IMG/VR virus record: IMGVR_UViG_2609459803_000002
Location: 1-12,160 of that record
Strand: one strand, 5' to 3'
Length of the DNA stretch: 12,160 nucleotides
DNA from: a virus
Taxonomy: Duplodnaviria; Heunggongvirae; Uroviricota; Caudoviricetes
In this document: in pieces, positions 1 through 12,160 of the stretch
Position numbering within the stretch: the stretch's first letter is position 1
Layout: each line of letters begins with the position of its first letter
Made by a program: the position numbers and the translations under genes
The notes under the pieces: model-generated
Seen by the model: the letters and a program-made list of their open reading frames with translations, nothing else
Databases searched by the model: none
Told to the model about the DNA's origin: nothing

Positions 1-123
1 TGCAAATTCATTATAAACATCATCACTGACAGCCAGAGCATCATCTGGCCATGAATTTGCATTAATGTAATCATCCTTAAGTGCAGGATTCACAAAAATG
101 TTTAAAGATGGACTATAAAACAT
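1..123 (-). CDS. Tail fiber assembly protein (Tfa-like chaperone), N-terminal 41 codons only; gene runs off the window start
   Basis: ATG at 123..121 sits one nt after the tail fiber stop. Own translation MFYSPSLNIFVNPALKDDYINANSWPDDALAVSDDVYNEFA carries the WP.DA..VS..Y.EF N-terminal signature recalled for enterobacterial tail fiber assembly proteins. Absent from the ORF track because it is partial. Confidence 0.5.
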   Translation of the reverse strand, partial: MFYSPSLNIFVNPALKDDYINANSWPDDALAVSDDVYNEFA

Positions 124-124
124 A

Positions 125-763
125 TTACACCCCTATAGCGATATAACGACCTAATACAGCGTTTGCAGCAGTCGCTATGCTTGAAAAACCGCGGAACTGA
201 TTTGATGTAATTGCAGAAGCCGACAGGATTCCTGCGCCTGAAGGTGTATGCCCCACATGACTAACTATCATTCCATAACATGCTGACGGAAAGGCAAAAG
301 GAAAATCGTTAAGATATCCGGCATCTTCACCACCAGACCCACCAAATCTCGCCTGCCCCCACTGAATAATCAGTGTTCTCCGGGAACCTGAAATAATTAA
401 CGGGATCGTTACATACCCATTCAGGCCAATGACACCAGATGCAGTGCCAGCCAGAGATAATTCTCCCAAACCAAGGTTTTCGAGAGCCGTTTTCACGGTG
501 CCATCCGATTTGATATCGCCAAACGGATTCTTGCGGCTTAACAGCAGCGCACGAAGCGCGGTAAGCAGCTGGTCGTGTTGCGCCTTCTCCAGACTAGCAC
601 CGGATGCCTCCACCACGCTGCAAAGCTCCTCCTGCAACATGTCAAAGTAGTCATCATCCAGATCGGTAGCAGGCGTGCCAGTCTGGGGGTTACCACGGGT
701 AAAACCGTTTTTACCCGCGCCGAACTTATCCTTCTGCGCGGTTTTCGTGTCTATACGATGCAT
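125..763 (-). CDS. Phage tail fiber protein, short (212 aa)
   Basis: ORF-track protein ([22 protein letters not shown]...) with Gly/Ser-rich C-terminal half, GGAG ribosome-binding site 6 nt upstream of the ATG, and a tightly coupled tfa-like gene immediately downstream. Family assignment is by context and recall, not by search. Confidence 0.55.
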
Positions 764-1574
764 GGATTACTCCGGATACCGAACCGTTGAGCATCTCGAT
801 AACTTCCCGCCGCTTGTCGTAGCACGGCCCCTCAATGTTGTACCCGGCGGTGGTGATGGCCCACATCAGTGGCTGACGTCGCGCGCCCATCCCGGTAAGC
901 ATCGTGGTATAAAGCGCATCGGTGGCGTGCTCGTGATATTCATCCACCACGGCACAGTGGGGTGATGAACCATCACCGGGGTTACCGATCAGCGGTTCAA
1001 ACCGCGCGCCATCCTCCGGACGGTTCATGTTTGAGGCGTTAACCTCAATCCCGAACGCTTCCGTCAGCATGGGTGTGCGTTTACACATCAGTCGCGCCGG
1101 GCGAAAGACTTCCCACGCCTGTTTCTCTGTCGTGGCACCGGAATACACTTCCGCGCCAAACTCGTTATCACAGGCAAAACAATACAGGGCAACACCGGCA
1201 GAGATTGCCGATTTGCCGTTCTTACGGGGGATTTCGGTATACACCTCCCTGAAGCGGCGCAGCCGGGAGCCTTTATTGACCCAGCCAAACGCACAGCAGA
1301 TCACAAAGAGCTGCCACGGTTCCAGCGTGATGGGCATCCTCTTGAATGCCCACTCCCCCTTGGTGTGTGGCAACAGCTGAATAAATTTCGCGGCCCGTTC
1401 AGCCAGGTCCTTGTCGAAGCGGTAACGAAACGACTTACTTTTTTCCGCCATCAGGTCATCAAGATGGCGCTGGCAGGCCTGAATCACAAACTGGCAGGCC
1501 ACAATCTTTCCGCGCACGACATCACGGGCATACTGATTGGCAGCATTTACGTTGGGGTAAGATTTCCGGCTCAT
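726..1574 (-). pseudogene. Large terminase subunit, N-terminal ATPase domain only (3'-truncated remnant of a roughly 550-aa HK97-type protein)
   Basis: Walker A-like IPRKNGKS and Walker B-like CAVVDEYHE motifs are present. The ORF stops at 282 aa, shortly after the ITTAG motif, with no nuclease domain in any frame; the next gene is the tail fiber. Start overlaps the TerS stop, as is typical. Confidence 0.75.
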
Positions 1575-2065
1575 GATTCGATGATTTTCAGAAACGGGTT
1601 AGTGGCTTTCTTCTGCCCCGCCAGGCCAATCAGACGCTGGCGGCTGCTGGGGTCGAGTCCGAGCATTGCCCCCGTGCTGCTCATCTCGGACTCCTGTTCT
1701 TTCTTGGCGGTCAGCTCCGGATTTTTGACCATGCCACCCATTGCACCGGTGATGGTGTTGCCCTGTCTGGCAATATTTTTCACGGCACGCCGCCAGAACT
1801 CGTAGGCCACGCACCACCGCTCAAGCACCGCGAGGTCAGTCACGCACAGCAGGCCCTGACCGCAGAGTTCTTTGGTTGTCAGTTGCCACATGATCGTGGC
1901 GAGAGGGAGATCTTCTTCAGCGAACCACTCCGGTGGCTCAACACCTTTGATGGGCGTAAAAACAGGTTCATCTTTATTCAGGGCTCGCTTGCCGGGGTTT
2001 CCGGCCAGCGCCTTGCGCGCCGTTGGCTTGGGGCGACGCCCGGACCCCCCCGCCGTTCCAGCCAT
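1571..2065 (-). CDS. Small terminase subunit, P27 family
   Basis: N-terminus [30 protein letters not shown] matches the recalled P27-family signature. Start chosen at ATG 2065..2063 (AGGAG 8 nt upstream) rather than the GTG at 2074 used by the ORF track. Confidence 0.8.
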
Positions 2066-2104
2066 ATGCGGCACTCCTGGTTAAATTTCATTTTTCGCGG
2101 GTAT

Positions 2105-2164
2105 AAAAAAACGATGGGGCGGGCAGTCCGGAAGACGTCAGGTCACAGGGATGTGACCCGCCCC
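2105..2164 (-). other. GC-rich nested inverted repeat between HNH and TerS: candidate cos/packaging site or intrinsic terminator
   Basis: GGGGCGGG (2116-2123) pairs with CCCGCCCC (2157-2164) and encloses the hairpin GTCACA-ggga-TGTGAC (2142-2157). A run of 7 A (2105-2111) gives a U-tract on the minus strand after the structure. Confidence 0.3.
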
Positions 2165-2190
2165 TCCCCTCAGACAGTTGAGAGTTATTA

Positions 2191-2541
2191 TCACTTTAAC
2201 CGTTCACGGACCGTCTTCGCCTTATGACACGGCCAACACAGACTCTGCAGATTACAGTCGGCATCAGTGCCGCCATGCGCTTTAGGGATGATGTGGTCAA
2301 CGGTTTTCGCCTCACGCACCACACCGGCACGCAGACATAACTGACATAAACCTTTGTCACGCTTCAGCACACGCGCGCGGATAGCGTCCCACTTCGAACC
2401 ATAACCGCGCTGATGACGGGACTGACCTGGCTTGTATTGCTTCCAGCCTTCGCTTTTGTGGCTTTCGCAGTAGCCTGACGGGTCTGTGGTTGTAGAGCGG
2501 CAGCCGCGAACACGGCAGGCTTTTGGGGTTCGTGGTGGCAT
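2191..2541 (-). CDS. HNH endonuclease (phage packaging-associated)
   Basis: Cys/His pattern CQLC...VDHIIP...GG...NLQSLCWPCH typical of HNH; GGAG ribosome-binding site 7 nt upstream of ATG 2541; located directly upstream of TerS as in HK97-like phages. Confidence 0.85.
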   Translation of the reverse strand: MPPRTPKACRVRGCRSTTTDPSGYCESHKSEGWKQYKPGQSRHQRGYGSKWDAIRARVLKRDKGLCQLCLRAGVVREAKTVDHIIPKAHGGTDADCNLQSLCWPCHKAKTVRERLK

Positions 2542-2559
2542 TGGTAAGCTCCAATAAAA

Positions 2560-2585
2560 AAGCCACCATCGATTGCTAGTGGCTT
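2560..2585 (-). terminator. Terminator-like hairpin downstream of the orphan gene
   Basis: AAGCCAC (2560-2566) pairs with GTGGCTT (2579-2585) around a 12-nt loop; on the minus strand the stem is followed by a U-run. The stem is short, so strength is uncertain. Confidence 0.3.
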
Positions 2586-2611
2586 AGCATCTACTAATGT
2601 GAAGAGTAGGT

Positions 2612-3370
2612 TTATTTTTTCTTCTTATTTAACTTATCTAAATTGACGGGATCTTTCCCTGTGGCAGCTAAACACCAAAAAGAATAACTCTTTTGCATGA
2701 CATAGGTTCTAATTCTCTCTAATGTTTCATTATATTTTTTCTCAACAACCTGTATCGCATGTTCAAATAAATTAATCATATCAACATGCTCGTCCTCGAC
2801 ACCAATCATGCTCAGTTGTTTTCTATCTGTCACTGCTTGATAAAATGTTTTCCCATTTTTCCTTATTAGTAACAATGAAGTTTCTGCTGACTCATAGTCT
2901 TGGTTGCCGCTATGTGCTGCAAAATTATGCCTGTAGTTAATAATACAGTCATGCAACCCAAAATATTCAGAATCAAGCCAATCACGCTCCATCTTTAACT
3001 TTCTCCCTTTAGCTTCAGAGAAAGCTTTACCATAAAACGTTAGGCTTGCCACAAATAACGCTCTAATTTCACTTGATAAATCTAGATCAAGTATATTCCC
3101 GTATAACTTGCCATCTGTCCTTAATTCGTTTCTCCCTGCCAGTTCATTAGCTATTTGGTACCACTCTTTAGCACTTTTTAAGTCCCTATGAATTAGTGAC
3201 AGTGAAGATGCTCTATCGGCAATACGCCCACTCAATTTTATGCGATCTACAATTTCATTATTGAATGTATAAACCGCTTTAAATTCCCCCGTTTCGGAAT
3301 CAATATAATATTCAACATCTAACCCTTCATATGATTCACACCCGGGACCTTCTAATTTTTTTCTTTTCAT
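2612..3370 (-). CDS. Hypothetical cytoplasmic protein (252 aa), AT-rich cargo gene with an Rx5H motif (possible HEPN-like abortive-infection or toxin protein)
   Basis: Long clean ORF in a visibly AT-richer stretch. Start taken at ATG 3370..3368 (M9 of the ORF-track protein, whose first codon is TTG). Motif YRHNFAAH lies within an otherwise unassignable sequence; no signal peptide or membrane segment is evident. Confidence 0.6.
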   Translation of the reverse strand: MKRKKLEGPGCESYEGLDVEYYIDSETGEFKAVYTFNNEIVDRIKLSGRIADRASSLSLIHRDLKSAKEWYQIANELAGRNELRTDGKLYGNILDLDLSSEIRALFVASLTFYGKAFSEAKGRKLKMERDWLDSEYFGLHDCIINYRHNFAAHSGNQDYESAETSLLLIRKNGKTFYQAVTDRKQLSMIGVEDEHVDMINLFEHAIQVVEKKYNETLERIRTYVMQKSYSFWCLAATGKDPVNLDKLNKKKK

Positions 3371-3451
3371 ATAGAATATCCATATACGTTTCAATTCTCA
3401 GTCAGCATAGTAGAAAAAAAAGATGTCCAGATCCATACATCGAAAGCAATT

Positions 3452-3916
3452 TTAGTTTTCACACTGACTAGAGATATAGTCCTGCAATGCTCTTATCTGT
3501 TTATAACTGATTTCAATTCTCTCTCTGAGGGTGAAATAATCCCGTTGAGCGGTGTCAGTAAGTCGGGGGGCGGTAGCATCATCCAGGCTGGTGGTAATGG
3601 TCGTTGATTGCACTCTCGGGCAACTAGCGGCGAGGAACAGCCGCTTAGTGCCAACAGCAACATCACGCTGAAGCTGTTCAATAGTTGCTTTAGCATTTGC
3701 AAGTTCTCCGGTGTATTTCGCATCGAGCGCAGAAACATCACGCTGGCGCTGCTGCATCTCAGTAATGGTGGCGTTCGCCTGGCTGAGTTTTTCCTTCGCT
3801 TTATCGCGCTGTTCTTTGTAGGCGATGGCGTTATCACGATAATGATTAACAGCCCATGATAGGCAGACGATGGTGCAGATAACCAGAGAGGACAGAATCG
3901 CAGTTACTCTACTCAT
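3452..3916 (-). CDS. Rz: Rz inner-membrane spanin
   Basis: From the internal start [31 protein letters not shown] the protein closely matches recalled lambda Rz (N-terminal membrane segment, coiled-coil body). ATG at 3916..3914 overlaps the endolysin stop. Confidence 0.85.
3493..3696 (-). CDS. Rz1: Rz1 outer-membrane lipoprotein spanin, embedded in the +1 frame of Rz
   Basis: Internal start gives [22 protein letters not shown]... with lipobox LSGC, then the proline-rich [27 protein letters not shown], closely matching recalled lambda Rz1. Confidence 0.75.
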
Positions 3917-4391
3917 ATAGCTGAATTTCTCTGACCGTTCCGCCCGATTCTTTGAATTTTTCAATCAGGCTGTCAACCTTATGTTCGAACTGACCATAAC
4001 CAGCGCCCGGCAATGACGCCCAGATATTGCTGCAACGATCAATAGCCTGACGGATATCGCCGCGATCAATCATCGGTAAAGCACCACGCTCTTTAATCTG
4101 CTGCAATGCCACAGCATCCTGGCTTTTTGGAGAGAAGTCTTTCAGCCCAAGCTGCTTACGGTAAGCATCCCACCAGCGTGAAAGAAGCTGATAACGTCCT
4201 GCGGCTGTTGATTTAAGTTTCGGGTTTAGCGTGACAAGTTTGCGAGGGTGATCGGAGTAATCAGTGAACAGTTCACCTCCGACAATAACGTCATAACCGT
4301 GGTTACGTGTCGGTTGTCGCCCGTTATCCGTTCCTTCTGACCATGCCACCATATCGAGGAAAGCTTTACGCTGGGAATTTAGTACCTGCAT
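3909..4391 (-). CDS. R: Endolysin, lambda R-type lytic transglycosylase
   Basis: [61 protein letters not shown]... is near-identical over most of its length to recalled lambda R. Confidence 0.9.
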
Positions 4392-4394
4392 AAA

Positions 4395-4721
4395 TTACTC
4401 CTTAGAGCCACCAAACTTATTACCGATTACTCTCATTGCAGCCCCACGAATAGCATCGACCCCGATCAGCCCAACGCCGCCACCAATGGCAACAGAAAGA
4501 GATTTAGGCCATCCGACATACTCAAGAGCGGATGCAAAAGTCAGCGTCAGAGCACCACAGAGCAAAATCTCGAGCGTTTTTCGTTTCCAGCCACCACCAC
4601 CGCCAAAATAGGCAATGCGCAAGCCAGCCATAACGATCGACATAATCACTGCGCCCAGCGGTGTGTCTCCACGCCACCAGCTCTGGACCAACTCCAGCCA
4701 GGTATTTGGGTTATGAGGCAT
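4395..4721 (-). CDS. Holin, lambda S-like (three-membrane-segment class I)
   Basis: Sits immediately upstream of the endolysin. Hydrophobic segments and motifs (MAGLRIAYFGGGG; GVDAIRGAAMRVIGNKFGG) line up with lambda S features (MAYLRGRYNGG; GTDSIGSLIKRFAAKKAG). Exact start not resolved. Confidence 0.7.
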   Translation of the reverse strand: MPHNPNTWLELVQSWWRGDTPLGAVIMSIVMAGLRIAYFGGGGGWKRKTLEILLCGALTLTFASALEYVGWPKSLSVAIGGGVGLIGVDAIRGAAMRVIGNKFGGSKE

Positions 4722-4963
4722 TTGTAGTTATCTCTCACCTCGCCGATACAGGAGGTGCAAATTGAGGGAGTACCACGAACCGCAAACCAGAAGCGGAAAC
4801 GTAAAAGAAGCCGAGCCAATGGATAAGTGCTAGATAGACCAAGCCCAACGAATACCAAGGCCCAGAAATGACAAAACCCGCTCGACGGCAGGTTTAAGCT
4901 GTGTGGCGAAGTAACCACTCTTAACAGATTACACGATAAAATGCGGACCGCGTGAGGAAAACT

Positions 4964-5056
4964 ATGGTTTTTTTGAAGCGAATGAGTAAAATCAACGCCA
5001 CTTTGCACATAAGTTATCCACACTGTACGTTTGCAAAATCTCATTGCTCTCTTTGA
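4964..5056 (+). CDS. Small ORF (30 aa, MVFLKRMSKINATLHISYPHCTFAKSHCSL) upstream of the peptidase gene; candidate leader peptide or small protein
   Basis: GAGGA ribosome-binding site 5 nt upstream of ATG 4964; below the ORF-track size cut-off. No family signature. Confidence 0.2.
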   Translation: MVFLKRMSKINATLHISYPHCTFAKSHCSL

Positions 5057-5175
5057 GTTTTGTAAATGCGCTAATTTTTGGACTTTTTTTGCCGATAGAA
5101 TCTAACCACTTGTGTGGTAAGTTCTGAATGAATGTTACCTCTTGGTTTGAAAATTCTTAACATAAGGACATCTGA

Positions 5176-6171
5176 ATGTTTGAGCAGCGTAAAGCCCTGT
5201 ATGCGCAACTGGAACAAGCACGCAATTCAAAAGTATTATGCTATGTAACAGGTGATAGACCAAACCAAGAAGCTCAAATCAGCGCTGATGTATTCGATCT
5301 GTTCGTCAATCATCTTGATGTGATAGGTGATGTTCAAAAAATTAGCCTCGTGCTCTATACGCGAGGCGGCGACACTTTAACAGCATGGAGCCTTGTAAAC
5401 CTGCTTCGTCAGTTTTGTAAAGAACTCGAAATCATAATCCCATCAAAATGCCATAGTTCTGGGACGATAATGTGCCTTGGCGCGAACAACTTGGTTATGA
5501 CCAAGCAGGCAACCTTAGGGCCAATCGATCCAAGTGTGAATACACCACTTAACCCTTCGGCCATAATCAATGGGCAGCCACTTCAACTTCCAGTCAGTGT
5601 TGAAGAAATCAATGGCTATCTTGAAGTAGTTAAGCATGATTTGAGTATCAAAGATGATGCCTCACTTGCACAGATCCTCCTTGCATTAAGTGAAAAGGTT
5701 CATCCCTTGGTACTTGGAAAAGTCTATCGAGCTAAAGCGCAGATTCAAATGCTCGCAAGAAAACTACTGTCTCACCAACTCACTGATAGTGAAAGCATTG
5801 AGAAAATTGTAAGTTTCCTTTGTAGTGATTCTGGTAGCCATGACTACACTATAAATAGGATTGAAGCGGTAAACGATTTAGGTCTTACGGTGGAAAAACC
5901 AGATGAGCACCTTTACGGTCTGATCAAAGAAATTTATGAAGATTTCAAAACTGAGATGCATCTGGGTGAACCTTTTGACCCAAATGCTATCTTAGGAACA
6001 GTTAACCAGGCATCGTACGTATCTGTCAGAAGCATTTTAGAGGCTCCAGACACGTTTTCATATCAATTCCGCACTGAGGGGATGTTACAGCGTTTTCAAG
6101 TTCCAGGCGTCCCAGGTCAGTTCGGCATAAATCATAACCTTATCTCAGAGGGGTGGGCTCGACATGGATAA
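5176..6171 (+). CDS. ClpP/crotonase-fold serine peptidase (SppA / S49 / SDH-proteinase-like), cargo gene
   Basis: AAGGA ribosome-binding site 7 nt upstream of ATG 5176. Segment LVLYTRGGDTLTAWSLVNLL ... IIIPSKCHSSGTIMCLGANNLVMTKQATLGPIDP matches the GG ... (A/S)SxGT ... TLG.I core of ClpP/SppA-fold peptidases. Opposite strand to and AT-richer than the flanking phage genes. Confidence 0.7.
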   Translation: MFEQRKALYAQLEQARNSKVLCYVTGDRPNQEAQISADVFDLFVNHLDVIGDVQKISLVLYTRGGDTLTAWSLVNLLRQFCKELEIIIPSKCHSSGTIMCLGANNLVMTKQATLGPIDPSVNTPLNPSAIINGQPLQLPVSVEEINGYLEVVKHDLSIKDDASLAQILLALSEKVHPLVLGKVYRAKAQIQMLARKLLSHQLTDSESIEKIVSFLCSDSGSHDYTINRIEAVNDLGLTVEKPDEHLYGLIKEIYEDFKTEMHLGEPFDPNAILGTVNQASYVSVRSILEAPDTFSYQFRTEGMLQRFQVPGVPGQFGINHNLISEGWARHG

Positions 6172-6343
6172 CAAATCATCTACAGGTAACTTTGTAGTCT
6201 ATACTAACAGGCATACAACTACAGCTGCGCCTAAGCCAGCAAGCATTCCATCCACTGCTCAAAAAACAAGCAACAATGGCGTCAATGGCTACAGTAACTT
6301 TTTAAGTTGCACCACAGGTTCAGTCATAAAAAACAGTTTCTAA
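6164..6343 (+). CDS. Small S/T/N-rich ORF (59 aa), translationally coupled to the peptidase gene
   Basis: ATG 6164 overlaps the peptidase stop in an ATGGATAA arrangement, with GGTGGG upstream. Own translation MDNKSSTGNFVVYTNRHTTTAAPKPASIPSTAQKTSNNGVNGYSNFLSCTTGSVIKNSF; stop at 6341-6343 lies directly before the terminator hairpin. Could be spurious given its low complexity. Confidence 0.3.
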   Translation: MDNKSSTGNFVVYTNRHTTTAAPKPASIPSTAQKTSNNGVNGYSNFLSCTTGSVIKNSF

Positions 6344-6344
6344 A

Positions 6345-6371
6345 AACAACGGCTCTCTAAGAGCCGTTGTT
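6345..6371. terminator. Bidirectional intrinsic terminator hairpin between the convergent Q and peptidase operons
   Basis: Perfect stem ACAACGGCTC (6346-6355) / GAGCCGTTGT (6361-6370), extendable by one A-T pair, with loop TCTAA. Followed by a U-run on the minus strand and a weaker U-rich tract on the plus strand. Confidence 0.5.
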
Positions 6372-6375
6372 GTAT

Positions 6376-6738
6376 CTATTCACATTCTAAACGTATATCG
6401 AGCATACTAAGGCAACCATCGATAAATCCCTCAGCCATCTGTATCTCAATGCGTATTAGTTTCTCATCCTTTTTACTAGCCTTGGCGAGCTTTCTTTTAG
6501 AGATACCGTATAGGTAATGGGCAACAAGAAGCGAATGTTCGTCCGGCCTTTTTTGCTTTAGACGAGCAAGACAACCTTCAATAATTAATGCATCACTATC
6601 TGAACAAGCCTGACGTGTTTTACTTGTATAGGGAAGAAGCCCTTTAAACCCAGCAGCTATAGGCGAATAATCTACTCCAGAACTATCACTCGCCGCCCAT
6701 GCTCCCCAACGCTCCAGAACCATCTGAATATCACGCAT
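6376..6738 (-). CDS. Late-gene antiterminator Q (phage 82 / QuuD-like family)
   Basis: N-terminus MRDIQMVLERWGAWAA and C-terminus GFIDGCLSMLDIRLE match the recalled QuuD-type signature. Start taken at ATG 6738 (GGAG 7 nt upstream) rather than the TTG at 6753. Position between the nin-like genes and the lysis cassette fits. Confidence 0.8.
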   Translation of the reverse strand: MRDIQMVLERWGAWAASDSSGVDYSPIAAGFKGLLPYTSKTRQACSDSDALIIEGCLARLKQKRPDEHSLLVAHYLYGISKRKLAKASKKDEKLIRIEIQMAEGFIDGCLSMLDIRLECE

Positions 6739-6755
6739 CAACTTTCTCCACAAAA

Positions 6756-7751
6756 TCAGGCCAGCACACCAATCGCCAGCGCACGATCGATAAAACGAAA
6801 TATCAGCTCCAGCTGGGAGCCATACTTCTCTTCAAATGCCACGGTATCCGCATGCAGCTCGTCGTGATGCTTTCTGCACAAAGGCAACACAAAAAGGTCA
6901 TGCGCTTTTGTACCCATTCCACCCTGACCGTGGCCTATCAGGTGGTGGGGATCATCAGCGGGCTTTCCACAACATGCACACGGCTGCGTCTTAACCCAGC
7001 GCGTGTACTTTTCATTAACCCAGCGGCGACGTTTTGGGCGTAACATAAAAGACTCCGGCGACTCCGGCTCCACTTTCAGCGCCAGCACCTTTTTCGCTTT
7101 ATCCTGGATGATGCTGGTGGCAGGAACCGAAGGAACAAGATCACTTTCCCGGGTGACAGACGGCACAACAGGCTTCGGTAATCTCAGTGCCTTACGGGCT
7201 GCACTTTCCGGTAAGGCATCCGCCAGGTCATTACGAACCAGCCACCAGCACAGTTCCGGCATTGTCACAACGTGACTGTCATCAAAACCGAGATCCCGAC
7301 GCACGACAGACAACACCCAGCTGGCACAGTTATCCGTTGCCATTGATTCCAGCCGTTCCGTGAACTGATCGCGCAGCTGGTTATCGCAGTGCCAGCACAG
7401 ACGGATTGCGCCCGGAGCGTGTCGCATTGTGGTCATGTTCTCGCTGTGCCAGTCGGAATGAGGCCACTGGCAGCCTTTTTCACGAAGTAACCAGCTTTCA
7501 AGACATTCCACGCCACCAGCACGACGGATCACCGCCTCATTGCGGAACACAGCCCGAACGGCAGGATCATCCGCCAGTGGTTGTAATGCCGCCGGAACGG
7601 CACCACTGGAAAAAGATGAATAATGTTCCGGCTCAGGCTCCAGCAGGACACGCCCCTGCATAAACAGGGGCATCAGCTCTGAACCGGGTCTGAACAATAC
7701 GATCCCCATACGCGGGGCAATTTCAGGGGTCAGTAGCGCTCTCACGGTCAC
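6756..7751 (-). CDS. DUF968/YdfU-like prophage protein with a C-terminal HNH-like Cys/His cluster
   Basis: C-terminal CACCGKPADDPHHLIGHGQGGMGTKAHDLFVLPLCRKHHDELH; family name is from recall and unverified. GTG start abuts the KilA-N stop; exact start uncertain. Confidence 0.6.
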   Translation of the reverse strand: MTVRALLTPEIAPRMGIVLFRPGSELMPLFMQGRVLLEPEPEHYSSFSSGAVPAALQPLADDPAVRAVFRNEAVIRRAGGVECLESWLLREKGCQWPHSDWHSENMTTMRHAPGAIRLCWHCDNQLRDQFTERLESMATDNCASWVLSVVRRDLGFDDSHVVTMPELCWWLVRNDLADALPESAARKALRLPKPVVPSVTRESDLVPSVPATSIIQDKAKKVLALKVEPESPESFMLRPKRRRWVNEKYTRWVKTQPCACCGKPADDPHHLIGHGQGGMGTKAHDLFVLPLCRKHHDELHADTVAFEEKYGSQLELIFRFIDRALAIGVLA

Positions 7752-7752
7752 C

Positions 7753-8556
7753 TCAATGAACGGTATCGAGCAGCTTTAACAGCTCAGGGAATCGGGATTC
7801 GAAGAAATGCGGCTGCGTCTCACGCGGATTTGCAGGACTGGTGATGTTCTTGCCGAACATGCAGCCTTTCGCCGTCAGCGACCAGAATTTTTTAATGTTG
7901 TTAATTGCGGTACGGCTGTATCGTTCGCGTTGTTCAACGATCCCCAGCTTCGCCATCTGGTGATATGCCTGATTAGCCGTCAGGCGGATACCATACTGCT
8001 TCAGCAGTGCACTCAGCGCCAGCGTCGGGCGGCTTGAGCCATCAGGCGCGTCAGCAGGAGCATCAATGGCATAGCGCGGTGCCAGATTCGGTAAGCCAAC
8101 AGCCTCCTGGAGTTTCTGACAGGCACCAAGCACAGATGAGTTAGACAGGTTTAACTCCCGACGCATAAAGTCCAGCAGAATCACACCAGCCTGCATCTTG
8201 TCAGCAGCCTGCCCGGATAATTTTTCCGGTGCGCTGGTTACCATATCGAAAGTACGGATCACCTTCAGATGGAATGACGGGCTGATCCACATTGCATAGG
8301 CATACACCAGTTCTTTGCAGACATACGTCCCCTGGTTATTTCCGCCACGAATAACGTTAACTGGCTCTATATTGACATTGACCGAGTTGCAAATCTGCAA
8401 CTCGCTTATTAAACGTTCAGTTTGCTCATTGCGGAGCCAGAATGCAGGCTTATGCTTATCCAGAGAACCGGCAGCCCTGTGCAGATCGTTCAGGCTGTAA
8501 CGACCATAAGCATCACGACGAACTTCAATACCATCAATGACCATCAGATTATTCAT
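7753..8556 (-). CDS. KilA-N domain protein (antirepressor-like)
   Basis: N-terminal MNNLMVIDGIEVRRDAYGRYSLNDLHRAAG...KHKPAFWLRNEQTERLISEL resembles the KilA-N DNA-binding domain. Start at ATG 8556 with GAGGAG 9 nt upstream (the ORF track starts at an upstream GTG). Confidence 0.7.
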   Translation of the reverse strand: MNNLMVIDGIEVRRDAYGRYSLNDLHRAAGSLDKHKPAFWLRNEQTERLISELQICNSVNVNIEPVNVIRGGNNQGTYVCKELVYAYAMWISPSFHLKVIRTFDMVTSAPEKLSGQAADKMQAGVILLDFMRRELNLSNSSVLGACQKLQEAVGLPNLAPRYAIDAPADAPDGSSRPTLALSALLKQYGIRLTANQAYHQMAKLGIVEQRERYSRTAINNIKKFWSLTAKGCMFGKNITSPANPRETQPHFFESRFPELLKLLDTVH

Positions 8557-8575
8557 ACTTCGTTTCTCCTCTTGA

Positions 8576-8875
8576 TCAGGCGGCTGCACCCGCCGTTTTC
8601 TCGTACTTACTGATAGTGATCTCGACCTTCCCTTCCGGGATAACCGGTCCCCACTCCACCAGCATTCTTTTCACCTGACTGTCGTCTTCCCACACACCCG
8701 CGTGGGTCAGGGCGTCAAACAGCGCCTTGTTATAGTTGTCCAGATCGCGGATCCGGTTACAGGAAGCGCAATCAGTTGCGAGCGACGGTAGTGTGTTGTT
8801 AAACTGTTCATGCGTTAGTTTCTCCACAGTCACGACACGCCACGGCGCCCGGAGCTGCACACTCGCGGGCGTCAT
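8576..8875 (-). CDS. rusA: RusA-like Holliday junction resolvase
   Basis: RIRDLDNYNKALFDALTHAGVWEDDSQV matches the RusA catalytic-aspartate region (RRDLDN...FDAL...DD). Start taken at the first in-frame ATG (8875); this gives a shorter N-terminus than recalled RusA and overlaps the upstream gene by 68 nt. Confidence 0.6.
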   Translation of the reverse strand: MTPASVQLRAPWRVVTVEKLTHEQFNNTLPSLATDCASCNRIRDLDNYNKALFDALTHAGVWEDDSQVKRMLVEWGPVIPEGKVEITISKYEKTAGAAA

Positions 8876-9404
8876 TACTTTCTGAAATGCAAAAGATTTT
8901 GTAGACCAGTGCTGCATGCTCCTGCAGCTTCGAAATTGAGAGATACAGCTCGTCGTTAATTGCTGTCTTCTCATGCGGTTCCACCACACCGTCTTCGATT
9001 GCCGAACGAATCTGTCTGGAATAACTGCCAATCTGTTCAATGACTTCCAGCAGGCGCTGGTTAATATCGGCGTTGTCCACATCCTCGACGTCAGGAAGAG
9101 ACACAAAGACGCCATTTGCAGACTGCGCCACAGCGTCAGCAATGAAGTGAGTTCCACCAGCACGTTGCAAAATCATTGCCCATCCCAGCGGGAAAATCTG
9201 ATCGCCATCGGCACGAAGGCGGTTAAATAATGCGTTTTCTGTTACATCCAGCCAGTCAGCTGCTTCAGCGTAACCACCCGGCAACGCTGCGATAGTTTTT
9301 CTGACAGCTTTCACGTACCACTCAGGCTGTTTTTCTACTTTCCAGTGATGCTTACCCACGGTTAGCCTCATCGTTCTGTGGTTTCTGTTAATCGATTTAT
9401 CCAT
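8808..9404 (-). CDS. CII-like regulatory protein (phage 186 CII / e14 YmfL type)
   Basis: Central segment YAEAADWLDVTENALFNRLRADGDQIFPLGWAMILQRAGG parallels the helix-turn-helix region recalled for phage 186 CII. Lies directly after cro. Start is ambiguous (ATGs at 9416, 9404, 9371); 9404 overlaps the cro stop as ATGGATAA. Confidence 0.5.
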   Translation of the reverse strand: MDKSINRNHRTMRLTVGKHHWKVEKQPEWYVKAVRKTIAALPGGYAEAADWLDVTENALFNRLRADGDQIFPLGWAMILQRAGGTHFIADAVAQSANGVFVSLPDVEDVDNADINQRLLEVIEQIGSYSRQIRSAIEDGVVEPHEKTAINDELYLSISKLQEHAALVYKIFCISESNDARECAAPGAVACRDCGETNA

Positions 9405-9597
9405 TAGATTTTTCATAAAGCTCAGGTTTAAATGGCAACCGTCCGCAAGTTCTATATGCAGCTTCTGCTGCACGTCCTTTTGGAATTAACTGGCCCGGAC
9501 GGTTTCGCCACTGATAAACGGCTTCAGTTGTTATGCCGAAAAAAGCAGCAACTTTCTCAATACTGCCGAAGTAGCTTTCGATATCGTCAGTTGTCAT
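9397..9597 (-). CDS. Cro-like small helix-turn-helix regulator
   Basis: 66 aa, divergent from the repressor across a 97-bp operator region; GGAGG ribosome-binding site; sequence VAAFFGITTEAVYQWRN is consistent with a helix-turn-helix. Confidence 0.6.
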   Translation of the reverse strand: MTTDDIESYFGSIEKVAAFFGITTEAVYQWRNRPGQLIPKGRAAEAAYRTCGRLPFKPELYEKSNG

Positions 9598-9694
9598 ACG
9601 CCCTCCAAACTAAGTTTTATTAGATGCTAATTACAAATCTATCTTTGGTCAATAAAAACTAAGATTACTTAGCAATTCAAGAAATGGTGCTCCT
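9598..9694. promoter_or_regulatory. Divergent promoter/operator region of the immunity switch
   Basis: Minus-strand promoter candidate TTGACC (9652..9647) -17 nt- TAGCAT (9629..9624) for cro. Operator-like palindromes CTAAG-ATTA-CTTAG (9659-9672) and CTAAG-TTTT-ATTAG (9610-9623) flank it. Confidence 0.5.
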
Positions 9695-10321
9695 ATGGAA
9701 ACGGTTGGTCAGCGTATAAAAGCTCTGAGAAGAGTTACCGGAACGTCCCAGAAAGAATTGGGTAAATTTTGTGGAGTAAGCGACGTTGCTGTGGGGTACT
9801 GGGAGAAAGACATCAATACCCCTGGTGGGGAGGCACTTTCGAAATTAGCGAAGTTCTTCAATACGTCAATAGATTACATTCTTTATGGTGCTGAGTTTGA
9901 AGGCAAACTCGTCACAAACATGCGCAGAGTTCCTGTAATATCGTGGGTTCAGGCTGGGCAGTTTACTGAGTGCAGGGCAGCAGAAGTGTTTAGTGAAGTG
10001 GACAAGTGGGTAGATACATCATTAAAGATTGGTGATAACTCATTTGCATTAGAGGTTAAAGGTGACTCCATGACTAACCCTAATGGCCTCCCAACAATAC
10101 CAGAAGGCGCAACAGTGATTGTAGATCCAGATGCAGAACCTCGTCATGGAAAAATAGTCATCGCTCGACTTGATGGAACAAACGAAGCTACAGTAAAAAA
10201 ATTAGTCATCGATGGCCCTCAAAAGTTTTTAGTGCCATTAAATCCTCGGTATCCCAACATCCCTATCAATGGTAATTGCCTTATCATTGGTGTAGTCAAA
10301 GGAGTTCAATACGAACTCTAA
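9695..10321 (+). CDS. cI-like prophage repressor (N-terminal helix-turn-helix plus C-terminal LexA-like S24 autopeptidase domain)
   Basis: N-terminal QKELGKFCGVSDVAVGYWE helix-turn-helix; Ala-Gly cleavage site in VQAGQF; catalytic Ser in KGDSM and Lys in TVKKL. Confidence 0.9.
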   Translation: METVGQRIKALRRVTGTSQKELGKFCGVSDVAVGYWEKDINTPGGEALSKLAKFFNTSIDYILYGAEFEGKLVTNMRRVPVISWVQAGQFTECRAAEVFSEVDKWVDTSLKIGDNSFALEVKGDSMTNPNGLPTIPEGATVIVDPDAEPRHGKIVIARLDGTNEATVKKLVIDGPQKFLVPLNPRYPNIPINGNCLIIGVVKGVQYEL

Positions 10322-10343
10322 GACCTCTCTTCTCTAACTAAGG

Positions 10344-10376
10344 CACCGAACTAAGAAAAGTTTGGTGTTTTCTCTT
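10344..10376 (+). terminator. Intrinsic terminator downstream of the repressor gene
   Basis: CACCGAACT (10344-10352) pairs with AGTTTGGTG (10359-10367), 9 bp including one G-U, loop AAGAAA, followed by TTTTCTCTT. Confidence 0.5.
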
Positions 10377-10403
10377 GCCATAATAACTAAGTTAAGTTAG
10401 ATT
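10375..10403 (+). promoter_or_regulatory. Sigma70-like promoter candidate with overlapping operator-like palindrome
   Basis: TTGCCA (10375-10380) -17 nt- TAGATT (10398-10403). CTAAG-TTAA-GTTAG (10386-10399) sits in the spacer and resembles the operator motif next to cro. Confidence 0.3.
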
Positions 10404-10527
10404 TTATATCAAAGATAACGAACAGGCAGGACGCCCACGAAGTAGCCGCCTGGGGAATATGAAGTCCAGGATGATTCGTTGAGTCATGTTGTGCCACCAG
10501 GCACTCATGTTAAAGCAGGTGTATGAA

Positions 10528-10803
10528 ATGAAAGTCCAGATTTTAAACAATAACTGTGAAGTCGTTTGGTCATACGACATAGCCGCCCCTGTAGATCAGA
10601 GCGGCGATAGCTGGACCAATGGGAAACATCAGATTATGGCTGGAGTTGTGTTCTCTTTACGCCGTGCTTTGGAACAGGCTGAAGTATTTCCATCAGACCC
10701 TGAATGGAAATGGCCTTTTTCTATTTGTCCAAATTCGGAGAGCACATTTCAGAAAATTGGTCAGAAAGTCGCACTCGAAGAGCATCAGCCAACTGTTTCC
10801 TGA
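10528..10803 (+). CDS. Hypothetical protein (91 aa), first gene outward from the repressor's far side
   Basis: Start at ATG 10528 with AGGTG 8 nt upstream (the ORF track starts at 10486). Not arginine-rich, so not an obvious N-like antiterminator. 3' end overlaps the convergent minus-strand ORF. Confidence 0.4.
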   Translation: MKVQILNNNCEVVWSYDIAAPVDQSGDSWTNGKHQIMAGVVFSLRRALEQAEVFPSDPEWKWPFSICPNSESTFQKIGQKVALEEHQPTVS

Positions 10804-10966
10804 TTTTTTCAGGTAACTCGTCGGCATCGCAGAAACAACAACGCTCGATCATGTTGAAAGCCGATTCGTAGAACTGTTTCTGCTGAGTGTCGCTGAGACA
10901 GGAAAAGAGCGACGTTACGATGATTTTATTAATTGCATTATCAAGTTCTTTTTCATCAAAAGTCAT
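10721..10966 (-). CDS. Hypothetical small protein (81 aa, Cys-containing CCFCDADE segment)
   Basis: AAGGA ribosome-binding site 8 nt upstream of ATG 10966; plausible charged, helical composition; convergent with and overlapping the 3' end of the 10528-10803 ORF by 83 nt. Confidence 0.5.
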   Translation of the reverse strand: MTFDEKELDNAINKIIVTSLFSCLSDTQQKQFYESAFNMIERCCFCDADELPEKIRKQLADALRVRLSDQFSEMCSPNLDK

Positions 10967-11220
10967 TTGATTTTCCTTTTATGTATACGGGCTTAAAAGG
11001 ATACCACCGAGCCTGAAGTGGTGAAAAGACAGGCACATAACAGCTAAGTATTTTCAACCAGAGAGAATCCTTAGCGTTGTGGTGAATGCGGCTCAGCGCA
11101 CGCGGGTTAAGGTTGAGGCTGACAGTCGACCTTCTGTAGATACCCACCCGCCTGGTGTGCAACCTTCGCCAGGCACCGGGAGGCACCCGGCACCACAACT
11201 TTATGCTGTGTGTAGTCCTG

Positions 11221-11267
11221 GCGGTACCAGTTTGTACCCTTGCTTCCGGCTGGTACCGCTCTTTTTA
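11221..11267 (+). terminator. Terminator-like hairpin inside the GC-rich noncoding island
   Basis: GCGGTACCAG (11221-11230) pairs with CTGGTACCGC (11250-11259) around a 19-nt loop, followed by TCTTTTT. Confidence 0.35.
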
Positions 11268-11403
11268 CAAAACAGAGAAGAGCATCACCGGACGACGGGC
11301 TCATAAACCAATCCATCCGGGCGGCTGCCACCGCAGGTGTTCTTCTCTGTTTTGTGGAGAAACTAATCGGCCTTGCAGGGTCGATATGATGAGGAGCAGC
11401 AAA

Positions 11404-11766
11404 ATGGCTAGCGAACGCAGTACTGATGTGCAGGCATTTATCGGGGAGCTGGACGGCGGCGTATTTGAAACCAAAATCGGCGCAGTTCTCAGTGAAGTCG
11501 CTTCCGGTGTGATGAACACGAAAACCAAAGGTAAGGTCTCACTCAACCTGGAAATCGAACCATTTGATGAGAACCGTGTGAAAATCAAACACAAACTCTC
11601 ATATGTTCGCCCGACTAACCGCGGGAAAATTTCCGAAGAAGACACCACCGAAACGCCGATGTATGTCAATCGCGGTGGTCGCCTGACTATTCTGCAGGAA
11701 GACCAGGGACAGTTACTGACTCTTGCCGGTGAACCTGACGGAAAACTCCGCGCAGCAGGTCATTAA
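11404..11766 (+). CDS. Conserved prophage protein of unknown function (120 aa; possibly YfdP-like)
   Basis: Start at ATG 11404 with GAGGAG 7 nt upstream; the ORF-track extension upstream of this is GC-rich junk-like sequence. YfdP resemblance rests on recalled size and neighbour only. Confidence 0.6.
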   Translation: MASERSTDVQAFIGELDGGVFETKIGAVLSEVASGVMNTKTKGKVSLNLEIEPFDENRVKIKHKLSYVRPTNRGKISEEDTTETPMYVNRGGRLTILQEDQGQLLTLAGEPDGKLRAAGH

Positions 11767-11831
11767 TATCGTTCTTAATTAACTGATTATTTATCTCATC
11801 ACTGAATATCTTTATATAGTGAGGACTTATT

Positions 11832-12160
11832 ATGTCTCAGAACTTAGACGCAACCGCAATTAATCAAATCCATGCCCTTATTTCTGCTCAGAGTGTTAAT
11901 GAAATTATCAGTAAGATTGGTGCCGATGCTGTGGCATTGCCTGAGAATTTCCGCATTCATGATCTGGAAAAATTTAATTTAAATCGCTTCCGTTTCCGTG
12001 GTGCGCTTTCCACTGCCAGCATCGATGACTTTACCCGTTATTCTAAAGATCTTGCAGATGAAGGCACCCGCTGCTTTATCGATGCTGATAATATGCGTGC
12101 CGTCAGTGTGCTTAACCTGGGTACTATTGATGAACCAGGTCACGCAGATAACACCGCCAC
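11832..12160 (+). CDS. Conserved prophage protein of unknown function, N-terminal part (possibly YfdQ/DUF2303-like); runs off the window end
   Basis: ATG 11832 with GAGGA 6 nt upstream. Own translation [110 protein letters not shown] has no stop within the window. Not in the ORF track because it is partial. Confidence 0.6.

Follow-up and report, generated by a model that had tools for sequence, protein, structure and literature searches.

Gene content of the prophage region

The window (the whole stretch of DNA analysed here, 12,160 nt) opens with the 5′ part of the tail-fibre assembly gene tfa (1..122, minus strand), which runs off the window and was recognized from its sequence and from the same gene order in the relatives L002 and L005. 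Next to it lies the tail-fibre gene stf (125..763, minus strand; ORF list and Pfam), encoding a full-length 212-aa protein with a Gp53-like_C C-terminal domain. Homology to other e14-like fibres ends at 461/462, where the 26-mer TTCTCCCAAACCAAGGTTTTCGAGAG (461..486) is located; this sequence was attributed to the pix/hix type by the known Hin/Gin/Cin/Pin consensus, and we take it to be a crossover site for the Pin DNA invertase, bounding the constant and the invertible parts of stf. The pin gene lies outside the window and is present in the relatives L002, L005 and L019. A chimeric ORF of 282 aa, which contains the truncated large terminase gene terL (726..1574, minus strand), is followed by intact genes for the P27-family small terminase TerS (1571..2065, minus strand, 164 aa) and the terminase-associated HNH endonuclease (2191..2541, minus strand, 116 aa), both identified from the ORF list, Pfam and comparison with the E. 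coli prophage FREC5. This HNH–TerS–TerL packaging module was matched by PF01844, PF05119 and PF03354 on consecutive minus-strand ORFs, and the region is 99.3% identical to FREC5.

Judged from its sequence, the window comes from a defective E. coli prophage of the temperate e14/SfV type, in which the head module is of the HK97 type, the contractile tail of the Mu type and the regulation lambdoid. The FREC5 prophage (NZ_CP180702) is a complete relative, with 97.8% identity over 81% of the window and a gene order matching both sides of the terL junction. All retained blocks are collinear with it and 95–99% identical; window positions 774–4952, 6409–8759 and 8753–12160 align to it in order on one side of the missing segment and 462–778 on the other. 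The e14-like and HK97-like attribution made in a preliminary description of this DNA holds, as the terS–terL DNA is 97–99% identical to that of phages SfV, SfI and SfII and the layout is that of K-12 e14. The integrase and the integration site (icd for e14) lie outside the window.

Pfam also identified a lambdoid control and lysis set comprising an S24-peptidase repressor, Cro, the CII-like YmfL, Q, a holin and Rz; the endolysin ORF (3909–4391), which had no Pfam match, was assigned through the FREC5 annotation. None of the genes for immunity, Q and lysis is shortened; their ORFs have the lengths annotated in FREC5 and are thus intact, as had been proposed. Rfam and tRNA scans of the window gave no matches, and PADLOC returned nothing for the TerL stub or the cargo ORFs and a single weak match for the KilA-N protein (PDC-S22, E 5.5e-06). 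The element does not resemble phage satellites of the PICI, cf-PICI or P4-like kinds: its replication genes are deleted, it carries no capsid genes and it is a subset of one complete phage.

The replication genes were lost through a second deletion (8753..8759), where alignment to FREC5 places about 2.9 kb of missing DNA. Here, DNA 54 bp downstream of ymfL is joined to the interior of rusA, so that the 5′ part of rusA is gone together with a DUF4222 gene, an HTH replication gene, PerC/yfdN, an N6-adenine methyltransferase gene and a LexA-like gene. The parental sequences (CCGGTTA/TCC and CCGGTA/CAG, the slash marking the breakpoint here and below) share the microhomology CCGGT(T)A; this deletion, also microhomology-mediated, removed the replication module. 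Induced lysis, which the preliminary description considered possible for this remnant, would depend on a single copy of the element that does not replicate.

The junction between terL and ymfQ

The unambiguous terL part of the chimeric ORF (codons 1–266; 779..1574, minus strand) is 99.3% identical to the intact FREC5 terL. It was followed, according to the ORF list, Pfam and alignment, by 16 foreign residues encoded by the 3′ end of ymfQ and the 5′ end of stf, read out of frame. The TerL_ATPase domain PF03354 covers residues 86–256 of the ORF (profile positions 1–174 of 178, E 7e-27), so that the N-terminal domain is complete; the Walker A and B motifs are visible in the sequence, with ITTAG at residues 240–244. 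The C-terminal RNase-H-like nuclease domain (PF20441) had no Pfam match in the window, and residues 267–577 are deleted. The earlier reading of a 282-aa product ending just past Walker B and ITTAG is therefore borne out, TerL being cut after residue 266 of 577, just past the ATPase domain.

Alignment to the intact relative assigned window positions 774..2600 to terL and 462..778 to the tail fibre and ymfQ, which puts the junction, previously placed within 726–800, at 777/778. The parental sites read TTCGGTA/CCCAAC on the terL side, within a GGTACC site, and TTTAAATA/TCCGGAG on the ymfQ side. Base-level alignment shows that the dinucleotide TA at 777..778 is common to both parents; this is the only exact microhomology (2 nt), with four of five positions matching over GGATA and GGGTA. 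No insertion sequence, att site or longer repeat was found at the junction. Thus, a single illegitimate microhomology deletion fused terL codon 266 to the end of ymfQ.

What remains of ymfQ are its last 12 nt (TAT CCG GAG TAA; 767–778, minus strand), whose first two bases are the shared TA and whose stop codon TAA lies at 767–769 (minus strand); its 3′ end beyond the junction bases and a 3-nt spacer occupy 764..776 (minus strand), as seen from the sequence and the alignment. The join lies 15 nt upstream of the stf start codon (761–763), and the GGAG that serves as the stf ribosome-binding site (770–773, minus strand) is found 6 nt upstream of this ATG. It had been claimed that terL was joined directly to the tail-fibre gene with its own GGAG; the GGAG is indeed kept, but it belongs to the remaining 12 nt of ymfQ, so that terL is joined to the ymfQ end and not to the fibre ORF.

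Between the parental sites, 15,548 bp with about 21 genes are missing compared to FREC5, namely those for the TerL nuclease domain, portal, protease, capsid, connectors, sheath, tube, tape measure and baseplate, and ymfQ except for its last 12 nt. The deletion leaves TerS, the HNH endonuclease and an ATPase-only TerL stub, directly followed by the tail-fibre, tfa and putatively invertible fibre genes. Since the head, tail and nuclease functions are all gone, neither virion formation nor packaging is possible, which agrees with the loss of genes and of virions proposed earlier. Regarded in this way, the junction marks one more defective e14-type prophage in a well-known class and explains the lack of particles and of replication. 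Database searches revealed no naturally short terminase of this length, only many deletion derivatives. Annotated fusions named ‘terminase large subunit domain-containing protein’, with about 266 aa plus a tail, should be regarded as scars and not as genes.

Recurrent breakpoints at GGTACC

The junction of the window is not confined to it. Nine contigs of NCBI, ENA and Logan assemblies code for exactly the same 282-aa product, and the same DNA junction occurs in one IMG/VR contig (L025); altogether, at least 10 independent assemblies carry the window-type junction, which sits on five or more haplotypes and in differing mosaic prophage backgrounds. Related junctions are present in the closed long-read genomes LH10-b-1, PCP06173 and TW14425. 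No copy was detected among the GTDB species representatives and JGI metagenomes scanned; two matches to the mirror-image pattern in the metagenomes proved to be chance matches.

Moreover, the breakpoint, which had been treated as a one-off event, recurs at its terL end. In other genomes, 26 or more different partners lying downstream have been joined to the same base of the GGTACC site (GGTA/CC), a count that combines DNA-level junctions, IMG/VR, protein tails and members of the 282-aa protein's cluster. All 12 junctions read at the DNA level end in TCGGTA, and of the roughly 40 distinct types of terL breakpoint seen in the protein search, 15 lie at codons 266/267. TA, GTA or GGTA lies just upstream of the break in 12 of 16 partner sites, and over positions −4 to +3 the partners match the terL site at 4.3 of 7 positions, compared to 1.8 at random positions. 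Three partners have TG in place of TA, and the products still keep the A, which implies that the fixed end truly terminates in GGTA; the base that follows is C in about 30% of the junctions, i.e. at chance level.

A second cluster is found in the portal gene. Of its 47 broken fragments, 25 have their breakpoint at codons 136/137 (GTG GTA/CCG), again at a GGTACC site. The portal/baseplate-J junction of K-12 e14 reads GTGGTA/TATGCG and falls exactly on this site. As a natural control, portal alleles with GGTGCC had little power, numbering 31 against at least 120 with GGTACC; the three pattern matches obtained were all unrelated sequences. GTAC sites other than GGTACC (terL codon 244 and portal codon 158) showed no events. 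The late region has another five GGTACC sites, none of which served as a partner, and no GGTACC-to-GGTACC religation products were seen. In IMG/VR the upstream end was the fixed one at nine loci and the downstream end at none, although these numbers are small; one leftward event occurred at a third GGTACC site (P0313). Protein searches apparently covered sequences no longer than about 1.75 times the query, so that the counts of far-downstream breakpoints are lower bounds. With TerL residues 267–477 as query, such a search could show at most about 58 foreign N-terminal residues and thus had almost no power for polarity, although the leftward event came from it. Such events are rare, with 5 of 1400 complete-genome records lacking an intact terL site. 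Prophages are generally assumed to decay through deletions at random positions, yet in a collection of some 15 billion proteins approximately 40–50% of the distinct breakpoints in terL and the portal gene fall on two 6-bp sites. No description of a GGTACC hot spot was found in the literature searched, a scope that excluded the 2004 e14 analysis.

Taken together, we consider it highly probable that the window belongs to a defective e14/SfV-type prophage that suffered a 15,548-bp illegitimate deletion, and that this deletion started from a recurrent GGTA-3′ end at GGTACC, joined by microhomology.

A different view of the same recurrence is that the short TerL is a functional, selected ATPase-only product which, with TerS and the HNH endonuclease, poisons or pirates the packaging motor of related phages that superinfect the cell, as a domesticated or satellite-like module. 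The truncation at the ATPase/nuclease domain boundary would suit such a role, as would the absence of stops and frameshifts from terS, the HNH gene and the stub in all truncated alleles examined, the presence of the junction on at least five diverged haplotypes in different mosaic prophage backgrounds, and an identical 282-aa protein encoded by alleles that differ at 18–21 synonymous sites. The last of these is, however, an artefact of exact-sequence look-up: the protein's cluster includes window-type variants with one or two amino-acid changes, and truncated alleles found without this bias carry private non-synonymous changes. Selection also leaves the single-nucleotide precision of the end inexplicable, the more so as the portal gene behaves alike with a fragment of just 136 aa, and the tail differs in each junction type. 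Considering further that PADLOC gave no defence match and that the element, 98–99% identical to a complete prophage, lacks the hallmarks of known satellites, we regard a functional stub as unlikely.

Slightly less probable is that a site-specific recombinase, either the phage's own Pin invertase or its integrase, made the junction on pseudo-sites. A 2-bp crossover at TA would be in keeping with a serine recombinase, and TA is common to both sides of the junction and present in 12 of 16 partner sites. Furthermore, the terL site is nearly palindromic (GTTcGGTACCcAAC), the e14/SfV-type family has a pin gene as well as a true pix site, and the same terL end is involved in one inversion (L021). Yet the terL and portal sites are unlike the pix/hix half-site consensus (inner bases CGG-TA-CCC compared to ACC-AA-GGT), the natural Pin core dinucleotide is AA, the partners show no extended consensus past about 7 bp, and 4 of the 16 lack TA.

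Marginally weaker still is the proposal that there is no hot spot and that one ancestral terL truncation at codon 266 spread by recombination, the other partners being the result of nested deletions or exchanges. Recombination is plainly active in the flanks, and the junction itself creates GGATACC, so that second steps to the ymfQ end (GGATA) would use 5-bp repeats, as would a step to another site in ymfQ, located 73 bp upstream of that end (GATAC). This scenario would nevertheless require over 20 secondary deletions, all starting exactly at the old junction, and some partners, for example those in the terL nuclease domain (+450 bp) and in the portal gene, lie upstream of any plausible ancestor. 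The portal GGTACC site forms an independent and equally strong cluster, which K-12 e14 uses while its terL fragment retains an intact codon-266 site; in addition, GGT/GGG and T/C polymorphisms by the junction point to types scattered among intact-phage alleles and not to one clade. Finally, a chimeric assembly, suggested by nothing more than the abruptness of the join, has a negligible probability, because the same junction recurs in 9 contigs that differ in sample and assembler, as well as in one from IMG/VR, related junctions exist in closed long-read genomes, and a false join needs a shared k-mer where only 2 bp are common.

Possible origin of the GGTA-3′ end and related systems

The recurrence of the fixed end at two GGTACC sites would be accounted for if a DNA end terminating in GGTA-3′ were generated repeatedly at these sites in the e14/SfV-type family, possibly by a sequence-specific nick, a cut with a 2-nt stagger or fork arrest. 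This end would then be joined to downstream DNA through 0–5 nt of terminal microhomology, mostly (G)(G)TA. Tentatively, we propose that an unrecognized sequence-specific activity cuts or nicks GGTACC in the late genes, leaving GGTA-3′, and that it may constitute a main route of structural-gene loss in e14/SfV-type prophages, K-12 e14 included. The agent might be the HNH endonuclease associated with the terminase, a host nuclease that is methyl-directed or specific for GGTACC, or a protein roadblock that arrests the fork. Should a specific nuclease or a fork barrier be responsible, the chromosomal stranding of temperate phages would have an assayable mechanism, along with a sequence rule predicting where it happens.

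Several other sources of the end were rejected. The known GGTACC enzymes are KpnI (GGTAC^C) and Acc65I (G^GTACC); their cutting followed by religation would leave GGTAC, which differs from the retained end, and site-to-site joins are missing. A GTAC (Csp6I-type) specificity conflicts with the cold state of the other GTAC sites. A DNA hairpin or cruciform at the terL site is not indicated by folding energy, which is ordinary (z −0.15 and −0.7), and Chi-limited RecBCD resection is not indicated by the Chi sites, whose placement is not consistent: the distance is 100 bp for the portal site but 3.4 kb for the terL site.

Among known elements, the FREC5 prophage and the Shigella phages SfV, SfI, SfII and SfIV share 97–99% nucleotide identity with the window over HNH–terS–terL. 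These intact relatives encode a 577-aa TerL, about 21 head and tail genes (15.5 kb) and a 2.9-kb replication segment, all of which the window has lost.

K-12 e14 (ymfK/cohE to ymfN, beeE, jayE, ymfQ, stfP, tfaP, tfaE, stfE, pinE and mcrA) belongs to the same phage family and has the same surviving gene order, from the LexA-type repressor, Cro and YmfL through the terL fragment to ymfQ, a gp53-like fibre, tfa and, presumably, the Pin-invertible segment. It is likewise crippled by two microhomology deletions, of which the portal/baseplate-J one ends after GGTA, as does the terL end of the window. One of its deletions extends from the replication gene to terL codon 200, so that Q, lysis, HNH, terS and the ATPase N-terminus are gone, and the other from portal codon 137 through baseplate J. 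The window, in contrast, keeps Q, lysis, HNH, terS and TerL 1–266, and loses ymfQ and all structural genes.

As for the process itself, Bierne, Ehrlich and Michel reportedly described Ter-site-induced deletions in E. coli, with a hot spot at a fixed site of replication arrest. Deletions induced by Ter sites or by restriction breaks likewise have one base-fixed end, variable partners and 0–5 nt of homology at the joint. The terL site differs from such hot spots in that it contains no Ter-like sequence or hairpin and in that the cut positions of the known GGTACC enzymes do not fit; furthermore, whereas the Ter-site deletions were seen in an assay, the terL hot spot is observed in natural populations.

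The terminase-to-fibre junction

On the minus strand, an HNH endonuclease gene (2191-2541) lies upstream of a P27-family small-terminase gene (1571-2065), followed by a 282-aa ORF (726-1574) whose end overlaps the beginning of a 212-aa ORF (125-763) carrying a Gp53-like tail-fibre C-terminal domain (Pfam). Residues 86-256 of the 282-aa product match the TerL ATPase domain over 174 of 178 profile positions, and Pfam detects no nuclease domain in this product. Thus, the preliminary description of 726-800, in which the ATPase domain is kept, the nuclease domain is gone and the tail-fibre ORF comes next, is accurate on ORFs and Pfam. The GGAG it had assigned to the fibre is present, and belongs to the region of the penultimate ymfQ codon (TAT CCG GAG TAA), likewise arranged in intact phages.

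The terL side matches about 2,000 of 5,426 complete E. coli genomes, and every match ends at window 774-779. Overall, the closest relative found is the complete FREC5 prophage (NZ_CP180702, locus L001), with 97.8% identity over 81% of the window, whose annotated gene order is HNH, TerS, 577-aa TerL, YmfR, portal, HK97 protease, capsid, connectors, sheath, tube, tape measure, DNA-circularisation protein, baseplate proteins, GP46, baseplate J, YmfQ and StfP. BLAST and base-by-base comparison align window 774-2600 with L001 19998-21824, and window 462-778 with L001 4138-4454. In the coding strand (slashes mark breakpoints), the parental terL reads ...AACGGTTCGGTA/CCCAACGAT, the parental ymfQ end and stf start ...TTTTTAAATA/TCCGGAGTAATCCATG, and the window junction ...AACGGTTCGGTA TCCGGAGTAATCCATG. 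The parents have only TA (window 777-778) in common, so that alignment with an intact relative, as had been proposed, places the breakpoint at these two bases and limits the microhomology to them. Relative to L001, 15,548 bp are deleted. Gone are TerL residues 267-577, all the head and tail genes, and ymfQ except for its final 12 nt, and the earlier claim that all head and tail genes are missing between terL and the fibre holds. The final 16 residues encoded by the 282-aa ORF come from out-of-frame read-through of the ymfQ remnant and stf start.

The window junction is found in none of the complete RefSeq E. coli genomes, the nearest being LH10-b-1, whose junction retains 73 more ymfQ bases. 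Nine contigs from NCBI, ENA and Logan assemblies encode the identical 282-aa protein in differing mosaic prophage backgrounds (two are 100% identical to the window), and a DNA pattern scan recovered the same junction in one IMG/VR contig. At least five haplotypes carry the window-type junction, and the polymorphisms closest to it are at -25, -37 and +67. This recurrence across independent assemblies indicates that the terL/ymfQ join is not an assembly artefact.

The same 282-aa protein is encoded by alleles that are 18-21 sites apart, every difference being synonymous, but this pattern is misleading, because the alleles had been picked for encoding exactly that protein. In the cluster there are also window-type proteins that carry one or two substitutions, in one case within the foreign tail. 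Private non-synonymous changes, but no stops, occur in truncated alleles that were identified through their DNA or through other tails. Such variation resembles that of recent, neutral scars, and neither proves nor excludes function.

The remainder of the element

The reported intactness of the immunity, Q and lysis genes is borne out by their lengths: holin, endolysin (assigned from the FREC5 annotation, without a Pfam match), Rz, Q, the DUF968 protein, the KilA-N protein, YmfL (CII-like), Cro and the S24-peptidase repressor are all full length as annotated in FREC5. The replication module, however, was lost in a second deletion, of about 2.9 kb (junction at window 8753-8759; compare L001 28079-30981). 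This deletion fuses DNA just downstream of ymfL to the interior of rusA, whose 5' part is gone, so that ORF 8576-9163 consists of the 3' part of rusA behind a foreign N-terminus, and it eliminated DUF4222, the HTH replication gene, PerC/yfdN, an N6-adenine methyltransferase and a LexA-like gene. The parents here read CCGGTTA/TCC and CCGGTA/CAG. Because of the two deletions, the remnant is unable to replicate or package. The first reading, a prophage remnant with a terminase-to-fibre deletion, was correct overall, and the element is an ordinary object, an e14/SfV-type prophage remnant that has undergone two deletions and neither replicates nor packages.

Between holin and Q, window 4953-6408 is replaced relative to FREC5. 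It carries, on the plus (opposite) strand, an SDH/ClpP-like serine protease gene (PF01972, Pfam; ORF 5176-6171), a cargo gene also present in some other E. coli prophages and without a PADLOC defence match.

The 9-mer TATCCGGAG occurs where each of the two deletions has its partner breakpoint: at window 767-775 (minus strand), where it is kept, and in the intact sequence adjoining window 8759 (L001 ~28080-28088), where it was removed; a chance 9-mer match at the aligned breakpoints of both is unlikely (roughly 1e-4).

The HNH-terS intergenic region (2075-2190) contains G/C-rich inverted repeats, GGGGCGGG...CCCGCCCC and GGTCACAGGGATGTGACC. It is probably the cos region, since the SfV and SfIV GenBank records begin inside it, at window 2132; with this putative cos retained, a helper phage could in principle package the element. 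Within the tail-fibre gene, a 26-bp pix/hix-type site (461-486) is presumably the Pin invertase crossover, going by the Hin/Gin/Pin consensus. Homology to other e14-like fibres stops exactly there, which makes window 1-461 one orientation or allele of an invertible segment.

Recurrent ends at GGTACC

Strains LH10-b-1, PCP06173 and TW14425 carry terL fragments of equal length joined to different partners (ymfQ, at a point 73 bp further in, or one of two positions in GP46). When the 282-aa product was queried against a 5.8-billion-cluster protein collection, many TerL-ATPase fusions were recovered that read ...EMLNGSV and then continue into unrelated tails, derived from portal, the capsid region, sheath, a gpP-like baseplate protein, GP46, baseplate J, fibre, the TerL nuclease domain itself or foreign DNA. 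At the DNA level, all 12 junctions (eight of these fusions plus four other loci) read ...TCGGTA/ and then the partner. IMG/VR contributes two further partners and the 90% cluster of the protein itself five, bringing the number of different partners joined at one terL base to at least 26 across all sources. In a systematic tally, 15 of some 40 distinct terL breakpoint types fall at codons 266/267, and smaller clusters at codons 178/179 (GAGGTT/AAC), 197-201 (ATCGGTAACCCCGGT) and 293-296 (GCTAACCCG) lie in GGTAACC-, GGTTAAC- and GCTAACC-like sequences. Breaks are rare in absolute terms, the terL site being intact in 1395 of 1400 matching complete-genome records.

Two rearranged loci also involve this end. 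In L021 (Logan ERR1623131, 2501-4843), the stretch of terL codons 21-266 has been inverted with respect to terS and HNH, with P4-like primase and Ash genes at its flanks; with the codon-266 GGTA end fused to foreign DNA, the same end occurs in inversion or insertion and not in deletions alone. L003 (E. coli PCP06173, 366-7769) is a composite rearranged prophage region holding two e14-like packaging modules head to head, one with terL intact and portal truncated, the other with terL broken off at codon 266 and continuing into GP46.

The terL site, TCG GTA/CCC, contains GGTACC. In K-12 e14 (L034), the portal/baseplate-J junction (beeE/jayE) reads GTGGTA/TATGCG against GTG GTA/CCG in the intact portal, and hence the portal GGTACC is broken after the same base. 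In a protein search with the portal N-terminus, 25 of 47 broken fragments had their break at codons 136/137, followed by no fewer than 20 different tails (proteins P0147-P0174; GGTACC in L001 portal codons 135-137), and IMG/VR adds five portal-site loci of three types. No events were found at GTAC outside GGTACC (terL codon 244, portal codon 158), where detection was good. The third GGTACC site (terL codons 399-401) shows one leftward fusion, HNH.../PYDTVYS, among the matches listed, which apparently reach only about 1.75 times the query length and make this site hardly assessable. An unselected survey of all fetched loci yielded only one other recurrent left end, CAGGGTA/ACCGC (GGTAACC) in the replication gene (L001 coding-strand 11368/11369; in L034-L036, L039 and L005), used by the K-12 e14-type deletion (to terL codon 200) and a 2.5-kb deletion in L005. 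Judged from these sequences, GGTACC is the determinant of the recurrent break.

Possible origin of the joints

At the 16 partner sites placeable on the intact reference, TA, GTA or GGTA directly precedes the retained base in 12, and the match to the terL site at positions -4 to +3 averages 4.3 of 7, versus 1.8 at random downstream positions. Three of the remaining partners have TG and one has CA, yet the product has A, which means that the fixed end truly ends in GGTA. The joints are consistent with a 3'-terminal ...GGTA end, blunt or with single-stranded TA, annealing by 0-5 terminal bases. The upstream end is fixed in nine IMG/VR loci against none for the mirror image, small numbers that, given one leftward event elsewhere, at most hint at a polarity; neither of two metagenome matches to the mirror pattern proved real. 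The recurrent end point suggests a site-specific lesion, and our best mechanistic reading is that a putative agent causes a sequence-specific break or arrest leaving ...GGTA-3', which would then be joined by microhomology.

KpnI cuts GGTAC^C and Acc65I cuts G^GTACC. C follows GGTA in about 30% of junctions, the chance level, A is retained with TG or CA partners, and no partner lies at another GGTACC site, which together exclude simple cutting and religation by either enzyme. Neither unusual secondary structure nor consistent Chi placement was found at the site, and a Pin pseudo-site is rejected, there being no likeness to the pix site of the element's own invertase.

For a sequence-specific break or arrest, Ter-induced deletions offer a comparison. 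As a remnant, the element is of the same sort as K-12 e14, although the deletions of the latter differ; the unusual feature is the position of its terL end which, as with the portal end in K-12, falls at a GGTACC that has repeatedly broken at the same base in natural populations.

Follow-up and report, generated by a model that had tools for sequence, protein, structure and literature searches.

The window analysed here, a 12,160-nucleotide stretch of viral DNA, is the right arm of a lambdoid prophage. Its first part carries genes for CI, Cro, a CII-like protein, RusA, a KilA-N protein, a DUF968 protein and Q. They are followed by a reverse-oriented protease of the SDH type, holin, endolysin, Rz, a gene of unknown function, an HNH endonuclease, the small terminase TerS, and a truncated large terminase, TerL. 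The last three genes are all encoded on the minus strand. A 116-nt gap separates the HNH gene from terS, and the probable cos element described below is in this gap, between HNH and terS/terL, as expected of a cos of the HK97/SfV type. Both HNH and TerS are of full length. The HNH protein of the window is 45% identical over 42 amino acids to gp74 of HK97, and 66% identical to the HNH protein of a phage with the type-3 cos described below. The coordinates of the features are listed in the Table.

Further elements are located outside the gap. A terminator-like hairpin, AAGCCACTAGCAATCGATGGTGGCTT followed by TTTTATT (2560-2585, minus strand), is positioned just upstream of the HNH start, between a phrog_8440 gene and HNH. 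A palindrome with a 12-bp stem, AACAACGGCTCT-CTA-AGAGCCGTTGTT (6345-6371), is located directly downstream of the Q antiterminator gene (6753..6376) and plausibly represents the tR'-type terminator in the late leader that Q acts upon. The open reading frame of the SDH-family, ClpP-like serine protease (331 amino acids, 5176-6171, plus strand) is placed between Q and the lysis cassette, opposite in direction to the late operon, and looks like a moron-type insertion.

The TerL of the window is devoid of the nuclease domain (the intact gene of SfV is orf2, 559-2292). The terL frame is interrupted after approximately 266 codons and continues into DNA resembling the tail-fibre genes ymfQ/gp53 (window ~726-790). 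Homology to TerL stops at ~778, and matches in Escherichia coli genomes break at 777/778. The two junction points are approximately 10 kb apart in intact relatives, indicating that the head genes and most of the tail genes have been deleted. The E. coli genome NZ_CP100530.1 has a similar junction of terL with tail-fibre DNA.

Table. Features of the probable cos element and of the flanking packaging genes, in window coordinates.
Feature	Position	Strand or reading	Evidence and remarks
Probable cos element, overall	~2170..2080	read on minus strand, from HNH to terS	
HNH endonuclease gene, 116 aa, packaging-associated, just upstream of cos	2191..2541	minus	PF01844, E 1e-14; phrog_144 HNH
Dyad TGATAATAACTCTCA	2179..2193	minus-strand sequence	12/14 relative to the 7-1-7 consensus TGAGAAT-N-ATTCTCA; overlaps HNH stop codon
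G-block GGGGAGGGGCGGG	2157..2169	minus-strand sequence	conserved, fixed distance from the cut in 55 relatives and HK97
TCACATC (family consensus TCAAATC)	2150..2156	minus-strand sequence	same motif at same offset in HK97
21-nt spacer, constant in length, variable in sequence	2129..2149		contains palindromes GACGTC and TCCGGA
GAC, directly 5' of overhang	2126..2128	minus-strand sequence	G(G/T)AC at constant offset in 52/57 loci
10-nt cohesive end	2116..2125	TGCCCGCCCC on minus, GGGGCGGGCA on plus	includes outer-repeat left arm 2116-2123; SfI run-off sequencing, record ends
ATCG then T7: variable 4-6 nt, then conserved T-run	2105..2115	minus-strand sequence	T81-T84 invariant or nearly invariant in alignment A2
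ACCCGCGAAAAATGAAATTTAA, +14..+35, most conserved block; proposed TerS-binding site, cosB-like	2081..2102	minus-strand sequence	
terS, P27-family small terminase (PF05119), 164 aa, intact	1571..2065	minus	
Truncated terL, 282 aa (577 aa in SfV), ATPase domain only	726..1574	minus	PF03354 only; fused at ~778 to tail-fibre DNA

The gap between HNH and terS contains two inverted repeats. The arms of the outer repeat, GGGGCGGG (2116-2123) and CCCGCCCC (2157-2164), are complementary at all eight positions and are separated by 33 nt. The inner repeat, formed by GGTCACA (2141-2147) and TGTGACC (2152-2158), pairs at seven of seven positions around a loop of 4 nt. A first-pass annotation of the window had reported an 8-bp GC stem enclosing a hairpin; both are present, and the 6-bp GTCACA/TGTGAC stem that it described is part of the 7-bp inner repeat. 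The two repeats overlap at positions 2157-2158, and therefore cannot both form completely at the same time. A shuffled window is expected to contain 7.6 ± 3.5 perfect inverted repeats of 8 bp whose arms are 3-40 nt apart, and only 0.03 with arms formed exclusively of G and C. In shuffles of the 116-nt intergenic region, P was 0.05 for the outer repeat, 0.05 for the 7-bp hairpin, and 0.014 for both. The folding energy of the region as RNA is -30 kcal/mol, compared to -26.2 ± 3.3 kcal/mol in shuffles (z = -1.15). The repeat is real, yet alone it is not strong evidence of function, and the argument against chance is modest. The evidence for function is provided by homology and not by the repeat itself.

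The sequence of the gap corresponds to the mapped genome end of a related phage. Run-off sequencing of the ends of SfI virion DNA demonstrated that 10 nt, 5'-TGCCCGCCCC-3', are absent relative to the prophage, and led to the conclusion that packaging is of the cos type, as in SfV (PMC3636060). The cos is identical in SfI, SfII, SfIV, and SfV (PMC3851460). The minus-strand sequence of the window at 2125..2116 is identical to the SfI cohesive end, which makes the plus-strand GGGGCGGGCA the actual cohesive end. Eight of its ten bases make up the left arm of the outer repeat. The first-pass annotation had likened the GGGGCGGGCAG run in this interval to the GC-rich cohesive end of lambda, and the remark was accurate, because the plus-strand run at 2116-2125 is the reverse complement of the cohesive end of SfI. 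The database record of SfI terminates with ...GGACTGCCCGCCCC (extended: ...CTTCCGGACTGCCCGCCCC) and begins with GTCGTTTTTTT (extended: GTCGTTTTTTTATACCCGCG), so that the break is exactly after the 10-mer. Over the site, the window differs from SfI at three of approximately 107 positions, one of which is inside the conserved TCAAATC motif; the overhang, GAC, and the whole terS-side block are identical. A literature search with the 10-mers of the overhang returned unrelated papers only.

Megablast comparison with phage records identified matches of 94-99% identity to SfV, SfI, SfII, SfIV, and several Escherichia and Salmonella phages. In window coordinates, the records of SfV and SfIV start at 2132, that of SfI at 2115, and that of SfII at 2190, all within the gap. 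The record of ST64B starts at 2080, just beyond the conserved block on the terS side. A point against the cos interpretation is that SfV and SfIV have record starts 7 nt further upstream than the overhang mapped in SfI. The run-off experiment with SfI resulted in a gap, instead of an overlap, between reads from both ends, which points to recessed 5' ends and hence to 3' overhangs. A 3' polarity of the SfI overhang would agree with the 10-nt 3' overhangs of HK97, where the cut is stimulated by HNH (PMC11331095, PMC9410871). The Figure 1 legend of the latter study gives 10-nt 3' overhangs for HK97, whereas its Discussion gives "12-nt 3'" for HK97 and "10-nt 5'" for lambda, apparently a swap of the two lengths.

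The same arrangement is found at the genome ends of HK97. The HK97 record ends with ...GGGCAGGGGGGGGGATCAAATCTTCAAAACCTTTGCCCCAAATGACCGCCGCCAAA and begins with GTTTGAATTTAACGCTAACCCGATTTTTTTAG, and the register at the junction is GAC|CGCCGCCAAA|. An nhmmer profile of P27-type sites gives an ungapped match to the end junction of HK97 (26.8 bits, E 5e-9). A profile constructed from distant clades only has a unique match in the window, at 2170..2080 (46 bits, E 5e-14), and also matches the HK97 genome-end junction in register (E 7e-7). Over the nhmmer profiles, the score of the HK97 junction is 20-27 bits. Since the G-run, TCAAATC, the 21-nt spacer, and GAC with the following 10 nt are in the same register, the cuts mapped in SfI and in HK97 coincide.

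These results indicate that the interval is very probably the cos site of a lambdoid prophage of the SfV/SfI type with an HK97-type terminase, composed of a P27-family TerS, TerL, and an accessory HNH endonuclease. The first-pass annotation had placed a candidate cos between HNH and terS; the identity to the SfI end and the in-register homology to the HK97 junction support that placement. It had proposed a comparison with the mapped ends of related cos phages, and the ends of both SfI and HK97 coincide with the site. The interval that it delimited, 2105-2164, covers the cut site, but leaves out the conserved block at 2102..2081 and part of the G-block (2165-2169). The cos site of the SfV/SfI phage family is already known, and the result for the present window is ordinary.

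The comparison was extended to the loci of TerS homologues, which were fetched from one genome per GTDB species and provided 55 distinct sites. They range from Escherichia to Xenorhabdus, Providencia, Gilliamella, Kosakonia, and Comamonadaceae, with TerS identities from 98% down to 47%. The 55 sites align almost without gaps and contain the same blocks at fixed spacing. Read on the minus strand, the G-block GGGGAGGGGCGGG is followed by TCAAATC(T/C)CT and a variable spacer of 21 nt, then by G(G/T)AC, a C-rich 10-mer, approximately six variable nucleotides, ATTTTTAT, and finally ACCCGCGAAAAATGAAATTTAA. In the last block, CCGCG and the A-tract are invariant as far as Comamonadaceae, the TerS proteins of which are 47-50% identical to that of the window. 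The distance of the ACCCGCGAAAAATGAAATTTAA block from the cut is fixed, whereas 30 to 101 nt separate it from the terS ATG, depending on the locus. The fixed spacing between blocks together with the variable distance to the start codon indicates that the blocks are features of a DNA site and not of the terS leader. At the level of sequence, the comparative data constitute a base-resolution map of the conserved parts of HK97-type cos sites. The map extends the structural work on HK97, which defined only the TerS site.

An additional set of 80 close IMG/VR relatives, with TerS at least 99% identical, was obtained from a TerS scan of viral contigs and served for allele frequencies only. Position 2153 of the window, inside TCAAATC, is C, whereas at least 90% of relatives have A in this column (the nearly invariant A37). 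The C allele is found in two IMG/VR viral contigs. Most of the 80 relatives have the sequence GGTCAAATC(C/T)CTG(T/C)(G/A)(A/G)CC, with uncompensated mismatches, and the inner hairpin is not kept. The perfect inner stem of the window is shared with only two other loci among the 80. A subgroup of the IMG/VR relatives breaks the outer repeat with GGGGGAGG.

The first-pass annotation had named the nested inverted repeat as a candidate cos site. The nested hairpin is not the functional signature, because neither helix is conserved or covarying among the 55 relatives, and few loci carry the allele with a perfect inner stem. When both helices are mapped onto the 55-sequence alignment, 59.7% of cells are paired, compared to 60.4% in column shuffles, and 424 of 500 shuffles pair as well as the real alignment. 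The inner helix is paired in 42% of cells. RNAalifold predicts zero conserved pairs in the same alignment, and Rfam has no match in 2075-2190, on which ground a known RNA family at the site was dropped. Palindromes are visible by eye in the 21-nt spacer of several lineages; nevertheless, a conserved spacer hairpin was also dropped, since the best stem in the spacer has a mean of 3.49, compared to 3.35 in shuffles, which is no enrichment. The perfect inner hairpin exists because of the rare A-to-C change at 2153 inside TCAAATC, and is an accident of one allele. The final eight nucleotides of the G-block are the right arm of the outer repeat (2157-2164), and the right-hand portion of the inner hairpin, in minus-strand orientation, is in the 21-nt spacer. 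The outer repeat is best interpreted as incidental to the presence of a C-rich overhang and a G-block upstream of it, each conserved in its own right.

Two explanations would nevertheless assign a function to the repeat. It could be a signal in itself, a two-fold symmetric element or cruciform recognised by a dimeric nuclease (TerL or HNH), with the G-block and the overhang as half-sites. Both arms do fall in conserved blocks, HK97, Klebsiella, and other clades retain a G-rich stretch upstream and a C-rich overhang, and 70.7% of the outer helix is pairable if G-U pairs are included. However, the complementarity is no higher than the composition of the blocks gives, as the column shuffles demonstrate, and covariation scores lower than the mean of the shuffles. 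Sites of a Citrobacter/Kluyvera-type subgroup have GGGGGAGG opposite CCCGCC(C/T)C, and HK97 has a plain G-run opposite CCGCCGCC. Furthermore, the centre of the repeat at ~2140 is 15-24 bp from the mapped nicks, and the cuts are therefore not symmetric about it. A symmetric signal is thus improbable; the functional symmetric repeat was rejected as a candidate for lack of covariation.

The gap could alternatively hold an intrinsic, Rho-independent terminator of the late operon, which the first-pass annotation had considered equally compatible with the sequence. In RNA transcribed from the minus strand, AUCG and U7 would come after the stem GGGGCGGG...CCCGCCCC. The site shares with terminators the GC-rich 8-bp stem and the downstream T-run on the transcribed strand, and the T-run is conserved in relatives. 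In contrast to a terminator, the stem encloses 33 nt, the T-run begins only 4 nt past it, and the stem is neither conserved nor covarying. A terminator scan did not call the site, the folding energy is ordinary (z = -1.15), and Rfam gave no match to it. TGACGTC, not a U-run, follows the inner hairpin, and a short-loop hairpin with a U-run within 0-2 nt is thus not found. The T-run is at a fixed distance from the cut and from the downstream block, which is the behaviour that a DNA site would be expected to show. The scan, the ordinary fold, and the lack of stem conservation do not support placing a terminator on a par with cos. Since pairing across the 55 relatives equals that of the shuffled controls and RNAalifold predicts no pairs, the terminator is rejected as highly improbable.

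Viral contigs were scanned for the pattern GGGNTCAAATC-N21-GACNGCC (matches L234-L353). The same left half of the site, extending from the G-block and TCAAATC through the 21-nt spacer and GAC to the 10-nt overhang, is joined to at least three kinds of right half: the HK97 type, the SfV/P27 type, and a third, Klebsiella type (TAACCTTTTTTCACACCGCCGCAGGTTAGAAAAC...). One contig (L299) combines an HK97-like left half with a right half of the third type. The occurrence of the left half with at least three unrelated right halves, and the mosaic contig, indicate that there is a mosaic joint at or near the cohesive end. The right-hand block changes with the type of TerS, whereas the left half persists with HNH and TerL. 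Between a type-3 phage and the window, HNH is 66% and TerL 40% identical, and TerS only 28%. The patterns of co-occurrence suggest that the two halves divide the labour, the right one being associated with TerS and the left one with HNH and TerL. The element composed of the G-block and TCAAATC resembles lambda cosQ by position. It may be, as a tentative proposal that has nearly as much for it as against it, that the cos of HNH-dependent terminases is modular, that its left half tracks HNH/TerL and not TerS, and that the G-block/TCAAATC element (-49..-35) is a hitherto unassigned, cosQ-like signal read by TerL/HNH or by the motor in the terminal cut.

About half of the sampled cos regions contain a 15-bp dyad of 7-1-7 form, TGAGAAT-N-ATTCTCA, at a distance of 31-43 nt on the upstream side of TCAAATC. 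Its best match has a mean of 9.5/14, compared to 7.4 ± 0.9 in shuffles. The dyad is found in both the P27-TerS and the HK97-TerS clades (L098, L110, L111, L137-L142, L232, and the HK97 junction), and is absent in the sampled cos regions of Xenorhabdus, Photorhabdus, Morganellaceae, Serratia, and Comamonadaceae. The dyad is similar to a Fur box, as illustrated by AATGATAATCATTATC in L098. Whether the dyad belongs to cos is uncertain.

A mechanism of cutting can be proposed by analogy with HK97. The TerS of HK97 binds at +15..+29, CTAACCCGATTTTTT, where an arginine contacts a C:G pair and an A-tract is required (PMC11331095). The numbering of the HK97 record fits the published TerS-DNA structure, with T16, the C:G pair at 21, and the A-tract at 23-31. 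In the window, the block with ACCCG and the A-tract at +14..+35 (2102..2081) is proposed as the TerS site. The ACCCG core is at +14..+18 in the window and at +18..+22 in HK97, and because of this difference in offset the binding of TerS to the block is an analogy only. A TerS ring with the HK97 TerS fold would lock onto the GC-core and A-tract block ~14-35 bp downstream of the cut. This placement would position TerL and HNH for two staggered nicks, predicted between 2116 and 2115 on the minus strand and between 2125 and 2126 on the plus strand. The product would have 10-nt overhangs, probably 3'-protruding, and packaging would then run toward terS, in the direction of lower window coordinates.

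An intact cognate TerL, containing both ATPase and nuclease domains, is not found beside the cos, which bears on use of the site by the prophage and not on the identity of the site. With the nuclease domain of the resident TerL missing and the head genes lost by deletion, the site would be usable only in trans. The prophage presumably cannot cut or package at its own cos, which may at best be a target for a related helper phage. An intact-looking cos with terS and HNH in a deletion prophage is thus a potential substrate for a co-resident phage of the SfV/SfI type, and cutting at the cos of the window by such a helper would start packaging into the adjacent chromosome. It is also conceivable that the site is a cos by descent but a dead relic, no longer under selection, which not even a helper could cleave because of the A-to-C change in TCAAATC or of other changes. 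The missing TerL nuclease domain and head and tail genes agree with this scenario, as does the deviation at one nearly invariant column, and the C in place of the near-invariant A could weaken the site. On the other hand, all invariant columns of the 55-sequence alignment are intact in the window, the overhang, GAC, and the entire terS-side block have the SfI sequence, HNH and TerS are full-length, and one of the two viral contigs with the same C allele (L048) is 38 kb long. A dead relic is therefore unlikely.

The cos of lambda (cosQ - cosN - cosB) has a 12-nt 5' overhang and is cut without HNH by a terminase with a Nu1-type TerS, for which there are IHF sites. The window site resembles it in the staggered, site-specific cut, in the GC-rich cohesive end, in the TerS-binding region proposed on the side of the terminase genes, and in a conserved element at the far side, which occupies the place of cosQ. 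It differs in the P27-family TerS (PF05119), the adjacent HNH gene, and the 10-nt overhang that is probably 3'. A lambda-type cos (Nu1/gpA, 12-nt 5' overhang) was ruled out by the PF05119 TerS and the adjacent HNH gene. The similarity to the cos of HK97 is closer: the G-run, TCAAATC, the 21-nt spacer, GAC, and the C-rich 10-nt overhang share exactly the same register, both HNH and TerL have homologues in HK97, the fold of TerS is common to both, and a GC-core with an A/T-tract (ACCCG...) is located downstream, as in the TerS site of HK97. In contrast, the TerS of the window has no detectable sequence similarity to gp1 of HK97, the downstream block differs in sequence and is 4 bp nearer to the cut, and the HNH gene, which is 270 bp upstream of the G-run in HK97, is immediately adjacent in the window. 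The closest counterparts are the cos sites of SfI, SfV, SfII, and SfIV, which have the same position between HNH and terS, the same cohesive end TGCCCGCCCC, and the same terS-side flank; TerS is ~98-99% and the DNA over the region 96-99% identical. The copy in the window differs from that of SfI in the three substitutions, including the one in TCAAATC, and from all four in being part of a deletion derivative without functional TerL or head genes.

Follow-up and report, generated by a model that had tools for sequence, protein, structure and literature searches.

A mobile cargo gene of a defective Escherichia coli prophage encodes a predicted HEPN-type, HepS-like solo defence protein

We analyzed a 12,160-nucleotide stretch of viral DNA (the window) and found that it belongs to a defective E. 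coli prophage that carries a horizontally mobile cargo gene, a moron, on the minus strand at 2612..3370. The product is probably a new solo defence protein, predicted to be HEPN-type and HepS-like. In structural models, its core is a HEPN-type four-helix bundle in which the residues R147-[H/N/D]-x3-A-H153-x-G come at the end of the third helix. The full reading that we favor, in which the mobile gene encodes a latent HEPN-type RNase that would abort phage infection, is held tentatively and as quite possible rather than probable.

The ORF had been proposed in a first-pass annotation of this DNA and is real. It starts with ATG and encodes 252 amino acids followed by a stop codon, and RefSeq annotates the identical 759 nucleotides as the same coding sequence, WP_001407090.1, under the name 'hypothetical protein'. 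PHROG 8440, to which no function is assigned there, was the sole library match to the protein (3e-117). The TTG at 3394 is an unlikely alternative start; the orthologues begin at the equivalent methionine. The cargo protein is soluble, has a mass of 29 kDa, and was found to contain neither a transmembrane segment nor a signal peptide (maximum KD19 hydropathy 1.08), in agreement with its earlier description as cytoplasmic. The AT-richness noted at the same time was borne out: the GC content of the gene is 0.353 and its GC3 is 0.30, as compared to GC contents of 0.564 for the HNH gene, 0.597 for terS and 0.476 for Rz on its two sides. A direct repeat at the ends of the ORF (2615-2643 and 3357-3385) was set aside as low complexity of lysine codons. 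The search for non-coding RNA gave no Rfam match in the window.

The cargo gene lies between the lysis and the packaging genes. Upstream of it, the holin-lysozyme-spanin cassette (4721..3452, minus strand; 'holin, lambda family' and 'GH24' lysozyme in RefSeq) ends with the Rz-type spanin gene (3452..3964, minus strand), which was found among the ORFs and is called 'lysis protein' by RefSeq. Downstream, an HNH endonuclease gene (2191..2541, minus strand), identified from the ORFs and from the RefSeq annotation of the identical region, is followed by the P27-family small terminase gene terS (1571..2074, minus strand) and then by a truncated large terminase gene, terL. This is the place where lambda carries bor, as had been recognized earlier, and other phages carry virulence or fitness morons there. 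Alignment by blastn against the SfI-like prophage L002 gave breakpoints at 2560 and 3508, delimiting a swapped AT-rich cassette of about 950 bp (2561..3507, minus strand) that takes in the last 18 or so codons of Rz. In otherwise homologous SfI-like prophages the slot holds other cargo, namely a DUF6979 gene and a small ORF, and matches to SfI and E. coli relatives are confined to the flanks. Of 5426 complete E. coli genomes, 23 carry the full stretch and 3753 carry the flanks. Two marks of a moron, a foreign base composition and presence or absence among otherwise homologous phages, are therefore found in this gene. It has been kept in a prophage without head and tail genes.

About 200 homologues were detected by a word-indexed search, and an exhaustive HMM search gave 895 clusters at 50% identity. 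Nearly all members are stand-alone proteins of 220-260 amino acids, and the family occurs in E. coli, Citrobacter, Pseudomonas, Burkholderia, Vibrio and many environmental Proteobacteria. The cargo gene travels alone. Among 35 genomic loci, no neighbour family recurred in three or more, gaps separated the genes on both sides, and the possibility of a conserved partner or antitoxin gene was rejected. In lambdoid prophages with unrelated lysis and packaging modules, the spanin-to-terminase slot again holds orthologues with 50-60% identity, and this position recurs in three unrelated lambdoid lineages. Family genes also directly adjoin integrases (17 viral loci), follow UmuC behind the tail spike (4 loci), lie between int and xis in phage 2H10, and come after the Zot-like gene of a Vibrio inovirus; the depositor's note on the inovirus homologue reads 'endonuclease'. 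Some members are in the early-left region on the opposite strand. Others neighbour Lamassu in non-phage islands; family genes were found next to a complete Lamassu system and next to an Mrr-STAND NTPase. At locus L044, a Ymh / TIGR02391 member lies two genes from the family member.

These solo, mobile, prophage-cargo and defence-island contexts agree with the proposal of the first-pass annotation that the protein is an abortive-infection or toxin protein, and the exact cluster has been listed by a machine-learning screen; the activity itself is a prediction. Table S10 of DefensePredictor (2026) gives the WP_001407090.1 cluster as 'Predicted novel defense gene', with a mean log-odds of 8.2 against a strict cutoff of 4 (PMC13092281). 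In that study 45% of the tested predictions were validated and 55% failed, and the cluster is absent from its tables of experimentally tested units (PMC13092281). Literature searches over main texts found neither the accession WP_001407090.1 nor the PHROG identifier.

The HEPN proposal started from the string YRHNFAAH (codons 2935..2912; R147, 2932..2930; H153, 2914..2912). Together with the two codons that follow, it forms the HEPN-type Rx5H signature Y146-R147-H148-N149-F150-A151-A152-H153-S154-G155 (2906..2935, minus strand). In shuffled versions of the cargo protein, a bare Rx4-6H arose 1.03 times per shuffle on average and at least once in 67% of the shuffles, so a match to the motif alone is uninformative; the first-pass annotation had called it weak evidence. 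The motif is meaningful because it is conserved, which was out of view of that annotation, and not because it is present. R147 and H153 are invariant and have a fixed spacing in two alignments, A1 and A2, of 64 and 59 aligned members, respectively, and A2 consists of divergent members with 20-39% identity. In these 59 members position 148 is H (32), N (21) or D (6) and nothing else, A152 is retained in 58 and G155 in 57. The residue following R in HEPN proteins is mostly N, D or H (PMC3710099), and the pattern at position 148 obeys this rule.

Four further residues are invariant in the 59 divergent members and are encoded within 2951..3034 of the minus strand. Y113 (3034..3032) and K115 (3028..3026) are at the end of helix 2, R123 (3004..3002) is in the insert between helices 2 and 3, and H140 (2953..2951) is in helix 3. 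F106, V107 and F112 of helix 2 (96-115) are conserved as well. Many but not all HEPN families have a second conserved acid in helix 2, typically as Ex3[KR] (PMC3710099). No conserved acid was found in helix 2 across A1 and A2, and the conserved acid D63 sits in helix 1; thus the cargo protein family lacks the helix-2 acidic residue.

The AF2 model of the cargo protein has a pLDDT of 86.5 and a pTM of 0.82, and that of P0104, a Pseudomonas member with 32% identity, has a pLDDT of 90.5. The two models share one topology, in which the third long helix carries the motif at its C-terminal end. Helix 3 spans residues 134-152 in the cargo protein; in P0104 it spans 119-137, and the motif there is R132..H138. 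An 18-residue non-helical insert with conserved G122 and R123 separates helices 2 and 3 (116-133 in the cargo protein and 101-118 in P0104). An Rx4-6H at the C-terminal end of helix 3 and an insert between helices 2 and 3 are hallmarks of HEPN domains (PMC3710099); both are seen in the models, as is a four-helix up-down bundle. In addition, a four-stranded beta-sheet is modeled as packing on the bundle and is composed of an N-terminal hairpin and a hairpin inserted directly after the motif. Structure prediction with a structural search had been suggested earlier as a check, and its outcome was divided: the predicted topology is HEPN-like with the motif ending helix 3, but no hit with E<0.07 came from Foldseek searches of PDB and BFVD.

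Searches by sequence and profile did not connect the protein to a HEPN family. Scans of the cargo protein against Pfam, PADLOC and NCBIfam gave nothing usable and no HEPN-clan hit, and scans of 123 family members (64 and 59) at E<=1 gave scattered noise only, for example Apo-CIII and a single Dsr1. Nothing relevant was found in PDB by phmmer and hmmsearch, where the matches to BRE5 and a uteroglobin fusion are noise. Ymh (PF09509), the sole HEPN family compared profile to profile, had a probability of less than 1% in hhalign, and the motifs did not align. Supported similarity to HEPN domains was therefore not obtained by any of these routes. A string RHSFASH in a neighbouring integrase had suggested a tyrosine recombinase, and this candidate was rejected; the cargo protein does not combine homology to the catalytic domain with a C-terminal nucleophilic Tyr. 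The string RHxFAxH does occur also in tyrosine recombinases, which counts against the HEPN reading.

The alternative that fares best keeps the mobile protein of defence or conflict but gives up the HEPN RNase, and it takes the four-helix bundle as a generic scaffold. We consider this rather unlikely. Y113, K115, R123, H140, R147, H153 and D63 would then build an active or binding site serving, for example, a DNA nuclease, a phosphotransferase, nucleotide modification, or the binding of a ligand or phage protein. Five residues are strictly invariant and only two of them belong to the HEPN signature; Y113, K115, R123 and H140 are no part of what defines HEPN and might belong to an active site of another kind, which counts against HEPN. 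The missing profile link and the depositor's label on the inovirus homologue also suit a non-HEPN protein, and the defence-type contexts and the DefensePredictor score are independent of chemistry. However, three separate HEPN-specific features are present: the R-[H/N/D]-x3-A-H pattern, the fixed spacing and the place at the end of helix 3. Moreover, an additional conserved His upstream of the motif, as in the cargo family, is present in some accepted HEPN families, such as AbiV (PMC3710099). The placement of the motif, the restriction of residue 148 to H, N or D and the helix 2-3 insert thus speak for the HEPN-like idea of the first-pass annotation, and the lack of a profile link, of a Foldseek hit and of the helix-2 acid speaks against it. 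On balance HEPN is now a stronger hypothesis than it was there.

HEPN effectors are well established, and so are abortive-infection genes carried by prophages. HepS (STM14_3211) of the Salmonella prophage Gifsy-1 is a solo HEPN abortive-infection anticodon nuclease that is partnerless and inactive by default, and it binds its trigger peptide through beta-sheet formation (PMC13043305). Like HepS, the cargo protein is a single stand-alone protein of about 200-250 amino acids, comes from an accessory slot in a lambdoid prophage, and has no partner or antitoxin. Both proteins have an Rx4-6H with a polar residue after R, and both contain a beta element. Unlike HepS, with which it shares no detectable sequence similarity, the cargo protein has Rx5H in place of Rx4H (R100-H105). 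The HepS gene occupies a replication-to-antirepressor slot, whereas the cargo gene occupies a spanin-to-terminase slot. The extra invariant Y113, K115, R123 and H140 belong to the cargo family, the activity of which is predicted only. The HepS gene is absent from the LT2 Gifsy-1 record.

Other HEPN proteins are less similar in architecture or sequence. HepT and related MNT-associated toxins (PDB 7AE2 and 5YEP; DUF86 / YutE 1YLM) are minimal HEPN proteins of about 130-150 amino acids and always occur with an MNT antitoxin; the 252-residue cargo protein has an added four-stranded sheet, no partner, and only 5-8% identity to them. AbiD/AbiF, AbiJ, AbiU2, AbiV, the C-terminal domain of AbiA, and Tha of Staphylococcus prophages are likewise HEPN-based defences of mobile elements or prophages, some of them solo, but their Pfam and PADLOC models match neither the query nor the 123 members at E<=1. 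Proteins of the Ymh / TIGR02391 HEPN family (PF09509) also stand alone, are similar in size and have RNxxAH as a C-terminal motif, but they differ from the cargo protein in the profile-profile comparison and in the alignment of the motifs described above.

If the cargo protein is a latent HEPN-type RNase, it would be made in the lysogen as a metal-independent enzyme and be activated by a cue from an infecting phage. The cue might be sensed through the beta-sheet or through the second cluster of invariant residues. The activated protein would cleave RNA, either tRNA or mRNA, at R147/H153 sites paired across a dimer, and this cleavage would abort the infection, as for HepS of prophage Gifsy-1.

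Expression in the lysogen is part of this scheme, and the sequences around the gene bear on it. The first-pass annotation had bracketed the gene with two hairpins, of which the downstream one stood and the upstream one did not. A terminator-like hairpin with a U-run (2550..2585, minus strand) begins 26 nt past the stop codon of the cargo gene, inside the swapped cassette. Its 9-bp stem with an 8-nt loop (2585..2560) was found by the terminator scan and folds with a dG of -14.8 kcal/mol (z -1.6); it is plausibly a terminator. An own terminator is a further mark of a moron, and this hairpin with its U-run supplies it, although it is not kept in all orthologues. On the other side, the 81-nt spacer from the Rz stop codon to the start codon of the cargo gene (3371..3451, minus strand) contains a weak inverted repeat at 3422-3441 with a 5-bp stem and a 10-nt loop. 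The repeat is absent from the minimum-free-energy fold of the minus strand, and its region folds like shuffled sequences (z +0.14; equaled by 102 of 200 shuffles); it was therefore rejected as a structural element. The homopolymer run reported beside it is real and is a T8 at 3414-3421. The promoter and terminator scan found no sigma-70-like promoter or terminator in this spacer. The flanking elements are not conserved among orthologues: at L050 the next late gene begins 10 nt after the stop codon with no terminator. At L051 a TTTACT-18-CATAAT lies 45 nt upstream of the orthologue. The cargo gene points the same way as the Q-dependent late operon, and the scan of its upstream spacer turned up no sigma-70-like promoter; its expression in the lysogen is therefore presumed.

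The same observations raise the possibility of an accessory late gene that acts for the phage itself in lytic growth. Q-antiterminated polymerase would then read it along with the lysis and packaging genes, and its product could be an RNase or factor for shutting off the host, for countering a host defence or for aiding the switch from lysis to packaging. The late-operon orientation, the recurrence of the spanin-to-terminase position in three unrelated lambdoid lineages, the spacer in which no sigma-70-like promoter was found and the close spacing at L050 would all fit. We nevertheless regard this explanation as unlikely. The gene is missing from most related prophages, in which other cargo fills the slot, and its base composition sets it apart from the genes around it. 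Its own terminator-like hairpin would be relevant only to a polymerase without Q modification. Family members are found outside late operons, next to integrases, in early-left regions, in an inovirus and in Lamassu islands, and the gene was retained in a prophage that had lost the head and tail genes.

A different extension of the data, which we consider improbable, is that the family represents a new sensor-effector, self-contained and constructed around a HEPN-like bundle, and a previously undescribed class of single-protein immunity. In that case Y113/K115/R123/H140 and the sheet could constitute a trigger or ligand site, or an enlarged or alternative catalytic centre. The carriers to which this reading refers are tailed prophages (with at least four cargo slots), filamentous inoviruses and defence islands across Proteobacteria.

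The lambda bor gene and other morons between Rz and cos or terminase share with the cargo gene the slot, the foreign composition, the presence or absence among relatives and the own terminator. Bor is an exported lipoprotein of small size, and its gene lies on the opposite strand. The cargo protein is unrelated to it in sequence, is cytoplasmic, has no lipoprotein signal and is encoded in the late-gene orientation. A further reading, which we consider very unlikely, gives the gene a part in lysogenic conversion or host physiology outside phage conflict, or takes its product as a helical protein that is domesticated or inert and lacks enzymatic function. The bor slot, the predicted status of the function and the 55% failure of DefensePredictor predictions would allow it. 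Against it, the polar residues that are invariant (R, H, H, R, K, Y and D) are typical of a catalytic site, the protein has no export signal, unlike Bor, the family is widely spread over taxa and mobile elements, and its neighbour genes are of the defence type.

Should the prediction of a HEPN-type latent RNase be true, an unannotated and fairly large family of about 900 clusters at 50% identity would join the HEPN-type single-protein phage defences. This would be conceptually unsurprising; a machine-learning screen of 2026 had already flagged the WP_001407090.1 cluster as a candidate. Pfam, NCBIfam and PADLOC miss the family, and a profile built from the present alignments would close the gap. 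The prophage would be the second case, after HepS, of one that carries a partner-less latent RNase, and the questions raised by HepS would recur, namely what the trigger is and how the carrier phage keeps from killing itself. The inovirus homologue and the recurrent slot would further make the spanin-terminase junction worth searching for more defence cargo.

The cargo gene lies in a part of a lambdoid E. coli prophage in which, by ORFs and RefSeq annotation, the gene order reads along the minus strand. This order starts with a cI-like repressor region, followed by replication and Nin-type genes, the Q antiterminator (6376..6753) and the holin-lysozyme-Rz cassette (4721..3452). The cargo gene (2612..3370, minus strand) encodes 252 amino acids from an ATG at 3370, and directly after it come an HNH endonuclease gene (2191..2541, minus strand) and then P27-family terS and terL. 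The first-pass annotation had described an AT-rich orphan gene at this position, and the composition agrees: its GC content is 0.353 (GC3 0.30) versus 0.476 in Rz, 0.564 in HNH and 0.597 in terS. In RefSeq the same 759 nt are entered as WP_001407090.1, a "hypothetical protein", and the 585 public contigs that record the exact sequence use the label "hypothetical" every time. Neither a transmembrane segment nor a signal peptide was found in the 252 residues. We rejected an imperfect 29-nt direct repeat (72%) at the ORF ends (2615-2643 and 3357-3385) as an insertion scar; it is a low-complexity coincidence, since both copies are Lys/Arg codon runs (N-terminal KRKK and C-terminal KKKK).

The cargo protein belongs to an uncharacterised family that annotation and defence-finder tools overlook. 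A word-indexed search returned 197 homologues, and an exhaustive profile search returned 895 clusters (50% identity) at E<=1e-3 and 452 at E<=1e-10. Almost all of these clusters are stand-alone proteins of 220-260 aa, and no cluster is named or has a Pfam domain. Pfam, PADLOC and NCBIfam matched neither the query nor any of 123 members scanned singly at E<=1. PHROG 8440 (function unknown) matches the cargo protein at 3e-117.

The motif YRHNFAAH (codons 2935..2912, minus strand) had been proposed as HEPN-like, with the caution that the motif alone is weak evidence. This caution was justified. The bare Rx4-6H string occurs 1.03 times on average per shuffle of the cargo protein, with at least one copy in 67% of shuffles, and is uninformative. 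The weight of the motif comes from its conservation instead of the string match. Among 59 members with 20-39% identity to the query, Y113, R123, H140, R147 and H153 are the only invariant residues besides the start Met. The R-to-H spacing is constant in all 59, A152 is kept in 58 and G155 in 57, and the residue after R147 is H (32), N (21) or D (6). The same three residues are the ones that mostly follow R in HEPN domains (PMC3710099). A short RHxFAxH-type string is not specific to the family. The recombinase box LRHSFASH, in a tyrosine integrase adjoining one member (locus L033, 550-1515, minus strand), resembles YRHNFAAH; kinship between the family and integrases on this likeness was rejected (hhalign 1%).

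AlphaFold2 with a 64-sequence alignment modelled the cargo protein with pLDDT 86.5 and pTM 0.82. The predicted order is a β-hairpin (17-23, 30-36), helices 49-80 and 96-115, an 18-residue insert, helix 134-152, a second β-hairpin (160-171, 174-185), helix 196-225 and two short helices. A separate model of a Pseudomonas member (32% identical) gave the same topology with pLDDT 90.5, and its R132 and H138 are at the end of helix 119-137. In HEPN domains, inserts between helices 2 and 3 are frequent, and Csx1 has a β-hairpin directly after the motif (Anantharaman et al. 2013, PMC3710099). The predicted fold fits three HEPN descriptions: these two and the placement of the motif where the third helix ends. 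The proposed HEPN fold is supported by predicted topology and motif placement but not by similarity searches. Foldseek against PDB and BFVD found no significant match for the model, profile searches of PDB sequences were empty, and a profile-profile comparison of the hhalign type with a Ymh (PF09509) HEPN alignment, seeded from a gene neighbouring a family member, gave a probability below 1%. The helix-2 acidic residue kept by many HEPN families is missing in the family, and Y113, K115, R123 and H140 fall outside the HEPN definition. A defence protein with chemistry other than HEPN is a rather unlikely reading; that the cargo protein works like HEPN is likely. By analogy, it would be a latent RNase whose R147/H153 sites would pair across a dimer, and the appended sheet, the second invariant cluster or both may act as the sensor.

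The gene had also been described as bracketed by hairpins, and here only the downstream element stood. A 9-bp stem (2585..2560) with a U-run behind it, 26 nt past the stop codon, was picked up by the terminator scan (ΔG -14.8 kcal/mol, z -1.6) and is a credible terminator. The upstream "hairpin" (3422-3441) has a 5-bp stem and a 10-nt loop and is missing from the minus-strand minimum-energy fold; the fold energy of its region does not beat that of shuffles (z +0.14), and only the T8 run is real. Hairpin bracketing is not a family property, since the elements vary among orthologues: in L051 the gene is preceded, at 45 nt, by a promoter-like site and followed by a terminator-like one, whereas L050 has neither and its next gene begins 10 nt past the stop. 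Because its own terminator matters only for transcripts without Q-antitermination, expression of the cargo gene outside the late programme is favoured, although the promoter scan found no sigma-70-like promoter in the 81-nt upstream spacer.

A late gene serving the phage is an improbable alternative. Orthologues of 60% and 50% identity are likewise found between spanin and terminase genes, on the late strand. The lysis cassettes of these two prophages differ (GH19 lysin and LysC, or holin_2 and lysozyme), as do their packaging modules (HNH and HK97-type TerL, or lambda-type Nu1/GpA), and in Pseudomonas prophages the gene is in the early-left region on the opposite strand. Among 35 genomic loci, no family of neighbours is shared by as many as three; intergenic gaps lie on both sides of the gene, and neighbour orientation is variable. 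The cultured lambdoid Escherichia phage 2H10 (L091, 4905-5624) carries its homologue gp29 (29% identity) with int on one side and xis on the other, and this integrase-then-gene arrangement recurs in 13 IMG/VR contigs, where a 407-aa tyrosine integrase immediately precedes the gene at the end of the prophage. Other IMG/VR contigs place it beside an Int_N-type integrase (4 loci), after a UmuC-like gene behind the tail spike (4 loci) or beside a Mrr-STAND NTPase (1 locus). A 33%-identical homologue in a filamentous inovirus (Tubulavirales), Vibrio phage PQ189351 (L092, 3986-4723), directly follows a Zot-like gene I and an Ace-like gene and carries the depositor note "endonuclease"; CTXphi has its toxin cargo at the matching position. 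An unrelated conversion factor is very unlikely. In a Chromohalobacter genome (L039, 2444-6600), a member is directly downstream, on the same strand, of a complete Lamassu in the order LmuA-LmuC-LmuB (7e-106, 5e-51 and 1e-150). Other neighbours are HEC-03, PD-Lambda-3, a CBASS cyclase, NsnB, ABC-3C and a Ymh HEPN, some of the PADLOC matches being generic helicases/ATPases.

Of 5426 complete E. coli genomes, 23 contain the whole 2400-3600 stretch, whereas the flanks by themselves match 3753; no cultured phage carries the stretch. The slot is filled by a DUF6979 protein and a small ORF in a SfI-like prophage that is otherwise homologous. Homology to that prophage ends at 2560, where the terminator hairpin has its foot, and restarts at 3508 inside the Rz 3' end. 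These breakpoints define a mobile cassette of ~950 bp consisting of hairpin, gene and spacer. This prophage segment, its cargo gene 100% identical, was also seen on a circular E. coli plasmid of 100 kb (L003, NZ_CP104632.1, plasmid pHNAH212872-2, 75481-88681), pointing to a phage-plasmid or to insertion of a prophage into a plasmid.

The prophage itself has an internal deletion. Window 1-778, which matches a region of YmfQ, gp53-like tail-fibre and tail-fibre-assembly genes, is fused directly to terL at ~779, leaving a terL ORF (726..1574) of 282 aa instead of 577, and portal, head and tail genes are missing. The junction was absent from all 5426 complete E. coli genomes. A second cargo slot lies between Q and holin (5176-6343, plus strand) and holds an AT-rich gene on the opposite strand for a 331-aa SDH-type ClpP-like serine protease (PF01972, 2e-14) and then a 59-aa ORF; the near-identical prophage in strain LD22-1 has other genes (313 and 149 aa) there. 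A 278-aa KilA-N domain protein is encoded between the DUF968 and RusA genes (7756-8589, minus strand). The KilA-N domain is present in BstA-type prophage defence proteins.

In Table S10 of DefensePredictor (Science 2026, PMC13092281), WP_073313554.1 appears under the cluster representative WP_001407090.1, among 1,041 "predicted, uncharacterized defense" clusters of the E. coli pangenome. The cluster has a mean log-odds of 8.2 (range 6.0-9.4) versus a strict cutoff of 4, and according to its entry neither HHblits nor Foldseek shows a resemblance to known defence proteins. It is missing from the tables of cloned and tested units in that paper, in which 45% of tested predictions were validated overall (PMC13092281). 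Novelty is limited to the extent that this screen had already flagged the cluster. Most likely, the family represents HEPN-type solo prophage defence, which is a known kind. It is doubtful, but conceivable, that it would instead represent a new sensor-effector architecture or an alternative active site common to tailed and filamentous phages.

Follow-up and report, generated by a model that had tools for sequence, protein, structure and literature searches.

A defective Escherichia coli prophage carries, on the strand opposite to its antiterminator Q gene, a self-contained cassette of two genes that encodes a 331-aa SDH-type serine protease with a predicted ClpP-like fold and a 59-aa Ser/Thr/Asn-rich partner protein (positions 4953 to 6375 of the window, the whole 12,160-nucleotide stretch of DNA that was analyzed). 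The gene pair is a unit of inheritance and is horizontally mobile, and both genes are under purifying selection. Our leading reading, which we hold tentatively, is that the cassette is a protease-based, toxin-antitoxin (TA)-like module for abortive infection or exclusion, in which the protease would be the effector and the small partner would gate it.

Conservation and spread of the gene pair

An ORF is found at the partner position in 103 of 107 dereplicated loci or clusters, against a baseline of 22%, and in most loci examined it starts between -14 and +25 nt from the protease stop codon. The first-pass annotation had coupled the peptidase to the small ORF, and this survey of gene neighborhoods makes the coupling stronger than was claimed, with a partner that is conserved across phyla. 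Adjacent, co-oriented, translationally coupled by an 8-nt overlap, and inherited together, the two genes have the architecture of a type II TA system. The pair occurs in Proteobacteria, Firmicutes, Bacteroidota, Spirochaetes, Chloroflexi, and two archaea. It lies on IMG/VR viral contigs at 73 loci and is carried by 47 of 5,426 complete E. coli genomes. There was no conserved third gene, each of the other neighbor families being limited to at most 8 of the 110 loci.

The slot beside the Q gene

The prophage in the window is e14-like, as indicated by ymf genes in its annotation, and has lost ~15.5 kb of head and tail genes. The ~1.2-kb cassette lies between a gene encoding a lambda-family holin (4395 to 4721, minus strand; PF05106) and the antiterminator Q gene (6376 to 6753, minus strand; PF06530, with an E value of 2e-53, and PGAP annotation), which is convergent with the cassette and forms the right flank of the slot. 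Both cassette ORFs are on the plus strand and the GC content of the cassette is 0.39 to 0.44, compared with 0.50 to 0.57 in the flanking phage genes; the earlier description of an AT-richer, reverse-oriented unit between Q and the holin gene is therefore accurate.

The left flank of the slot is a conserved element (4873 to 4952, minus strand), identified by a terminator scan and by alignment to phages 1720a-02 and cdtI, with which it shares 91 to 96% identity. From this element to Q the DNA is wholly different, and blastn and local alignment to the two phages place the left edge of the variable cassette at ~4953. The slot is empty in phage 1720a-02, where the element is reached only ~38 nt after the Q stop codon, and in phage cdtI it contains an unrelated two-gene cassette, also on the opposite strand. 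The element includes a terminator-like hairpin at 4895 to 4874, detected in the terminator scan, and is probably a late promoter or tR'-type region. The cassette would then lie upstream, not downstream, of the late promoter/terminator region. The stx genes sit downstream of that region, and the first-pass designation of the site as the classic cargo site of Stx phages holds only as an approximate analogy.

The protease gene (5176 to 6171, plus strand) follows a 5' untranslated and putative promoter region (4953 to 5175, plus strand) that was delimited by sequence reading and the boundary alignments. This region includes a Shine-Dalgarno sequence, AAGGA, at 5164 to 5168, 7 nt upstream of the protease ATG, and a -10-like TAGAAT at 5096 to 5101 after a T-rich tract; a consensus scan and a looser custom scan upstream of the protease gene found no convincing sigma-70 promoter. 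The partner gene (6164 to 6343, plus strand) overlaps the protease gene by 8 nt (ATGGATAA), and a G-rich stretch, GAGGGGTGGG, is located ~10 nt upstream of its ATG, in agreement with the ribosome-binding sites that had been ascribed to the unit. A hairpin terminator with a 12-bp stem containing 6 G-C pairs (6345 to 6371; terminator scan) begins 2 nt past the partner stop codon, where a terminator had been noted before, though it is common to the convergent Q gene: its T run is better on the minus strand (GTTGTTTTTAG), and the hairpin is therefore bidirectional and also closes the Q transcript. A hairpin and T run are similarly found 3' of the partner ORF in the Pectobacterium, Raoultella, and Pseudomonas loci. 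The orientation of the cassette and the analogous sites described below suggest that it is expressed in the lysogen.

A divergent SDH-type protease

The protease scores above the gathering threshold of PF01972 (SDH_protease; 53.6 bits versus 31.3; E value, 2.3e-14), with the match confined to residues 53 to 124, corresponding to positions 91 to 162 of the 286 in the profile. It matches phrog_11747 with an E value of 3e-92, and PGAP names it "SDH family Clp fold serine proteinase." In NCBIfam, NF047768 (Clp_like_SDH) is matched over profile positions 77 to 152 of 260 with 69 bits, below the equivalog cutoff of 250, and the protease is therefore a relative rather than an equivalog. It has the catalytic core in common with the canonical SDH family (NF047768 and full-length PF01972) but covers only about one-quarter of either profile; it forms a separate subfamily, with phrog_11747 as its representative.

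An AF2 model of the protease (pLDDT, 88.7; pTM, 0.84) has a ClpP-like alpha/beta fold, as expected of the ClpP/crotonase-fold serine peptidases (MEROPS clan SK type). The predicted nucleophile, Ser94 (codon 5455 to 5457), lines up with the -SAGT- serine of 1510-N, the catalytic serine of that enzyme. The first-pass annotation had proposed a peptidase of the ClpP/SppA fold with a nucleophilic serine, and the profile search, the 1510-N alignment, and the structure prediction all point to such a peptidase. Among 48 homologs with 54 to 93% identity, S94, K110, D118, H176, and H222-D223 are invariant, as is the motif S219-G-S-H-D-Y-T; D118, H176, H222, and K110 are candidate general bases. SppA and 1510-N have a Ser-Lys dyad. 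The lysine of this dyad is not kept at the aligned position in the window protease, whereas D118, H176, and H222 are invariant in its family, fitting the "SDH" residue order of PF01972. Approximately 150 C-terminal residues, modeled as a helical bundle and three long beta-strands, have no counterpart in the self-compartmentalizing serine peptidases ClpP, SppA, and 1510-N (NfeD).

The protease is strongly conserved. Its dN/dS ratio is 0.02 to 0.17, the E. coli and archaeal (methanogen) copies share ~50% identity, and conservation over the full 331 aa extends to loci without phage genes and to archaeal genomes. Conservation this high is unusual for arms-race effectors and counts against a reading of the protease as a defense effector.

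The small partner protein

The 59-aa partner contains an N-terminal G-N-F-V-V-Y motif and a C-terminal S-V-I-K-N-S-F motif. The motifs common to partners are summarized in the consensus of the partner HMM (...G.nVvY.n.stSSAa....stAdPdSLanImKN..lvv), in which conserved N- and C-terminal motifs enclose a variable Ser/Thr-rich center. Most partners are 55 to 75 aa long and are without any folded domain. The window partner is probably disordered, judging from its composition, and matches no Pfam domain and hence not Panacea (PF13274). When the sequences were read by eye, no signal peptide or membrane segment was evident in either protein.

The dN/dS ratio of the partner is 0.085 relative to a 98%-identical relative and 0.04 to 0.3 in 15 further pairs, which are those with an estimable dS; dN is higher in the partner than in the protease. 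A held-out partner HMM gave a match with an E value of 8e-4 among 9,346 ORFs, with the first true background match at an E value of 0.74, supporting homology of the partners across phyla. Compared by phmmer with 1.84 billion representatives, the 59-aa protein matched only two real relatives, the rest being low-complexity matches in long proteins. As a single query it is too short and biased, and only the HMM derived from the loci worked. Purifying selection, positional conservation, and the HMM match identify the small Ser/Thr/Asn-rich ORF as a genuine gene and dispose of the possibility, raised with its first description, that it is unconserved. The protein is found on 578 contigs and is annotated by some as a "hypothetical protein" (BDR40475.1). 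PGAP leaves the gene unannotated, and in the RefSeq records examined the module is therefore seen as a "serine proteinase" gene on its own.

Genomic contexts

In Pectobacterium and Pseudomonas prophages, the pair is located directly 3' of a gene for a cI-type repressor, on the same strand. In a P2-like prophage it is between gpA and the portal gene gpQ, an interval known as the old/tin anti-phage hotspot (PMC9122126); the accessible part of the supplements of that study contains no SDH or ClpP entries. The pair is also found beside tail fiber genes and in nonphage islands. In addition, distant SDH-like proteases (24 to 25% identity) in other temperate elements have a tiny adjacent ORF, and one of these occupies the rexAB position after cI. 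The pair occupies cargo or anti-phage slots (after cI, gpA-gpQ, tail fibers, and Q-proximal) that would be expressed in the lysogen. The position after cI, the P2 hotspot, and the variable Q-proximal slot fit the defense or exclusion role that the first-pass annotation suggested.

The annotated neighbors at the Raoultella/Klebsiella loci are a resolvase and large unknown proteins. Integrase and primase genes are hallmarks of PICIs; there was no such gene among these annotated neighbors, and a PICI context was rejected for these loci.

Partners with a Panacea domain

At ~10 Firmicutes loci the ORF at the partner position encodes ~195 aa. The two representatives scanned matched PF13274 (SocA_Panacea), with E values of 5e-18 and 5e-23, and the remaining ~eight Panacea-type partners were assigned by sequence similarity. 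The short-partner HMM matched the N termini of the Panacea-fused proteins weakly: 1 of 11 long downstream ORFs, 10 of which are Panacea-type partners, was matched at an E value of 1e-4. This is suggestive of accretion of the Panacea domain onto the same neutralizing element. Panacea antitoxins are 78% toxin first, and their neutralizing activity often resides in an added linear or disordered element that also occurs on its own (PMC10440598). The window pair resembles PanA-PanT (Kurata 2022, PMC8832971; Ernits 2023, PMC10440598) in being an overlapping bicistron that would be toxin first; the Firmicutes-clade partners of its family carry PF13274, and a short linear neutralizing element, with or without a Panacea domain, fits the short partners. 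It differs from PanA-PanT in that the 59-aa partner is without the domain. No ClpP-like toxin is named in the main texts or the accessible part of the supplements of the two Panacea papers.

Relationship to known defense systems

SDH_sah is the former Pfam name of PF01972, and FS_HP_SDH_sah, a PICI-encoded pair of a hypothetical protein and SDH_sah, is listed as anti-phage. This two-gene system is contained in DefenseFinder (name via PMC13532340), and an anti-phage pair of a hypothetical protein and an SDH protease is therefore already catalogued; the first-pass view that the cassette matches no defense module and is an undescribed system is not supported in that form. By its name and the PF01972 match, FS_HP_SDH_sah is likened to the window pair as a PF01972-type ClpP-like protease with a small uncharacterized protein, and both are on mobile elements that parasitize, or are, temperate phages. 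The name of FS_HP_SDH_sah suggests that the hypothetical protein comes first, whereas the small gene is downstream in the window. Klebsiella phage ST13-OXA48phi12.4 encodes a 25%-identical "SppA" with a 71-aa ORF overlapping its start. This locus may be closer to FS_HP_SDH_sah than the window pair is, in which case the window family, whose Ser/Thr-rich partner is of another kind, would be its sister variant. PADLOC-DB v2.0.0 contained no match for the protease or the 59-aa partner (E value, ≤0.1) and none for a Panacea-fused partner (E value, ≤0.01).

Lit of e14 is a prophage abortive-infection gene encoding a single zinc metalloprotease that is activated by a phage peptide. Like the window protease, Lit is a peptidase borne by a cryptic lambdoid element, and for both the expected outcome of infection is death or arrest of the cell. 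Lit acts alone, whereas the window encodes a ClpP-fold serine protease with a dedicated partner, and there is no sequence relationship between the two. The Tai system (He 2024, PMC11364771; "non-contiguous operon," PICI origin) was also compared; it has no protease or SDH content and is unrelated.

Proposed function and alternatives

For the abortive-infection or exclusion module we infer a chain that runs from expression in the lysogen through binding, the direction of regulation, a trigger, and a substrate to the anti-phage phenotype. The module would be expressed by the prophage in the lysogen, with gene 1 supplying a cytoplasmic SDH-type ClpP-fold serine protease as the effector or "toxin." Gene 2 would supply a small, fast-evolving Ser/Thr-rich partner that, like a type II antitoxin, binds and neutralizes the protease, using a short linear motif. 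Infection by another phage would lead to the loss, displacement, or outcompetition of the partner, and the protease, once free, would cleave a protein of the host or of the phage, so that the infection is aborted or the incoming phage is excluded. It is equally conceivable that the antitoxin-like role falls to the protease, as it does to ImmA in RosmerTA (PMC10440598). A wider interpretation, which we consider doubtful, is that the pairs form a distinct pan-prokaryotic protease-effector TA/defense family, with an SDH protease that has a unique C-terminal domain, a probably disordered Ser/Thr-rich partner that gates it, and a Panacea sensor domain swapped in or added in some lineages; this family would be sister to FS_HP_SDH_sah but not the same system, its two genes standing in the opposite order and its partner being unrelated.

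Many features of the pair would also suit an addiction or stabilization module, in which postsegregational killing by the protease keeps the prophage or element and there is no dedicated anti-phage function. These include the TA-like overlapping bicistron, the dN of the partner above that of the protease, the Panacea-domain partner in one clade, the retention of the pair in a prophage that is defective for head and tail genes, and its occurrence in nonphage islands. We consider this explanation unlikely, as the pair recurs in hotspots that are documented for, or typical of, anti-phage genes (P2 gpA-gpQ, after cI, and the variable Q-proximal slot), and TA modules from sites of this kind have repeatedly turned out to act in defense (PMC10440598). 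One module could serve both addiction and defense.

SocA, the protein on which the Panacea family was founded, works as an adaptor for proteolysis (PMC8832971), and the partner or its Panacea-fused form could likewise recruit substrates to the ClpP-fold protease, as SocA brings SocB to ClpXP, or activate it. The partner gene adjoins a Clp-fold protease gene, and their tight translational coupling implies a fixed stoichiometry. Panacea antitoxins, however, generally neutralize by direct binding, with no need of ClpXP or Lon (PMC8832971); most partners are short and have no folded domain, and there is no conserved third gene that would be a candidate for the delivered substrate. An adaptor or activator role therefore has a rather small probability in our estimate.

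We give a slightly smaller chance to a peptide-processing pair, in which the protease would cleave the Ser/Thr-rich precursor to an active peptide (signal, toxin, or RiPP-like). The small gene is immediately beside a peptidase gene, its product has conserved terminal motifs flanking a variable center, and in SppA-type enzymes the active site binds the enzyme's own C-terminal peptides, according to the title of PDB 4kwb. Neither protein has an evident signal peptide or membrane segment, and no conserved modification enzyme or exporter is nearby; this alternative, offered in the first-pass annotation, is further weakened by the fusion of the partner to an antitoxin domain, Panacea, in some lineages.

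A phage housekeeping role, in which the protease would be a prohead protease that has been displaced or duplicated, or else a protein of lysis or late functions, and the small ORF would be spurious, is effectively refuted: protease residues 42 to 114 are weakly similar to ClpP-related head maturation proteases (PHROG and NCBIfam; E values, 3e-3 to 1.5e-6), but the intact 43.7-kb phage has its own, separate HK97 prohead protease (39326 to 39976) among the head genes, between those for the portal and the major capsid protein, the SDH gene is elsewhere, in an opposite-strand cassette with its own terminator, the 331-aa protease is conserved at full length even at loci without phage genes and in archaeal genomes, and purifying selection acts on the small ORF, which has homologs across phyla. 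The displaced prohead protease fragment that the earlier description had considered is ruled out by the HK97 prohead protease of the intact phage.

Implications

Among characterized anti-phage systems, few kill by means of a protease, and we know of no mechanism described for an SDH/ClpP-fold one. If the TA reading is true, the Panacea antitoxin network would be linked to protease toxins, and if the distinct-family reading is true, a ClpP-fold protease would join the toxin partners that we found named for Panacea antitoxins. Prophage cargo can also be sought in the Q-proximal slot, where alternative cassettes lie on the opposite strand. The short conserved motifs of the partner are direct handles for mutagenesis, and should the partner inhibit the protease as a linear pseudo-substrate and disappear upon infection, the cassette would be a minimal model for the licensing of proteolysis in bacterial immunity.

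The cassette and its insertion slots

The prophage in the window is lambdoid and e14-like, with its phage genes on the minus strand: KilA-N and DUF968/HNH genes, Q (6376-6753), the holin gene (4395-4721), and genes encoding GH24 lysozyme, Rz, HNH, TerS, and a truncated TerL. A cI-type repressor gene lies on the plus strand (9695-10321). Between Q and the holin gene is a plus-strand cassette comprising a Shine-Dalgarno sequence, AAGGA (5164-5168), a protease ORF of 331 codons (5176-6171), and a partner ORF of 59 codons (6164-6343) that overlaps the protease ORF at ATGGATAA. A hairpin with a 12-bp stem (6345-6371), whose T-run is better on the minus than on the plus strand, ends 4 nt short of the Q stop codon. 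The GC content of the cassette is 0.39 to 0.44, versus 0.50 to 0.57 in its flanks. The first-pass annotation, which placed the unit at 5045-6375, was accurate at those coordinates. The hairpin is probably mainly a terminator of the Q transcript and a cassette terminator only secondarily, and upon induction, Q read-through would cross the cassette in antisense. Promoter scans found no good promoter for the cassette; we infer that it is expressed in the lysogen.

Alignment with phages 1720a-02 and cdtI identifies 4953-6375 as a variable cassette, bordered on one side by the Q stop codon and on the other by a conserved 54- to 80-nt element (4873-4952) that contains a terminator-like hairpin (4895-4874). 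The slot is empty in 1720a-02, with about 38 nt from Q to the conserved element (L165, 2554-2590), and in cdtI (L166, AB285204.1, 1581-3067) it holds an unrelated two-gene cassette, also in the opposite orientation, which encodes a 313-aa DUF6731 protein and a 147-aa protein and had no match in PADLOC. Insertions recur at this site between the Q stop codon and the hairpin element. A Q gene adjoins six different protease alleles, five of them convergent with it as in the window. Elsewhere, the pair lies directly 3' of a cI-type repressor gene on the same strand (Pectobacterium L002 and Pseudomonas L010), in the interval from gpA to the portal gene in a P2-like prophage (L116), beside tail-tip and tail-fiber genes (L104), and in non-phage islands. 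The gpA-portal interval of P2 carries old/tin and is a demonstrated anti-phage hotspot (PMC9122126). The phage sites of the pair are classical lysogen-expressed "moron" and defense positions.

The prophage itself is defective. Compared with an intact 43.7-kb relative, 462-778 corresponds to the tail-fiber (stfP) region and 774-2133 to the 5' portion of terL, so it has lost about 15.5 kb of its head and tail genes; the truncated TerL ORF (726-1574, minus strand) abuts a tail-fiber ORF (125-763, minus strand). The protease cassette is intact despite this decay. Between Rz/Rz1 and the HNH/terminase genes is an AT-rich ORF of 260 aa (2612-3394, minus strand; GC content about 0.35) that matches phrog_8440, a family of unknown function, and had no match in Pfam or PADLOC. 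In strain QDFD216 this interval is occupied by other DNA with another hypothetical gene; it is a second variable cargo slot of the same prophage. The intact relative (L164) was assembled as a 43.7-kb circular replicon in strains AH02 and CT01 (NZ_CP081704.1/NZ_CP081794.1), where the assemblies place the phage in the chromosome as well as on a circular "plasmid" of its own, indicating its spontaneous excision or replication. Near its integrase gene are a type II restriction-modification pair, a GIY-YIG protein, and an acyltransferase.

A conserved partner of the protease

The first-pass annotation had coupled the peptidase to the small ORF, and this coupling proved to be conserved across phyla. 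Loci were sampled from one-genome-per-species contigs (80), from IMG/VR (73), and through exact-protein look-ups (9). Almost all loci with enough downstream DNA contained an ATG-initiated ORF of about 55 to 75 aa starting -14 to +25 nt from the protease stop codon, often with an ATGA junction. When the loci were dereplicated at 85% protease identity, an ORF of this kind, or a longer one fused to Panacea, followed the protease in 103 of 107 clusters; the corresponding baseline, taken from other ORFs of 200 aa or more in these loci, was 22%. Rich in Ser and Thr, the partners have motifs common across phyla (HMM consensus ...TGsnVVYlNrSTSSAAsaFsqSTAdPDSLAnIMKNstLVV...). An HMM trained solely on partners from loci whose protease is <57% identical to that of the window was searched against the 9346 background ORFs of all loci. 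It recovered the 59-aa ORF of the window (E value of 8e-4, 18.8 bits) and other untrained partners from Nitrosomonas (7e-8) and Pseudomonas (2e-6), and the first genuine background match had an E value of 0.74.

By the Nei-Gojobori method, comparison of the window with a 98%-identical relative gave a partner dN/dS of 0.085 (15 synonymous and 6 nonsynonymous changes), and the remaining pairs with estimable dS gave 0.04 to 0.3; for the protease, the ratio was 0.02 to 0.17. The partner is clearly under purifying selection and changes in amino acid sequence several-fold faster than the protease. The 59-aa ORF is absent from the PGAP annotation and is labeled "hypothetical protein" by other pipelines; it is a real, conserved partner of the protease.

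Every ORF of 70 aa or more lying within 4 kb of the protease was clustered across 110 protease clusters. No neighbor family occurred in more than 8 loci, and no constant third gene was found. The commonest neighbors encode DNA methyltransferases, DUF968, Q, terminase, lysozyme, and integrase, which are phage or mobile-element genes differing from locus to locus. DNA methyltransferase genes, the most frequent, are still rare (7 to 8 of 110) and occur in unrelated loci (for example, entries L116 986-1804 and 4432-5154). The protease and its partner are a unit of inheritance.

The protease family comprises more than 4000 database clusters, and at 50% identity or more it is found in Proteobacteria, Firmicutes, Bacteroidota, Spirochaetes, Chloroflexi, Methanothrix, and Methanofastidiosum. 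It is very widespread, yet rare within any single species: 47 of 5426 complete E. coli genomes contain it, all copies being at least 99% identical. No close homolog was found among 50,697 deposited phage genomes.

Fold and candidate catalytic residues

The first-pass annotation had predicted a Clp fold, which profile searches and structure prediction bore out. The protease matched Pfam PF01972, "ClpP-like SDH-type serine proteinase," over residues 53 to 124 only (53.6 bits; cutoff, 31.3) and had a full-length match to phrog_11747, a family of unknown function (E value of 3e-92). The NCBIfam Clp_like_SDH score (69 bits) was far under the equivalog cutoff of 250, PADLOC models gave no match, and PGAP labels the protein "SDH family Clp fold serine proteinase." A confident AF2 model with 48 homologs as input (pLDDT 88.7, pTM 0.84) contains a ClpP-like alpha/beta domain (about 1 to 140), a helical region (142 to 273), and three long C-terminal strands (278 to 330). 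In a profile search of PDB sequences, the invariant Ser94 (codon 5455-5457) aligned to the -SAGT- serine of 1510-N, which is its catalytic Ser97; the lysine of the 1510-N Ser-Lys dyad is without a conserved equivalent. Also invariant are K110, D118, H176, and the motif S219-G-S-H-D-Y-T, candidate catalytic residues that fit the Ser/Asp/His order from which the SDH family takes its name in the Pfam description. A displaced prohead protease was rejected, as the intact 43.7-kb phage has a separate HK97 prohead protease in its head module.

Panacea-domain partners and distant relatives

About 10 Firmicutes loci encode an ORF of about 195 aa at the partner position. Two of these, when scanned, contained the SocA-like Panacea antitoxin domain PF13274 (E values of 5e-18 and 5e-23), and the others were assigned by sequence similarity. 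Panacea antitoxins have many unrelated toxin partners, mostly in toxin-first order, and often neutralize by means of a linear or disordered appendage, which is also found free-standing (PMC10440598; PMC8832971). The N termini of the Panacea-fused partners resemble the short partners only weakly (1 of 11 long downstream ORFs reached an E value of 1e-4), so that accretion of Panacea onto a common neutralizing element is only suggestive.

Distant SDH-like proteases (24 to 25% identity to that of the window) in other temperate elements also adjoin a tiny ORF. E. coli plasmid pSM107_MCR (L167, 2188-4029) has the order cI, 300-aa protease, and 56-aa ORF at the rexAB position of a lambda-like region, and in Klebsiella phage ST13-OXA48phi12.4 (L168, 2694-3891), a 71-aa ORF overlaps the start of a 331-aa "SppA," the pair adjoining an ImmA/XRE immunity pair. 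These small proteins have no similarity to the partner in the window. Because these distant proteases are paired as well, "SDH protease plus mini-protein" is suggested to be a general architecture with several subfamilies.

Proposed function and relation to known systems

The most likely reading, at slightly under an even chance, is that the pair is a toxin-antitoxin-like abortive-infection or exclusion module, in which the protease would be the effector, the small protein would be its labile, directly binding gatekeeper, and phage infection would remove the gate. An enzyme fold with conserved catalytic-type residues, inheritance as a pair, selection on both genes, hotspot sites, and Panacea-domain partners in one clade support this proposal; binding, direction of control, trigger, substrate, and phenotype are its conjectural steps. 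Less likely, the pair might be an addiction module, fit an adaptor model, or be a peptide-processing pair; a housekeeping role is very unlikely.

The first-pass annotation put the unit forward as its best candidate for an undescribed system; the unit is not wholly undescribed. The DefenseFinder system list includes the name FS_HP_SDH_sah (PMC13532340), so an anti-phage pairing of a "hypothetical protein" with an SDH protease is already on record, with no mechanism attached. Its name suggests an HP-first gene order, whereas the small gene of the window is downstream of the protease; the name, together with the gene order in the Klebsiella phage, suggests that FS_HP_SDH_sah may be a sister subfamily. 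The system reportedly goes back to PICI-encoded systems that Fillol-Salom et al. (2022) validated. That the pair is simply a member of FS_HP_SDH_sah is about evenly balanced, and a distinct, uncharacterized protease-based toxin-antitoxin or defense family is less likely. The first-pass finding is real and better supported than sequence alone could show: it is a compact, pan-prokaryotic protease module in phage defense slots, its partner conserved yet unannotated, with a link to Panacea and an inferred function.

Follow-up and report, generated by a model that had tools for sequence, protein, structure and literature searches.

A conserved and almost never annotated small gene overlaps the end of an SDH-type ClpP-fold serine protease gene in a lambdoid prophage cargo cassette

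The 1510-N/NfeD protease (PDB 3viv, 6m4b) is a ClpP-fold serine protease that is encoded beside stomatin, its target. A second pairing of a protease with another protein, FS_HP_SDH_sah, reportedly originates from Fillol-Salom et al. 2022 (Cell 185:3248), where it is said to have been found on phage-inducible chromosomal islands (PICIs). In the DefenseFinder system listing, FS_HP_SDH_sah appears as an anti-phage system and is named for a hypothetical protein and an SDH_sah protease (PMC13532340). Here we describe a locus in which an SDH-type protease gene is overlapped at its end by a small gene, and compare it with these systems. The window (the whole stretch of DNA analysed, 12,160 nucleotides) is from a lambdoid E. 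coli prophage, in which the genes for the Q antiterminator and the holin flank a cargo cassette (approximately positions 4953–6396) that is encoded on the opposite strand. Related phages lack the cassette, with homology picking up again at 4952 and 6397, and two different opposite-strand genes occupy the same slot in phage cdtI. The portal and terminase genes of the prophage stand apart from the cassette.

The larger gene of the cassette (5176–6171, + strand) encodes an SDH-type ClpP-fold serine protease of 331 amino acids, as assigned from its Pfam match, its PGAP name, and AlphaFold and Foldseek analysis. The protein matched PF01972 ('ClpP-like SDH-type serine proteinase') over residues 53–124 with 53.6 bits against a gathering cut-off of 31.3, and its PGAP product name is 'SDH family Clp fold serine proteinase'. 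Its match to NCBIfam NF047768 scored 69 bits, under the equivalog cut-off of 250, and it corresponds to phrog_11747 (unknown function); the protease is a divergent clade of the SDH superfamily. The AlphaFold model (pLDDT 86.6) has a ClpP/crotonase-like fold to which a helical domain and, at the C-terminus, a three-stranded sheet are added, and the best PDB matches identified with Foldseek were the 1510-N stomatin-specific protease, SppA, and ClpP (probability 1.00, E about 1e-5). Among the matched structures, 1510-N has a substrate peptide bound, and in SppA the active sites are occupied by the protein's own C-termini. No substitution was seen at Ser94, Asp118, His222, or Asp223 in 32 homologues, and the Ser, Asp, and His among them would form the catalytic triad. 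A search for homologues of the protease resulted in 4102 matches; some homologues have weak similarity to NfeD1b_N, and no close homologue was found among cultured phage genomes, and a literature search on this protease clade returned essentially nothing.

At the end of the protease gene lies a small ORF of 59 codons plus a TAA stop (6164–6343, + strand), the translated product of which is MDNKSSTGNFVVYTNRHTTTAAPKPASIPSTAQKTSNNGVNGYSNFLSCTTGSVIKNSF. A sequence-only reading of the window had proposed an ORF of this length overlapping the peptidase stop and missed by annotation; its coordinates and the overlap, which measures 8 nt, were reproduced, and the ORF is indeed absent from the PGAP calls in E. 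coli. It is unannotated in RefSeq/PGAP, with the 30 E. coli matches listed showing only the protease and Q at this position, and across the family the small gene is almost never annotated. The same reading had described a low-complexity product rich in Ser, Thr, Asn, and Gly without a hydrophobic segment, a description that agrees with the composition of the protein, in which Ser, Thr, Asn, Gly, Ala, and Pro make up 63% of the residues and FVVY is the sole hydrophobic stretch. Modeled alone with AlphaFold, the small protein has a mean pLDDT of 57 and no secondary structure, and it is predicted to be disordered in isolation. Searches against Pfam, NCBIfam, PHROGs, and PADLOC gave no family match for it; no Pfam or NCBIfam domain was found in the window's small protein or in 16 diverse family members, and longer members of the family likewise lack Pfam domains. 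Hydrophobic or membrane segments were found in neither the protease nor the small protein. Two peptides from the small protein, SSTGNFVVYTNR and TSNNGVNGYSNFLSCTTGSVIK, could serve as targets in mass spectrometry.

The pattern of substitution in the small ORF was examined by comparing the window with its relatives. The differences fell on codon positions 1/2/3 in counts of 1/4/13, 7/7/30, and 10/9/34, and pN/pS among close relatives was 0.12–0.19 in the small-ORF frame and 0.08–0.09 in the protease, with omega above 1 in the two control frames over the small ORF. In relatives with small proteins 76–93% identical to that of the window, the frame was kept without stops or indels; one database variant (P0006) carries a frameshift after residue 34. 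Only 6.5% of composition-matched shuffles were open for 52 codons. The comparison of synonymous with nonsynonymous change and of frame conservation had been set beforehand as a check on the ORF, and the third-position bias and low pN/pS came out on the side of a coding sequence. From these patterns of sequence conservation, we regard it as almost certain that the small ORF is a real, translated protein-coding gene.

The arrangement was then surveyed across loci with protease homologues. If an ATG-initiated ORF of at least 40 codons started between the protease Trp codon and stop+30, the locus was counted as having the equivalent ORF. This criterion was satisfied in 167 of 180 loci (43–100% protease identity, several phyla), and a longer overlap is present in most of the 13 loci in which the strict start criterion failed. 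The survey resulted in 121 distinct products, mostly 52–90 amino acids in length, and the family can be described as Ser/Thr/Asn-rich proteins of about 55–90 amino acids, predicted to be disordered, with two short conserved elements. The first is an N-terminal strand-like element, x-[IVLF]-x-Y followed by [ST][ST][SA]; the second, [ST][ST][AS]..[DG][SN]L[AIS]x[IL][IML][KR][ND], is degenerate in the enterobacterial branch. When groups were left out of HMM construction, the HMM from the 62–68% group recovered the window group with E values of 3e-7 to 2e-5, no decoy scoring better than 0.37, and the HMM from the ≤61% group reached the window group at E 0.03–0.18 (small database), no decoy scoring better than 3.6. 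Homology between the window branch and the most distant branch is weak. A full profile scan of 1.84 billion representatives resulted in 70 matches, nearly all of 53–92 amino acids, and 21 small-protein matches came from 5.8 billion sequences searched with a word-indexed profile. One profile match outside the training set is located immediately 3′ of the C-terminus of an SDH-type protease, and a second follows an ORF that is no more than a 57-amino acid fragment with the typical FEGW ending. A DNA search of 5426 complete E. coli genomes recovered the window's own variant and no other subfamily members. The E. coli lysogens number 47, QDFD216 among them.

The pair of genes occurs in several settings. 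It follows a cI-like repressor in Pectobacterium (L033), adjoins DinI and tail genes in L028–L030, lies in the nin region in L192–L194, and stands at the prophage end in L189–L191; it is also present in Brachyspira, Paenibacillus, and Sedimentisphaerales, and in one relative a HicAB pair is found beside it in the same slot. Across about 140 loci, no neighbour of the protease is conserved apart from the small ORF, and no conserved same-strand gene was found upstream of the protease. Divergence is correlated between the two proteins (Mantel r 0.73, p about 0.001) and is much faster in the small protein (~21% identity at 60–70% protease identity). The small gene is real, conserved, coupled in position to the protease gene, and co-inherited with it.

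Because the protease gene ends in the codons CAT GGA TAA, the ATG of the small ORF (6164–6166) overlaps it by 8 nt, and the sequence of the overlap between protease stop and small-ORF ATG is ATGGATAA. The GGTGGG reported upstream of the start in the sequence-only reading was located at 6152–6157, 6 nt 5′ of the ATG and within the protease codons Glu325-Gly326-Trp327, in the Shine-Dalgarno-like sequence GAGGGGTGGG (6148–6157, + strand). In the 32 homologues, Gly326 and Trp327 never vary, and conservation of Glu325 is at least 90%; family-wide, GAR-GGN-TGG is found 4–7 nt 5′ of the small-ORF ATG, and a Shine-Dalgarno-like tetramer lies 3–12 nt before the ATG in 111 of the 121 distinct loci. The C-terminal Glu-Gly-Trp codons of the protease would double as the Shine-Dalgarno sequence of the small gene, which would be translationally coupled to the protease gene. 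With the ATG just after these codons and overlapping the stop, ribosomes ending the protease would start the small protein, giving a fixed ratio of the two products.

The remainder of the cassette was examined for signals that would delimit a transcription unit. Its upstream non-coding part (4953–5175, + strand) begins where phage homology stops, at about 4952–4956, and contains a TGCCGATAG-like motif at 5090–5098 that six divergent loci share ahead of the protease gene, as well as the protease ribosome-binding site AAGGA at 5164–5168. A consensus scan for the cassette promoter gave no strong sigma-70 match, so we infer the promoter rather than locate it; the cassette's own promoter presumably lies within 4953–5175. 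The cassette ends in a 12-bp GC-rich hairpin (6345–6371), also flagged by the scan, between the convergent small ORF (+) and Q (−). On the + strand this hairpin has a folding energy of −18.7 kcal/mol (z −5.9), UUUUU follows it on the − strand, and it is probably a bidirectional intrinsic terminator. Among 112 distinct loci, terminator-like hairpins were located after the small ORF in 51, within it in 6, and at the protease 3′ end in 3. Together, the promoter region, protease, small protein, and terminator are likely to constitute a self-contained two-gene operon.

The sequence-only reading had weighed a chance ORF against a disordered partner coupled to the peptidase; the latter stood, on the conservation of frame and position and the pLDDT of 57, and the former did not. 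A fortuitous frame, or one held open by something besides its product (an opposite-strand element, or mRNA stability or polarity), would fit an ORF that is short, of low complexity, and without PGAP annotation, and that directly adjoins the Q gene, where lambdoid phages often have regulatory DNA. However, the third-position bias and low pN/pS are confined to the small-ORF frame, the amino acid motifs are conserved family-wide, loci without a Q gene close by contain the ORF equally, and the segment is an inserted cassette rather than part of the Q backbone; moreover, no ORF of at least 50 amino acids was found on the strand opposite the small ORF, and an Rfam scan of 4600–6900 gave no match. 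Because the frame is kept with a third-position bias and a related ORF is found down to 43% protease identity, the chance reading was rejected, and explanations of this kind are considered extremely improbable. The idea that the opposite strand of the ORF region holds the late promoter/qut segment was also rejected, as the Q-region homology of other phages ends at about 6385–6397; this reading is further countered by the segment being part of the inserted cassette and by the conservation of the ORF without a nearby Q. Equally slim is the chance that the small ORF forms a C-terminal extension of the protease by programmed ribosomal frameshifting, as could be imagined from its overlap with the last protease codons in a different frame. 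Against such an extension, nearly all loci have an ATG with a correctly spaced Shine-Dalgarno-like motif, and the relative frame varies among the prevailing overlaps, with ATGA overlaps of 4 nt placing the ORF in −1 and overlaps of 8, 11, or 14 nt placing it in +1. In addition, some loci have a gap in place of an overlap, and no slippery heptamer was seen in the overlap of the window.

The product could also be processed by the protease. A small, Ser/Thr/Asn-rich protein that contains a Cys and is encoded adjoining a peptidase is reminiscent of a RiPP-like or signalling precursor, which would be matured by that peptidase and then modified and/or exported. This reading is very improbable: the cassette contains two genes only, with no modification enzyme, transporter, or other conserved neighbour in about 140 loci; the small protein has neither a signal peptide nor a hydrophobic segment; Cys accounts for 0.7% of family residues and is not conserved; and the conserved parts are scattered along the length of the protein rather than confined to a leader ahead of a hypervariable core. 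Alternatively, the small protein might be a dedicated substrate or pro-peptide from which cleavage by the protease (the two conserved [ST][ST]A elements being possible sites) frees an active fragment such as an effector, a signal, or a degron-bearing bait. The best structural matches, with a substrate peptide bound to 1510-N and the C-termini of SppA in its own active sites, agree with this possibility, as do the cutting of its stomatin operon partner by 1510-N/NfeD, the closest solved relative, and the weak NfeD1b_N similarity of some homologues. A disordered, exposed partner with two repeated small-residue motifs, encoded by a coupled and co-inherited gene, would suit it as well. On the other hand, no effector-like feature, whether transmembrane segment, signal peptide, or toxin domain, was found in any branch of the small-protein family, and the very fast turnover (~21% identity) is more typical of an arms-race or co-evolving binding partner than of a bioactive peptide. 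We consider a dedicated substrate unlikely.

As judged from the comparative analysis, the small protein is very likely a functional partner of the protease. In the mechanism we prefer, it would act by binding its cognate protease, a physical interaction that we infer, and would serve as a cognate regulator or pseudosubstrate that restrains the protease until phage infection. The prophage would then express the restrained protease and its partner as a toxin/antitoxin-like anti-phage module. The balance tips slightly toward an anti-phage or exclusion role for the cassette, and such a role for the protease/small-protein module would fit this mechanism; the assignment of the small protein as an inhibitor or pseudosubstrate, rather than as a cleaved substrate or adaptor, is tentative. 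A broader and somewhat more doubtful proposal is that disordered microproteins of ~55–90 amino acids, obligatorily and translationally coupled to this clade of ClpP-fold SDH proteases, represent a new type of immune switch based on a protease. The microprotein would be a fast-evolving bait or inhibitor whose displacement or destruction upon infection unleashes the protease, a mechanism unlike any characterised defence, and the family, so far unrecognised, would be spread widely through the phages and prophages of many phyla. Since the partner gene is seldom called, surveys would have overlooked such a switch.

If the pairing is correct, a class of prophage cargo cassettes that are read as a lone 'serine protease' would be two-component units. 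Defence-system detectors that require both components fail when the microprotein gene is uncalled, and experiments in which the protease alone is cloned become misleading. The pair would also provide a tractable model for the gating of a ClpP-fold protease by a small disordered partner. A clean genetic handle is offered by T6165C, which changes the ATG to ACG and thereby kills the small-ORF start, with the protease codon changing silently from CAT to CAC.

The cassette can be placed relative to several described systems. Similarity to head-maturation proteases is limited to a distant HMM match over protease residues 43–114 that scored 28 bits against a cut-off of 120, and unlike those enzymes the protease here is encoded outside the head module, on the opposite strand between Q and holin and with its own terminator. 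Identity with Tai (tail assembly inhibition) was considered and rejected as unrelated, given that the Tai paper mentions no SDH or protease. The 1510-N/NfeD protease provides the closest solved fold, and homologues of the protease share weak NfeD1b_N similarity; in contrast, the sequence identity is only about 15%, the place of stomatin is taken here by a soluble, disordered protein of ~60 amino acids without an SPFH/Band-7 domain, and the protease has no membrane segments and carries the extra helical domain and C-terminal three-stranded sheet. Type II toxin–antitoxin and abortive-infection pairs with a labile, disordered antitoxin resemble the cassette in having two overlapping, co-transcribed genes on mobile elements, one partner being small, disordered, fast-evolving, and co-diverging with the enzyme. 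As in a type II operon, the two genes of the cassette are co-oriented, and they have a shared upstream region and a terminator after the second. They differ in that the small protein here lacks a DNA-binding domain (HTH, RHH, AbrB) and is encoded downstream of the enzyme, and neither protein matched a known toxin–antitoxin family in Pfam or PADLOC. PADLOC contained no model matching the protease or the small protein. With FS_HP_SDH_sah, compared by name only, the cassette shares a PF01972 protease and an uncharacterised protein in a two-gene module on a mobile element, of which it is likewise accessory cargo, here in the prophage slot between Q and holin; the host element differs, being a lambdoid prophage rather than a PICI.

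The ORF at 6164..6343 (+) comprises 59 codons, and its ATG shares 8 nt with the last codons (CAT GGA TAA) of the upstream protease gene, so the start lies over the protease stop as the sequence-only reading had described. The GGTGGG noted there is located 6 nt 5' of the ATG. The product was also rightly called low-complexity: S, T, N, G, A, and P make up 63% of the residues, no hydrophobic segment was found in it, and the AlphaFold model of the microprotein alone has a pLDDT of 57 and no secondary structure, in keeping with the proposed disorder. The expectation that such an ORF would be missed was borne out, as it is unannotated in the RefSeq strain QDFD216 and was mostly missed by gene callers in related loci.

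Among close relatives, five database proteins that are 76–93% identical to the microprotein all have 59 residues. When the window was aligned with its homologous loci, the differences at codon positions 1/2/3 were 7/7/30 for L022 and 10/9/34 for L023. The dN/dS of the small ORF was 0.03–0.11 where computable, and ratios in the other two frames of the same alignment were mostly >1. In uncorrected proportions, pN/pS was 0.12–0.19 for the small ORF versus 0.08–0.09 for the protease; together with the codon-position pattern, this indicates that purifying selection acts on the small ORF at about half the strength seen for the protease. The sequence-only reading had proposed frame conservation and the balance of synonymous and nonsynonymous change as the deciding check, and with a third-position excess and control frames mostly >1 the outcome came down on the side of a gene. 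The gene-level reading, that the small ORF is a real gene, is well supported. A 46-aa database variant (P0006), in which the frame is shifted after residue 34, occurs in two assembled contigs and reflects either a sequencing error or occasional gene loss.

The arrangement extends to distant loci. Where the protease is 67–78% identical, an ATG-initiated ORF of 54–64 codons still overlaps the protease stop, encodes a related S/T/N-rich product, and is followed by a terminator; some of these loci lie in quite different contexts, such as after a cI-like repressor in Pectobacterium or in a prophage region with adjoining DinI and tail genes. The same organization was found in Brachyspira, Paenibacillus, and Sedimentisphaerales at 52–55% protease identity. 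After approximately 155 further loci had been taken from metagenomes and IMG/VR, an ATG-initiated ORF of at least 40 codons that starts between the conserved C-terminal Trp codon of the protease and 30 nt past its stop was present in 167 of the 180 loci with enough downstream sequence, and in most of the remaining 13 the overlap is longer. These loci yielded 121 distinct products, mostly of 52–90 aa. The commonest overlaps are 4, 8, 11, and 14 nt, indicating that both alternative frames are in use. The Glu-Gly-Trp codons of the protease (GAR-GGN-TGG), located 4–7 nt 5' of the ATG, read as a Shine-Dalgarno sequence, and a Shine-Dalgarno-like motif at the right spacing is present in 111 of the 121. 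A frame of 52 codons was open in only 6.5% of composition-matched shuffles. The frame-specific purifying selection, the recurrence across loci, and the shuffles rule out a chance ORF.

The protease (5176..6171 (+)) scores above the Pfam cut-off for PF01972 and below the NCBIfam equivalog cut-off, and its PHROG, phrog_11747, is of unknown function. Ser94, Asp118, His222, and Asp223 are invariant. In its AlphaFold model (pLDDT 86.6), a ClpP-like core is joined by a helical domain and by a three-stranded sheet at the C-terminus; among solved structures, the stomatin-specific protease 1510-N (NfeD type), SppA, and ClpP come closest, and some homologues give a weak match to NfeD1b_N. The literature searched yielded essentially nothing on this clade. 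No conserved gene was found upstream of the protease, which leaves the small ORF as the one constant gene beside it. Protease and microprotein show correlated pairwise identities (Mantel r 0.73, p about 0.001), and the microprotein diverges much faster, to ~21% identity where the proteases are 60–70% identical. As judged from sequence comparison, the small ORF is a conserved, selected, and positionally coupled second gene that is co-inherited with the protease.

No family match for the microprotein was found in Pfam, NCBIfam, PHROGs, or PADLOC. Its relatives share a first conserved element, x-[IVLF]-x-Y followed by [ST][ST][SA], and in most branches a second, [ST][ST][AS]xx[DG][SN]L[AIS]x[IL][IML][KR][ND], followed by hydrophobic residues; in the enterobacterial branch the second element is degenerate (..VNGYSNFLSCTTG). 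A leave-group-out profile built from the 62–68% group matched the window group at E-values of 3e-7 to 2e-5 (best decoy 0.37), and a profile from the group at ≤61% gave a weak link at 0.03–0.18 (best decoy 3.6). A profile search of 1.84 billion cluster representatives returned 70 matches, almost all of 53–92 aa. Two of these from outside the training set were inspected for genomic context: one lies directly past the C-terminus of an SDH-type protease, and the other follows an ORF of only 57 aa (L196, 197-370) that ends in a typical protease C-terminus (..FEGWRYEK) and may, in this single metagenomic contig, be a truncated or decayed protease. In some longer members (103–195 aa; L045, L054, L067, L075, L105, L152, and L156), the microprotein module is N-terminal and an additional domain, unmatched in Pfam, lies C-terminal to it; such extensions might show the effector or sensor side of the partner.

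The window derives from a lambdoid prophage of Escherichia coli with piecewise matches to many lambdoid phages, and of 5426 complete E. coli genomes, 47 carry the small-ORF segment at ≥99% identity. In QDFD216 the phage genes (replication and nin genes, Q, holin, lysis, terminase, and portal) are all on the minus strand of the window. Between Q (6376..6753 (-)) and the holin gene (4395..4721 (-)), one plus-strand gene is annotated, the protease, as an "SDH family Clp fold serine proteinase"; the gap from its stop to Q is without annotation. Towards the holin gene, similarity to other phages stops at ~4952; towards Q it stops at ~6385-6397, within the terminal part of that gene. In phage cdtI (L197, 993-2500) the same slot is filled by two unrelated opposite-strand genes, orf54 (313 aa) and orf53 (147 aa), and the two share the surrounding backbone (window 4873-4952 and from 6397 on) at 88–91% identity. 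The ends of homology and the unrelated genes in cdtI identify ~4953-6396, which spans the upstream region, the protease gene, the small ORF, and the terminator, as an exchangeable cargo unit, and the position directly after Q and convergent with it is, judging from these alignments, a cargo hot spot. Related cassettes occupy other classic prophage cargo sites, among them the position immediately behind the repressor gene, the nin region, and the end of the prophage close to the tail fibres, and in every case they run counter to the phage genes on either side. Beside a cassette in the same Q-holin gap of L031, whose protease is 78% identical, lies a HicA/HicB toxin-antitoxin pair (1774-2406), in keeping with a slot where accessory or defence genes accumulate. 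Strains AH02 and CT01 contain this prophage sequence a second time, in separate ~43.7 kb records annotated as plasmids (NZ_CP081704.1 and NZ_CP081794.1); this suggests that the assembly includes the phage genome in excised, circular form and hence that the prophage is active.

One base past the small-ORF stop lies a 12-bp hairpin (6345-6371; -18.7 kcal/mol, z = -5.9) with a U-run on each strand, of which the one on the cassette strand is poorer than the UUUUU of the Q strand. Read-through from Q may be terminated here as well, in which case the late promoter pR' would lie elsewhere. Of 112 distinct loci, 51 have a terminator-like hairpin within 110 nt 3' of the small ORF (median distance 17 nt), 6 have one inside it, and 3 have one in the protease 3' end. 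Approximately 80 nt 5' of the protease start, a TGCCGATAG-like motif (5090-5098) is kept in six loci with otherwise divergent flanks and could be a cassette promoter element or operator. A further terminator-like hairpin (4874-4895 (-)), upstream of the holin gene in a segment common to cdtI, SfIV, and lambda-like phages, is consistent with a late-leader terminator of the tR' type. A putative 132-codon ORF (4646-5044 (-)) overlaps both the cassette upstream region and the beginning of the holin gene; it is unannotated by PGAP, and no Pfam family matches it.

A plausible functional reading is that coupled translation would set a fixed ratio of protease to microprotein, that the disordered microprotein would bind the protease via the two short conserved elements, and that the cassette would be of use to the lysogen, an anti-phage or exclusion function being the most likely. 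By analogy with toxin/antitoxin pairs, we prefer the view that the microprotein is a cognate inhibitor or pseudosubstrate and would restrain the protease until infection. In the chief rival reading, the microprotein would be the dedicated substrate of the protease, a role for which stomatin, the substrate of the structurally closest protease, offers a precedent. Specific results contradict a frameshift fusion with the protease, a RiPP precursor, and a role in translation only.

A widespread prophage protease has a systematically missed microprotein partner. The anti-phage system FS_HP_SDH_sah reportedly originates from Fillol-Salom et al. 2022. DefenseFinder lists it as a two-gene system, its name being taken from a paper that reports hits to it (PMC13532340). 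As far as the name and description of that system go, the window cassette resembles it in that a PF01972 protease is paired with a single uncharacterised partner and carried by a mobile element.

Follow-up and report, generated by a model that had tools for sequence, protein, structure and literature searches.

Prophage decay is usually viewed as random deletion followed by selection. Deletions with fixed endpoints are known from enzymes that act at defined sites: recombination of Cin/Gin-type serine recombinases at quasi-sites requires the same central dinucleotide in both partners and yields fixed-endpoint deletions, and deletions can also be anchored at rolling-circle nick sites. Transposases typically choose targets with a symmetric consensus around a dinucleotide that becomes duplicated, and IS630 prefers CTAG targets.

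Holliday-junction resolvases of the RusA family (Pfam PF05866) cut such junctions and suppress ruv mutations. RusA is a homodimer, and in each monomer two helices flank a mixed sheet of four strands; catalysis needs D70, D72, K76, and D90/D91, and DNA is contacted by S13, the loop of residues 15 to 28 (including R19-H26), and R35 (PMC1636454). We analyzed a 12,160-nt stretch of viral DNA (here, the window), in which an earlier note, made from the sequence alone, had described an RusA-like resolvase gene with a short N terminus at positions 8576 to 8875. Compared with E. coli RusA (YbcP of prophage DLP12; PDB 1Q8R and 2H8C), residues 41 to 90 of this open reading frame (ORF) align with RusA residues 67 to 116 at 54% identity, whereas RusA residues 1 to ~65 (strand beta-1, the loop of residues 15 to 28, helix alpha-1, and the strand before D70) have no counterpart, and 39 unrelated residues are found instead. 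Compared with the 129-aa RusA proteins of sister prophages (WP_000767114.1 of E. coli LZHX12, WP_065786526.1 of PCP06173, and WP_033866600.1 of strain 300033), the C-terminal 60 aa are identical at 59 or 60 of 60 positions. These 129-aa genes have the same downstream neighbors as the window's ORF (kilA-N, DUF968, and Q), but they possess 69 N-terminal codons and a full Pfam match, and the window lacks those codons.

Two further systems resemble the locus at the level of its rearrangement. Six swine enterotoxigenic E. coli (ETEC) genomes carry a partial rusA gene (IGX36_RS20765 in K_EC180 and its equivalents in five other genomes), labeled by PGAP as "RusA ... incomplete; missing N-terminus," that ends at the same nucleotide of rusA and adjoins ymfL as in the window. 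The ETEC event is independent, as the ymfL allele is only 87.6% identical and the partner site lies 31 bp nearer ymfL (ACGGT TA TTTGCC), with a perfect 7-bp overlap (CGGTTAT). In E. coli K-12, the yfdL/yfdM junction of prophage CPS-53 (KpLE1) is likewise a large deletion with a TA crossover in a related prophage, although the junction itself does not involve rusA; in K-12, the deletion covers everything from rusA through to the tail-fiber gene.

The ORF contains only the C-terminal part of RusA

The ORF lies on the minus strand, runs from ATG 8875 to a stop codon at 8576 to 8578, and encodes 99 aa. Several of the first observations held: the ATG-started ORF is real, and it shares 68 nt with the upstream gene, which proved to be ymfL (stop codon at 8808 to 8810). 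The catalytic Asp region was also recognizable in the alignments to Pfam, 1Q8R, and relatives (RDLDN...DD, within RDLDNYNKALFDAL...WEDD), and ORF residues D44, D46, K50, and D64/D65 align with D70, D72, K76, and D90/D91 of RusA.

The N terminus had rightly been flagged as abnormal. Pfam PF05866 covers ORF residues 34 to 88, which correspond to profile positions 76 to 123 of 124 only (E = 1.5e-11), and 1Q8R can be aligned only over its residues ~60 to 116. By the earlier note's own criterion, its reading would be refuted if a whole RusA domain aligned from the start it had chosen, and the profile alignment gave the opposite result: the ORF lacks a complete domain (~120 aa, four-stranded sheet plus two helices), the N-terminal motif (LPWPPS or LPFPPS), and the N-terminal DNA contacts (S13, loop 15 to 28, and R35). 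The RusA content is limited to ORF residues 40 to 99, which equal the C-terminal 60 aa of the sister-prophage RusA from N70 on (60/60 in L002 and PCP06173 [L004]; 59/60 in LZHX12 [L001]). The difference from RusA thus goes beyond the ~20 missing residues that had been estimated; ~69 N-terminal RusA residues are gone, and 39 unrelated residues take their place. The full-length RusA of the relatives begins MKLILPFPPSVNTYW... and gives a Pfam match that is complete (positions 1 to 123 of 124 in LZHX12 and PCP06173).

Two parts of different origin can be delimited. The rusA 3' remnant (8576 to 8758, minus strand) comprises codons N70 to A129 of the 129-aa RusA and the stop codon, as determined from the alignment to LZHX12, the translation identity, Pfam, and 1Q8R. 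The 39-codon leader (8759 to 8875, minus strand; MTPASVQLRAPWRVVTVEKLTHEQFNNTLPSLATDCASC) is not RusA; it consists of an alternative frame of the ymfL 3' end (8808 to 8875) and the spacer downstream of ymfL (8760 to 8807). The leader ATG and the identical 39 codons are also present in LZHX12 and CFSAN061762 (L006), so that even in relatives with an intact rusA they open an unannotated ORF, which stops there after 52 codons. The string LRAPWRVV (ORF residues 8 to 15), which had been taken as a loose version of the PWPPS-type motif, is encoded by the ymfL 3' end out of frame. Because the leader is made of alternative-frame ymfL and spacer codons, the likeness is a coincidence.

Judged by these alignments, ORF 8576-8875 is only a piece of a RusA gene and does not qualify as a RusA itself. 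We consider it very probable that the 99-codon ORF is a rusA pseudogene remnant left by a deletion, a by-product of prophage decay; nothing contradicts this reading, and pseudogenes of this origin are already known. It is highly improbable that the ORF encodes a working RusA from a divergent subfamily whose N terminus is short or different. It does form an open frame with an ATG start and has counterparts of all the catalytic residues, but its residues 40 to 99 are up to 100% identical to ordinary 129-aa RusA proteins with a canonical N terminus (LPFPPSVNTYW) and a complete Pfam domain, its residues 1 to 39 carry no RusA signal and are out-of-frame ymfL DNA, and half of the fold is missing together with the N-terminal DNA contacts (PMC1636454). 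A frameshifted or non-ATG rusA whose N-terminal coding sequence still lies nearby can be practically dismissed: although the frame is open upstream to GTG 9163 (195 aa), the longer translation gives the same partial Pfam match with no added RusA homology, tblastn with full-length RusA queries matches only the C-terminal part and finds no segment coding for the RusA N terminus in any frame of the 12-kb window, and upstream of 8759 the DNA matches the relatives' ymfL region at 99% identity. Of the suggestion of a frameshifted pseudogene, the pseudogene thus stands and the frameshift does not. All three mechanisms that had been offered for the odd N terminus (non-ATG start, frameshift, and divergent subfamily) are wrong; the true cause is a deletion that took away the genes upstream of rusA and the first 206 nt of rusA itself.

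The remnant has lost everything before about residue 65 of E. coli RusA. A 99-aa product would miss strand beta-1, the DNA-contacting loop 15 to 28, helix alpha-1, and the strand before Asp70, and because of these losses it is most likely neither folded nor active. Inspection of the sequence by eye found no Shine-Dalgarno-like sequence at a usable distance 5' of ATG 8875 (...TTTCAGAAAGTA ATG), and since there is no ribosome-binding site, the ORF is probably not translated. We thus infer that the remnant lacks both expression and activity. Some residual or altered activity may formally be possible, as the catalytic residues are all kept and the ORF is open.

The window is a decayed lambdoid prophage with two deletions

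By its gene content, the window is a decayed lambdoid prophage similar to e14, SfV, and CPS-53. A cro-like gene (9397 to 9597, minus strand; Pfam P22_Cro) and a cI/LexA-like repressor gene (9695 to 10321, plus strand; Pfam Peptidase_S24 and HTH_3) form an immunity region (9397 to 10321) that places the rusA remnant in a lambdoid early operon. The intact ymfL (8808 to 9359, minus strand) encodes a CII/CP76-like regulator of 183 aa from a GTG start (Pfam PF06892; PGAP annotation of the 99%-identical gene in LZHX12 and CFSAN061762). On the other side of the remnant is a KilA-N domain gene (7753 to 8556, minus strand; Pfam PF04383) that starts at ATG 8556 after GGAG; it is the usual downstream neighbor of rusA and occurs in the same order in L001, L002, L003, L004, L006, and L158. 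Beyond it are a DUF968/HNH gene (6756 to 7751) and the antiterminator gene Q (6376 to 6753), both identified by Pfam, as were a lysis cassette, an HNH endonuclease gene, terS, terL with its ATPase domain only, and a tail-fiber gene. The window contains no Rfam family and no tRNA.

The truncated terL marks a second deletion junction, again at a TA (777 to 778), where the tail-fiber module (1 to 778) is joined to a terL that keeps its ATPase domain only (ORF 726-1574). The parents of this junction read CTCCGGA TA TTTAAA on the tail side and GTTGGG TA CCGAAC on the terL side, and the window reads CTCCGGA TA CCGAAC; the kept half has the 9-mer TATCCGGAG in common with the rusA site. This deletion fuses the middle of terL to the start of the tail-fiber module, and all head and tail genes are gone. 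Given the loss of these genes and of the replication module (see below), the prophage is clearly defective.

A deletion between ymfL and rusA created the chimeric ORF

A BLAST comparison with 5,426 complete E. coli genomes showed the homology boundaries: sequence 99.9% identical to a ymfL-cro-cI block begins at window position 8753, and the rusA/kilA-N match ends at 8759. On the rusA side, window positions 6692 to 8759 are 96.8% identical to positions 1393 to 3454 of the LZHX12 prophage, and this prophage is collinear with the window on both flanks of a 944-bp gap. Missing from the window, these 944 bp carry the opening 206 nt of the 129-codon rusA as well as a DUF4222 gene and two gene fragments. 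In the intact relatives (CFSAN061762 and QDFD216 [L158]), the full early operon starts with cro, upstream of ymfL, and continues in the order ymfL, DUF4222, an HTH replication gene, yfdN/PerC, (an N6-methyltransferase gene), a small LexA-like gene, rusA, kilA-N, DUF968, and Q; the two breakpoints are ~2.25 to 2.9 kb apart there. What the window has lost are rusA codons 1 to 69 and the whole replication module.

The junction and its parents could be read directly from a three-way comparison of the window, LZHX12, and CFSAN061762. The rusA parent reads ...GATCGCGGATCCGGT TA TCCGGAGG..., the ymfL-side parent ...TTTTCCACCCGG TA CAGGAAGCGC..., and the window ...GGATCCGGT TA CAGGAAGCGC.... The crossover dinucleotide (8758 to 8759) lies inside CCGGTTA (8753 to 8759) and is the center of TCCGGT-TA-TCCGGA in intact rusA. 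A short direct repeat is present in both parents with one copy kept (CCGGTTA versus CCGG-TA, of which TA is the exact shared part), as in a microhomology deletion. A single deletion joined a site 49 bp 3' of the ymfL stop codon (CCGG TA CAGGAAG) to the rusA site (CCGGT TA TCCGGA) by a crossover in their common TA, and the replication module and rusA codons 1 to 69 were lost. By chance, the surviving 60 rusA codons share the frame of an ATG located within ymfL but out of its reading frame, and this gives the 99-codon ORF.

A match of frame with the leader ATG is expected for one deletion in three.

The exact 99-aa protein has no record, the 33-nt junction string is absent from three contig collections (genome, metagenome, and viral), and none of the 5,426 complete E. 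coli genomes contains the contiguous junction. These collections thus do not include the genome from which the window derives, and the ancestral state was rebuilt from relatives that are 96 to 99% identical. These absences would also fit a junction produced by misassembly or chimera formation, but we regard such an artifact as very improbable. A protein search recovered the identical junction from an independent assembly (Logan ERR5014426; L159, protein P0011), where it occurs in a prophage 95.8% identical to that of the window, so that the junction is not an assembly error. In addition, comparable junctions at this very nucleotide are found in complete genomes, and a repeat of 2 to 7 nt cannot cause an assembly to collapse.

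The rusA TA is a recurrent breakpoint

Because the six ETEC genomes share the exact rusA endpoint of the window with another partner, we examined whether this endpoint recurs. Contigs were scanned for the 22 nt of rusA ending at the TA, followed by any base but the T of the intact gene. The scan returned nine IMG/VR contigs with six different right-hand sequences and three true metagenome contigs, which repeated two of the six IMG/VR types. Like scans at four control positions (10 and 20 nt on either side) returned no rearrangements (11 point variants or nothing). If six events were spread evenly over the five positions, all would fall on the prechosen one with a probability of ~6e-5. A mirror scan, in which the rusA 5' half had to begin precisely at the TA, detected seven contigs with six junction types, one of which is also present in complete genomes (e.g., strain B2C).

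Since the TA scans find events at the TA only, we placed weight on the control positions and on two unbiased samples. The first consisted of 120 IMG/VR contigs picked solely for a 26-mer located 37 nt away. Two of these contigs (L012 and L068) had junctions at the rusA TA; elsewhere in rusA, one carried a 24-bp internal deletion (L127), and two had a +1 frameshift (L066 and L083). The second was a search of 5.8 billion proteins with the C-terminal 60 aa, in which 12 chimeric or truncated proteins switched partner exactly before N70, while three had clearly other breakpoints (P0026, P0042, and P0055) and three were ambiguous.

Counted by distinct partner, the junctions at the rusA TA amount to at least 18 upstream-directed and at least 6 downstream-directed types, i.e., at least 24 junction types, a number that does not represent a measured rate. 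Endpoints of ordinary microhomology deletions are scattered and not reused; the rusA junctions do not follow this pattern, with 24 types at one TA, none at the four controls, and partners that are reused. These comparisons place the deletion behind the fragment in a recurrent class, with the rusA TA as a nucleotide-precise breakpoint that has been used repeatedly and independently. Recurrence did not extend to every similar sequence: a third TCCGGATA site, with 65 copies in the local loci, showed no rearrangement, and the tail-fiber CTCCGGATA site of the window's second junction did not recur as an endpoint among 1,487 E. coli records. Searches of the accessible literature for the site sequence, deletion hot spots, and serine-recombinase pseudo-sites yielded nothing relevant, which by itself does not prove that the class is undescribed.

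A hairpin formed by TCCGG/TTAT/CCGGA was considered as the cause of the hot spot and was set aside, as it is no more stable than shuffled sequences.

Partner sites share the TA and a half-site motif

Of the 18 upstream-directed types, 17 had a partner whose parent could be traced; of the 6 downstream-directed types, 2 did. A TA was present at the crossover in all 19 rusA partners with a clear parent; for a twentieth case (L150), only a divergent parent was found, and it does not have the TA. The sequence shared with rusA was the 2-bp TA alone in 13 of the 17 upstream-directed cases, and several partners share 5 to 7 nt (CGGT(T)A) with the rusA site. The 17 upstream-directed partners and one downstream-directed partner (L154) were all in direct orientation, 0.4 to 8 kb from the rusA site, and no inversion was seen among the rusA-TA junctions with traced parents.

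On the kept side, partner half-sites resembled the rusA half-site more than control TAs of the same region did (2.24 versus 1.26 matches; permutation p ~1e-4). Read outward from the TA, 48 half-sites gave the pattern N-C-(C/G)-G, with C at position 2 in 56% (28% in controls) and G at position 4 in 50% (21% in controls). CCG or CGG occurred within 5 nt of the TA in 16 of 46 partner half-sites, compared with 7% of controls (p = 7e-8, an optimistic value because this statistic was picked after the data had been seen). One example of a partner site is CCACCCGGTACAGGAAGC.

Partner sites are reused, and some recombine with each other, again at the TA. An internal deletion of the LZHX12 prophage joins partner sites T7 and T1. 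In PCP06173, a first deletion joins T7 to the window's own partner site, and a second joins GGTTAA TA TCGGCG to partner site P12. The yfdL/yfdM junction of CPS-53 joins CCACGGG TA AAACCG, in the tail-fiber gene, to GCGGCTG TA CGGGGG on the yfdM side, and in another genome (L162) it was this yfdM-side site that recombined with the rusA TA. The window's second junction, described above, is of the same form.

Possible causes of the recurrent breakpoint

The symmetric rusA site, the exact endpoints in both directions, the obligatory 2-bp identity, and the discrete, motif-bearing, reused partners together have the look of breakage and rejoining with a 2-bp overlap. DNA would be broken or exchanged at the symmetric rusA site and rejoined to weaker look-alikes (approximately CSG-N-TA-N-CSG); such junctions would result from a recombinase or nuclease whose cuts are staggered by 2 nt. 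The arrangement is also that of a serine-recombinase-type site, with inverted-repeat half-sites around a central dinucleotide that is identical in the partners (TCCGG-T[TA]T-CCGGA; TA in 19/19; half-site N-C-S-G), which is consistent with such a site but is not proof of one. Like deletions at Cin/Gin quasi-sites and rolling-circle nicks, the rusA junctions combine one strong symmetric site with many weak partners and an obligatory identical 2 bp. They differ from those systems in that only deletions and no inversions are found and in that no recombinase or nickase is linked to the sites; to our knowledge, the rusA site is also unlike gix, hix, or cix.

We tentatively propose, from these sequence comparisons, that the rusA TA may be a preferred site of an undescribed phage- or host-encoded breakage-and-rejoining activity with a 2-bp overlap. 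This activity would drive precise deletions that disable prophages of the e14/SfV/CPS-53 type, and the rusA remnant of the window and yfdL/yfdM of K-12 would be its products. The DUF968/HNH gene as a candidate agent is only a guess, and the left end of the window stops short of any invertase gene. Several described systems were considered and set aside because their site or geometry would not fit: Din-family invertase sites, XerCD/dif, the G/TT crossover of integron attC, the gyrase/topoisomerase I consensus, the CTAG of IS630, REP/RAYT, rolling-circle nick sites, and the 5'-CC cleavage preference of RusA.

It is likewise conceivable that no dedicated enzyme is involved and that the junctions arise by spontaneous illegitimate recombination (replication arrest or template switching, or end joining), aided by a small palindrome or hairpin with a flexible TA step and by short imperfect homology. 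The uniformly direct orientation of the 17 traced upstream-directed partners and the one downstream-directed partner, without any inversion, speaks for such a process, as do the 5 to 7 nt that several partners share with the rusA site, and deletions spanning the site also occur (P0026 and P0042). However, the hairpin has little stability (-5.2 kcal/mol; z about -1), the TA alone is shared in most upstream-directed events, and the endpoint is nucleotide-exact in both directions. A small set of partners that are reused and recombine with one another, and four neighboring control positions without junctions, also argue against a purely spontaneous origin.

An unlikely source of the junctions is a TA-duplicating transposable element with a preference for CSG-N-TA-N-CSG targets. 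After its insertion, deletions next to it or recombination between two of its copies would have followed, and the element would then have excised precisely. A symmetric consensus around a dinucleotide does fit transposase targets, and one downstream-directed junction adjoins a truncated IS66 copy (B2C). Nevertheless, no element end was found in the 24 rusA-TA junction types or in the approximately six related junctions examined, nor in contigs that start at the TA (P0010). The flank of the B2C junction lacks the GTAAGCG-type repeat present at the other end of the element and is therefore not an IS terminus. Intramolecular transposition should also make inversions, which are not seen, and the CTAG targets preferred by IS630 do not match these sites.

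Implications for annotation and prophage decay

ORF 8576-8875 should be annotated as a rusA pseudogene fragment missing its N terminus and not as a resolvase gene, and the strain should not be credited with Holliday-junction resolution on its account. By itself, the ORF is of low interest beyond annotation, and the wider point is its breakpoint. Set against the usual view of random decay, many independent deletions of one prophage family share here one dinucleotide and a small, reused set of partners with a symmetric motif. If an enzyme is responsible, this would be a defined mechanism of prophage inactivation, testable by a simple deletion assay, and it would explain junctions such as that of CPS-53 in K-12. 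If no enzyme is involved, the rusA TA would stand out as an exceptionally sharp hot spot at which illegitimate recombination occurs naturally.

Recurrent deletion endpoint in rusA

The rusA-side deletion endpoint of the window is the TA dinucleotide at positions 8758-8759, within the motif CCGGTTA (8753-8759), and the uninterrupted version of this site is present in prophage locus L001 (LZHX12; 3443-3466). Among sequences drawn from IMG/VR, metagenomes, complete E. coli genomes, and Logan assemblies, this endpoint was reused to the exact nucleotide in 18 junction types in which the deletion runs upstream of rusA (upstream-directed) and in 6 in which it runs downstream (downstream-directed). 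No junctions were found at four control positions. All 19 partner sites (i.e., the other parental endpoints) for which the parent was clear also contained TA.

One downstream-directed junction at the rusA TA adjoins a truncated IS66 copy; it is seen in L147 (E. coli B2C; 3886-4012), with further instances in L149, L153, and 16 records of E. coli. The junction sequence (...CCCGTC TA TCCGG) does not contain the GTAAGCG-type terminal repeat carried at the opposite end of this IS66 copy.

The same rusA allele was also seen to decay by other routes (L006:3560-3955; L066 and L083; L127; proteins P0055, P0026, and P0042), comprising an internal stop in CFSAN061762 (L006), a frameshift through one extra A (+1) located 7 nt from the TA, an in-frame loss of 24 bp bounded by CCGCGCT repeats, an internal deletion, and LexA-like::RusA fusions spanning the hot site.

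TA junctions at other sites

A second deletion junction lies at positions 774-778 of the window, where a tail-fibre module (1-778; a gp53-like gene at 125-763 together with the ymfQ end) is fused to the middle of terL; the terL open reading frame (726-1574) consequently retains the ATPase domain only. The crossover is again TA (777-778), adjoined by CTCCGGA, and the 9-mer TATCCGGAG is common to this site and the rusA site. The window is without any head or tail genes.

The yfdL/yfdM junction of the CPS-53 prophage in E. coli K-12 (L169, strain HST04, 430-450; parents, L157 and L098) is a TA crossover too (CCACGGG TA CGGGGG), and its yfdM-side site is the one recombined with the rusA TA in L162. 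In sister prophages, sites that served as partners in the rusA events have also been linked to one another by further deletions with TA at the crossover, namely T7 to T1, T7 to the partner site of the window, and an unnamed site to P12 (L001:3875-3880; L004 [PCP06173]:3037-3042 and 3347-3349; L002:3795-3800, for which the left-hand parent is not clear in the reference allele).

Other genes of the window

Two probable cargo genes are present in the late region (5176-6171, plus strand; 2612-3394, minus strand): a ClpP-like SDH-type serine protease gene between Q and the holin gene, oriented opposite to its neighbours, and a 260-aa open reading frame without a Pfam match between the spanin and HNH endonuclease genes. 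The DUF968 protein (6756-7751, minus strand) has a weak HNH-nuclease-like match, and in all relatives its gene is the second one downstream of rusA. It is the sole nuclease-like gene without a known role near the hot site, to which nothing ties it.

Contig ends at the rusA TA

Draft-assembly contigs from separate projects (L170:1-10 and L171:1-10; protein P0010, 52 member sequences) start at ATAACCGG, one base ahead of the rusA TA. Given this shared start across projects, many genomes may contain a pair of rusA copies whose sequences diverge precisely at this point.

Follow-up and report, generated by a model that had tools for sequence, protein, structure and literature searches.

Conserved CTAA-N6-TTAG dyads around a P22 c2-like repressor gene as predicted operators of a lambdoid immunity switch

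The window, i.e., the whole 12,160-nt stretch of DNA that was analysed, contained a cI/c2-type repressor gene (9695..10321, plus strand) encoding 208 aa. Divergent from it was a 66-aa cro-like gene (9397..9597, minus strand), the first gene of the early-right operon, which was followed by a cII-like gene (8811-9362, minus strand; PF06892 Phage_CP76 (CII)). The Cro protein belonged to PF14549 P22_Cro (E 4.4e-11) and was 30% identical to P22 Cro; its nearest solved structure was N15 Cro (2hin). Because the prophage in the window looks defective, the switch may be only partly functional here.

The repressor comprised two domains: HTH_3 (PF01381, E 1.1e-10) and Peptidase_S24 (PF00717, E 9.2e-28). 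It was 47% identical to P22 c2 over its full length (E 2e-65) and 42% identical within the N-terminal domain, for which the best solved match was the P22 c2 N-terminal domain, including DNA-bound entries. The C-terminal domain matched that of lambda cI (E 7.5e-28). An Ala-Gly self-cleavage site and a Ser/Lys dyad were both present, and cleavage is predicted: Ala87-Gly88 (VQAGQF), Ser125 (GDSMT) and Lys168 (VKKL) were invariant in 13 family members and align with lambda Ala111-Gly112, Ser149 and Lys192 (lambda numbering). The helix-turn-helix segment TSQK.LGKFCGVSDVAVGYWEKD was constant, apart from one E/D change, in family members of 83-100% identity, as expected if these members share operators.

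Direct reading and a pattern search for CTAAG-N4-CTTAG identified three dyads flanking the repressor gene, here labelled OR1, OR3 and OL1. OR1, CTAAGTTTTATTAG, lies at 9610-9623 and departs from the pattern by one base (ATTAG); OR3, CTAAGATTACTTAG, lies at 9659-9672 and fits it exactly; OL1, CTAAGTTAAGTTAG, lies at 10387-10400 and again has a single mismatch (GTTAG). A first-pass annotation of this DNA had reported two such 14-mers in the gap between the cro and repressor genes and a third element beyond the repressor. Both gap sites were recovered, with 9659-9672 as the only exact match of the three, and the third element was also present, at 10387-10400 and thus one base away from the 10386-10399 given for it. 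The core common to all three dyads was CTAA-N6-TTAG, with G favoured at position 5 and C, A or G at position 10. The palindromic operator consensus that had been proposed was kept, but in a refined form (CTAA-N6-TTAG, or A-N-CTAAG-N4-NTTAG-N-T at 18 bp).

The same annotation had named a motif frequency no higher than chance as grounds for dropping the idea; the frequency proved to be above chance. With up to one mismatch allowed, three sites were seen in the 12,160-nt window against 0.26 expected, and three sites were reached in none of 200 dinucleotide-preserving shuffles of the window. The ACTAAG hexamer alone was not enriched window-wide (7 seen, 4.3 expected; at least 7 in 20 of 200 shuffles), and five of its seven copies lay in the two intergenic regions flanking the repressor gene. 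In phages LLS and mEp460_4F5 (each 42.9 kb, complete) the strict motif occurred exactly three times, against about 0.6 expected, always as OR1, OR3 and OL1 and always inside the immunity region. Both for the 12-kb window and for each of the two 43-kb phage genomes, the best four PWM matches lay within the immunity region, a ranking of strong sites that is partly circular since the PWM was derived from the same family of sites.

On the OR side, a consensus scan placed the cro promoter, PR, at 9624..9652 on the minus strand, with a -35 of TTGACC (9652-9647), a 17-bp spacer and a -10 of TAGCAT (9629-9624). Across relatives GGTCAA was invariant and the -10 kept the form TAnnAT (TAGCAT, TAACAT, TAATAT, TAGTAT, TATTAT). 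OR1 (9610..9623; PWM 23.2 bits) adjoined the PR -10 on its downstream side, over the expected cro transcription start; its position was kept in 11 of 11 diverse relatives with a variable centre, and its register was that of P22 OR1. OR3 (9659..9672) was the perfect dyad upstream of the PR -35. A 26-bp block at this site, GGTCAATAAAAACTAAGATTACTTAG, was identical in phage LLS, although the module was only 77% identical overall. A weak OR2 (CAAATCTATCTTTG, 9634..9647) lay within the PR spacer and touched the -35. Its PWM score was only 4.6-5.3 bits, yet it ranked seventh of about 12,000 window positions, and in 10 of 11 diverse loci the best central match fell at a spacing of exactly 24/25 bp. 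Its register was that of P22 OR2. Position, together with a full CTAATCTTTATTAG at the same place in Rahnella relatives, makes OR2 a candidate site.

The hexamer TAAGAT (9660-9665, plus strand) lay inside OR3 and faced the repressor gene. It was invariant in all relatives and equalled the annotated P22 PRM -10, which occupies the same positions within P22 OR3; by this analogy it is the candidate PRM -10 of the repressor gene. The putative PRM -35 (ATCTAT) was poor and not conserved. An alternative PRM, with a -35 of TTGGTC back-to-back with PR and a -10 of TAGCAA, would have a lambda-like geometry with OR2 centred near -42. It was rejected as the primary model because its -10 has no terminal T and is not conserved, whereas TAAGAT is invariant and matches the annotated P22 promoter.

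On the OL side, the consensus scan identified a PL-like early-left promoter at 10375..10403 (plus strand) comprised of TTGCCA (10375-10380), a 17-bp spacer and TAGATT (10398-10403). All relatives kept the TTG of the -35 and the entire TAGATT, and the layout matched that of the annotated P22 PL (TTGACC-17-TAAATT). OL1 (10387..10400) filled the PL spacer, overlapped the -10 by 3 bp and had the top PWM score (25.4 bits). Its 14-mer was unchanged in 9 of 10 aligned relatives, a set that ranges from E. coli to Rahnella and Serratia, while the flanks diverged; the tenth, Providencia, had its own full site at this place.

Between the repressor gene and PL was an intrinsic terminator of the repressor gene (10340..10372, plus strand), with the stem GGCACCGAACU/AGUUUGGUGUU followed by a U tract. 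A simple terminator scan missed it, but folding (-15.1 kcal/mol, z -4.4) and an alignment fold support it: the consensus fold of eight relatives contained a compensatory pair as well as several changes compatible with G-U pairing. In SfV, a terminator is annotated at the equivalent position. Within the hairpin lay a candidate OL2 (CTAAGAAAAGTTTG, 10351..10364), 36 bp upstream of OL1, centre to centre. OL2 was the fourth-best PWM match in the window (14.2 bits) and also genome-wide in LLS (19.5 bits) and mEp460 (15.3 bits), and its counterpart in the Providencia alignment was a perfect CTAAGTTTATTTAG, which lies 34 bp from the OL1 of that phage. The OL1-OL2 spacing of 34-36 bp compares with 35 bp between the corresponding P22 dyad centres. 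Since OL2 overlaps the terminator, the hairpin alone could explain part of its symmetry and conservation. A third OL site was not found. Searches of the window against Rfam at gathering thresholds matched no known RNA family, either near the sites or near the PL leader, and a permissive Rfam scan of 10380-10620 returned none either. The published prophage sRNA-17, reported to lie in an mEp460-like prophage, was rejected as the PL transcript; its homologue is on the other strand, about 0.7 kb farther along. ArcA-type GTTA repeats within OL1 were also rejected, their spacing falling outside the criteria cited in PMC7719688.

Diverse loci were taken from a GTDB genome scan with family alignment; an IMG/VR scan with the repressor yielded 100%-identical copies only, which were of no use for covariation. 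The sites kept their positions in E. coli, Enterobacter, Kosakonia, Kluyvera, Serratia, Rahnella and Providencia. These positions were about -86 and -37 from the cI ATG and about +66 from the stop. Half-sites were invariant, while the central 4-6 bp and the flanks varied, and positions were still conserved in the Providencia relative at a repressor identity of 63%. On a distant branch, Acinetobacter Vieuvirus (45-49% identity in the N-terminal domain) had three nTAAG-N4-CTTAn sites between divergent genes. SfV and e14 shared the same backbone (terminator, PL position and leader) but had a different repressor, and the palindrome at the same positions was TGTACC...GGTACA. The genome backbone as a whole was SfV/e14/mEp460-like, not P22-like.

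The gene families, the confinement of the motif, its positional conservation and the swap of palindrome with repressor type together argue that the dyads are very probably the operators of a P22-type (lambdoid) immunity switch, and from the sequence we infer that both repressor and Cro bind them. The locus had the arrangement of the P22 c2/Cro type: a homologous HTH_3 and S24 repressor, with a divergent P22_Cro gene and then a cII-like gene; three OR dyads about 24 bp apart that overlapped PR and, by analogy, PRM; and, on the downstream side of the repressor gene, operators that overlapped an early-left promoter. In P22 as here, the operators were dyads whose core is AAG-N4-CTT and whose centre is A/T-rich and not contacted. 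Both had a tripartite OR, with spacings of 24/25 bp here and 23/25 bp in P22. The promoter register was identical, with OR2 starting 3 nt into the PR -35, OR1 following the -10, TAAGAT within OR3 at the PRM -10, and the PL -10 beginning at operator position 14. There were also differences from P22: operator position 12 was not conserved, the leader from OR3 to the repressor ATG was 20 bp longer, and OL2 was embedded in the terminator. As for the first-pass annotation, its three sites all survive but the total becomes five with the weak OR2 and OL2, which it had missed; its placing of the elements over or beside -35 and -10 hexamers was borne out and refined by the promoter scan; and its lambda-like OR/OL layout holds, although P22 immC is a closer model than lambda.

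Lambda shares the divergent cI and cro genes, the tripartite OR, an early-left promoter with an OL beyond cI, and the homologous S24 C-terminal domain in which the Ala-Gly site and Ser/Lys dyad align. Its operators, in contrast, are 17 bp long and unrelated in sequence. The lambda N-terminal domain had no significant similarity to the repressor here (the alignment was mainly C-terminal domain), and there was no rexAB between cI and PL. The OR-OL distance was about 0.78 kb here and is 2.4 kb in lambda. The operators of phage 434 are likewise 14-bp dyads (ACAA-N6-TTGT), in which the four outer bases are invariant, position 5 varies and the centre is read indirectly. The 434 repressor, like the repressor here, has an HTH_3-fold domain, but similarity between the two was negligible (E 0.26) and the half-site sequences differ.

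In the proposed switch, dimers of the 208-aa repressor would bind the 14-18-bp A-N-CTAAG-N4-NTTAG-N-T sites through their helix-turn-helix N-terminal domains, each monomer contacting one CTAA(G) half-site in the major groove, and the A/T-rich central 4 bp would probably be read indirectly, as in P22. Repressor on OR1 and the weak OR2 would occlude PR (TTGACC-17-TAGCAT); the lambda-cI-like C-terminal domain would probably allow cooperative filling of OR2. OR3, which covers the likely PRM -10 (TAAGAT), would provide negative autoregulation, and Cro would act through it to shut off repressor synthesis. OL1 would act at the early-left promoter, where it covers spacer and -10 sequence, with OL2 lying 36 bp upstream inside the cI terminator. 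The prophage would be SOS-inducible, by RecA-stimulated self-cleavage at Ala87-Gly88 with the Ser125/Lys168 dyad.

A different switch built on the same repressor operators is unlikely. It would have two functional OR sites and one OL site, neither cooperativity nor PRM activation, and a putative OR2 and OL2 that do not function. The low OR2 score (only about 5 bits) and the share of OL2 that the terminator hairpin can explain would fit such a switch. The 933W repressor, which reportedly does not bind adjacent sites cooperatively (PMC3317979), would be a precedent. Four observations nevertheless favour functional weak sites: the fixed 24/25-bp spacing of the central dyad in 10 of 11 loci, with a full site in Rahnella; the perfect OL2 of Providencia, where no G+C-rich stem was evident by eye; the match of the 34-36 bp OL1-OL2 spacing to the 35 bp of P22; and the clear homology of the C-terminal domain to the cooperative lambda cI C-terminal domain.

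It is very unlikely that the sites are bound mainly by some other protein, be it Cro alone, a host factor or a restriction-modification (R-M) controller of the C.Csp231I type. C.Csp231I, an HTH_3/Xre-family dimer that controls an R-M operon, recognizes a C-box of CTAAG-n5-CTTAG with half-sites identical to those here and binds off-target in the Rac prophage switch (PMC9638921). Its spacer is 5 bp, however, and the spacer was N4 in every site of every relative. No C, methyltransferase or endonuclease gene was adjacent to the locus, and C.Csp231I, which has neither an S24 domain nor a Cro partner, was only marginally similar to the repressor here (E 0.03). The motif and this repressor/Cro pair also co-occurred strictly. 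Operators are normally common to a Cro protein and the repressor, and such sharing is part of the operator reading rather than a rival to it. Finally, there is hardly any likelihood that the dyads are chance A/T-rich palindromes or parts of promoter hexamers with no dedicated binding protein, for although both intergenic regions have an A/T-rich composition, ACTAAG by itself shows no significant window-wide enrichment, and OL1 and OR3 overlap -10-like hexamers, the shuffles did not reproduce three sites, the two 43-kb genomes had just three strict sites each, all in the immunity region, half-sites stayed invariant while adjacent non-promoter bases drifted over large phylogenetic distance, and another palindrome took over when the repressor type changed.

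With the dyads taken as repressor operators, the half-site is CTAAG, compared with TTAAG in P22, the one difference being the outer base, where operator position 3 is C and not T. In all strong sites position 3 was C and position 16 was G, unlike the P22 consensus ATTTAAG-N4-CTTAAAT with T at both. The P22 consensus in PMC5175364 is ATTTAAGATATCTTAAAT; its half-sites are TTAAG, its central 4 bp are not contacted, and the key contact is made by Val33, a valine that was kept here as Val31. The recognition helix was SDVAVGYWEK here and is SNVAISQWER in P22 c2, with Asn32 replaced by Asp, Ser36 by Gly and Gln37 by Tyr. According to PMC4267663, P22 repressor binds an operator with T to C at position 3 only non-specifically; by our derivation from the published consensus, that operator is CTAAG-ATAT-CTTAG. 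Since this half-site change abolishes specific binding by P22 repressor, and since the recognition helix differs, the module probably has an immunity specificity separate from that of P22, with heteroimmunity as the expected outcome. No binding or expression study of this repressor and no prior description of its operators was found in the literature searched, and the operator sequences did not appear in the searchable literature; the DNA specificity of this repressor switch is so far undescribed.

Three further ideas follow. The system may represent a natural specificity switch within the P22 family, in which T to C at operator position 3 is paired with parallel helix tyrosines (GYW in the repressor, YQW in Cro). 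As OL2 shares DNA with the cI terminator hairpin, occupancy by the repressor could be coupled to read-through out of cI into the early-left operon. As the half-sites are identical to those of the C.Csp231I-type C-box, these prophages could be perturbed or induced on acquisition of such an R-M system, as has been shown for Rac. This reading as a whole is very unlikely.

The general picture of such switches is unchanged. The analysis provides an operator set (five predicted sites, a consensus and the promoter geometry) for a common, uncharacterised immunity type, and with it a list of parts by which these prophages could be annotated, induced or silenced. The module is also a natural system for studying how immunity specificities diverge, a convenient one because all that separates it from the crystallographically studied P22 pair is essentially a single contacted base pair plus a few residues of the recognition helix.

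Of 5426 complete E. coli genomes, 517 (about 1 in 10) carried at least 80% of the module. Relatives were found in Citrobacter, Salmonella, Enterobacter, Klebsiella, Raoultella, Kluyvera, Serratia and Rahnella. Citrobacter, which carries this prophage repressor, is also a genus in which C.Csp231I-type R-M controllers are found. Among 50,697 phage records, only five had the DNA-binding domain at 80% identity or more. Isolated phages with the module include LLS, mEp460_4F5 and vB_EcoM-689R6.

Three 14-bp dyads, read directly from the sequence, flanked the repressor gene: OR1 at 9610-9623 (CTAAGTTTTATTAG), OR3 at 9659-9672 (CTAAGATTACTTAG) and OL1 at 10387-10400 (CTAAGTTAAGTTAG). These were exactly the sites in the window matching CTAAGNNNNCTTAG with at most one mismatch; shuffling predicted 0.26 sites, and three were reached in none of 200 dinucleotide-preserving shuffles. 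The first-pass annotation had described three CTAAG-N4-CTTAG sites. Dyads did occur at 9610-9623 and 9659-9672, but only OR3 matched exactly, OR1 and OL1 each differing at position 10, and the coordinates assigned to the third site were one base too low. The hexamer ACTAAG by itself was not enriched window-wide (7 seen, 4.3 expected), and five of the seven copies flanked the repressor gene. In the complete genomes of LLS (42,883 bp) and mEp460_4F5 (42,927 bp), phages with a related immunity module, CTAA-N6-TTAG occurred three times each, against about 0.6 copies per genome expected from composition, and all three copies lay at positions homologous to OR1, OR3 and OL1. Chance frequency in an A/T-rich background had been raised as a possible objection; by the window shuffles and by both complete genomes, the CTAAG-type dyads are genuine and far more frequent than chance.

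Domain matches identified the genes around the dyads as a cro gene (P22_Cro family, 66 aa; 9397-9597, minus strand, start codon ending at 9597), a repressor gene (208 aa, HTH_3 and Peptidase_S24; plus strand, ATG at 9695, stop ending at 10321) and a CII-like ORF of the Phage_CP76 family (8811-9362, minus strand). The C-terminal domain of the repressor matched that of lambda cI (E 7.5e-28), and its A87-G88 (self-cleavage site), S125 and K168 (catalytic) aligned with their lambda cI counterparts. The best solved relative of the N-terminal domain was that of P22 c2 (E 2e-10). A search of the P22 genome aligned the repressor end to end with c2 at 47% identity (E 2e-65), and Cro with P22 Cro at 30%.

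Consensus scanning and conservation placed PR, directed toward cro, at 9652-9624 on the minus strand (TTGACC-17-TAGCAT) and PL at 10375-10403 on the plus strand, downstream of the repressor terminator (TTGCCA-17-TAGATT). In relatives, GGTCAA was invariant and the -10 kept TAnnAT at PR, while TTG and TAGATT were kept at PL. Positions were compared by script with the P22 immC annotation (NC_002371). P22 PR/OR2 reads TTG, ACTAAAGATTCCTTTAGT and A-GATAAT, then OR1; in the same register the window reads TTG, ACCAAAGATAGATTTGTA and AT-TAGCAT, then OR1. The -10 of P22 PRM, TAAGAT, occupies operator positions 4-9 of OR3 (ATT-TAAGAT-GACTTAACT), and window OR3 carries TAAGAT at the matching positions (AAC-TAAGAT-TACTTAGCA). 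In both, the PL -10 begins at OL1 position 14. OR spacings were 23/25 bp in P22 and 24/25 bp in the window, and the centre of OL1 lay 35 and 36 bp, respectively, from that of the upstream dyad. The arrangement had been likened to OR/OL of lambda; the layout is of that kind, but the identical register makes P22, not lambda, the closer model.

Conservation, gene homology and the P22 register together support the operator reading, and the three strong dyads are very probably the operators of repressor and Cro. By the same analogy we infer that TAAGAT within OR3, invariant in all relatives, is the -10 of PRM, an assignment held with somewhat better than even confidence. The putative PRM -35 (ATCTAT) was poor and not conserved, both usual in activator-dependent maintenance promoters. 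Separately, TTGGTCAA at 9647-9654 is an 8-bp palindrome, so the plus strand carries TTGGTC opposite the minus-strand PR -35 (TTGACC). Placed back to back with PR, this hexamer could act as the -35 of another repressor promoter, with a geometry like that of lambda and OR2 centred near -42; a conserved -10 for it was not found among the aligned relatives.

The intergenic regions of vB_EcoM-689R6, mEp460_4F5 and LLS were aligned first, followed by 11 diverse loci from a family-alignment search (one genome per species; repressor identity 63-90%) in Enterobacter, Kosakonia, Kluyvera, Serratia, Rahnella and Providencia. Site positions were constant (near -86 and -37 relative to the repressor ATG, and near +66 relative to its stop), and the CTAA and TTAG half-sites were invariant. 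The OR1 centre varied (TTTT, TTTG, TTAA, GTTC), as did position 10 and the flanks; the OR1 and OL1 centres started with TT in nearly all relatives and with AT in none. Invariant half-sites around a variable centre are what a helix-turn-helix dimer would be expected to leave at an operator whose centre it does not contact. The helix-turn-helix segment TSQK(E/D)LGKFCGVSDVAVGYWEKD was unchanged in 13 family members (83-100% identity). Pooling 31 distinct sites gave the half-site A-(A/T)-A-(A/T)-C-T-A-A-G-T-T and the 18-bp operator form A-N-CTAAG-N4-NTTAG-N-T. SfV and E. coli K-12 e14, which share the backbone but have another repressor, carried TGTACC...GGTACA-type dyads at the same places (two in the SfV cro-cI region, and a single one in each prophage's PL spacer), indicating that the operator motif goes with the repressor type and not with the prophage backbone.

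A weight matrix built from the pooled half-sites and scanned over the window gave its top three scores to OR1, OR3 and OL1 (21-25 bits). A candidate OL2 (10351-10364, CTAAGAAAAGTTTG) ranked fourth at 14.2 bits, as did its counterpart in both complete phage genomes (LLS and mEp460_4F5); the aligned Providencia sequence was a perfect CTAAGTTTATTTAG, 34 bp from the OL1 of that phage. OL2, centred 36 bp from the centre of OL1, lay inside the intrinsic terminator of the repressor gene (10340-10372), whose hairpin (-15.1 kcal/mol, z -4.4) had a single compensatory pair among relatives, along with several changes compatible with wobble pairing; the right half of OL2, TTTG rather than TTAG, was the portion obliged to pair in the stem. 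At the equivalent position in Providencia, inspection by eye found the perfect operator and no G+C-rich stem. A candidate OR2 (9634-9647, CAAATCTATCTTTG) ranked seventh at 4.6 bits and was exactly midway, 24 and 25 bp from OR1 and OR3. The best-scoring position between OR1 and OR3 had this spacing in 10 of the 11 diverse loci; in two Rahnella loci it was a full CTAATCTTTATTAG, and the weak versions had the common symmetric form C(A/C)AA...TTTG. OR2 and OL2, with weaker evidence than the three strong sites, are probable low-affinity sites relying on cooperativity, each assignment being moderately likely. Ranks five and six fell at 2624-2642 (TTCTTATTTAACTTATCT, 9.6 bits, and an overlapping match of 6.4 bits), within the 3'-terminal part of minus-strand ORF 2612-3394; these are probably chance matches, because their scores were within the range of shuffled sequence.

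The P22 operator consensus is ATTTAAGATATCTTAAAT, with TTAAG half-sites and a central 4 bp that is not contacted, and with P22 Val33 packed against the methyl groups of the TTAA thymines (PMC5175364). The window half-site, CTAAG, differs solely at P22 position 3. When Harris et al. replaced T-A by C-G at positions 3 and 16 of the synthetic P22 operator, binding by wild-type P22 repressor was reduced to the non-specific kind (KD at least 136 nM, weaker by 16-fold or more; PMC4267663). Derived here from the published consensus, the changed operator would be ATCTAAGATATCTTAGAT, a perfect case of the window motif. The window repressor retains the valine (Val31) and has Asp30, Gly34 and Tyr35 for P22 Asn32, Ser36 and Gln37; in the recognition helix of Cro, tyrosine (AVYQW) replaces the serine of P22 Cro (AVSQW). 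We infer an immunity specificity distinct from that of P22. The repressors of two Acinetobacter Vieuvirus phages (L104 and L105) formed a more remote branch (N-terminal-domain identity 45-49%), and three (A/G)TAAG-N4-CTTA(G/T)-type dyads (ATAAGATTTCTTAG, CAAAGATAACTTAT and GTAAGATAACTTAT, spaced 22 and 25 bp) lay between divergent genes at 1125-1195. This suggests that a TAAG-N4-CTTA core with a varying outer base is the family-wide operator architecture.

The restriction-modification controller C.Csp231I recognizes a C-box, CTAAG-n5-CTTAG, and binds off-target, with lethal effect, in the Rac prophage switch (PMC9638921). Its half-sites are identical to those of the window operators, whereas the spacer is 5 bp rather than the constant 4 bp, the proteins are barely similar (E 0.03), and no restriction-modification genes were found near the window switch. 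The likeness is a resemblance, not membership, with a small chance of biological cross-talk.

The remaining window, with KilA-N, DUF968, holin and terminase genes, was prophage backbone of the SfV/e14/mEp460 type, in which the immunity module is a mosaic insert: it was 99.8%, 94.7% and 77% identical to vB_EcoM-689R6, mEp460_4F5 and LLS, respectively, and SfV similarity was limited to the flanks of the cro-cI module. Junctions were located at ~10480-10526 and left of ~9385; on the right, 689R6/mEp460 identity ended at ~10480 and SfV-type sequence (an orf33 homologue, 10507-10803) resumed at ~10526. At 125-2074 (minus strand), a 282-aa ORF with only the TerL ATPase domain (729-1574) overlapped a tail-fibre C-terminal ORF (128-763). 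Between these two ORFs there were no genes for portal, head or tail, which suggests a prophage that, like e14, has undergone deletion and is defective.

Of 5,426 complete E. coli genomes, 517 contained at least 80% of the 1,084-bp immunity module. The repressor family (83-100% identity) occurred in many Enterobacteriaceae, with 80-84% identity in Serratia and Rahnella. Among 50,697 deposited phage genomes, the DNA-binding domain reached 80% identity in only five, and the next relatives were below 50%. The operator strings were not found in the searchable literature and no operators were annotated in the database records, so the operator set appears undescribed. The kind of system is textbook, and the switch, on these comparisons probably a P22/lambdoid repressor-operator pair of new specificity, would not surprise a specialist; the module is of use in annotation and provides a natural variant, one base different in its specificity, of a system whose structure has been characterised.

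A few bases past the expected PL start was a ~65-nt leader (10417-10482, plus strand) consisting of ACGAACAGGCAGGACGCCCACGAAGTAGCCGCC, a 5-bp stem, the loop GGCRTATGAAKN, the return stem and GATGATTCGTT. It was conserved behind repressor genes of several immunity types, in SfV (L004, ~3152-3217), K-12 e14 (L101, ~2175-2112, minus strand) and other E. coli prophages, and was also seen in L088, L089 and L098-L100. A leader-containing query matched ~1,400 of the 5,426 complete E. coli genomes, ~900 of them without most of the immunity module; among the partial matches listed, all covered the leader segment only. The hairpin showed three compensatory pairs (CCTGG/CCAGG, CCGGT/ACCGG, CCCGA/TCGGG, CCCCA/TGGGG) and the enclosing helix one. 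Pairing held in 94.8% of cells, against 84.8% in shuffles, a level reached in 0 of 500. No Rfam match was found for the leader, and many relatives have a hairpin plus a boxA-like GCTCTTTAACAA after it. A role in antitermination, as a nut- or put-like element, or in processing is possible, and the leader may be a more novel object in this neighbourhood than the operators.

A stretch at ~11075-11266 on the minus strand matched, with one mismatch, the 5' end of sRNA-17, the 193-nt prophage sRNA published for E. coli K1 strain RS218 (compared through the primers in Table S2 of PMC7719688). It was ruled out as the PL transcript, lying ~0.7 kb past PL and on the other strand. The 3' end was matched in part (CGTTGTGGTGAATGCG at 11075-11090), and the stretch probably corresponds to the sRNA-17 copy described as degenerate in that paper.

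What the first reader, a model, noticed from the sequence alone, without database searches (positions are those of the whole stretch)
10528..10966. Convergent, 3'-overlapping pair of small ORFs next to the repressor
A 91-aa plus-strand ORF and an 81-aa minus-strand ORF each have a credible ribosome-binding site and overlap by 83 nt at their 3' ends. Convergent overlap implies mutual antisense transcription, as in some toxin-antitoxin and exclusion loci. The position next to the repressor is where lambda carries rexAB and sieB, its own exclusion genes. Neither product has a recognisable family signature.
Basis: partly seen in the sequence, partly recalled or inferred. Interest (0 to 1): 0.45.

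Follow-up and report, generated by a model that had tools for sequence, protein, structure and literature searches.

The report
Conserved tail-overlapping prophage gene pair
Two small genes of unknown function on opposite DNA strands of an E. coli prophage really do overlap at their ends, and both are conserved across enterobacterial prophages; they sit where phage lambda has its N and sieB genes, an arrangement likely to make their expression mutually exclusive.

Summary
The + ORF (10528-10803, 91 aa) and the - ORF (10966-10721, 81 aa) both have Shine-Dalgarno sites and overlap by 83 nt.

Both are real genes. In at least seven diverged lineages (E. coli/Shigella, Klebsiella, Salmonella, Yersinia and unnamed ones) both homologues occur together, convergent and overlapping. 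Substitutions peak at third codon positions of the + frame in the + only part and of the - frame in the - only part. A 42-nt core (10741-10782) shows no periodicity and the least divergence, as expected for true dual coding. Public annotations call only one ORF or the other.

Operator-like repeats and a promoter-like site (10375-10403) lie just after the cI terminator. The + gene is therefore probably the first gene of the repressor-controlled early-left operon, and the - gene runs antisense to that operon. This is lambda's N/sieB geometry, not the rexAB position.

The pair is a swappable cassette. At least five unrelated convergent pairs, including e14 ymfJ/ymfI, fill the same slot. Their leftward genes share a conserved upstream element.

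No terminator separates the two genes, so excludon-like mutual antisense control is likely but unproven. Protein function is unknown and no toxin-antitoxin features were found.

The parts
10528..10803 (+). + gene, 91 aa (phrog_3195; SfV orf33; WP_021563905). The conserved ~84-aa domain ends at ...VALE (about 10779). The last residues are an unconstrained tail.
   Evidence: Third-position substitution bias in the + frame. Diverged homologues P0040 and P0051-P0058. SD conserved in function across lineages.
10721..10966 (-). - gene, 81 aa (phrog_3311; WP_000141753). Predicted three-helix, acidic, soluble protein.
   Evidence: Third-position bias in the - frame. Homologues in Klebsiella, Yersinia and Salmonella and in every locus that carries the + gene. 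AF2 secondary structure at low confidence. pI and hydropathy.
10741..10782 (.). True dual-coding core (14 codons) that encodes the conserved C-terminal segments of both proteins on opposite strands. It is flanked by 10721-10740 (+ frame constrained, - tail free) and 10783-10803 (- frame constrained, + tail free).
   Evidence: Divergence by codon position is flat (0.33/0.30/0.32) and the mean (0.32) is the lowest of all segments. + pos3 lies opposite - pos2, so no silent sites exist.
10340..10371 (+). Terminator hairpin of the cI transcript (stem-loop followed by TTTTCTCTT).
   Evidence: RNAfold gives -15.1 kcal/mol. Sequence. The consensus scanner did not list it.
10375..10403 (+). Putative PL with OL: promoter-like TTGCCA-17-TAGATT overlapped by an operator-like 21-mer (10380-10400) that matches the two OR repeats at 9603-9623 and 9652-9672.
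   Evidence: all 5 AACTAAG sites in 12 kb lie in OR or here; 1.4 expected; family D1. SfV and e14 show the same logic with different operator sequences.
10417..10480 (+). Conserved structured leader shared by heteroimmune phages (SfV, e14, ST64B, sal3, Yersinia, Klebsiella). It forms the left border of the swappable cassette. Function unknown.
   Evidence: Compensatory pairs (ACGAA/TTCGT versus GCGAA/TTCGC; CCTGG/CCAGG versus CCGGT/ACCGG).
10967..11035 (-). Conserved upstream region of the - gene. It holds an SD-pairing hairpin (10974-11001), the palindrome ACCAC-N11-GTGGTA (11002-11022) and TGCCTGTCTTTTC (11023-11035). It could be a promoter (extended -10-like TGGTATCCT), an operator, or a 5' UTR. 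Which one is unresolved.
   Evidence: 1 match; 0.01 expected; same element upstream of unrelated leftward genes including ymfI; cognate stems longer than non-cognate; 94/20000 permutations.
9695..10321 (+). cI-type repressor (HTH_3 + Peptidase_S24). Context only.
11046..11268 (+). STnc100/PasD-like sRNA region with a strong terminator hairpin (11220-11259 followed by a T-run). It forms the right-hand neighbour of the cassette.
   Evidence: 44.8 bits; gathering score 47; E=3.6e-07. Searches (I17; -21.2 kcal/mol).

Best explanation
What it is. The region holds a conserved two-gene cassette of SfV/e14-like lambdoid prophages. Both ORFs encode real small acidic cytoplasmic proteins. They are fused tail-to-tail, and about 14 codons are read on both strands.

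Inferred layout. The + gene is the first gene downstream of the repressor-controlled early-left promoter (PL/OL, about 10375-10403). It should be silent in the lysogen and made immediately on induction or infection. The - gene is transcribed towards PL from its own conserved upstream element. That element is shared with unrelated leftward genes (e14 ymfI and others), and the - gene is probably outside repressor control.

Inferred mechanism. No terminator lies between the genes, so each transcript must run antisense through the other. When PL fires, RNA polymerase collisions and double-stranded RNA should switch the - gene off while the + protein appears. In the lysogen, - transcription should oppose leaky PL read-through. 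This is an excludon-type either/or switch with the geometry of lambda N/sieB.

Protein function is not established. The likeliest role is a prophage accessory pair: a leftward gene for exclusion, defence or host modulation, plus an early lytic partner.

Shown: both genes are real, they are conserved together, the overlap anatomy is as described, operator-like repeats and a promoter-like site precede the + gene, the region is a swappable cassette, and no terminator-like site was found between the genes.
Inferred: promoter activities, antisense interference, and the biological role.

Step confidences: both genes real 0.95; + gene PL-controlled 0.7; antisense or interference coupling 0.5; exclusion or defence role 0.25.
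For: Both frames coding:
- Codon-position substitution patterns and dN much lower than dS in each single-coding part.
- Synonymous variants make up about 40% of polymorphisms in each single-coding part, and no stop codons occur among point variants in about 100 copies.

Co-conservation:
- The + gene family search reached 35-68% identical relatives.
- In all loci fetched from the + side (L008, L176, L179, L180, L181, L182) a - homologue lies convergent and overlapping by 137-173 nt.
- In all loci fetched from the - side (L186-L190) the + homologue is present.

PL upstream of the + gene:
- Operator repeats and a promoter-like site follow the cI terminator.
- SfV and e14 have the same layout with their own operators.

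Expression of the same slot in e14:
- ymfJ, the + gene there, is induced late in SOS together with intE and ymfM (PMC11002266).
- ymfJ belongs to the YmfT iModulon with xisE and intE. ymfI does not (PMC12132413).
- ymfI-ymfJ is listed as a convergent excludon from RNA-seq (PMC12288877).

Architecture:
- No terminator-like site was found between the genes on either strand.
- At least five unrelated convergent pairs occupy the same slot, sometimes in tandem, and most keep the same upstream element before the leftward gene.
- Lambda N and sieB are convergent and abut.
- P22 sieB is controlled by the antisense RNA sas (PMC12197685 and PMC7067206).
Against: - There are no expression data for this pair. 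The promoter of the - gene is not identified. The best candidate has only 4/6 + 4/6 hexamer matches and conflicts with the SD-pairing hairpin being transcribed.
- Co-inheritance is partly forced by the physical overlap, so it does not prove a functional partnership.
- The overlap as a whole is no better conserved than the flanks (0.42 versus 0.40 and 0.43). Only the 42-nt core is.
- In six of seven lineages the + frame runs 30-40 codons further with no coding signal. ORF overlap length therefore overstates the functional overlap.
- In e14, ymfI also rises modestly late in SOS (log2 1-2), which does not look like strict exclusion.
- No defence, exclusion or toxin family is matched. Structure models are too poor to use (pLDDT 48 and 58).
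Confidence: 0.6

Rival explanations
1. Incidental compaction. Both genes are real but functionally unrelated. The tail overlap is a frozen accident of mosaic phage genomes and has no regulatory consequence, for example because the two promoters are never strong at the same time or because transcripts end by Rho.
For: - The C-terminal tails of both proteins are weakly constrained, and most of the ORF overlap in other lineages is non-coding read-through.
- Overlaps in other cassettes range from 4 to 63 nt.
- Physical overlap by itself explains the co-inheritance.
Against: - The same convergent design recurs in at least five unrelated gene pairs at this slot, and a shared element precedes the leftward gene.
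- The 42-nt dual-coded core has been kept in all lineages despite 40% or more nucleotide divergence.
- The e14 pair shows overlapping transcripts.
Confidence: 0.25
2. Toxin-antitoxin or abortive-infection pair in which one product, or its antisense RNA, neutralises the other.
For: - Two small genes are always found together.
- Antisense overlap resembles type I systems.
- The slot is a cassette hotspot of the kind often filled by defence genes.
Against: - Neither protein has a hydrophobic or membrane segment typical of type I toxins (maximum 19-aa hydropathy 0.9).
- No antitoxin-like DNA-binding domain or known toxin fold was found in Pfam, PADLOC or NCBIfam.
- The genes are convergent, not co-transcribed as in type II systems.
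- Prophages survive with the - gene frameshifted and with the + gene deleted (BE2-5). Neither loss is obviously lethal.
Confidence: 0.08
3. Only one ORF is a gene and the other is an antisense shadow ORF. This is what every public annotation implies, since each calls only one of the two.
For: - SfV and two PGAP genomes annotate only the + ORF.
- vB_EcoM-720R4 and UPEC 26-1 annotate only the - ORF.
- Antisense frames of genes are often open by chance.
Against: - Each ORF has its own non-overlapping part with third-position substitution bias in its own frame, and stops in all other frames.
- Each has diverged protein homologues with conservative replacements and conserved starts and SD sites.
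Confidence: 0.03
4. Immunity-operon genes of the rex type (co-transcribed with cI), or an N-like antiterminator in the case of the + gene.
For: - The pair lies close to cI.
- The + gene sits where lambda N sits.
Against: - A terminator and the OL/PL-like site separate cI from the + gene.
- The + protein is acidic and has no arginine-rich N-terminus (and the sequence).
- Sister phages with the same backbone replace it with unrelated genes, and ST64B has no annotated gene in the slot and no similarity to the cassette there. An essential antiterminator role is therefore unlikely.
Confidence: 0.03

Closest known systems
Lambda N / sieB (and P22 gene 24 / sieB with the sas antisense RNA)
   Same: - The geometry is the same: repressor, OL/PL, first early-left gene, then a convergent gene ending tail-to-tail against it.
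- In P22, sieB is prophage-expressed (PMC10461980 abstract). Its translation is switched by the antisense RNA sas (PMC12197685 and PMC7067206).
   Different: - There is no sequence similarity to N or SieB.
- SieB is a membrane protein (from my own knowledge). The - product is small, acidic and soluble.
- Lambda N and sieB abut without overlapping. Here 83 nt overlap and 42 nt are truly dual-coded.
- The + product lacks N's arginine-rich motif.
Excludons (convergent genes with overlapping transcripts), including e14 ymfI-ymfJ and Rac sieB-ydaF in E. coli K-12
   Same: - It is a convergent pair with no terminator-like site between the genes.
- The e14 pair occupies exactly the same slot, between the same conserved leader and the same upstream element.
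- The e14 pair is listed as an excludon from RNA-seq (PMC12288877).
   Different: - Classical excludons overlap in long UTRs. Here the coding regions themselves overlap.
- Transcript overlap and mutually exclusive expression have not been measured for this pair.
- The proteins are unrelated to YmfI and YmfJ.
Face-to-face promoter interference in temperate phage switches (coliphage 186 pR/pL)
   Same: A strong lytic promoter would converge on a weaker promoter, so transcriptional interference is the expected outcome (general principle; PMC5001618 is listed but was not read in detail).
   Different: - Here the promoters are about 600 bp apart with two ORFs between them, compared with about 60 bp in phage 186 (from my own knowledge).
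- The pair is an accessory cassette, not the lysis-lysogeny switch itself.
Prophage accessory or defence loci next to the repressor (BTP1 bstA; ST64B STMMW_20121 type morons)
   Same: - It is a swappable, slightly AT-rich cassette (GC 0.42 versus 0.48 for the window).
- It lies beside the immunity region and carries a gene antisense to the lytic operon. PMC7067206 describes that signature for accessory loci.
   Different: - No homology to any PADLOC defence model.
- No phenotype is known.
- It has two overlapping genes rather than one.

Membership tests
PHROG families phrog_3195 (+ gene) and phrog_3311 (- gene), both of unknown function | Full-length profile match | tested here: met
   E=3.8e-65 (positions 8-98 of 98) and E=1.2e-55 (positions 1-81 of 81).
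Excludon | Convergent neighbouring genes with no terminator between them, so that transcripts must overlap | tested here: met
   The coding regions overlap by 83 nt. No terminator-like site lies between 10438 and 11003 on either strand.
Excludon | Overlapping antisense transcripts observed, with mutually exclusive expression (RNase III dependence) | not testable with these tools
   Only indirect evidence exists: the e14 ymfI-ymfJ pair in the same slot is listed as an excludon. ymfJ, but not ymfI, belongs to the repressor-controlled regulon.
SieB-type superinfection exclusion | Gene convergent to, and ending against, the first gene of the PL operon | tested here: met
   Lambda layout. Window layout.
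SieB-type superinfection exclusion | Sequence or profile similarity to SieB, and a membrane-protein character | tested here: not met
   No Pfam or PHROG hit to SieB. No hydrophobic segment.
SieB-type superinfection exclusion | Aborts lytic growth of superinfecting phages | not testable with these tools
   Needs plaque assays.
RexAB-type immunity-operon exclusion | Located between cI and OL/PL and co-transcribed with cI | tested here: not met
   The cI terminator (10340-10371) and the operator-bearing promoter-like site (10375-10403) lie upstream of the pair. Compare lambda.
Type II toxin-antitoxin | Co-directional bicistronic operon with a DNA-binding antitoxin and a recognisable toxin fold | tested here: not met
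   The genes are convergent. No domain hits in Pfam, NCBIfam or PADLOC.
Type I toxin-antitoxin | Small hydrophobic toxin peptide repressed by a non-coding antisense RNA | tested here: not met
   Both strands encode conserved soluble acidic proteins.
Lambda N-type antiterminator (+ gene) | Arginine-rich N-terminal RNA-binding motif, and an essential conserved presence in the phage backbone | tested here: not met
   The N-terminus is MKVQILNNNCEVVW and the pI is 4.95. Sister phages replace the gene with unrelated ones, and ST64B has no annotated gene in the slot.

The most novel reading that the evidence does not exclude
The slot between PL and the STnc100-like sRNA of SfV/e14-like prophages across Enterobacterales may be an unrecognised hotspot of modular 'convergent-pair' cassettes. 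Each cassette would combine two parts. One is a leftward effector gene for defence, exclusion or host modulation, driven by a shared structured upstream element (the ACCAC...GTGGTA palindrome plus an SD-pairing hairpin). The other is an overlapping partner gene driven by PL. On induction, the PL transcript would silence the effector by antisense and also make a protein that counteracts it, giving self-immunity. The in-frame ClpX zinc-finger fusion to the + domain in one lineage hints that the partner could act through ClpXP-directed proteolysis.
Probability: 0.15. Interest if true: 0.75.

Novelty: new variant of a known kind. Interest (0 to 1): 0.5.

Why it matters
1. Annotation. Every public record examined calls only one of these two genes, yet both are under purifying selection. 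Prophage annotations therefore systematically lose one member of such pairs. The Klebsiella phage ST405-OXA48phi1.2 record also lacks its leftward gene.

2. Overlapping genes. This is a clean natural example of antiparallel coding overlap, with 14 codons constrained on both strands and kept across genera. It is useful for studying how overlapping genes evolve.

3. Prophage biology. At least five unrelated pairs share the same design and the same upstream element at the N/sieB-equivalent position. This suggests a general, testable either/or expression module that links lysogeny-phase and induction-phase accessory functions. The slot is also a defined place to look for new exclusion or defence genes and their counter-genes.

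Tried and rejected
Searches that gave no function:
- Pfam, PADLOC, NCBIfam and PDB sequence searches gave no significant family for either protein.
- AlphaFold2 models were of low confidence (pLDDT 47.7 and 57.9).
- Foldseek of the - model against PDB gave nothing below E=2.6. No fold search was run for the + model because its confidence was too low.

Searches that found nothing or were uninformative:
- Two scans of representative genomes found no relatives. One broad alignment was too diverse to seed a scan.
- Viral-contig scans returned only near-identical copies. These served for polymorphism counts but not for divergence.
- Several apparently distant protein hits (P0037, P0043, P0050, P0017, P0020) turned out to be frameshift or mosaic variants and were not used as evidence.

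Comparisons that came out negative:
- The window pair was compared with the proteins of the other cassettes. No similarity was found.
- O157:H7 Sakai Sp1 was checked in the hope of using published EHEC translatome data. It carries a different cassette.

RNA structure of the - gene upstream region:
- RNAalifold on the MAFFT alignment recovered only a 5-bp hairpin with one compensatory pair, because the alignment puts the 3' arms out of register.
- The SD-pairing hairpin therefore rests on single-sequence folds and a cognate versus non-cognate test. It is only suggestive.

Promoter of the - gene:
- The TTTTCA-18-TATCCT candidate with TG was considered. It falls below the scanner threshold and conflicts with the hairpin being transcribed. 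This is left unresolved.

Literature:
- No paper mentions the protein accessions.
- The e14 analysis paper is not held, and no supplements are held for the ExcludonFinder paper.
- One ymfI hit could not be located in the text of the paper.

Full report
**1. The observation**

The window is part of an SfV/e14-like lambdoid prophage of E. coli. It carries:
- a cI-type repressor at 9695-10321 (+),
- a P22-Cro-like gene at 9397-9597 (-),
- a CII-like gene at 8808-9473 (-),
- a Q antiterminator, lysis genes and terminase further left,
- yfdP and yfdQ to the right.

The + ORF ends at 10803. Its 91-aa form starts at ATG 10528. The - ORF runs from 10966 to 10721 (81 aa). The overlap is 10721-10803, or 83 nt. 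AGGTG lies 6 nt before ATG 10528, and AAGGA lies 7 nt before ATG 10966.

Public annotation is split:
- SfV (orf33) and PGAP in strains H1827/12 and FRIK2455 call only the + ORF.
- vB_EcoM-720R4 and PGAP in UPEC 26-1 call only the - ORF.

PHROGs consequently holds a family for each ORF.

**2. Both frames are coding**

The cassette is nearly invariant in E. coli and Shigella. About 100 distinct prophage copies carry 36 point variants and none creates a stop. More diverged copies were therefore needed.

A word-indexed protein search found one truly diverged + homologue, P0040. Its contig, L008, proved to be of the Klebsiella variicola type. It carries both ORFs, collinear with the window and without indels.

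Comparison of the window with L008:

| Segment | Frame | Differences at codon positions 1/2/3 | p | dN |
|---|---|---|---|---|
| + only part | + | 17/7/37 | 1e-5 | about 0.21 |
| - only part | - | 14/4/30 | 2e-5 | about 0.21 |

dS is saturated in both cases, and every other frame is interrupted by stops.

An exhaustive HMMER search with the + alignment found further relatives at 35-50% identity. Six more loci were then fetched. In each of them a - homologue lies convergent and overlapping.

A profile search from the - side found homologues annotated in Klebsiella, Yersinia and Salmonella. In all five loci inspected the + homologue is present on the other strand, although it was not called there.

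**3. Anatomy of the overlap**

Five lineages are collinear over the 439 nt from the + start to the - start. Mean pairwise divergence by codon position:

| Segment | Frame shown | Positions 1/2/3 | Reading |
|---|---|---|---|
| 10528-10720 | + | 0.35/0.26/0.60 | + frame coding |
| 10721-10740 | + | 0.48/0.43/0.73 | + frame still constrained; - tail free |
| 10741-10782 | either | 0.33/0.30/0.32 | no periodicity; lowest overall divergence (0.32) |
| 10783-10803 | - | 0.31/0.41/0.77 | - frame constrained; + tail free |
| 10804-10966 | - | 0.43/0.25/0.60 | - frame coding |

The + third position lies opposite the - second position. The 42-nt core therefore has no silent sites, and its flat, low divergence is the signature of real dual coding of about 14 codons.

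In the other lineages the + frame stays open for 30-40 more codons, giving overlaps of 137-173 nt. That extension shows no + frame signal and is incidental read-through.

**4. Where the pair sits**

All five AACTAAG heptamers in the 12-kb window lie either between cro and cI or just downstream of cI (1.4 expected). A 21-nt operator-like repeat occurs at 9603-9623, 9652-9672 and 10380-10400. The last copy overlaps a promoter-like site, TTGCCA-17-TAGATT, at 10375-10403. That site follows a -15 kcal/mol terminator hairpin at 10340-10371.

SfV and e14 have a different repressor and different operator repeats, but the layout is the same. Their repeats lie directly before the point where homology to the window resumes, at 10417.

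The + gene is thus most likely the first gene of the repressor-controlled early-left operon, and the - gene is antisense to that operon.

The lambda record shows cI-rexA-rexB-OL/PL-nutL-N, with sieB on the opposite strand ending exactly against N. The window pair therefore corresponds in position to N/sieB, not to rexAB.

**5. A swappable cassette with a recurring design**

Alignment with related prophages gives the cassette borders at about 10481 and 11003. The left border is a conserved, structured leader (10417-10480) with compensatory base pairs. On the right lie a conserved element and an STnc100/PasD-like sRNA.

Other phages carry unrelated pairs in this slot, with the same convergent, tail-overlapping design:

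| Phage or locus | Pair | Overlap |
|---|---|---|
| e14 | ymfJ / ymfI | 63 nt |
| vB_EcoM-689R6 | 68 aa / ECs1072-family 144 aa | 29 nt |
| Salmonella phage 118970_sal3 | one pair | 38 nt |
| Klebsiella phage ST405-OXA48phi1.2 | one pair; the leftward gene is unannotated | not measured |
| L142 | second pair, in tandem | 39 nt |
| L176 | second pair, in tandem | 4 nt |

The proteins of the different cassettes show no similarity to one another.

Upstream of most of these leftward genes lies the same element, TGCCTGTCTTTTCACCAC-N-GTGGTAT. In the second pair of L176 and in 689R6 it is missing or truncated. The palindromic motif used in the search occurs once in the window (0.01 expected) and always on the strand of the leftward gene.

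The bases just after GTGGTA can pair with the SD region. Cognate stems are longer than non-cognate ones (6.4 versus 5.4 bp; 94 of 20000 permutations). RNAalifold on the automatic alignment did not recover this hairpin. Whether the element is a promoter, an operator or a 5' UTR remains open.

**6. Expression evidence, by analogy only**

In K-12 e14, ymfJ occupies the + position.
- It is induced late in the SOS response together with intE and ymfM (PMC11002266).
- It belongs to the YmfT iModulon with xisE, intE and ymfH. ymfI does not (PMC12132413).
- ymfI-ymfJ is listed as a convergent excludon from RNA-seq, as is Rac sieB-ydaF (PMC12288877).
- In ST64B, features downstream of cI are expressed under inducing conditions (PMC7067206).

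No data exist for the window's own pair.

**7. The proteins**

Both are small, acidic (pI 4.95 and 4.56) and have no membrane segment.

The + family has an ~84-aa domain with invariant Trp, Gly and Pro positions. In one lineage, L181, it is fused in frame to a ClpX-type C4 zinc finger (Pfam 30.3 bits). In UPEC 26-1 a separate zinc-finger ORF lies directly upstream.

The - family is predicted to be a three-helix protein.

No known family, defence model or solved structure matches either protein. The structure models are unreliable.

**8. Most likely mechanism and its rivals**

Shown:
- two real genes, always inherited together, partly dual-coded,
- no terminator-like site between them,
- operator-like repeats and a promoter-like site upstream of the + gene,
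- a shared upstream element before the - gene.

Inferred:
- The - gene is transcribed independently of the repressor, and the + gene only when PL is derepressed.
- Convergent transcription then gives either/or expression through polymerase collisions and RNase III cleavage of duplex RNA. This resembles an excludon, or P22 sieB with its sas antisense RNA.
- The biological role is a guess: a prophage accessory function with an early lytic partner.

Rivals:
- The main rival is that the overlap is a frozen accident without regulatory meaning.
- Toxin-antitoxin, rex-like, N-like and single-gene readings each fail at least one tested feature. The membership table gives the details.

**9. Novelty and limits**

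The genes themselves are already in databases as hypothetical proteins, and convergent arrangements at PL are known. New here are:
- the demonstration that both frames are selected,
- the conserved antiparallel dual-coding core,
- the recurrence of the same design, with a shared upstream element, for unrelated pairs across E. coli, Shigella, Klebsiella, Salmonella and Yersinia prophages.

Limits:
- All regulatory statements are inferences from sequence and from the e14 analogue.
- The number of independent diverged lineages is small (7-8).
- Several lineages come from unnamed metagenome or read-archive assemblies.

Noticed in passing
window 11046-11268 (+): STnc100/PasD-like sRNA region (RF02076, 44.8 bits, just under the gathering score of 47; E=3.6e-07), ending in a strong terminator hairpin (about 11220-11259 plus a T-run). 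PGAP annotates a 'frameshifted hypothetical protein' here, and K-12 annotates ymfH. Both are probably spurious ORFs lying over an RNA gene.
   Followed up: partly
window 10417-10480 (+); also L001, L003, L008, L172, L174, L175, L176, L181: A conserved ~65-nt element lies just downstream of the putative PL and is shared by heteroimmune phages. It has an outer stem and an inner hairpin, both supported by compensatory changes. Rfam has no match. It could be a nut- or put-like site, or a processing or termination site for the leftward transcript. In the Yersinia-type locus L176 it lies between two tandem cassettes.
   Followed up: partly
window 10974-11035 (-); also upstream of ymfI in K-12 (L172 2002-2022), Klebsiella L173, Salmonella L174 and L142 (two copies): The element TGCCTGTCTTTTCACCAC-N(8-12)-GTGGTAT precedes unrelated leftward genes in several genera and is nearly identical in sequence. 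Its arms are invariant while the spacer varies, which looks more like a protein-binding palindrome or promoter than an RNA stem. A second hairpin can pair with the SD.
   Followed up: partly
L181 101-661 (+); L006 1590-1793; L142 2143-2364: A ClpX-type C4 zinc finger is fused in frame to the + gene domain in one lineage. In others it is encoded as a separate small ORF upstream of the cassette, directly upstream in UPEC 26-1. This may hint at a link to ClpXP.
   Followed up: partly
L142 2424-2825; L176 3613-4103; L003 2270-2882; L174 1941-2660; L173 2088-2467: Further unrelated convergent pairs occupy the same slot, sometimes two in tandem. The leftward gene of the Klebsiella phage ST405-OXA48phi1.2 pair is not annotated in its record.
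   Followed up: partly
window 125-1574 (-): The prophage appears defective. The large terminase ORF holds only the ATPase domain (282 aa) and abuts a gene with a tail-fibre gp53-like C-terminal domain. Most morphogenesis genes therefore seem to have been deleted.
   Followed up: partly
window 5176-6171 (+): A 331-aa ORF with a ClpP-like SDH-type serine protease domain lies on the opposite strand to the flanking lysis and Q genes. This is a moron-like position.
   Followed up: no
window 2612-3394 (-): A 260-aa ORF with very low GC (0.35) and no Pfam match lies between the HNH endonuclease and the lysis genes. It may be another accessory insert.
   Followed up: no
window 10404-10580 (-): The 58-aa ORF annotated as a hypothetical protein in vB_EcoM-720R4 lies over the conserved leader and the start of the + gene. 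It is probably not a gene, because its conserved peptide stretch simply mirrors the conserved leader sequence.
   Followed up: partly
L143, L168 (window-equivalent 10933) and L166 (10923): Two independent 1-nt deletions frameshift the - gene early in three viral contigs, while the + gene stays intact. Protein databases also hold frameshifted variants of both genes, including a 46-member cluster (P0017) shifted at the A6/T6 run at 10804-10809.
   Followed up: partly

Follow-up and report, generated by a model that had tools for sequence, protein, structure and literature searches.

A GC-rich non-coding island ahead of yfdP in a lambdoid prophage holds two conserved RNA modules, one related to STnc100 and sRNA-17

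What is specified by some 400 bp of GC-rich, strongly folded DNA that lies between a pair of small open reading frames and the next gene of a phage genome? The stretch in question (10990–11400) belongs to a viral contig of 12,160 nt (IMG/VR record IMGVR_UViG_2609459803_000002), the whole of which we call the window. An earlier note, made from the letters alone, described it as one non-coding island that might be a small regulatory RNA, an attenuator of the downstream gene, a recombination site or the remnant of a decayed gene. The DNA is that of a lambdoid prophage with a gene for a Q-like antiterminator and no recognisable N; besides the Q-like gene, its minus strand carries cro, a cII-like gene, a regulator, a DUF968/HNH gene, and the holin, endolysin and Rz genes. 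On the other side of the repressor, copies of the operator-like repeat CTAAG-N5-CTTAG lie at 10349–10400, around a pL-like promoter, and the same repeats are found in the cI/cro intergenic region. Between the pL side and the island there are two small convergent ORFs, one of them leftward (10721–10966), and beyond the island comes yfdP, with which the conserved genes of the early-left operon begin, followed by yfdQ; in a genome 99.8% identical over the 551 bp queried (10900–11450), yfdR and the integrase gene lie further on. No N-like ORF was found between pL and yfdP. With the repressor and the pL-like promoter upstream and yfdP downstream, the island therefore falls in the early-left leader of the prophage, where it forms an untranslated leader ahead of yfdP. 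The same layout, a repressor gene and a long non-coding gap followed by yfdP or kil, is present in ST64B, cdtI and phiES15, and ST64B has at least two terminators ahead of yfdP. As a separate observation, isrK, which is absent from the window, is found on the pR side in ST64B and cdtI.

The features that had been described for the island are all present. GC content, measured in 200-nt segments, is 0.56–0.575 across 11000–11299 and 0.525 up to 11399, against 0.385–0.455 in the left flank and 0.375–0.48 in the right, a contrast that is real but moderate. The terminator-like hairpin reported at 11221–11267 was found at 11221–11266 with arms of 100% complementarity, and the 12-bp inverted repeat is exact (AAAACAGAGAAG, 11269–11280, with CTTCTCTGTTTT, 11342–11353) and grows to 25-nt arms (11267–11291 and 11331–11355) with 84% complementarity. 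Predicted folds are more stable than those of shuffled sequences both for 11040–11270 (-92.7 kcal/mol, z = -3.78) and for 11262–11410 (-62.6 kcal/mol, z = -6.12), with 0 of 200 shuffles as good in either case. Nor is there a convincing ORF, as the earlier note had said: no frame is open across the relatives, the best one being open in 13 of 27 core sequences and in 12 of 16 Module B sequences (modules as defined in Table 1), and the length differences among relatives, in the core as in Module B, are not multiples of three. ARAGORN found 0 tRNA or tmRNA genes in the window. What did not hold is the view of the island as a single unit: it is non-coding and contains two separate conserved RNA modules, A and B, and the 12-bp repeat lies in the second of these, an independently conserved RNA that is the leader of yfdP.

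Table 1. Features of the early-left leader and its surroundings, in window coordinates
Feature	Position	Strand	Sequence, basis or remarks
Q-like antiterminator gene	6376–6753	-	gene map
LexA-family cI-type repressor gene	9695–10321	+	gene map
pL-like promoter	10375–10403	+	TTGCCA-17-TAGATT; promoter scan; just past the cI-type repressor gene
Module L	10416–10486	+	CGAACAGGCAGGACGCCCACGAAGUAGCCGCC, covarying hairpin CCUGG...CCAGG, then GGAUGAUUCG
Conserved intergenic motif	11003–11043		ACCAC-N10-GTGGT, then GGCACATAACAG; between the leftward small ORF and the RNA unit
Extended P0	11036–11081	+	CAUAAC (11036–41) / GUUGUG (11076–81); inverted repeat I5
P0 inner hairpin	11043–11075	+	precedes P1 in the window class
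Module A core	11076–11199	+	STnc100 family; models and covariation
P1, 9-bp closing helix	11076–84 / 11191–99	+	GUUGUGGUG / CACCACAAC
P2 hairpin	11088–11103	+	
Pseudoknot	11109–15 / 11160–66	+	AAGGUUG / P4 loop CAACCUU; permutation test
P4	11150–57 / 11167–74	+	
P5	11176–90	+	CCGGG-AGGCA-CCCGG; inside a 22-mer near-invariant across the family
Linker, single-stranded	11200–11220	+	unpaired in the minimum-energy fold
Intrinsic terminator	11221–11266	+	GC-rich stem of 10 bp (13 bp in the fold), then UCUUUUU
Module B hairpin	11262–11360	+	~25 contiguous pairs starting in the terminator U-tract; encloses a three-way junction
Region between the Module B hairpin and yfdP	11356–11403	+	conserved GGAGAAACUAA, GC hairpin 11366–11385, Shine-Dalgarno GAGGAG 11391–96, yfdP start 11404
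yfdP	11404–11766	+	annotation of the 99.8%-identical genome; PHROG 204

Module A (~11075–11265) is a small-RNA unit of ~190 nt that consists of a closing helix, a multi-helix pseudoknotted core, a linker and an intrinsic terminator. A covariance-model scan against Rfam, which the earlier note had proposed as a check, matched STnc100 (RF02076) to 11046–11268 on the plus strand over model positions 1–206 of 206 with E = 3e-8, yet its score of 44.8 bits stays below the gathering cut-off of 47 bits, and at gathering thresholds no Rfam family matched anywhere in the window. The copy in the window has the core architecture of STnc100, including the UGGUGAAU junction, and carries at 11174–11195 an exact 22-mer, CACCGGGAGGCACCCGGCACCA, that is also present in at least 120 viral contigs. 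The contigs with this 22-mer gave 108 unique contexts in 28 clusters below 85% identity, and all these contexts share one plan: P1 with the UGGUGAAU junction, P2, a variable insert, P4, and CCGGG-AGGCA-CCCGG beside the 3' strand of P1. A model built from 27 family representatives (R1) scores the window at 87.6 bits.

As the earlier note had anticipated for a functional RNA, the structure is conserved across related prophages, with compensatory pairs in both modules. For the core, 91.1% of the cells are paired in 74 distinct sequences matched by R1, compared with 78.4% in shuffles, 16 of the 25 core pairs are altered on both sides, and covariation reaches a score of 0.353, compared with 0.127 in shuffles and 0.05–0.10 in slid controls; the alignment was fitted to R1, which favours the structure somewhat. 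Covariation supports P1, P2, P4 and P5. The pseudoknot is formed by 23 different helix sequences at a constant offset among the 27 representatives, and in a permutation test its summed score (169.5) was reached by 0 of 5000 permutations (117.5 +/- 5.6). In distant relatives, the stem of P5 becomes GGUGG/CCACC while the AGGCA loop is kept. One would not normally expect a near-invariant loop, a pseudoknot or conserved junctions in an sRNA that acts by base pairing alone, and these features point to a core that binds a partner; a simple sRNA made up of a seed and a terminator leaves the conserved core fold unexplained, and likewise the location in early-left and late leaders.

The core is framed by further conserved elements. 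Upstream, extended P0 folds with z = -4.03, and its ST64B counterpart, which has a different P0 sequence, with z = -3.83; because GUUGUG is also part of the 5' strand of P1, extended P0 and P1 are mutually exclusive. Downstream, the linker sequence UGCUGUGUGUAGUC (11204–11217) is conserved in ST64B, phiES15 and loci L139, L140, L145, L153 and L155, and is a candidate seed or Hfq-contact region; within the window itself, the best duplex between the linker and a putative trans target was no better than those of shuffled linkers. The arms of the terminator, GCGGTACCAG (11221–11230) and CTGGTACCGC (11250–11259), are followed by TCTTTTT, and the hairpin escaped a consensus terminator scan solely on account of its 19-nt loop, the limit of the scan being 8. 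Every one of the 21 instances of the window class has an intrinsic terminator, as do 70 of 86 other family instances, and the stem sequences differ in ST64B, phiES15 and locus L084. The small RNA has its 3' end at the terminator.

The locus and the ends of Module A coincide with those of sRNA-17 from E. coli K1 strain RS218, a 193-nt RNA mapped by northern blot and 5'/3' RACE (Front Microbiol 2020, PMC7719688). The sRNA-17 locus resides in an mEp460-like prophage, the level of the RNA rises in stationary phase, the DNA upstream is bound by phosphorylated ArcA, and the RNA was reported without an Rfam homologue (PMC7719688). Disruption of sRNA-17 raised yfdP by log2 6.6 (~95-fold), and yfdR also went up (PMC7719688); the resistance cassette used for the disruption confounds the effect on yfdP, and the terminator, judging by the primers, was still there. 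According to the published full-length primers, which were designed on the basis of RACE, the RNA starts at CGUUGUGGUGAAU / CGTTGTGGTGAATGCGCAGG and stops within the U-tract of a terminator, GGCGGUACCAG, with the arms GGCGGTACCAG...CTGGTACCGC (PMC7719688). We compared the window with L159, a locus in another strain with an identical sRNA-17 locus. As in the window, sRNA-17 lies between a cI-type repressor and yfdP in an mEp460/SfV-like prophage, and both its 5' motif (CGUUGUGGUGAAUGCG) and the 3' strand of P1, CACCACAAC, are identical to the window, the L159 alignment being identical at AGCGTTGTGGTGAATGCG and CACCACAAC. The terminators are the same except for one loop base, and from the terminator through yfdP the two loci are 98–99% identical, with 4 differences. 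In contrast, ~110 nt of the core interior and linker are replaced and cannot be aligned, so that sequence identity does not extend over the 193 nt of sRNA-17, for which the equivalent in the window (11075–11265) measures 191 nt. The P5 loop is larger in sRNA-17 (GCCGG-AGAUCAGCA-CCGGU), which also lacks the STnc100 22-mer. Model R1 nevertheless detects sRNA-17 over its full length (23.1 bits, E = 4e-5, against 88 bits for the window) and thereby places it in the STnc100 structural family. Thus, sRNA-17 and STnc100 are members of the same structural family, and the window carries an STnc100-like core in an sRNA-17 frame; phages of the mEp460 type match the window only at 11219–11404. Two literatures, one on sRNA-17 and the other on STnc100 and PasD, which form a widespread family of prophage sRNAs, are joined in this way, with alleles that swap the core and keep the ends. 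The suggestion that the island might include a small regulatory RNA is accordingly borne out for the part that ends in the terminator, which is homologous to STnc100 and a positional allele of sRNA-17.

Experimental work on STnc100, which is EcOnc27/sRNA103 in O157, covers expression and Hfq association. In an EDL933 lysogen, 10 of 11 STnc100 copies had at least 300 transcriptome reads and one copy was positive by northern blot, with ribosome coverage varying widely (RCV 0.04–3.2). PasD is Hfq-dependent, EcOnc27 and PasD are both Hfq-associated, and a 2026 preprint linked PasD to STnc100. These RNAs share with the window the full-length model alignment, the UGGUGAAU junction, the 22-mer, a 3' intrinsic terminator and a prophage location. 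Compared with canonical STnc100, the window copy has a P2 that differs in sequence and register, as well as an additional helix, P3 (GCGGGU/ACCCGC), and its class has the P0 hairpin ahead of P1 and no abutting promoter. Whereas a strong promoter (e.g. TTGACA-18-TAAATT) whose -10 element ends 4–6 nt, mostly 5 nt, before P1 was found in 17 of 86 late-region relatives (20%), a sigma-70 promoter abutting P1 was found in 0 of 21 instances of the window class, and inspection by eye of both strands of 10967–11075 gave no convincing sigma-70 promoter. The genomic setting differs as well: other STnc100 classes lie in the late region between Q, stx or an esterase gene and the lysis genes, whereas the copy in the window occupies the early-left leader, between the repressor and yfdP.

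Module B begins where Module A ends. In regions upstream of yfdP homologues at 31 genomic loci, most have the same succession of terminator, long stem, GACGGGCUCAUAACCCAAUCC junction with a short GC hairpin, GGAGAAACUAAC, small GC hairpin and ribosome-binding site; the junction of the window has one variant base, ...CAUAAACCAAUCC. Among 16 aligned sequences from several genera of Enterobacterales, compensatory changes affect 9 of the 36 predicted pairs (one of them is CG in 9 sequences, GC in 6 and UA in 1), and Providencia has a simpler hairpin that lacks the three-way junction. The 25 predicted contiguous pairs reach the extent of an RNase III site (~20 bp or more of near-perfect double-stranded RNA). 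By inspection only, the 3' strand of Module B, GUGCUCUU..GUUGUGUGGAGAA, resembles the P0-3'/P1-5' strand of units at other loci (GUGCUCUUUCCGUUGUGGUGAAU), so that Module B may be a core-less copy of the frame of Module A. Rfam contains no credible match for Module B.

A third conserved element lies outside the island. Module L, ~70 nt in length and strongly conserved, directly follows the pL-like promoter, and its hairpin has three base pairs with compensatory changes. Model R2 scores Module L of the window at 89.9 bits and finds one copy per locus, with no second copy on the pR side, and Rfam has no match for this element. It occurs in 45 phage records; among the 40 listed, 37 have no feature beneath the match and 3 have a hypothetical-protein call. 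The hosts of these phages are Escherichia, Salmonella, Shigella, Klebsiella, Yersinia, Pantoea, Citrobacter and Pectobacterium. The pL promoters ahead of Module L differ in sequence between loci, which suggests that the element is combined with several putative immunity types. At locus L135, it lies behind a promoter nearly identical to HK022 pL and thus at the position that putL has in HK022. Modules B and L are conserved RNA elements that could enter RNA family databases.

Leaders and short transcripts of other lambdoid phages offer points of comparison. The lambda N leader has the order nutL, RNase III hairpin, N ribosome-binding site. The leader in the window is similar in that a promoter-proximal signal is followed by a long hairpin just upstream of the first early-left gene; unlike the lambda leader, it has no N gene and no conserved boxA/boxB was noted, and Module B, unlike the lambda hairpin, has a conserved three-way junction. 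A boxA-like string, CGCUCUUUUUACAA at 11257–11270, is the tail of the terminator and varies in relatives, and we do not regard it as part of a lambda-type nut site between pL and yfdP. The lambda 6S/pR'-tR' RNA and StxS resemble the RNA of the window as short transcripts that terminate within a phage operon which antitermination opens, and the promoter just ahead of P1 in 17 of 86 late-region family members is a further likeness, although the window copy is not promoter-proximal. Lambda 6S RNA was considered as a relative and rejected, the match being a weak one, to P1 only, downstream of tR'.

On balance, we lean towards a reading in which the terminator both yields the small RNA and blocks transcription into yfdP–int, with read-through transcripts processed at Module B. 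RNA polymerase arriving from a presumed start upstream would mostly stop at the terminator, at an efficiency that we infer, and would release a stable small RNA of ~190 nt, which probably binds Hfq through the terminator tail and would act in trans on putative targets through the linker; the same stop would keep yfdP–int silent in the lysogen. Polymerase that reads through would transcribe Module B (11262–11385), whose long helix would take up the U-tract of the terminator, and Module B would most likely serve as an RNase III-type processing and translation-control element, predicted cleavage within it splitting the small RNA from the yfdP mRNA, by analogy with the RNase III hairpin of the lambda N leader. 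We base the existence and the ends of the small RNA on the experiments with the sRNA-17 allele, and the gate function on the universality of the terminator in the class together with the confounded mutant phenotype. The same two observations, 21 of 21 instances with a terminator and the ~95-fold rise of yfdP, make attenuation of the downstream gene, as raised in the earlier note, plausible, subject to the confounding cassette. The pseudoknot, the conserved loop and the location in early-left and late leaders provide a concrete starting point for asking about the function of the abundant RNAs of the STnc100 family, and they also bear on how lambdoid phages that lack N open their early-left operon.

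It is in this last respect that a different account has to be weighed. HK022 is likewise a lambdoid phage without N and has structured RNAs, called put, in its early leader, and the leader of the window could act in cis in a comparable way, by RNA-based processive antitermination in which Module L and/or the core bind RNA polymerase or a host factor; terminators in the leader would then be read through into yfdP–int, and what gels show as a small RNA would be incidental to this. We consider this unlikely, if worth keeping in view. In its favour, the early-left leader of this prophage without N contains terminators, ST64B likewise has terminators before yfdP, and family members occur in operons of Q- or N-type antitermination, in early-left and late leaders alike; the near-invariant AGGCA loop with its covarying stem and the pseudoknot are features of ligand- or protein-binding folds, and Module L shares with putL its place directly after pL, its length of ~70 nt and energy folds that are not thermodynamically exceptional. 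The pL/pR region of HK022, however, gave no match to Rfam, R1 or R2, so that neither sequence nor model connects the leader with put; put consists of two stems, whereas Module A has five helices and a pseudoknot, is present in a single copy and lies ~670 nt from pL, and Module L lacks the counterpart on the pR side. Late-region copies reside in operons already served by Q, and phages of the cdtI type have neither Module L nor an STnc100-type core, yet have the same operon. Relatives moreover accumulate as discrete terminated RNAs, which indicates that in lysogens the unit is not efficient at suppressing the terminator that it contains. We are similarly doubtful that N-less early-left leaders are multi-domain RNAs, composed of Module L, a pseudoknotted core with a P0/P1 switch and Module B, that exert an unrecognised elongation control; were this true, the core common to STnc100, PasD and sRNA-17 would have RNA polymerase or a conserved host factor as its binding partner and would be more than an sRNA scaffold. 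Quite improbable, in our view, is that Module A is a conformational switch of the attenuator or riboswitch kind, in which GUUGUG (11076–11081) pairs either with CAUAAC upstream (extended P0) or with CACAAC downstream (P1), the choice being made by a factor or by transcription kinetics and controlling termination or processing. The two pairings exclude each other and are both kept in ST64B despite different P0 sequences, and Module B resembles a core-less copy of the Module A frame locked in the long-hairpin form; but the alternating strands do not overlap the terminator stem, from which P1 is separated by a conserved unpaired linker of 21 nt, there is no ligand or metabolic gene context, and the alternative pairing is known from inspection and energy folding only.

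Two further accounts dispense with a functional RNA, and the conservation described above weighs against both. That the inverted repeats act as DNA, as a site of recombination or module exchange, is very unlikely, and we found no evidence for the recombination site proposed in the earlier note. Mosaic breakpoints do lie at helix boundaries, many phages sharing only 11219–11404 and alleles differing by a swapped core interior, but homologous recombination between related phages would give breakpoints at conserved flanks anyway; the covariation shows selection on RNA pairing, including strand-specific G-U pairs, and no recombinase gene adjoins the island. The idea of a decayed protein gene, which we reject, is scarcely credible. 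It could draw on PGAP, which calls a 'frameshifted hypothetical protein' pseudogene at the equivalent of 11079–11389, and on ORFs of the island that match PHROG families 3651 and 33599, built on annotated phage ORFs. These calls all overlie conserved RNA helices, though, and the two PHROG families have no assigned function, one of them being on the strand opposite yfdP; added to the absence of a conserved frame and to length changes that are not in threes, substitutions are compensatory within helices and variation of the synonymous type is absent from the 22-mer. Translated RNA structure is probably what underlies several of the 'hypothetical protein' calls and PHROG families of this region.

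The region is widespread, with matches in 2864 of 5426 complete E. coli genomes and at least 80% coverage in 1358. The intergenic motif ACCAC-N10-GTGGT upstream of the RNA unit also occurs in phiES15 and at loci L130, L134, L144, L145 and L149.

Strong conservation in the leader that runs from the pL-like promoter to yfdP begins directly at its 5' end, with an element of ~70 nt that we call Module L and whose hairpin shows covariation, while the pL promoters preceding it vary in sequence from locus to locus. Module L was found in 45 phage records; among the 40 listed, 37 carry no feature under the match and three carry a hypothetical-protein call. It occupies the same position as putL, the antiterminator RNA of the N-less phage HK022, but shares no sequence similarity with it.

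Features of the leader, of the late leader and of two related phages
Feature	Location	Strand	Remarks
331-aa ORF	window 5176-6171	+	PHROG 11747, function unknown; opposite strand, between Q-like gene and holin, within late leader
Module L	window 10416-10486		directly 3' of pL-like promoter
Small ORF	window 10486-10803	+	full-length match to a PHROG family (3195 or 3311), function unknown
Small ORF	window 10721-10966	-	full-length match to a PHROG family (the other of 3195 and 3311), function unknown
ACCAC-N10-GTGGT, then GGCACATAACAG	window 11003-11043		inverted repeat, between leftward small ORF and RNA unit
isrK (RF01394)	L002 (ST64B) 21-97	-	score above gathering; pR side, within annotated coding sequence
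isrK (RF01394)	L003 (cdtI) 26-102	-	score above gathering; pR side, within annotated coding sequence

Module L is followed by two small convergent ORFs overlapping by 83 nt. Because both are missing from ST64B and cdtI, they look like morons inserted within the leader. The inverted repeat and adjoining motif located between these ORFs and the STnc100-type RNA unit are also kept in Cronobacter phiES15 and in several Enterobacterales prophages, and could represent the operator of a regulator or a part of the RNA. GUUGUG (11076-81) is claimed both by the extended form of the P0 hairpin (11036-11081) and by helix P1 of the RNA core (11076-11199). These competing pairings, which are preserved in ST64B, may constitute a co-transcriptional folding switch.

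A PGAP "frameshifted hypothetical protein" and PHROG 33599 and 3651 (window 11079-11389 and 11107-11331, the latter on the minus strand) overlie conserved RNA helices, and these calls probably reflect spurious-ORF families.

In the ST64B leader (L002 ~2236-2385), we observed, by eye only, an additional long-range helix, GUCUUCGGGAGGGG ... CCCCGCCCGAAGAU, enclosing ~120 nt, which, by the same inspection, is common to three further loci (L133, L150 and L151) and would be one more structured domain of these leaders. The pR-side isrK match that ST64B and cdtI each carry is absent from the window.

The late leader of the window prophage contains no STnc100-type unit. Just 3' of lambda tR' (L158 ~987-1140, corresponding to lambda 44786-44939) lies GCACAACAGGTAAGAGCATTG, a motif that opens the RNA unit in L064 (19 nt, exact) and, with one or two differences, in L140 and L084. 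In lambda, the motif is followed by a weak match restricted to P1; lambda 6S RNA did not match the family covariance model, built from 27 STnc100-type representatives. In viral contigs (L014 2327-3349, L030 1727-2340 and L022 374-987), STnc100-like units stand in tandem, three or four per array and spaced ~250-410 nt apart; most other contigs carry one or two copies.
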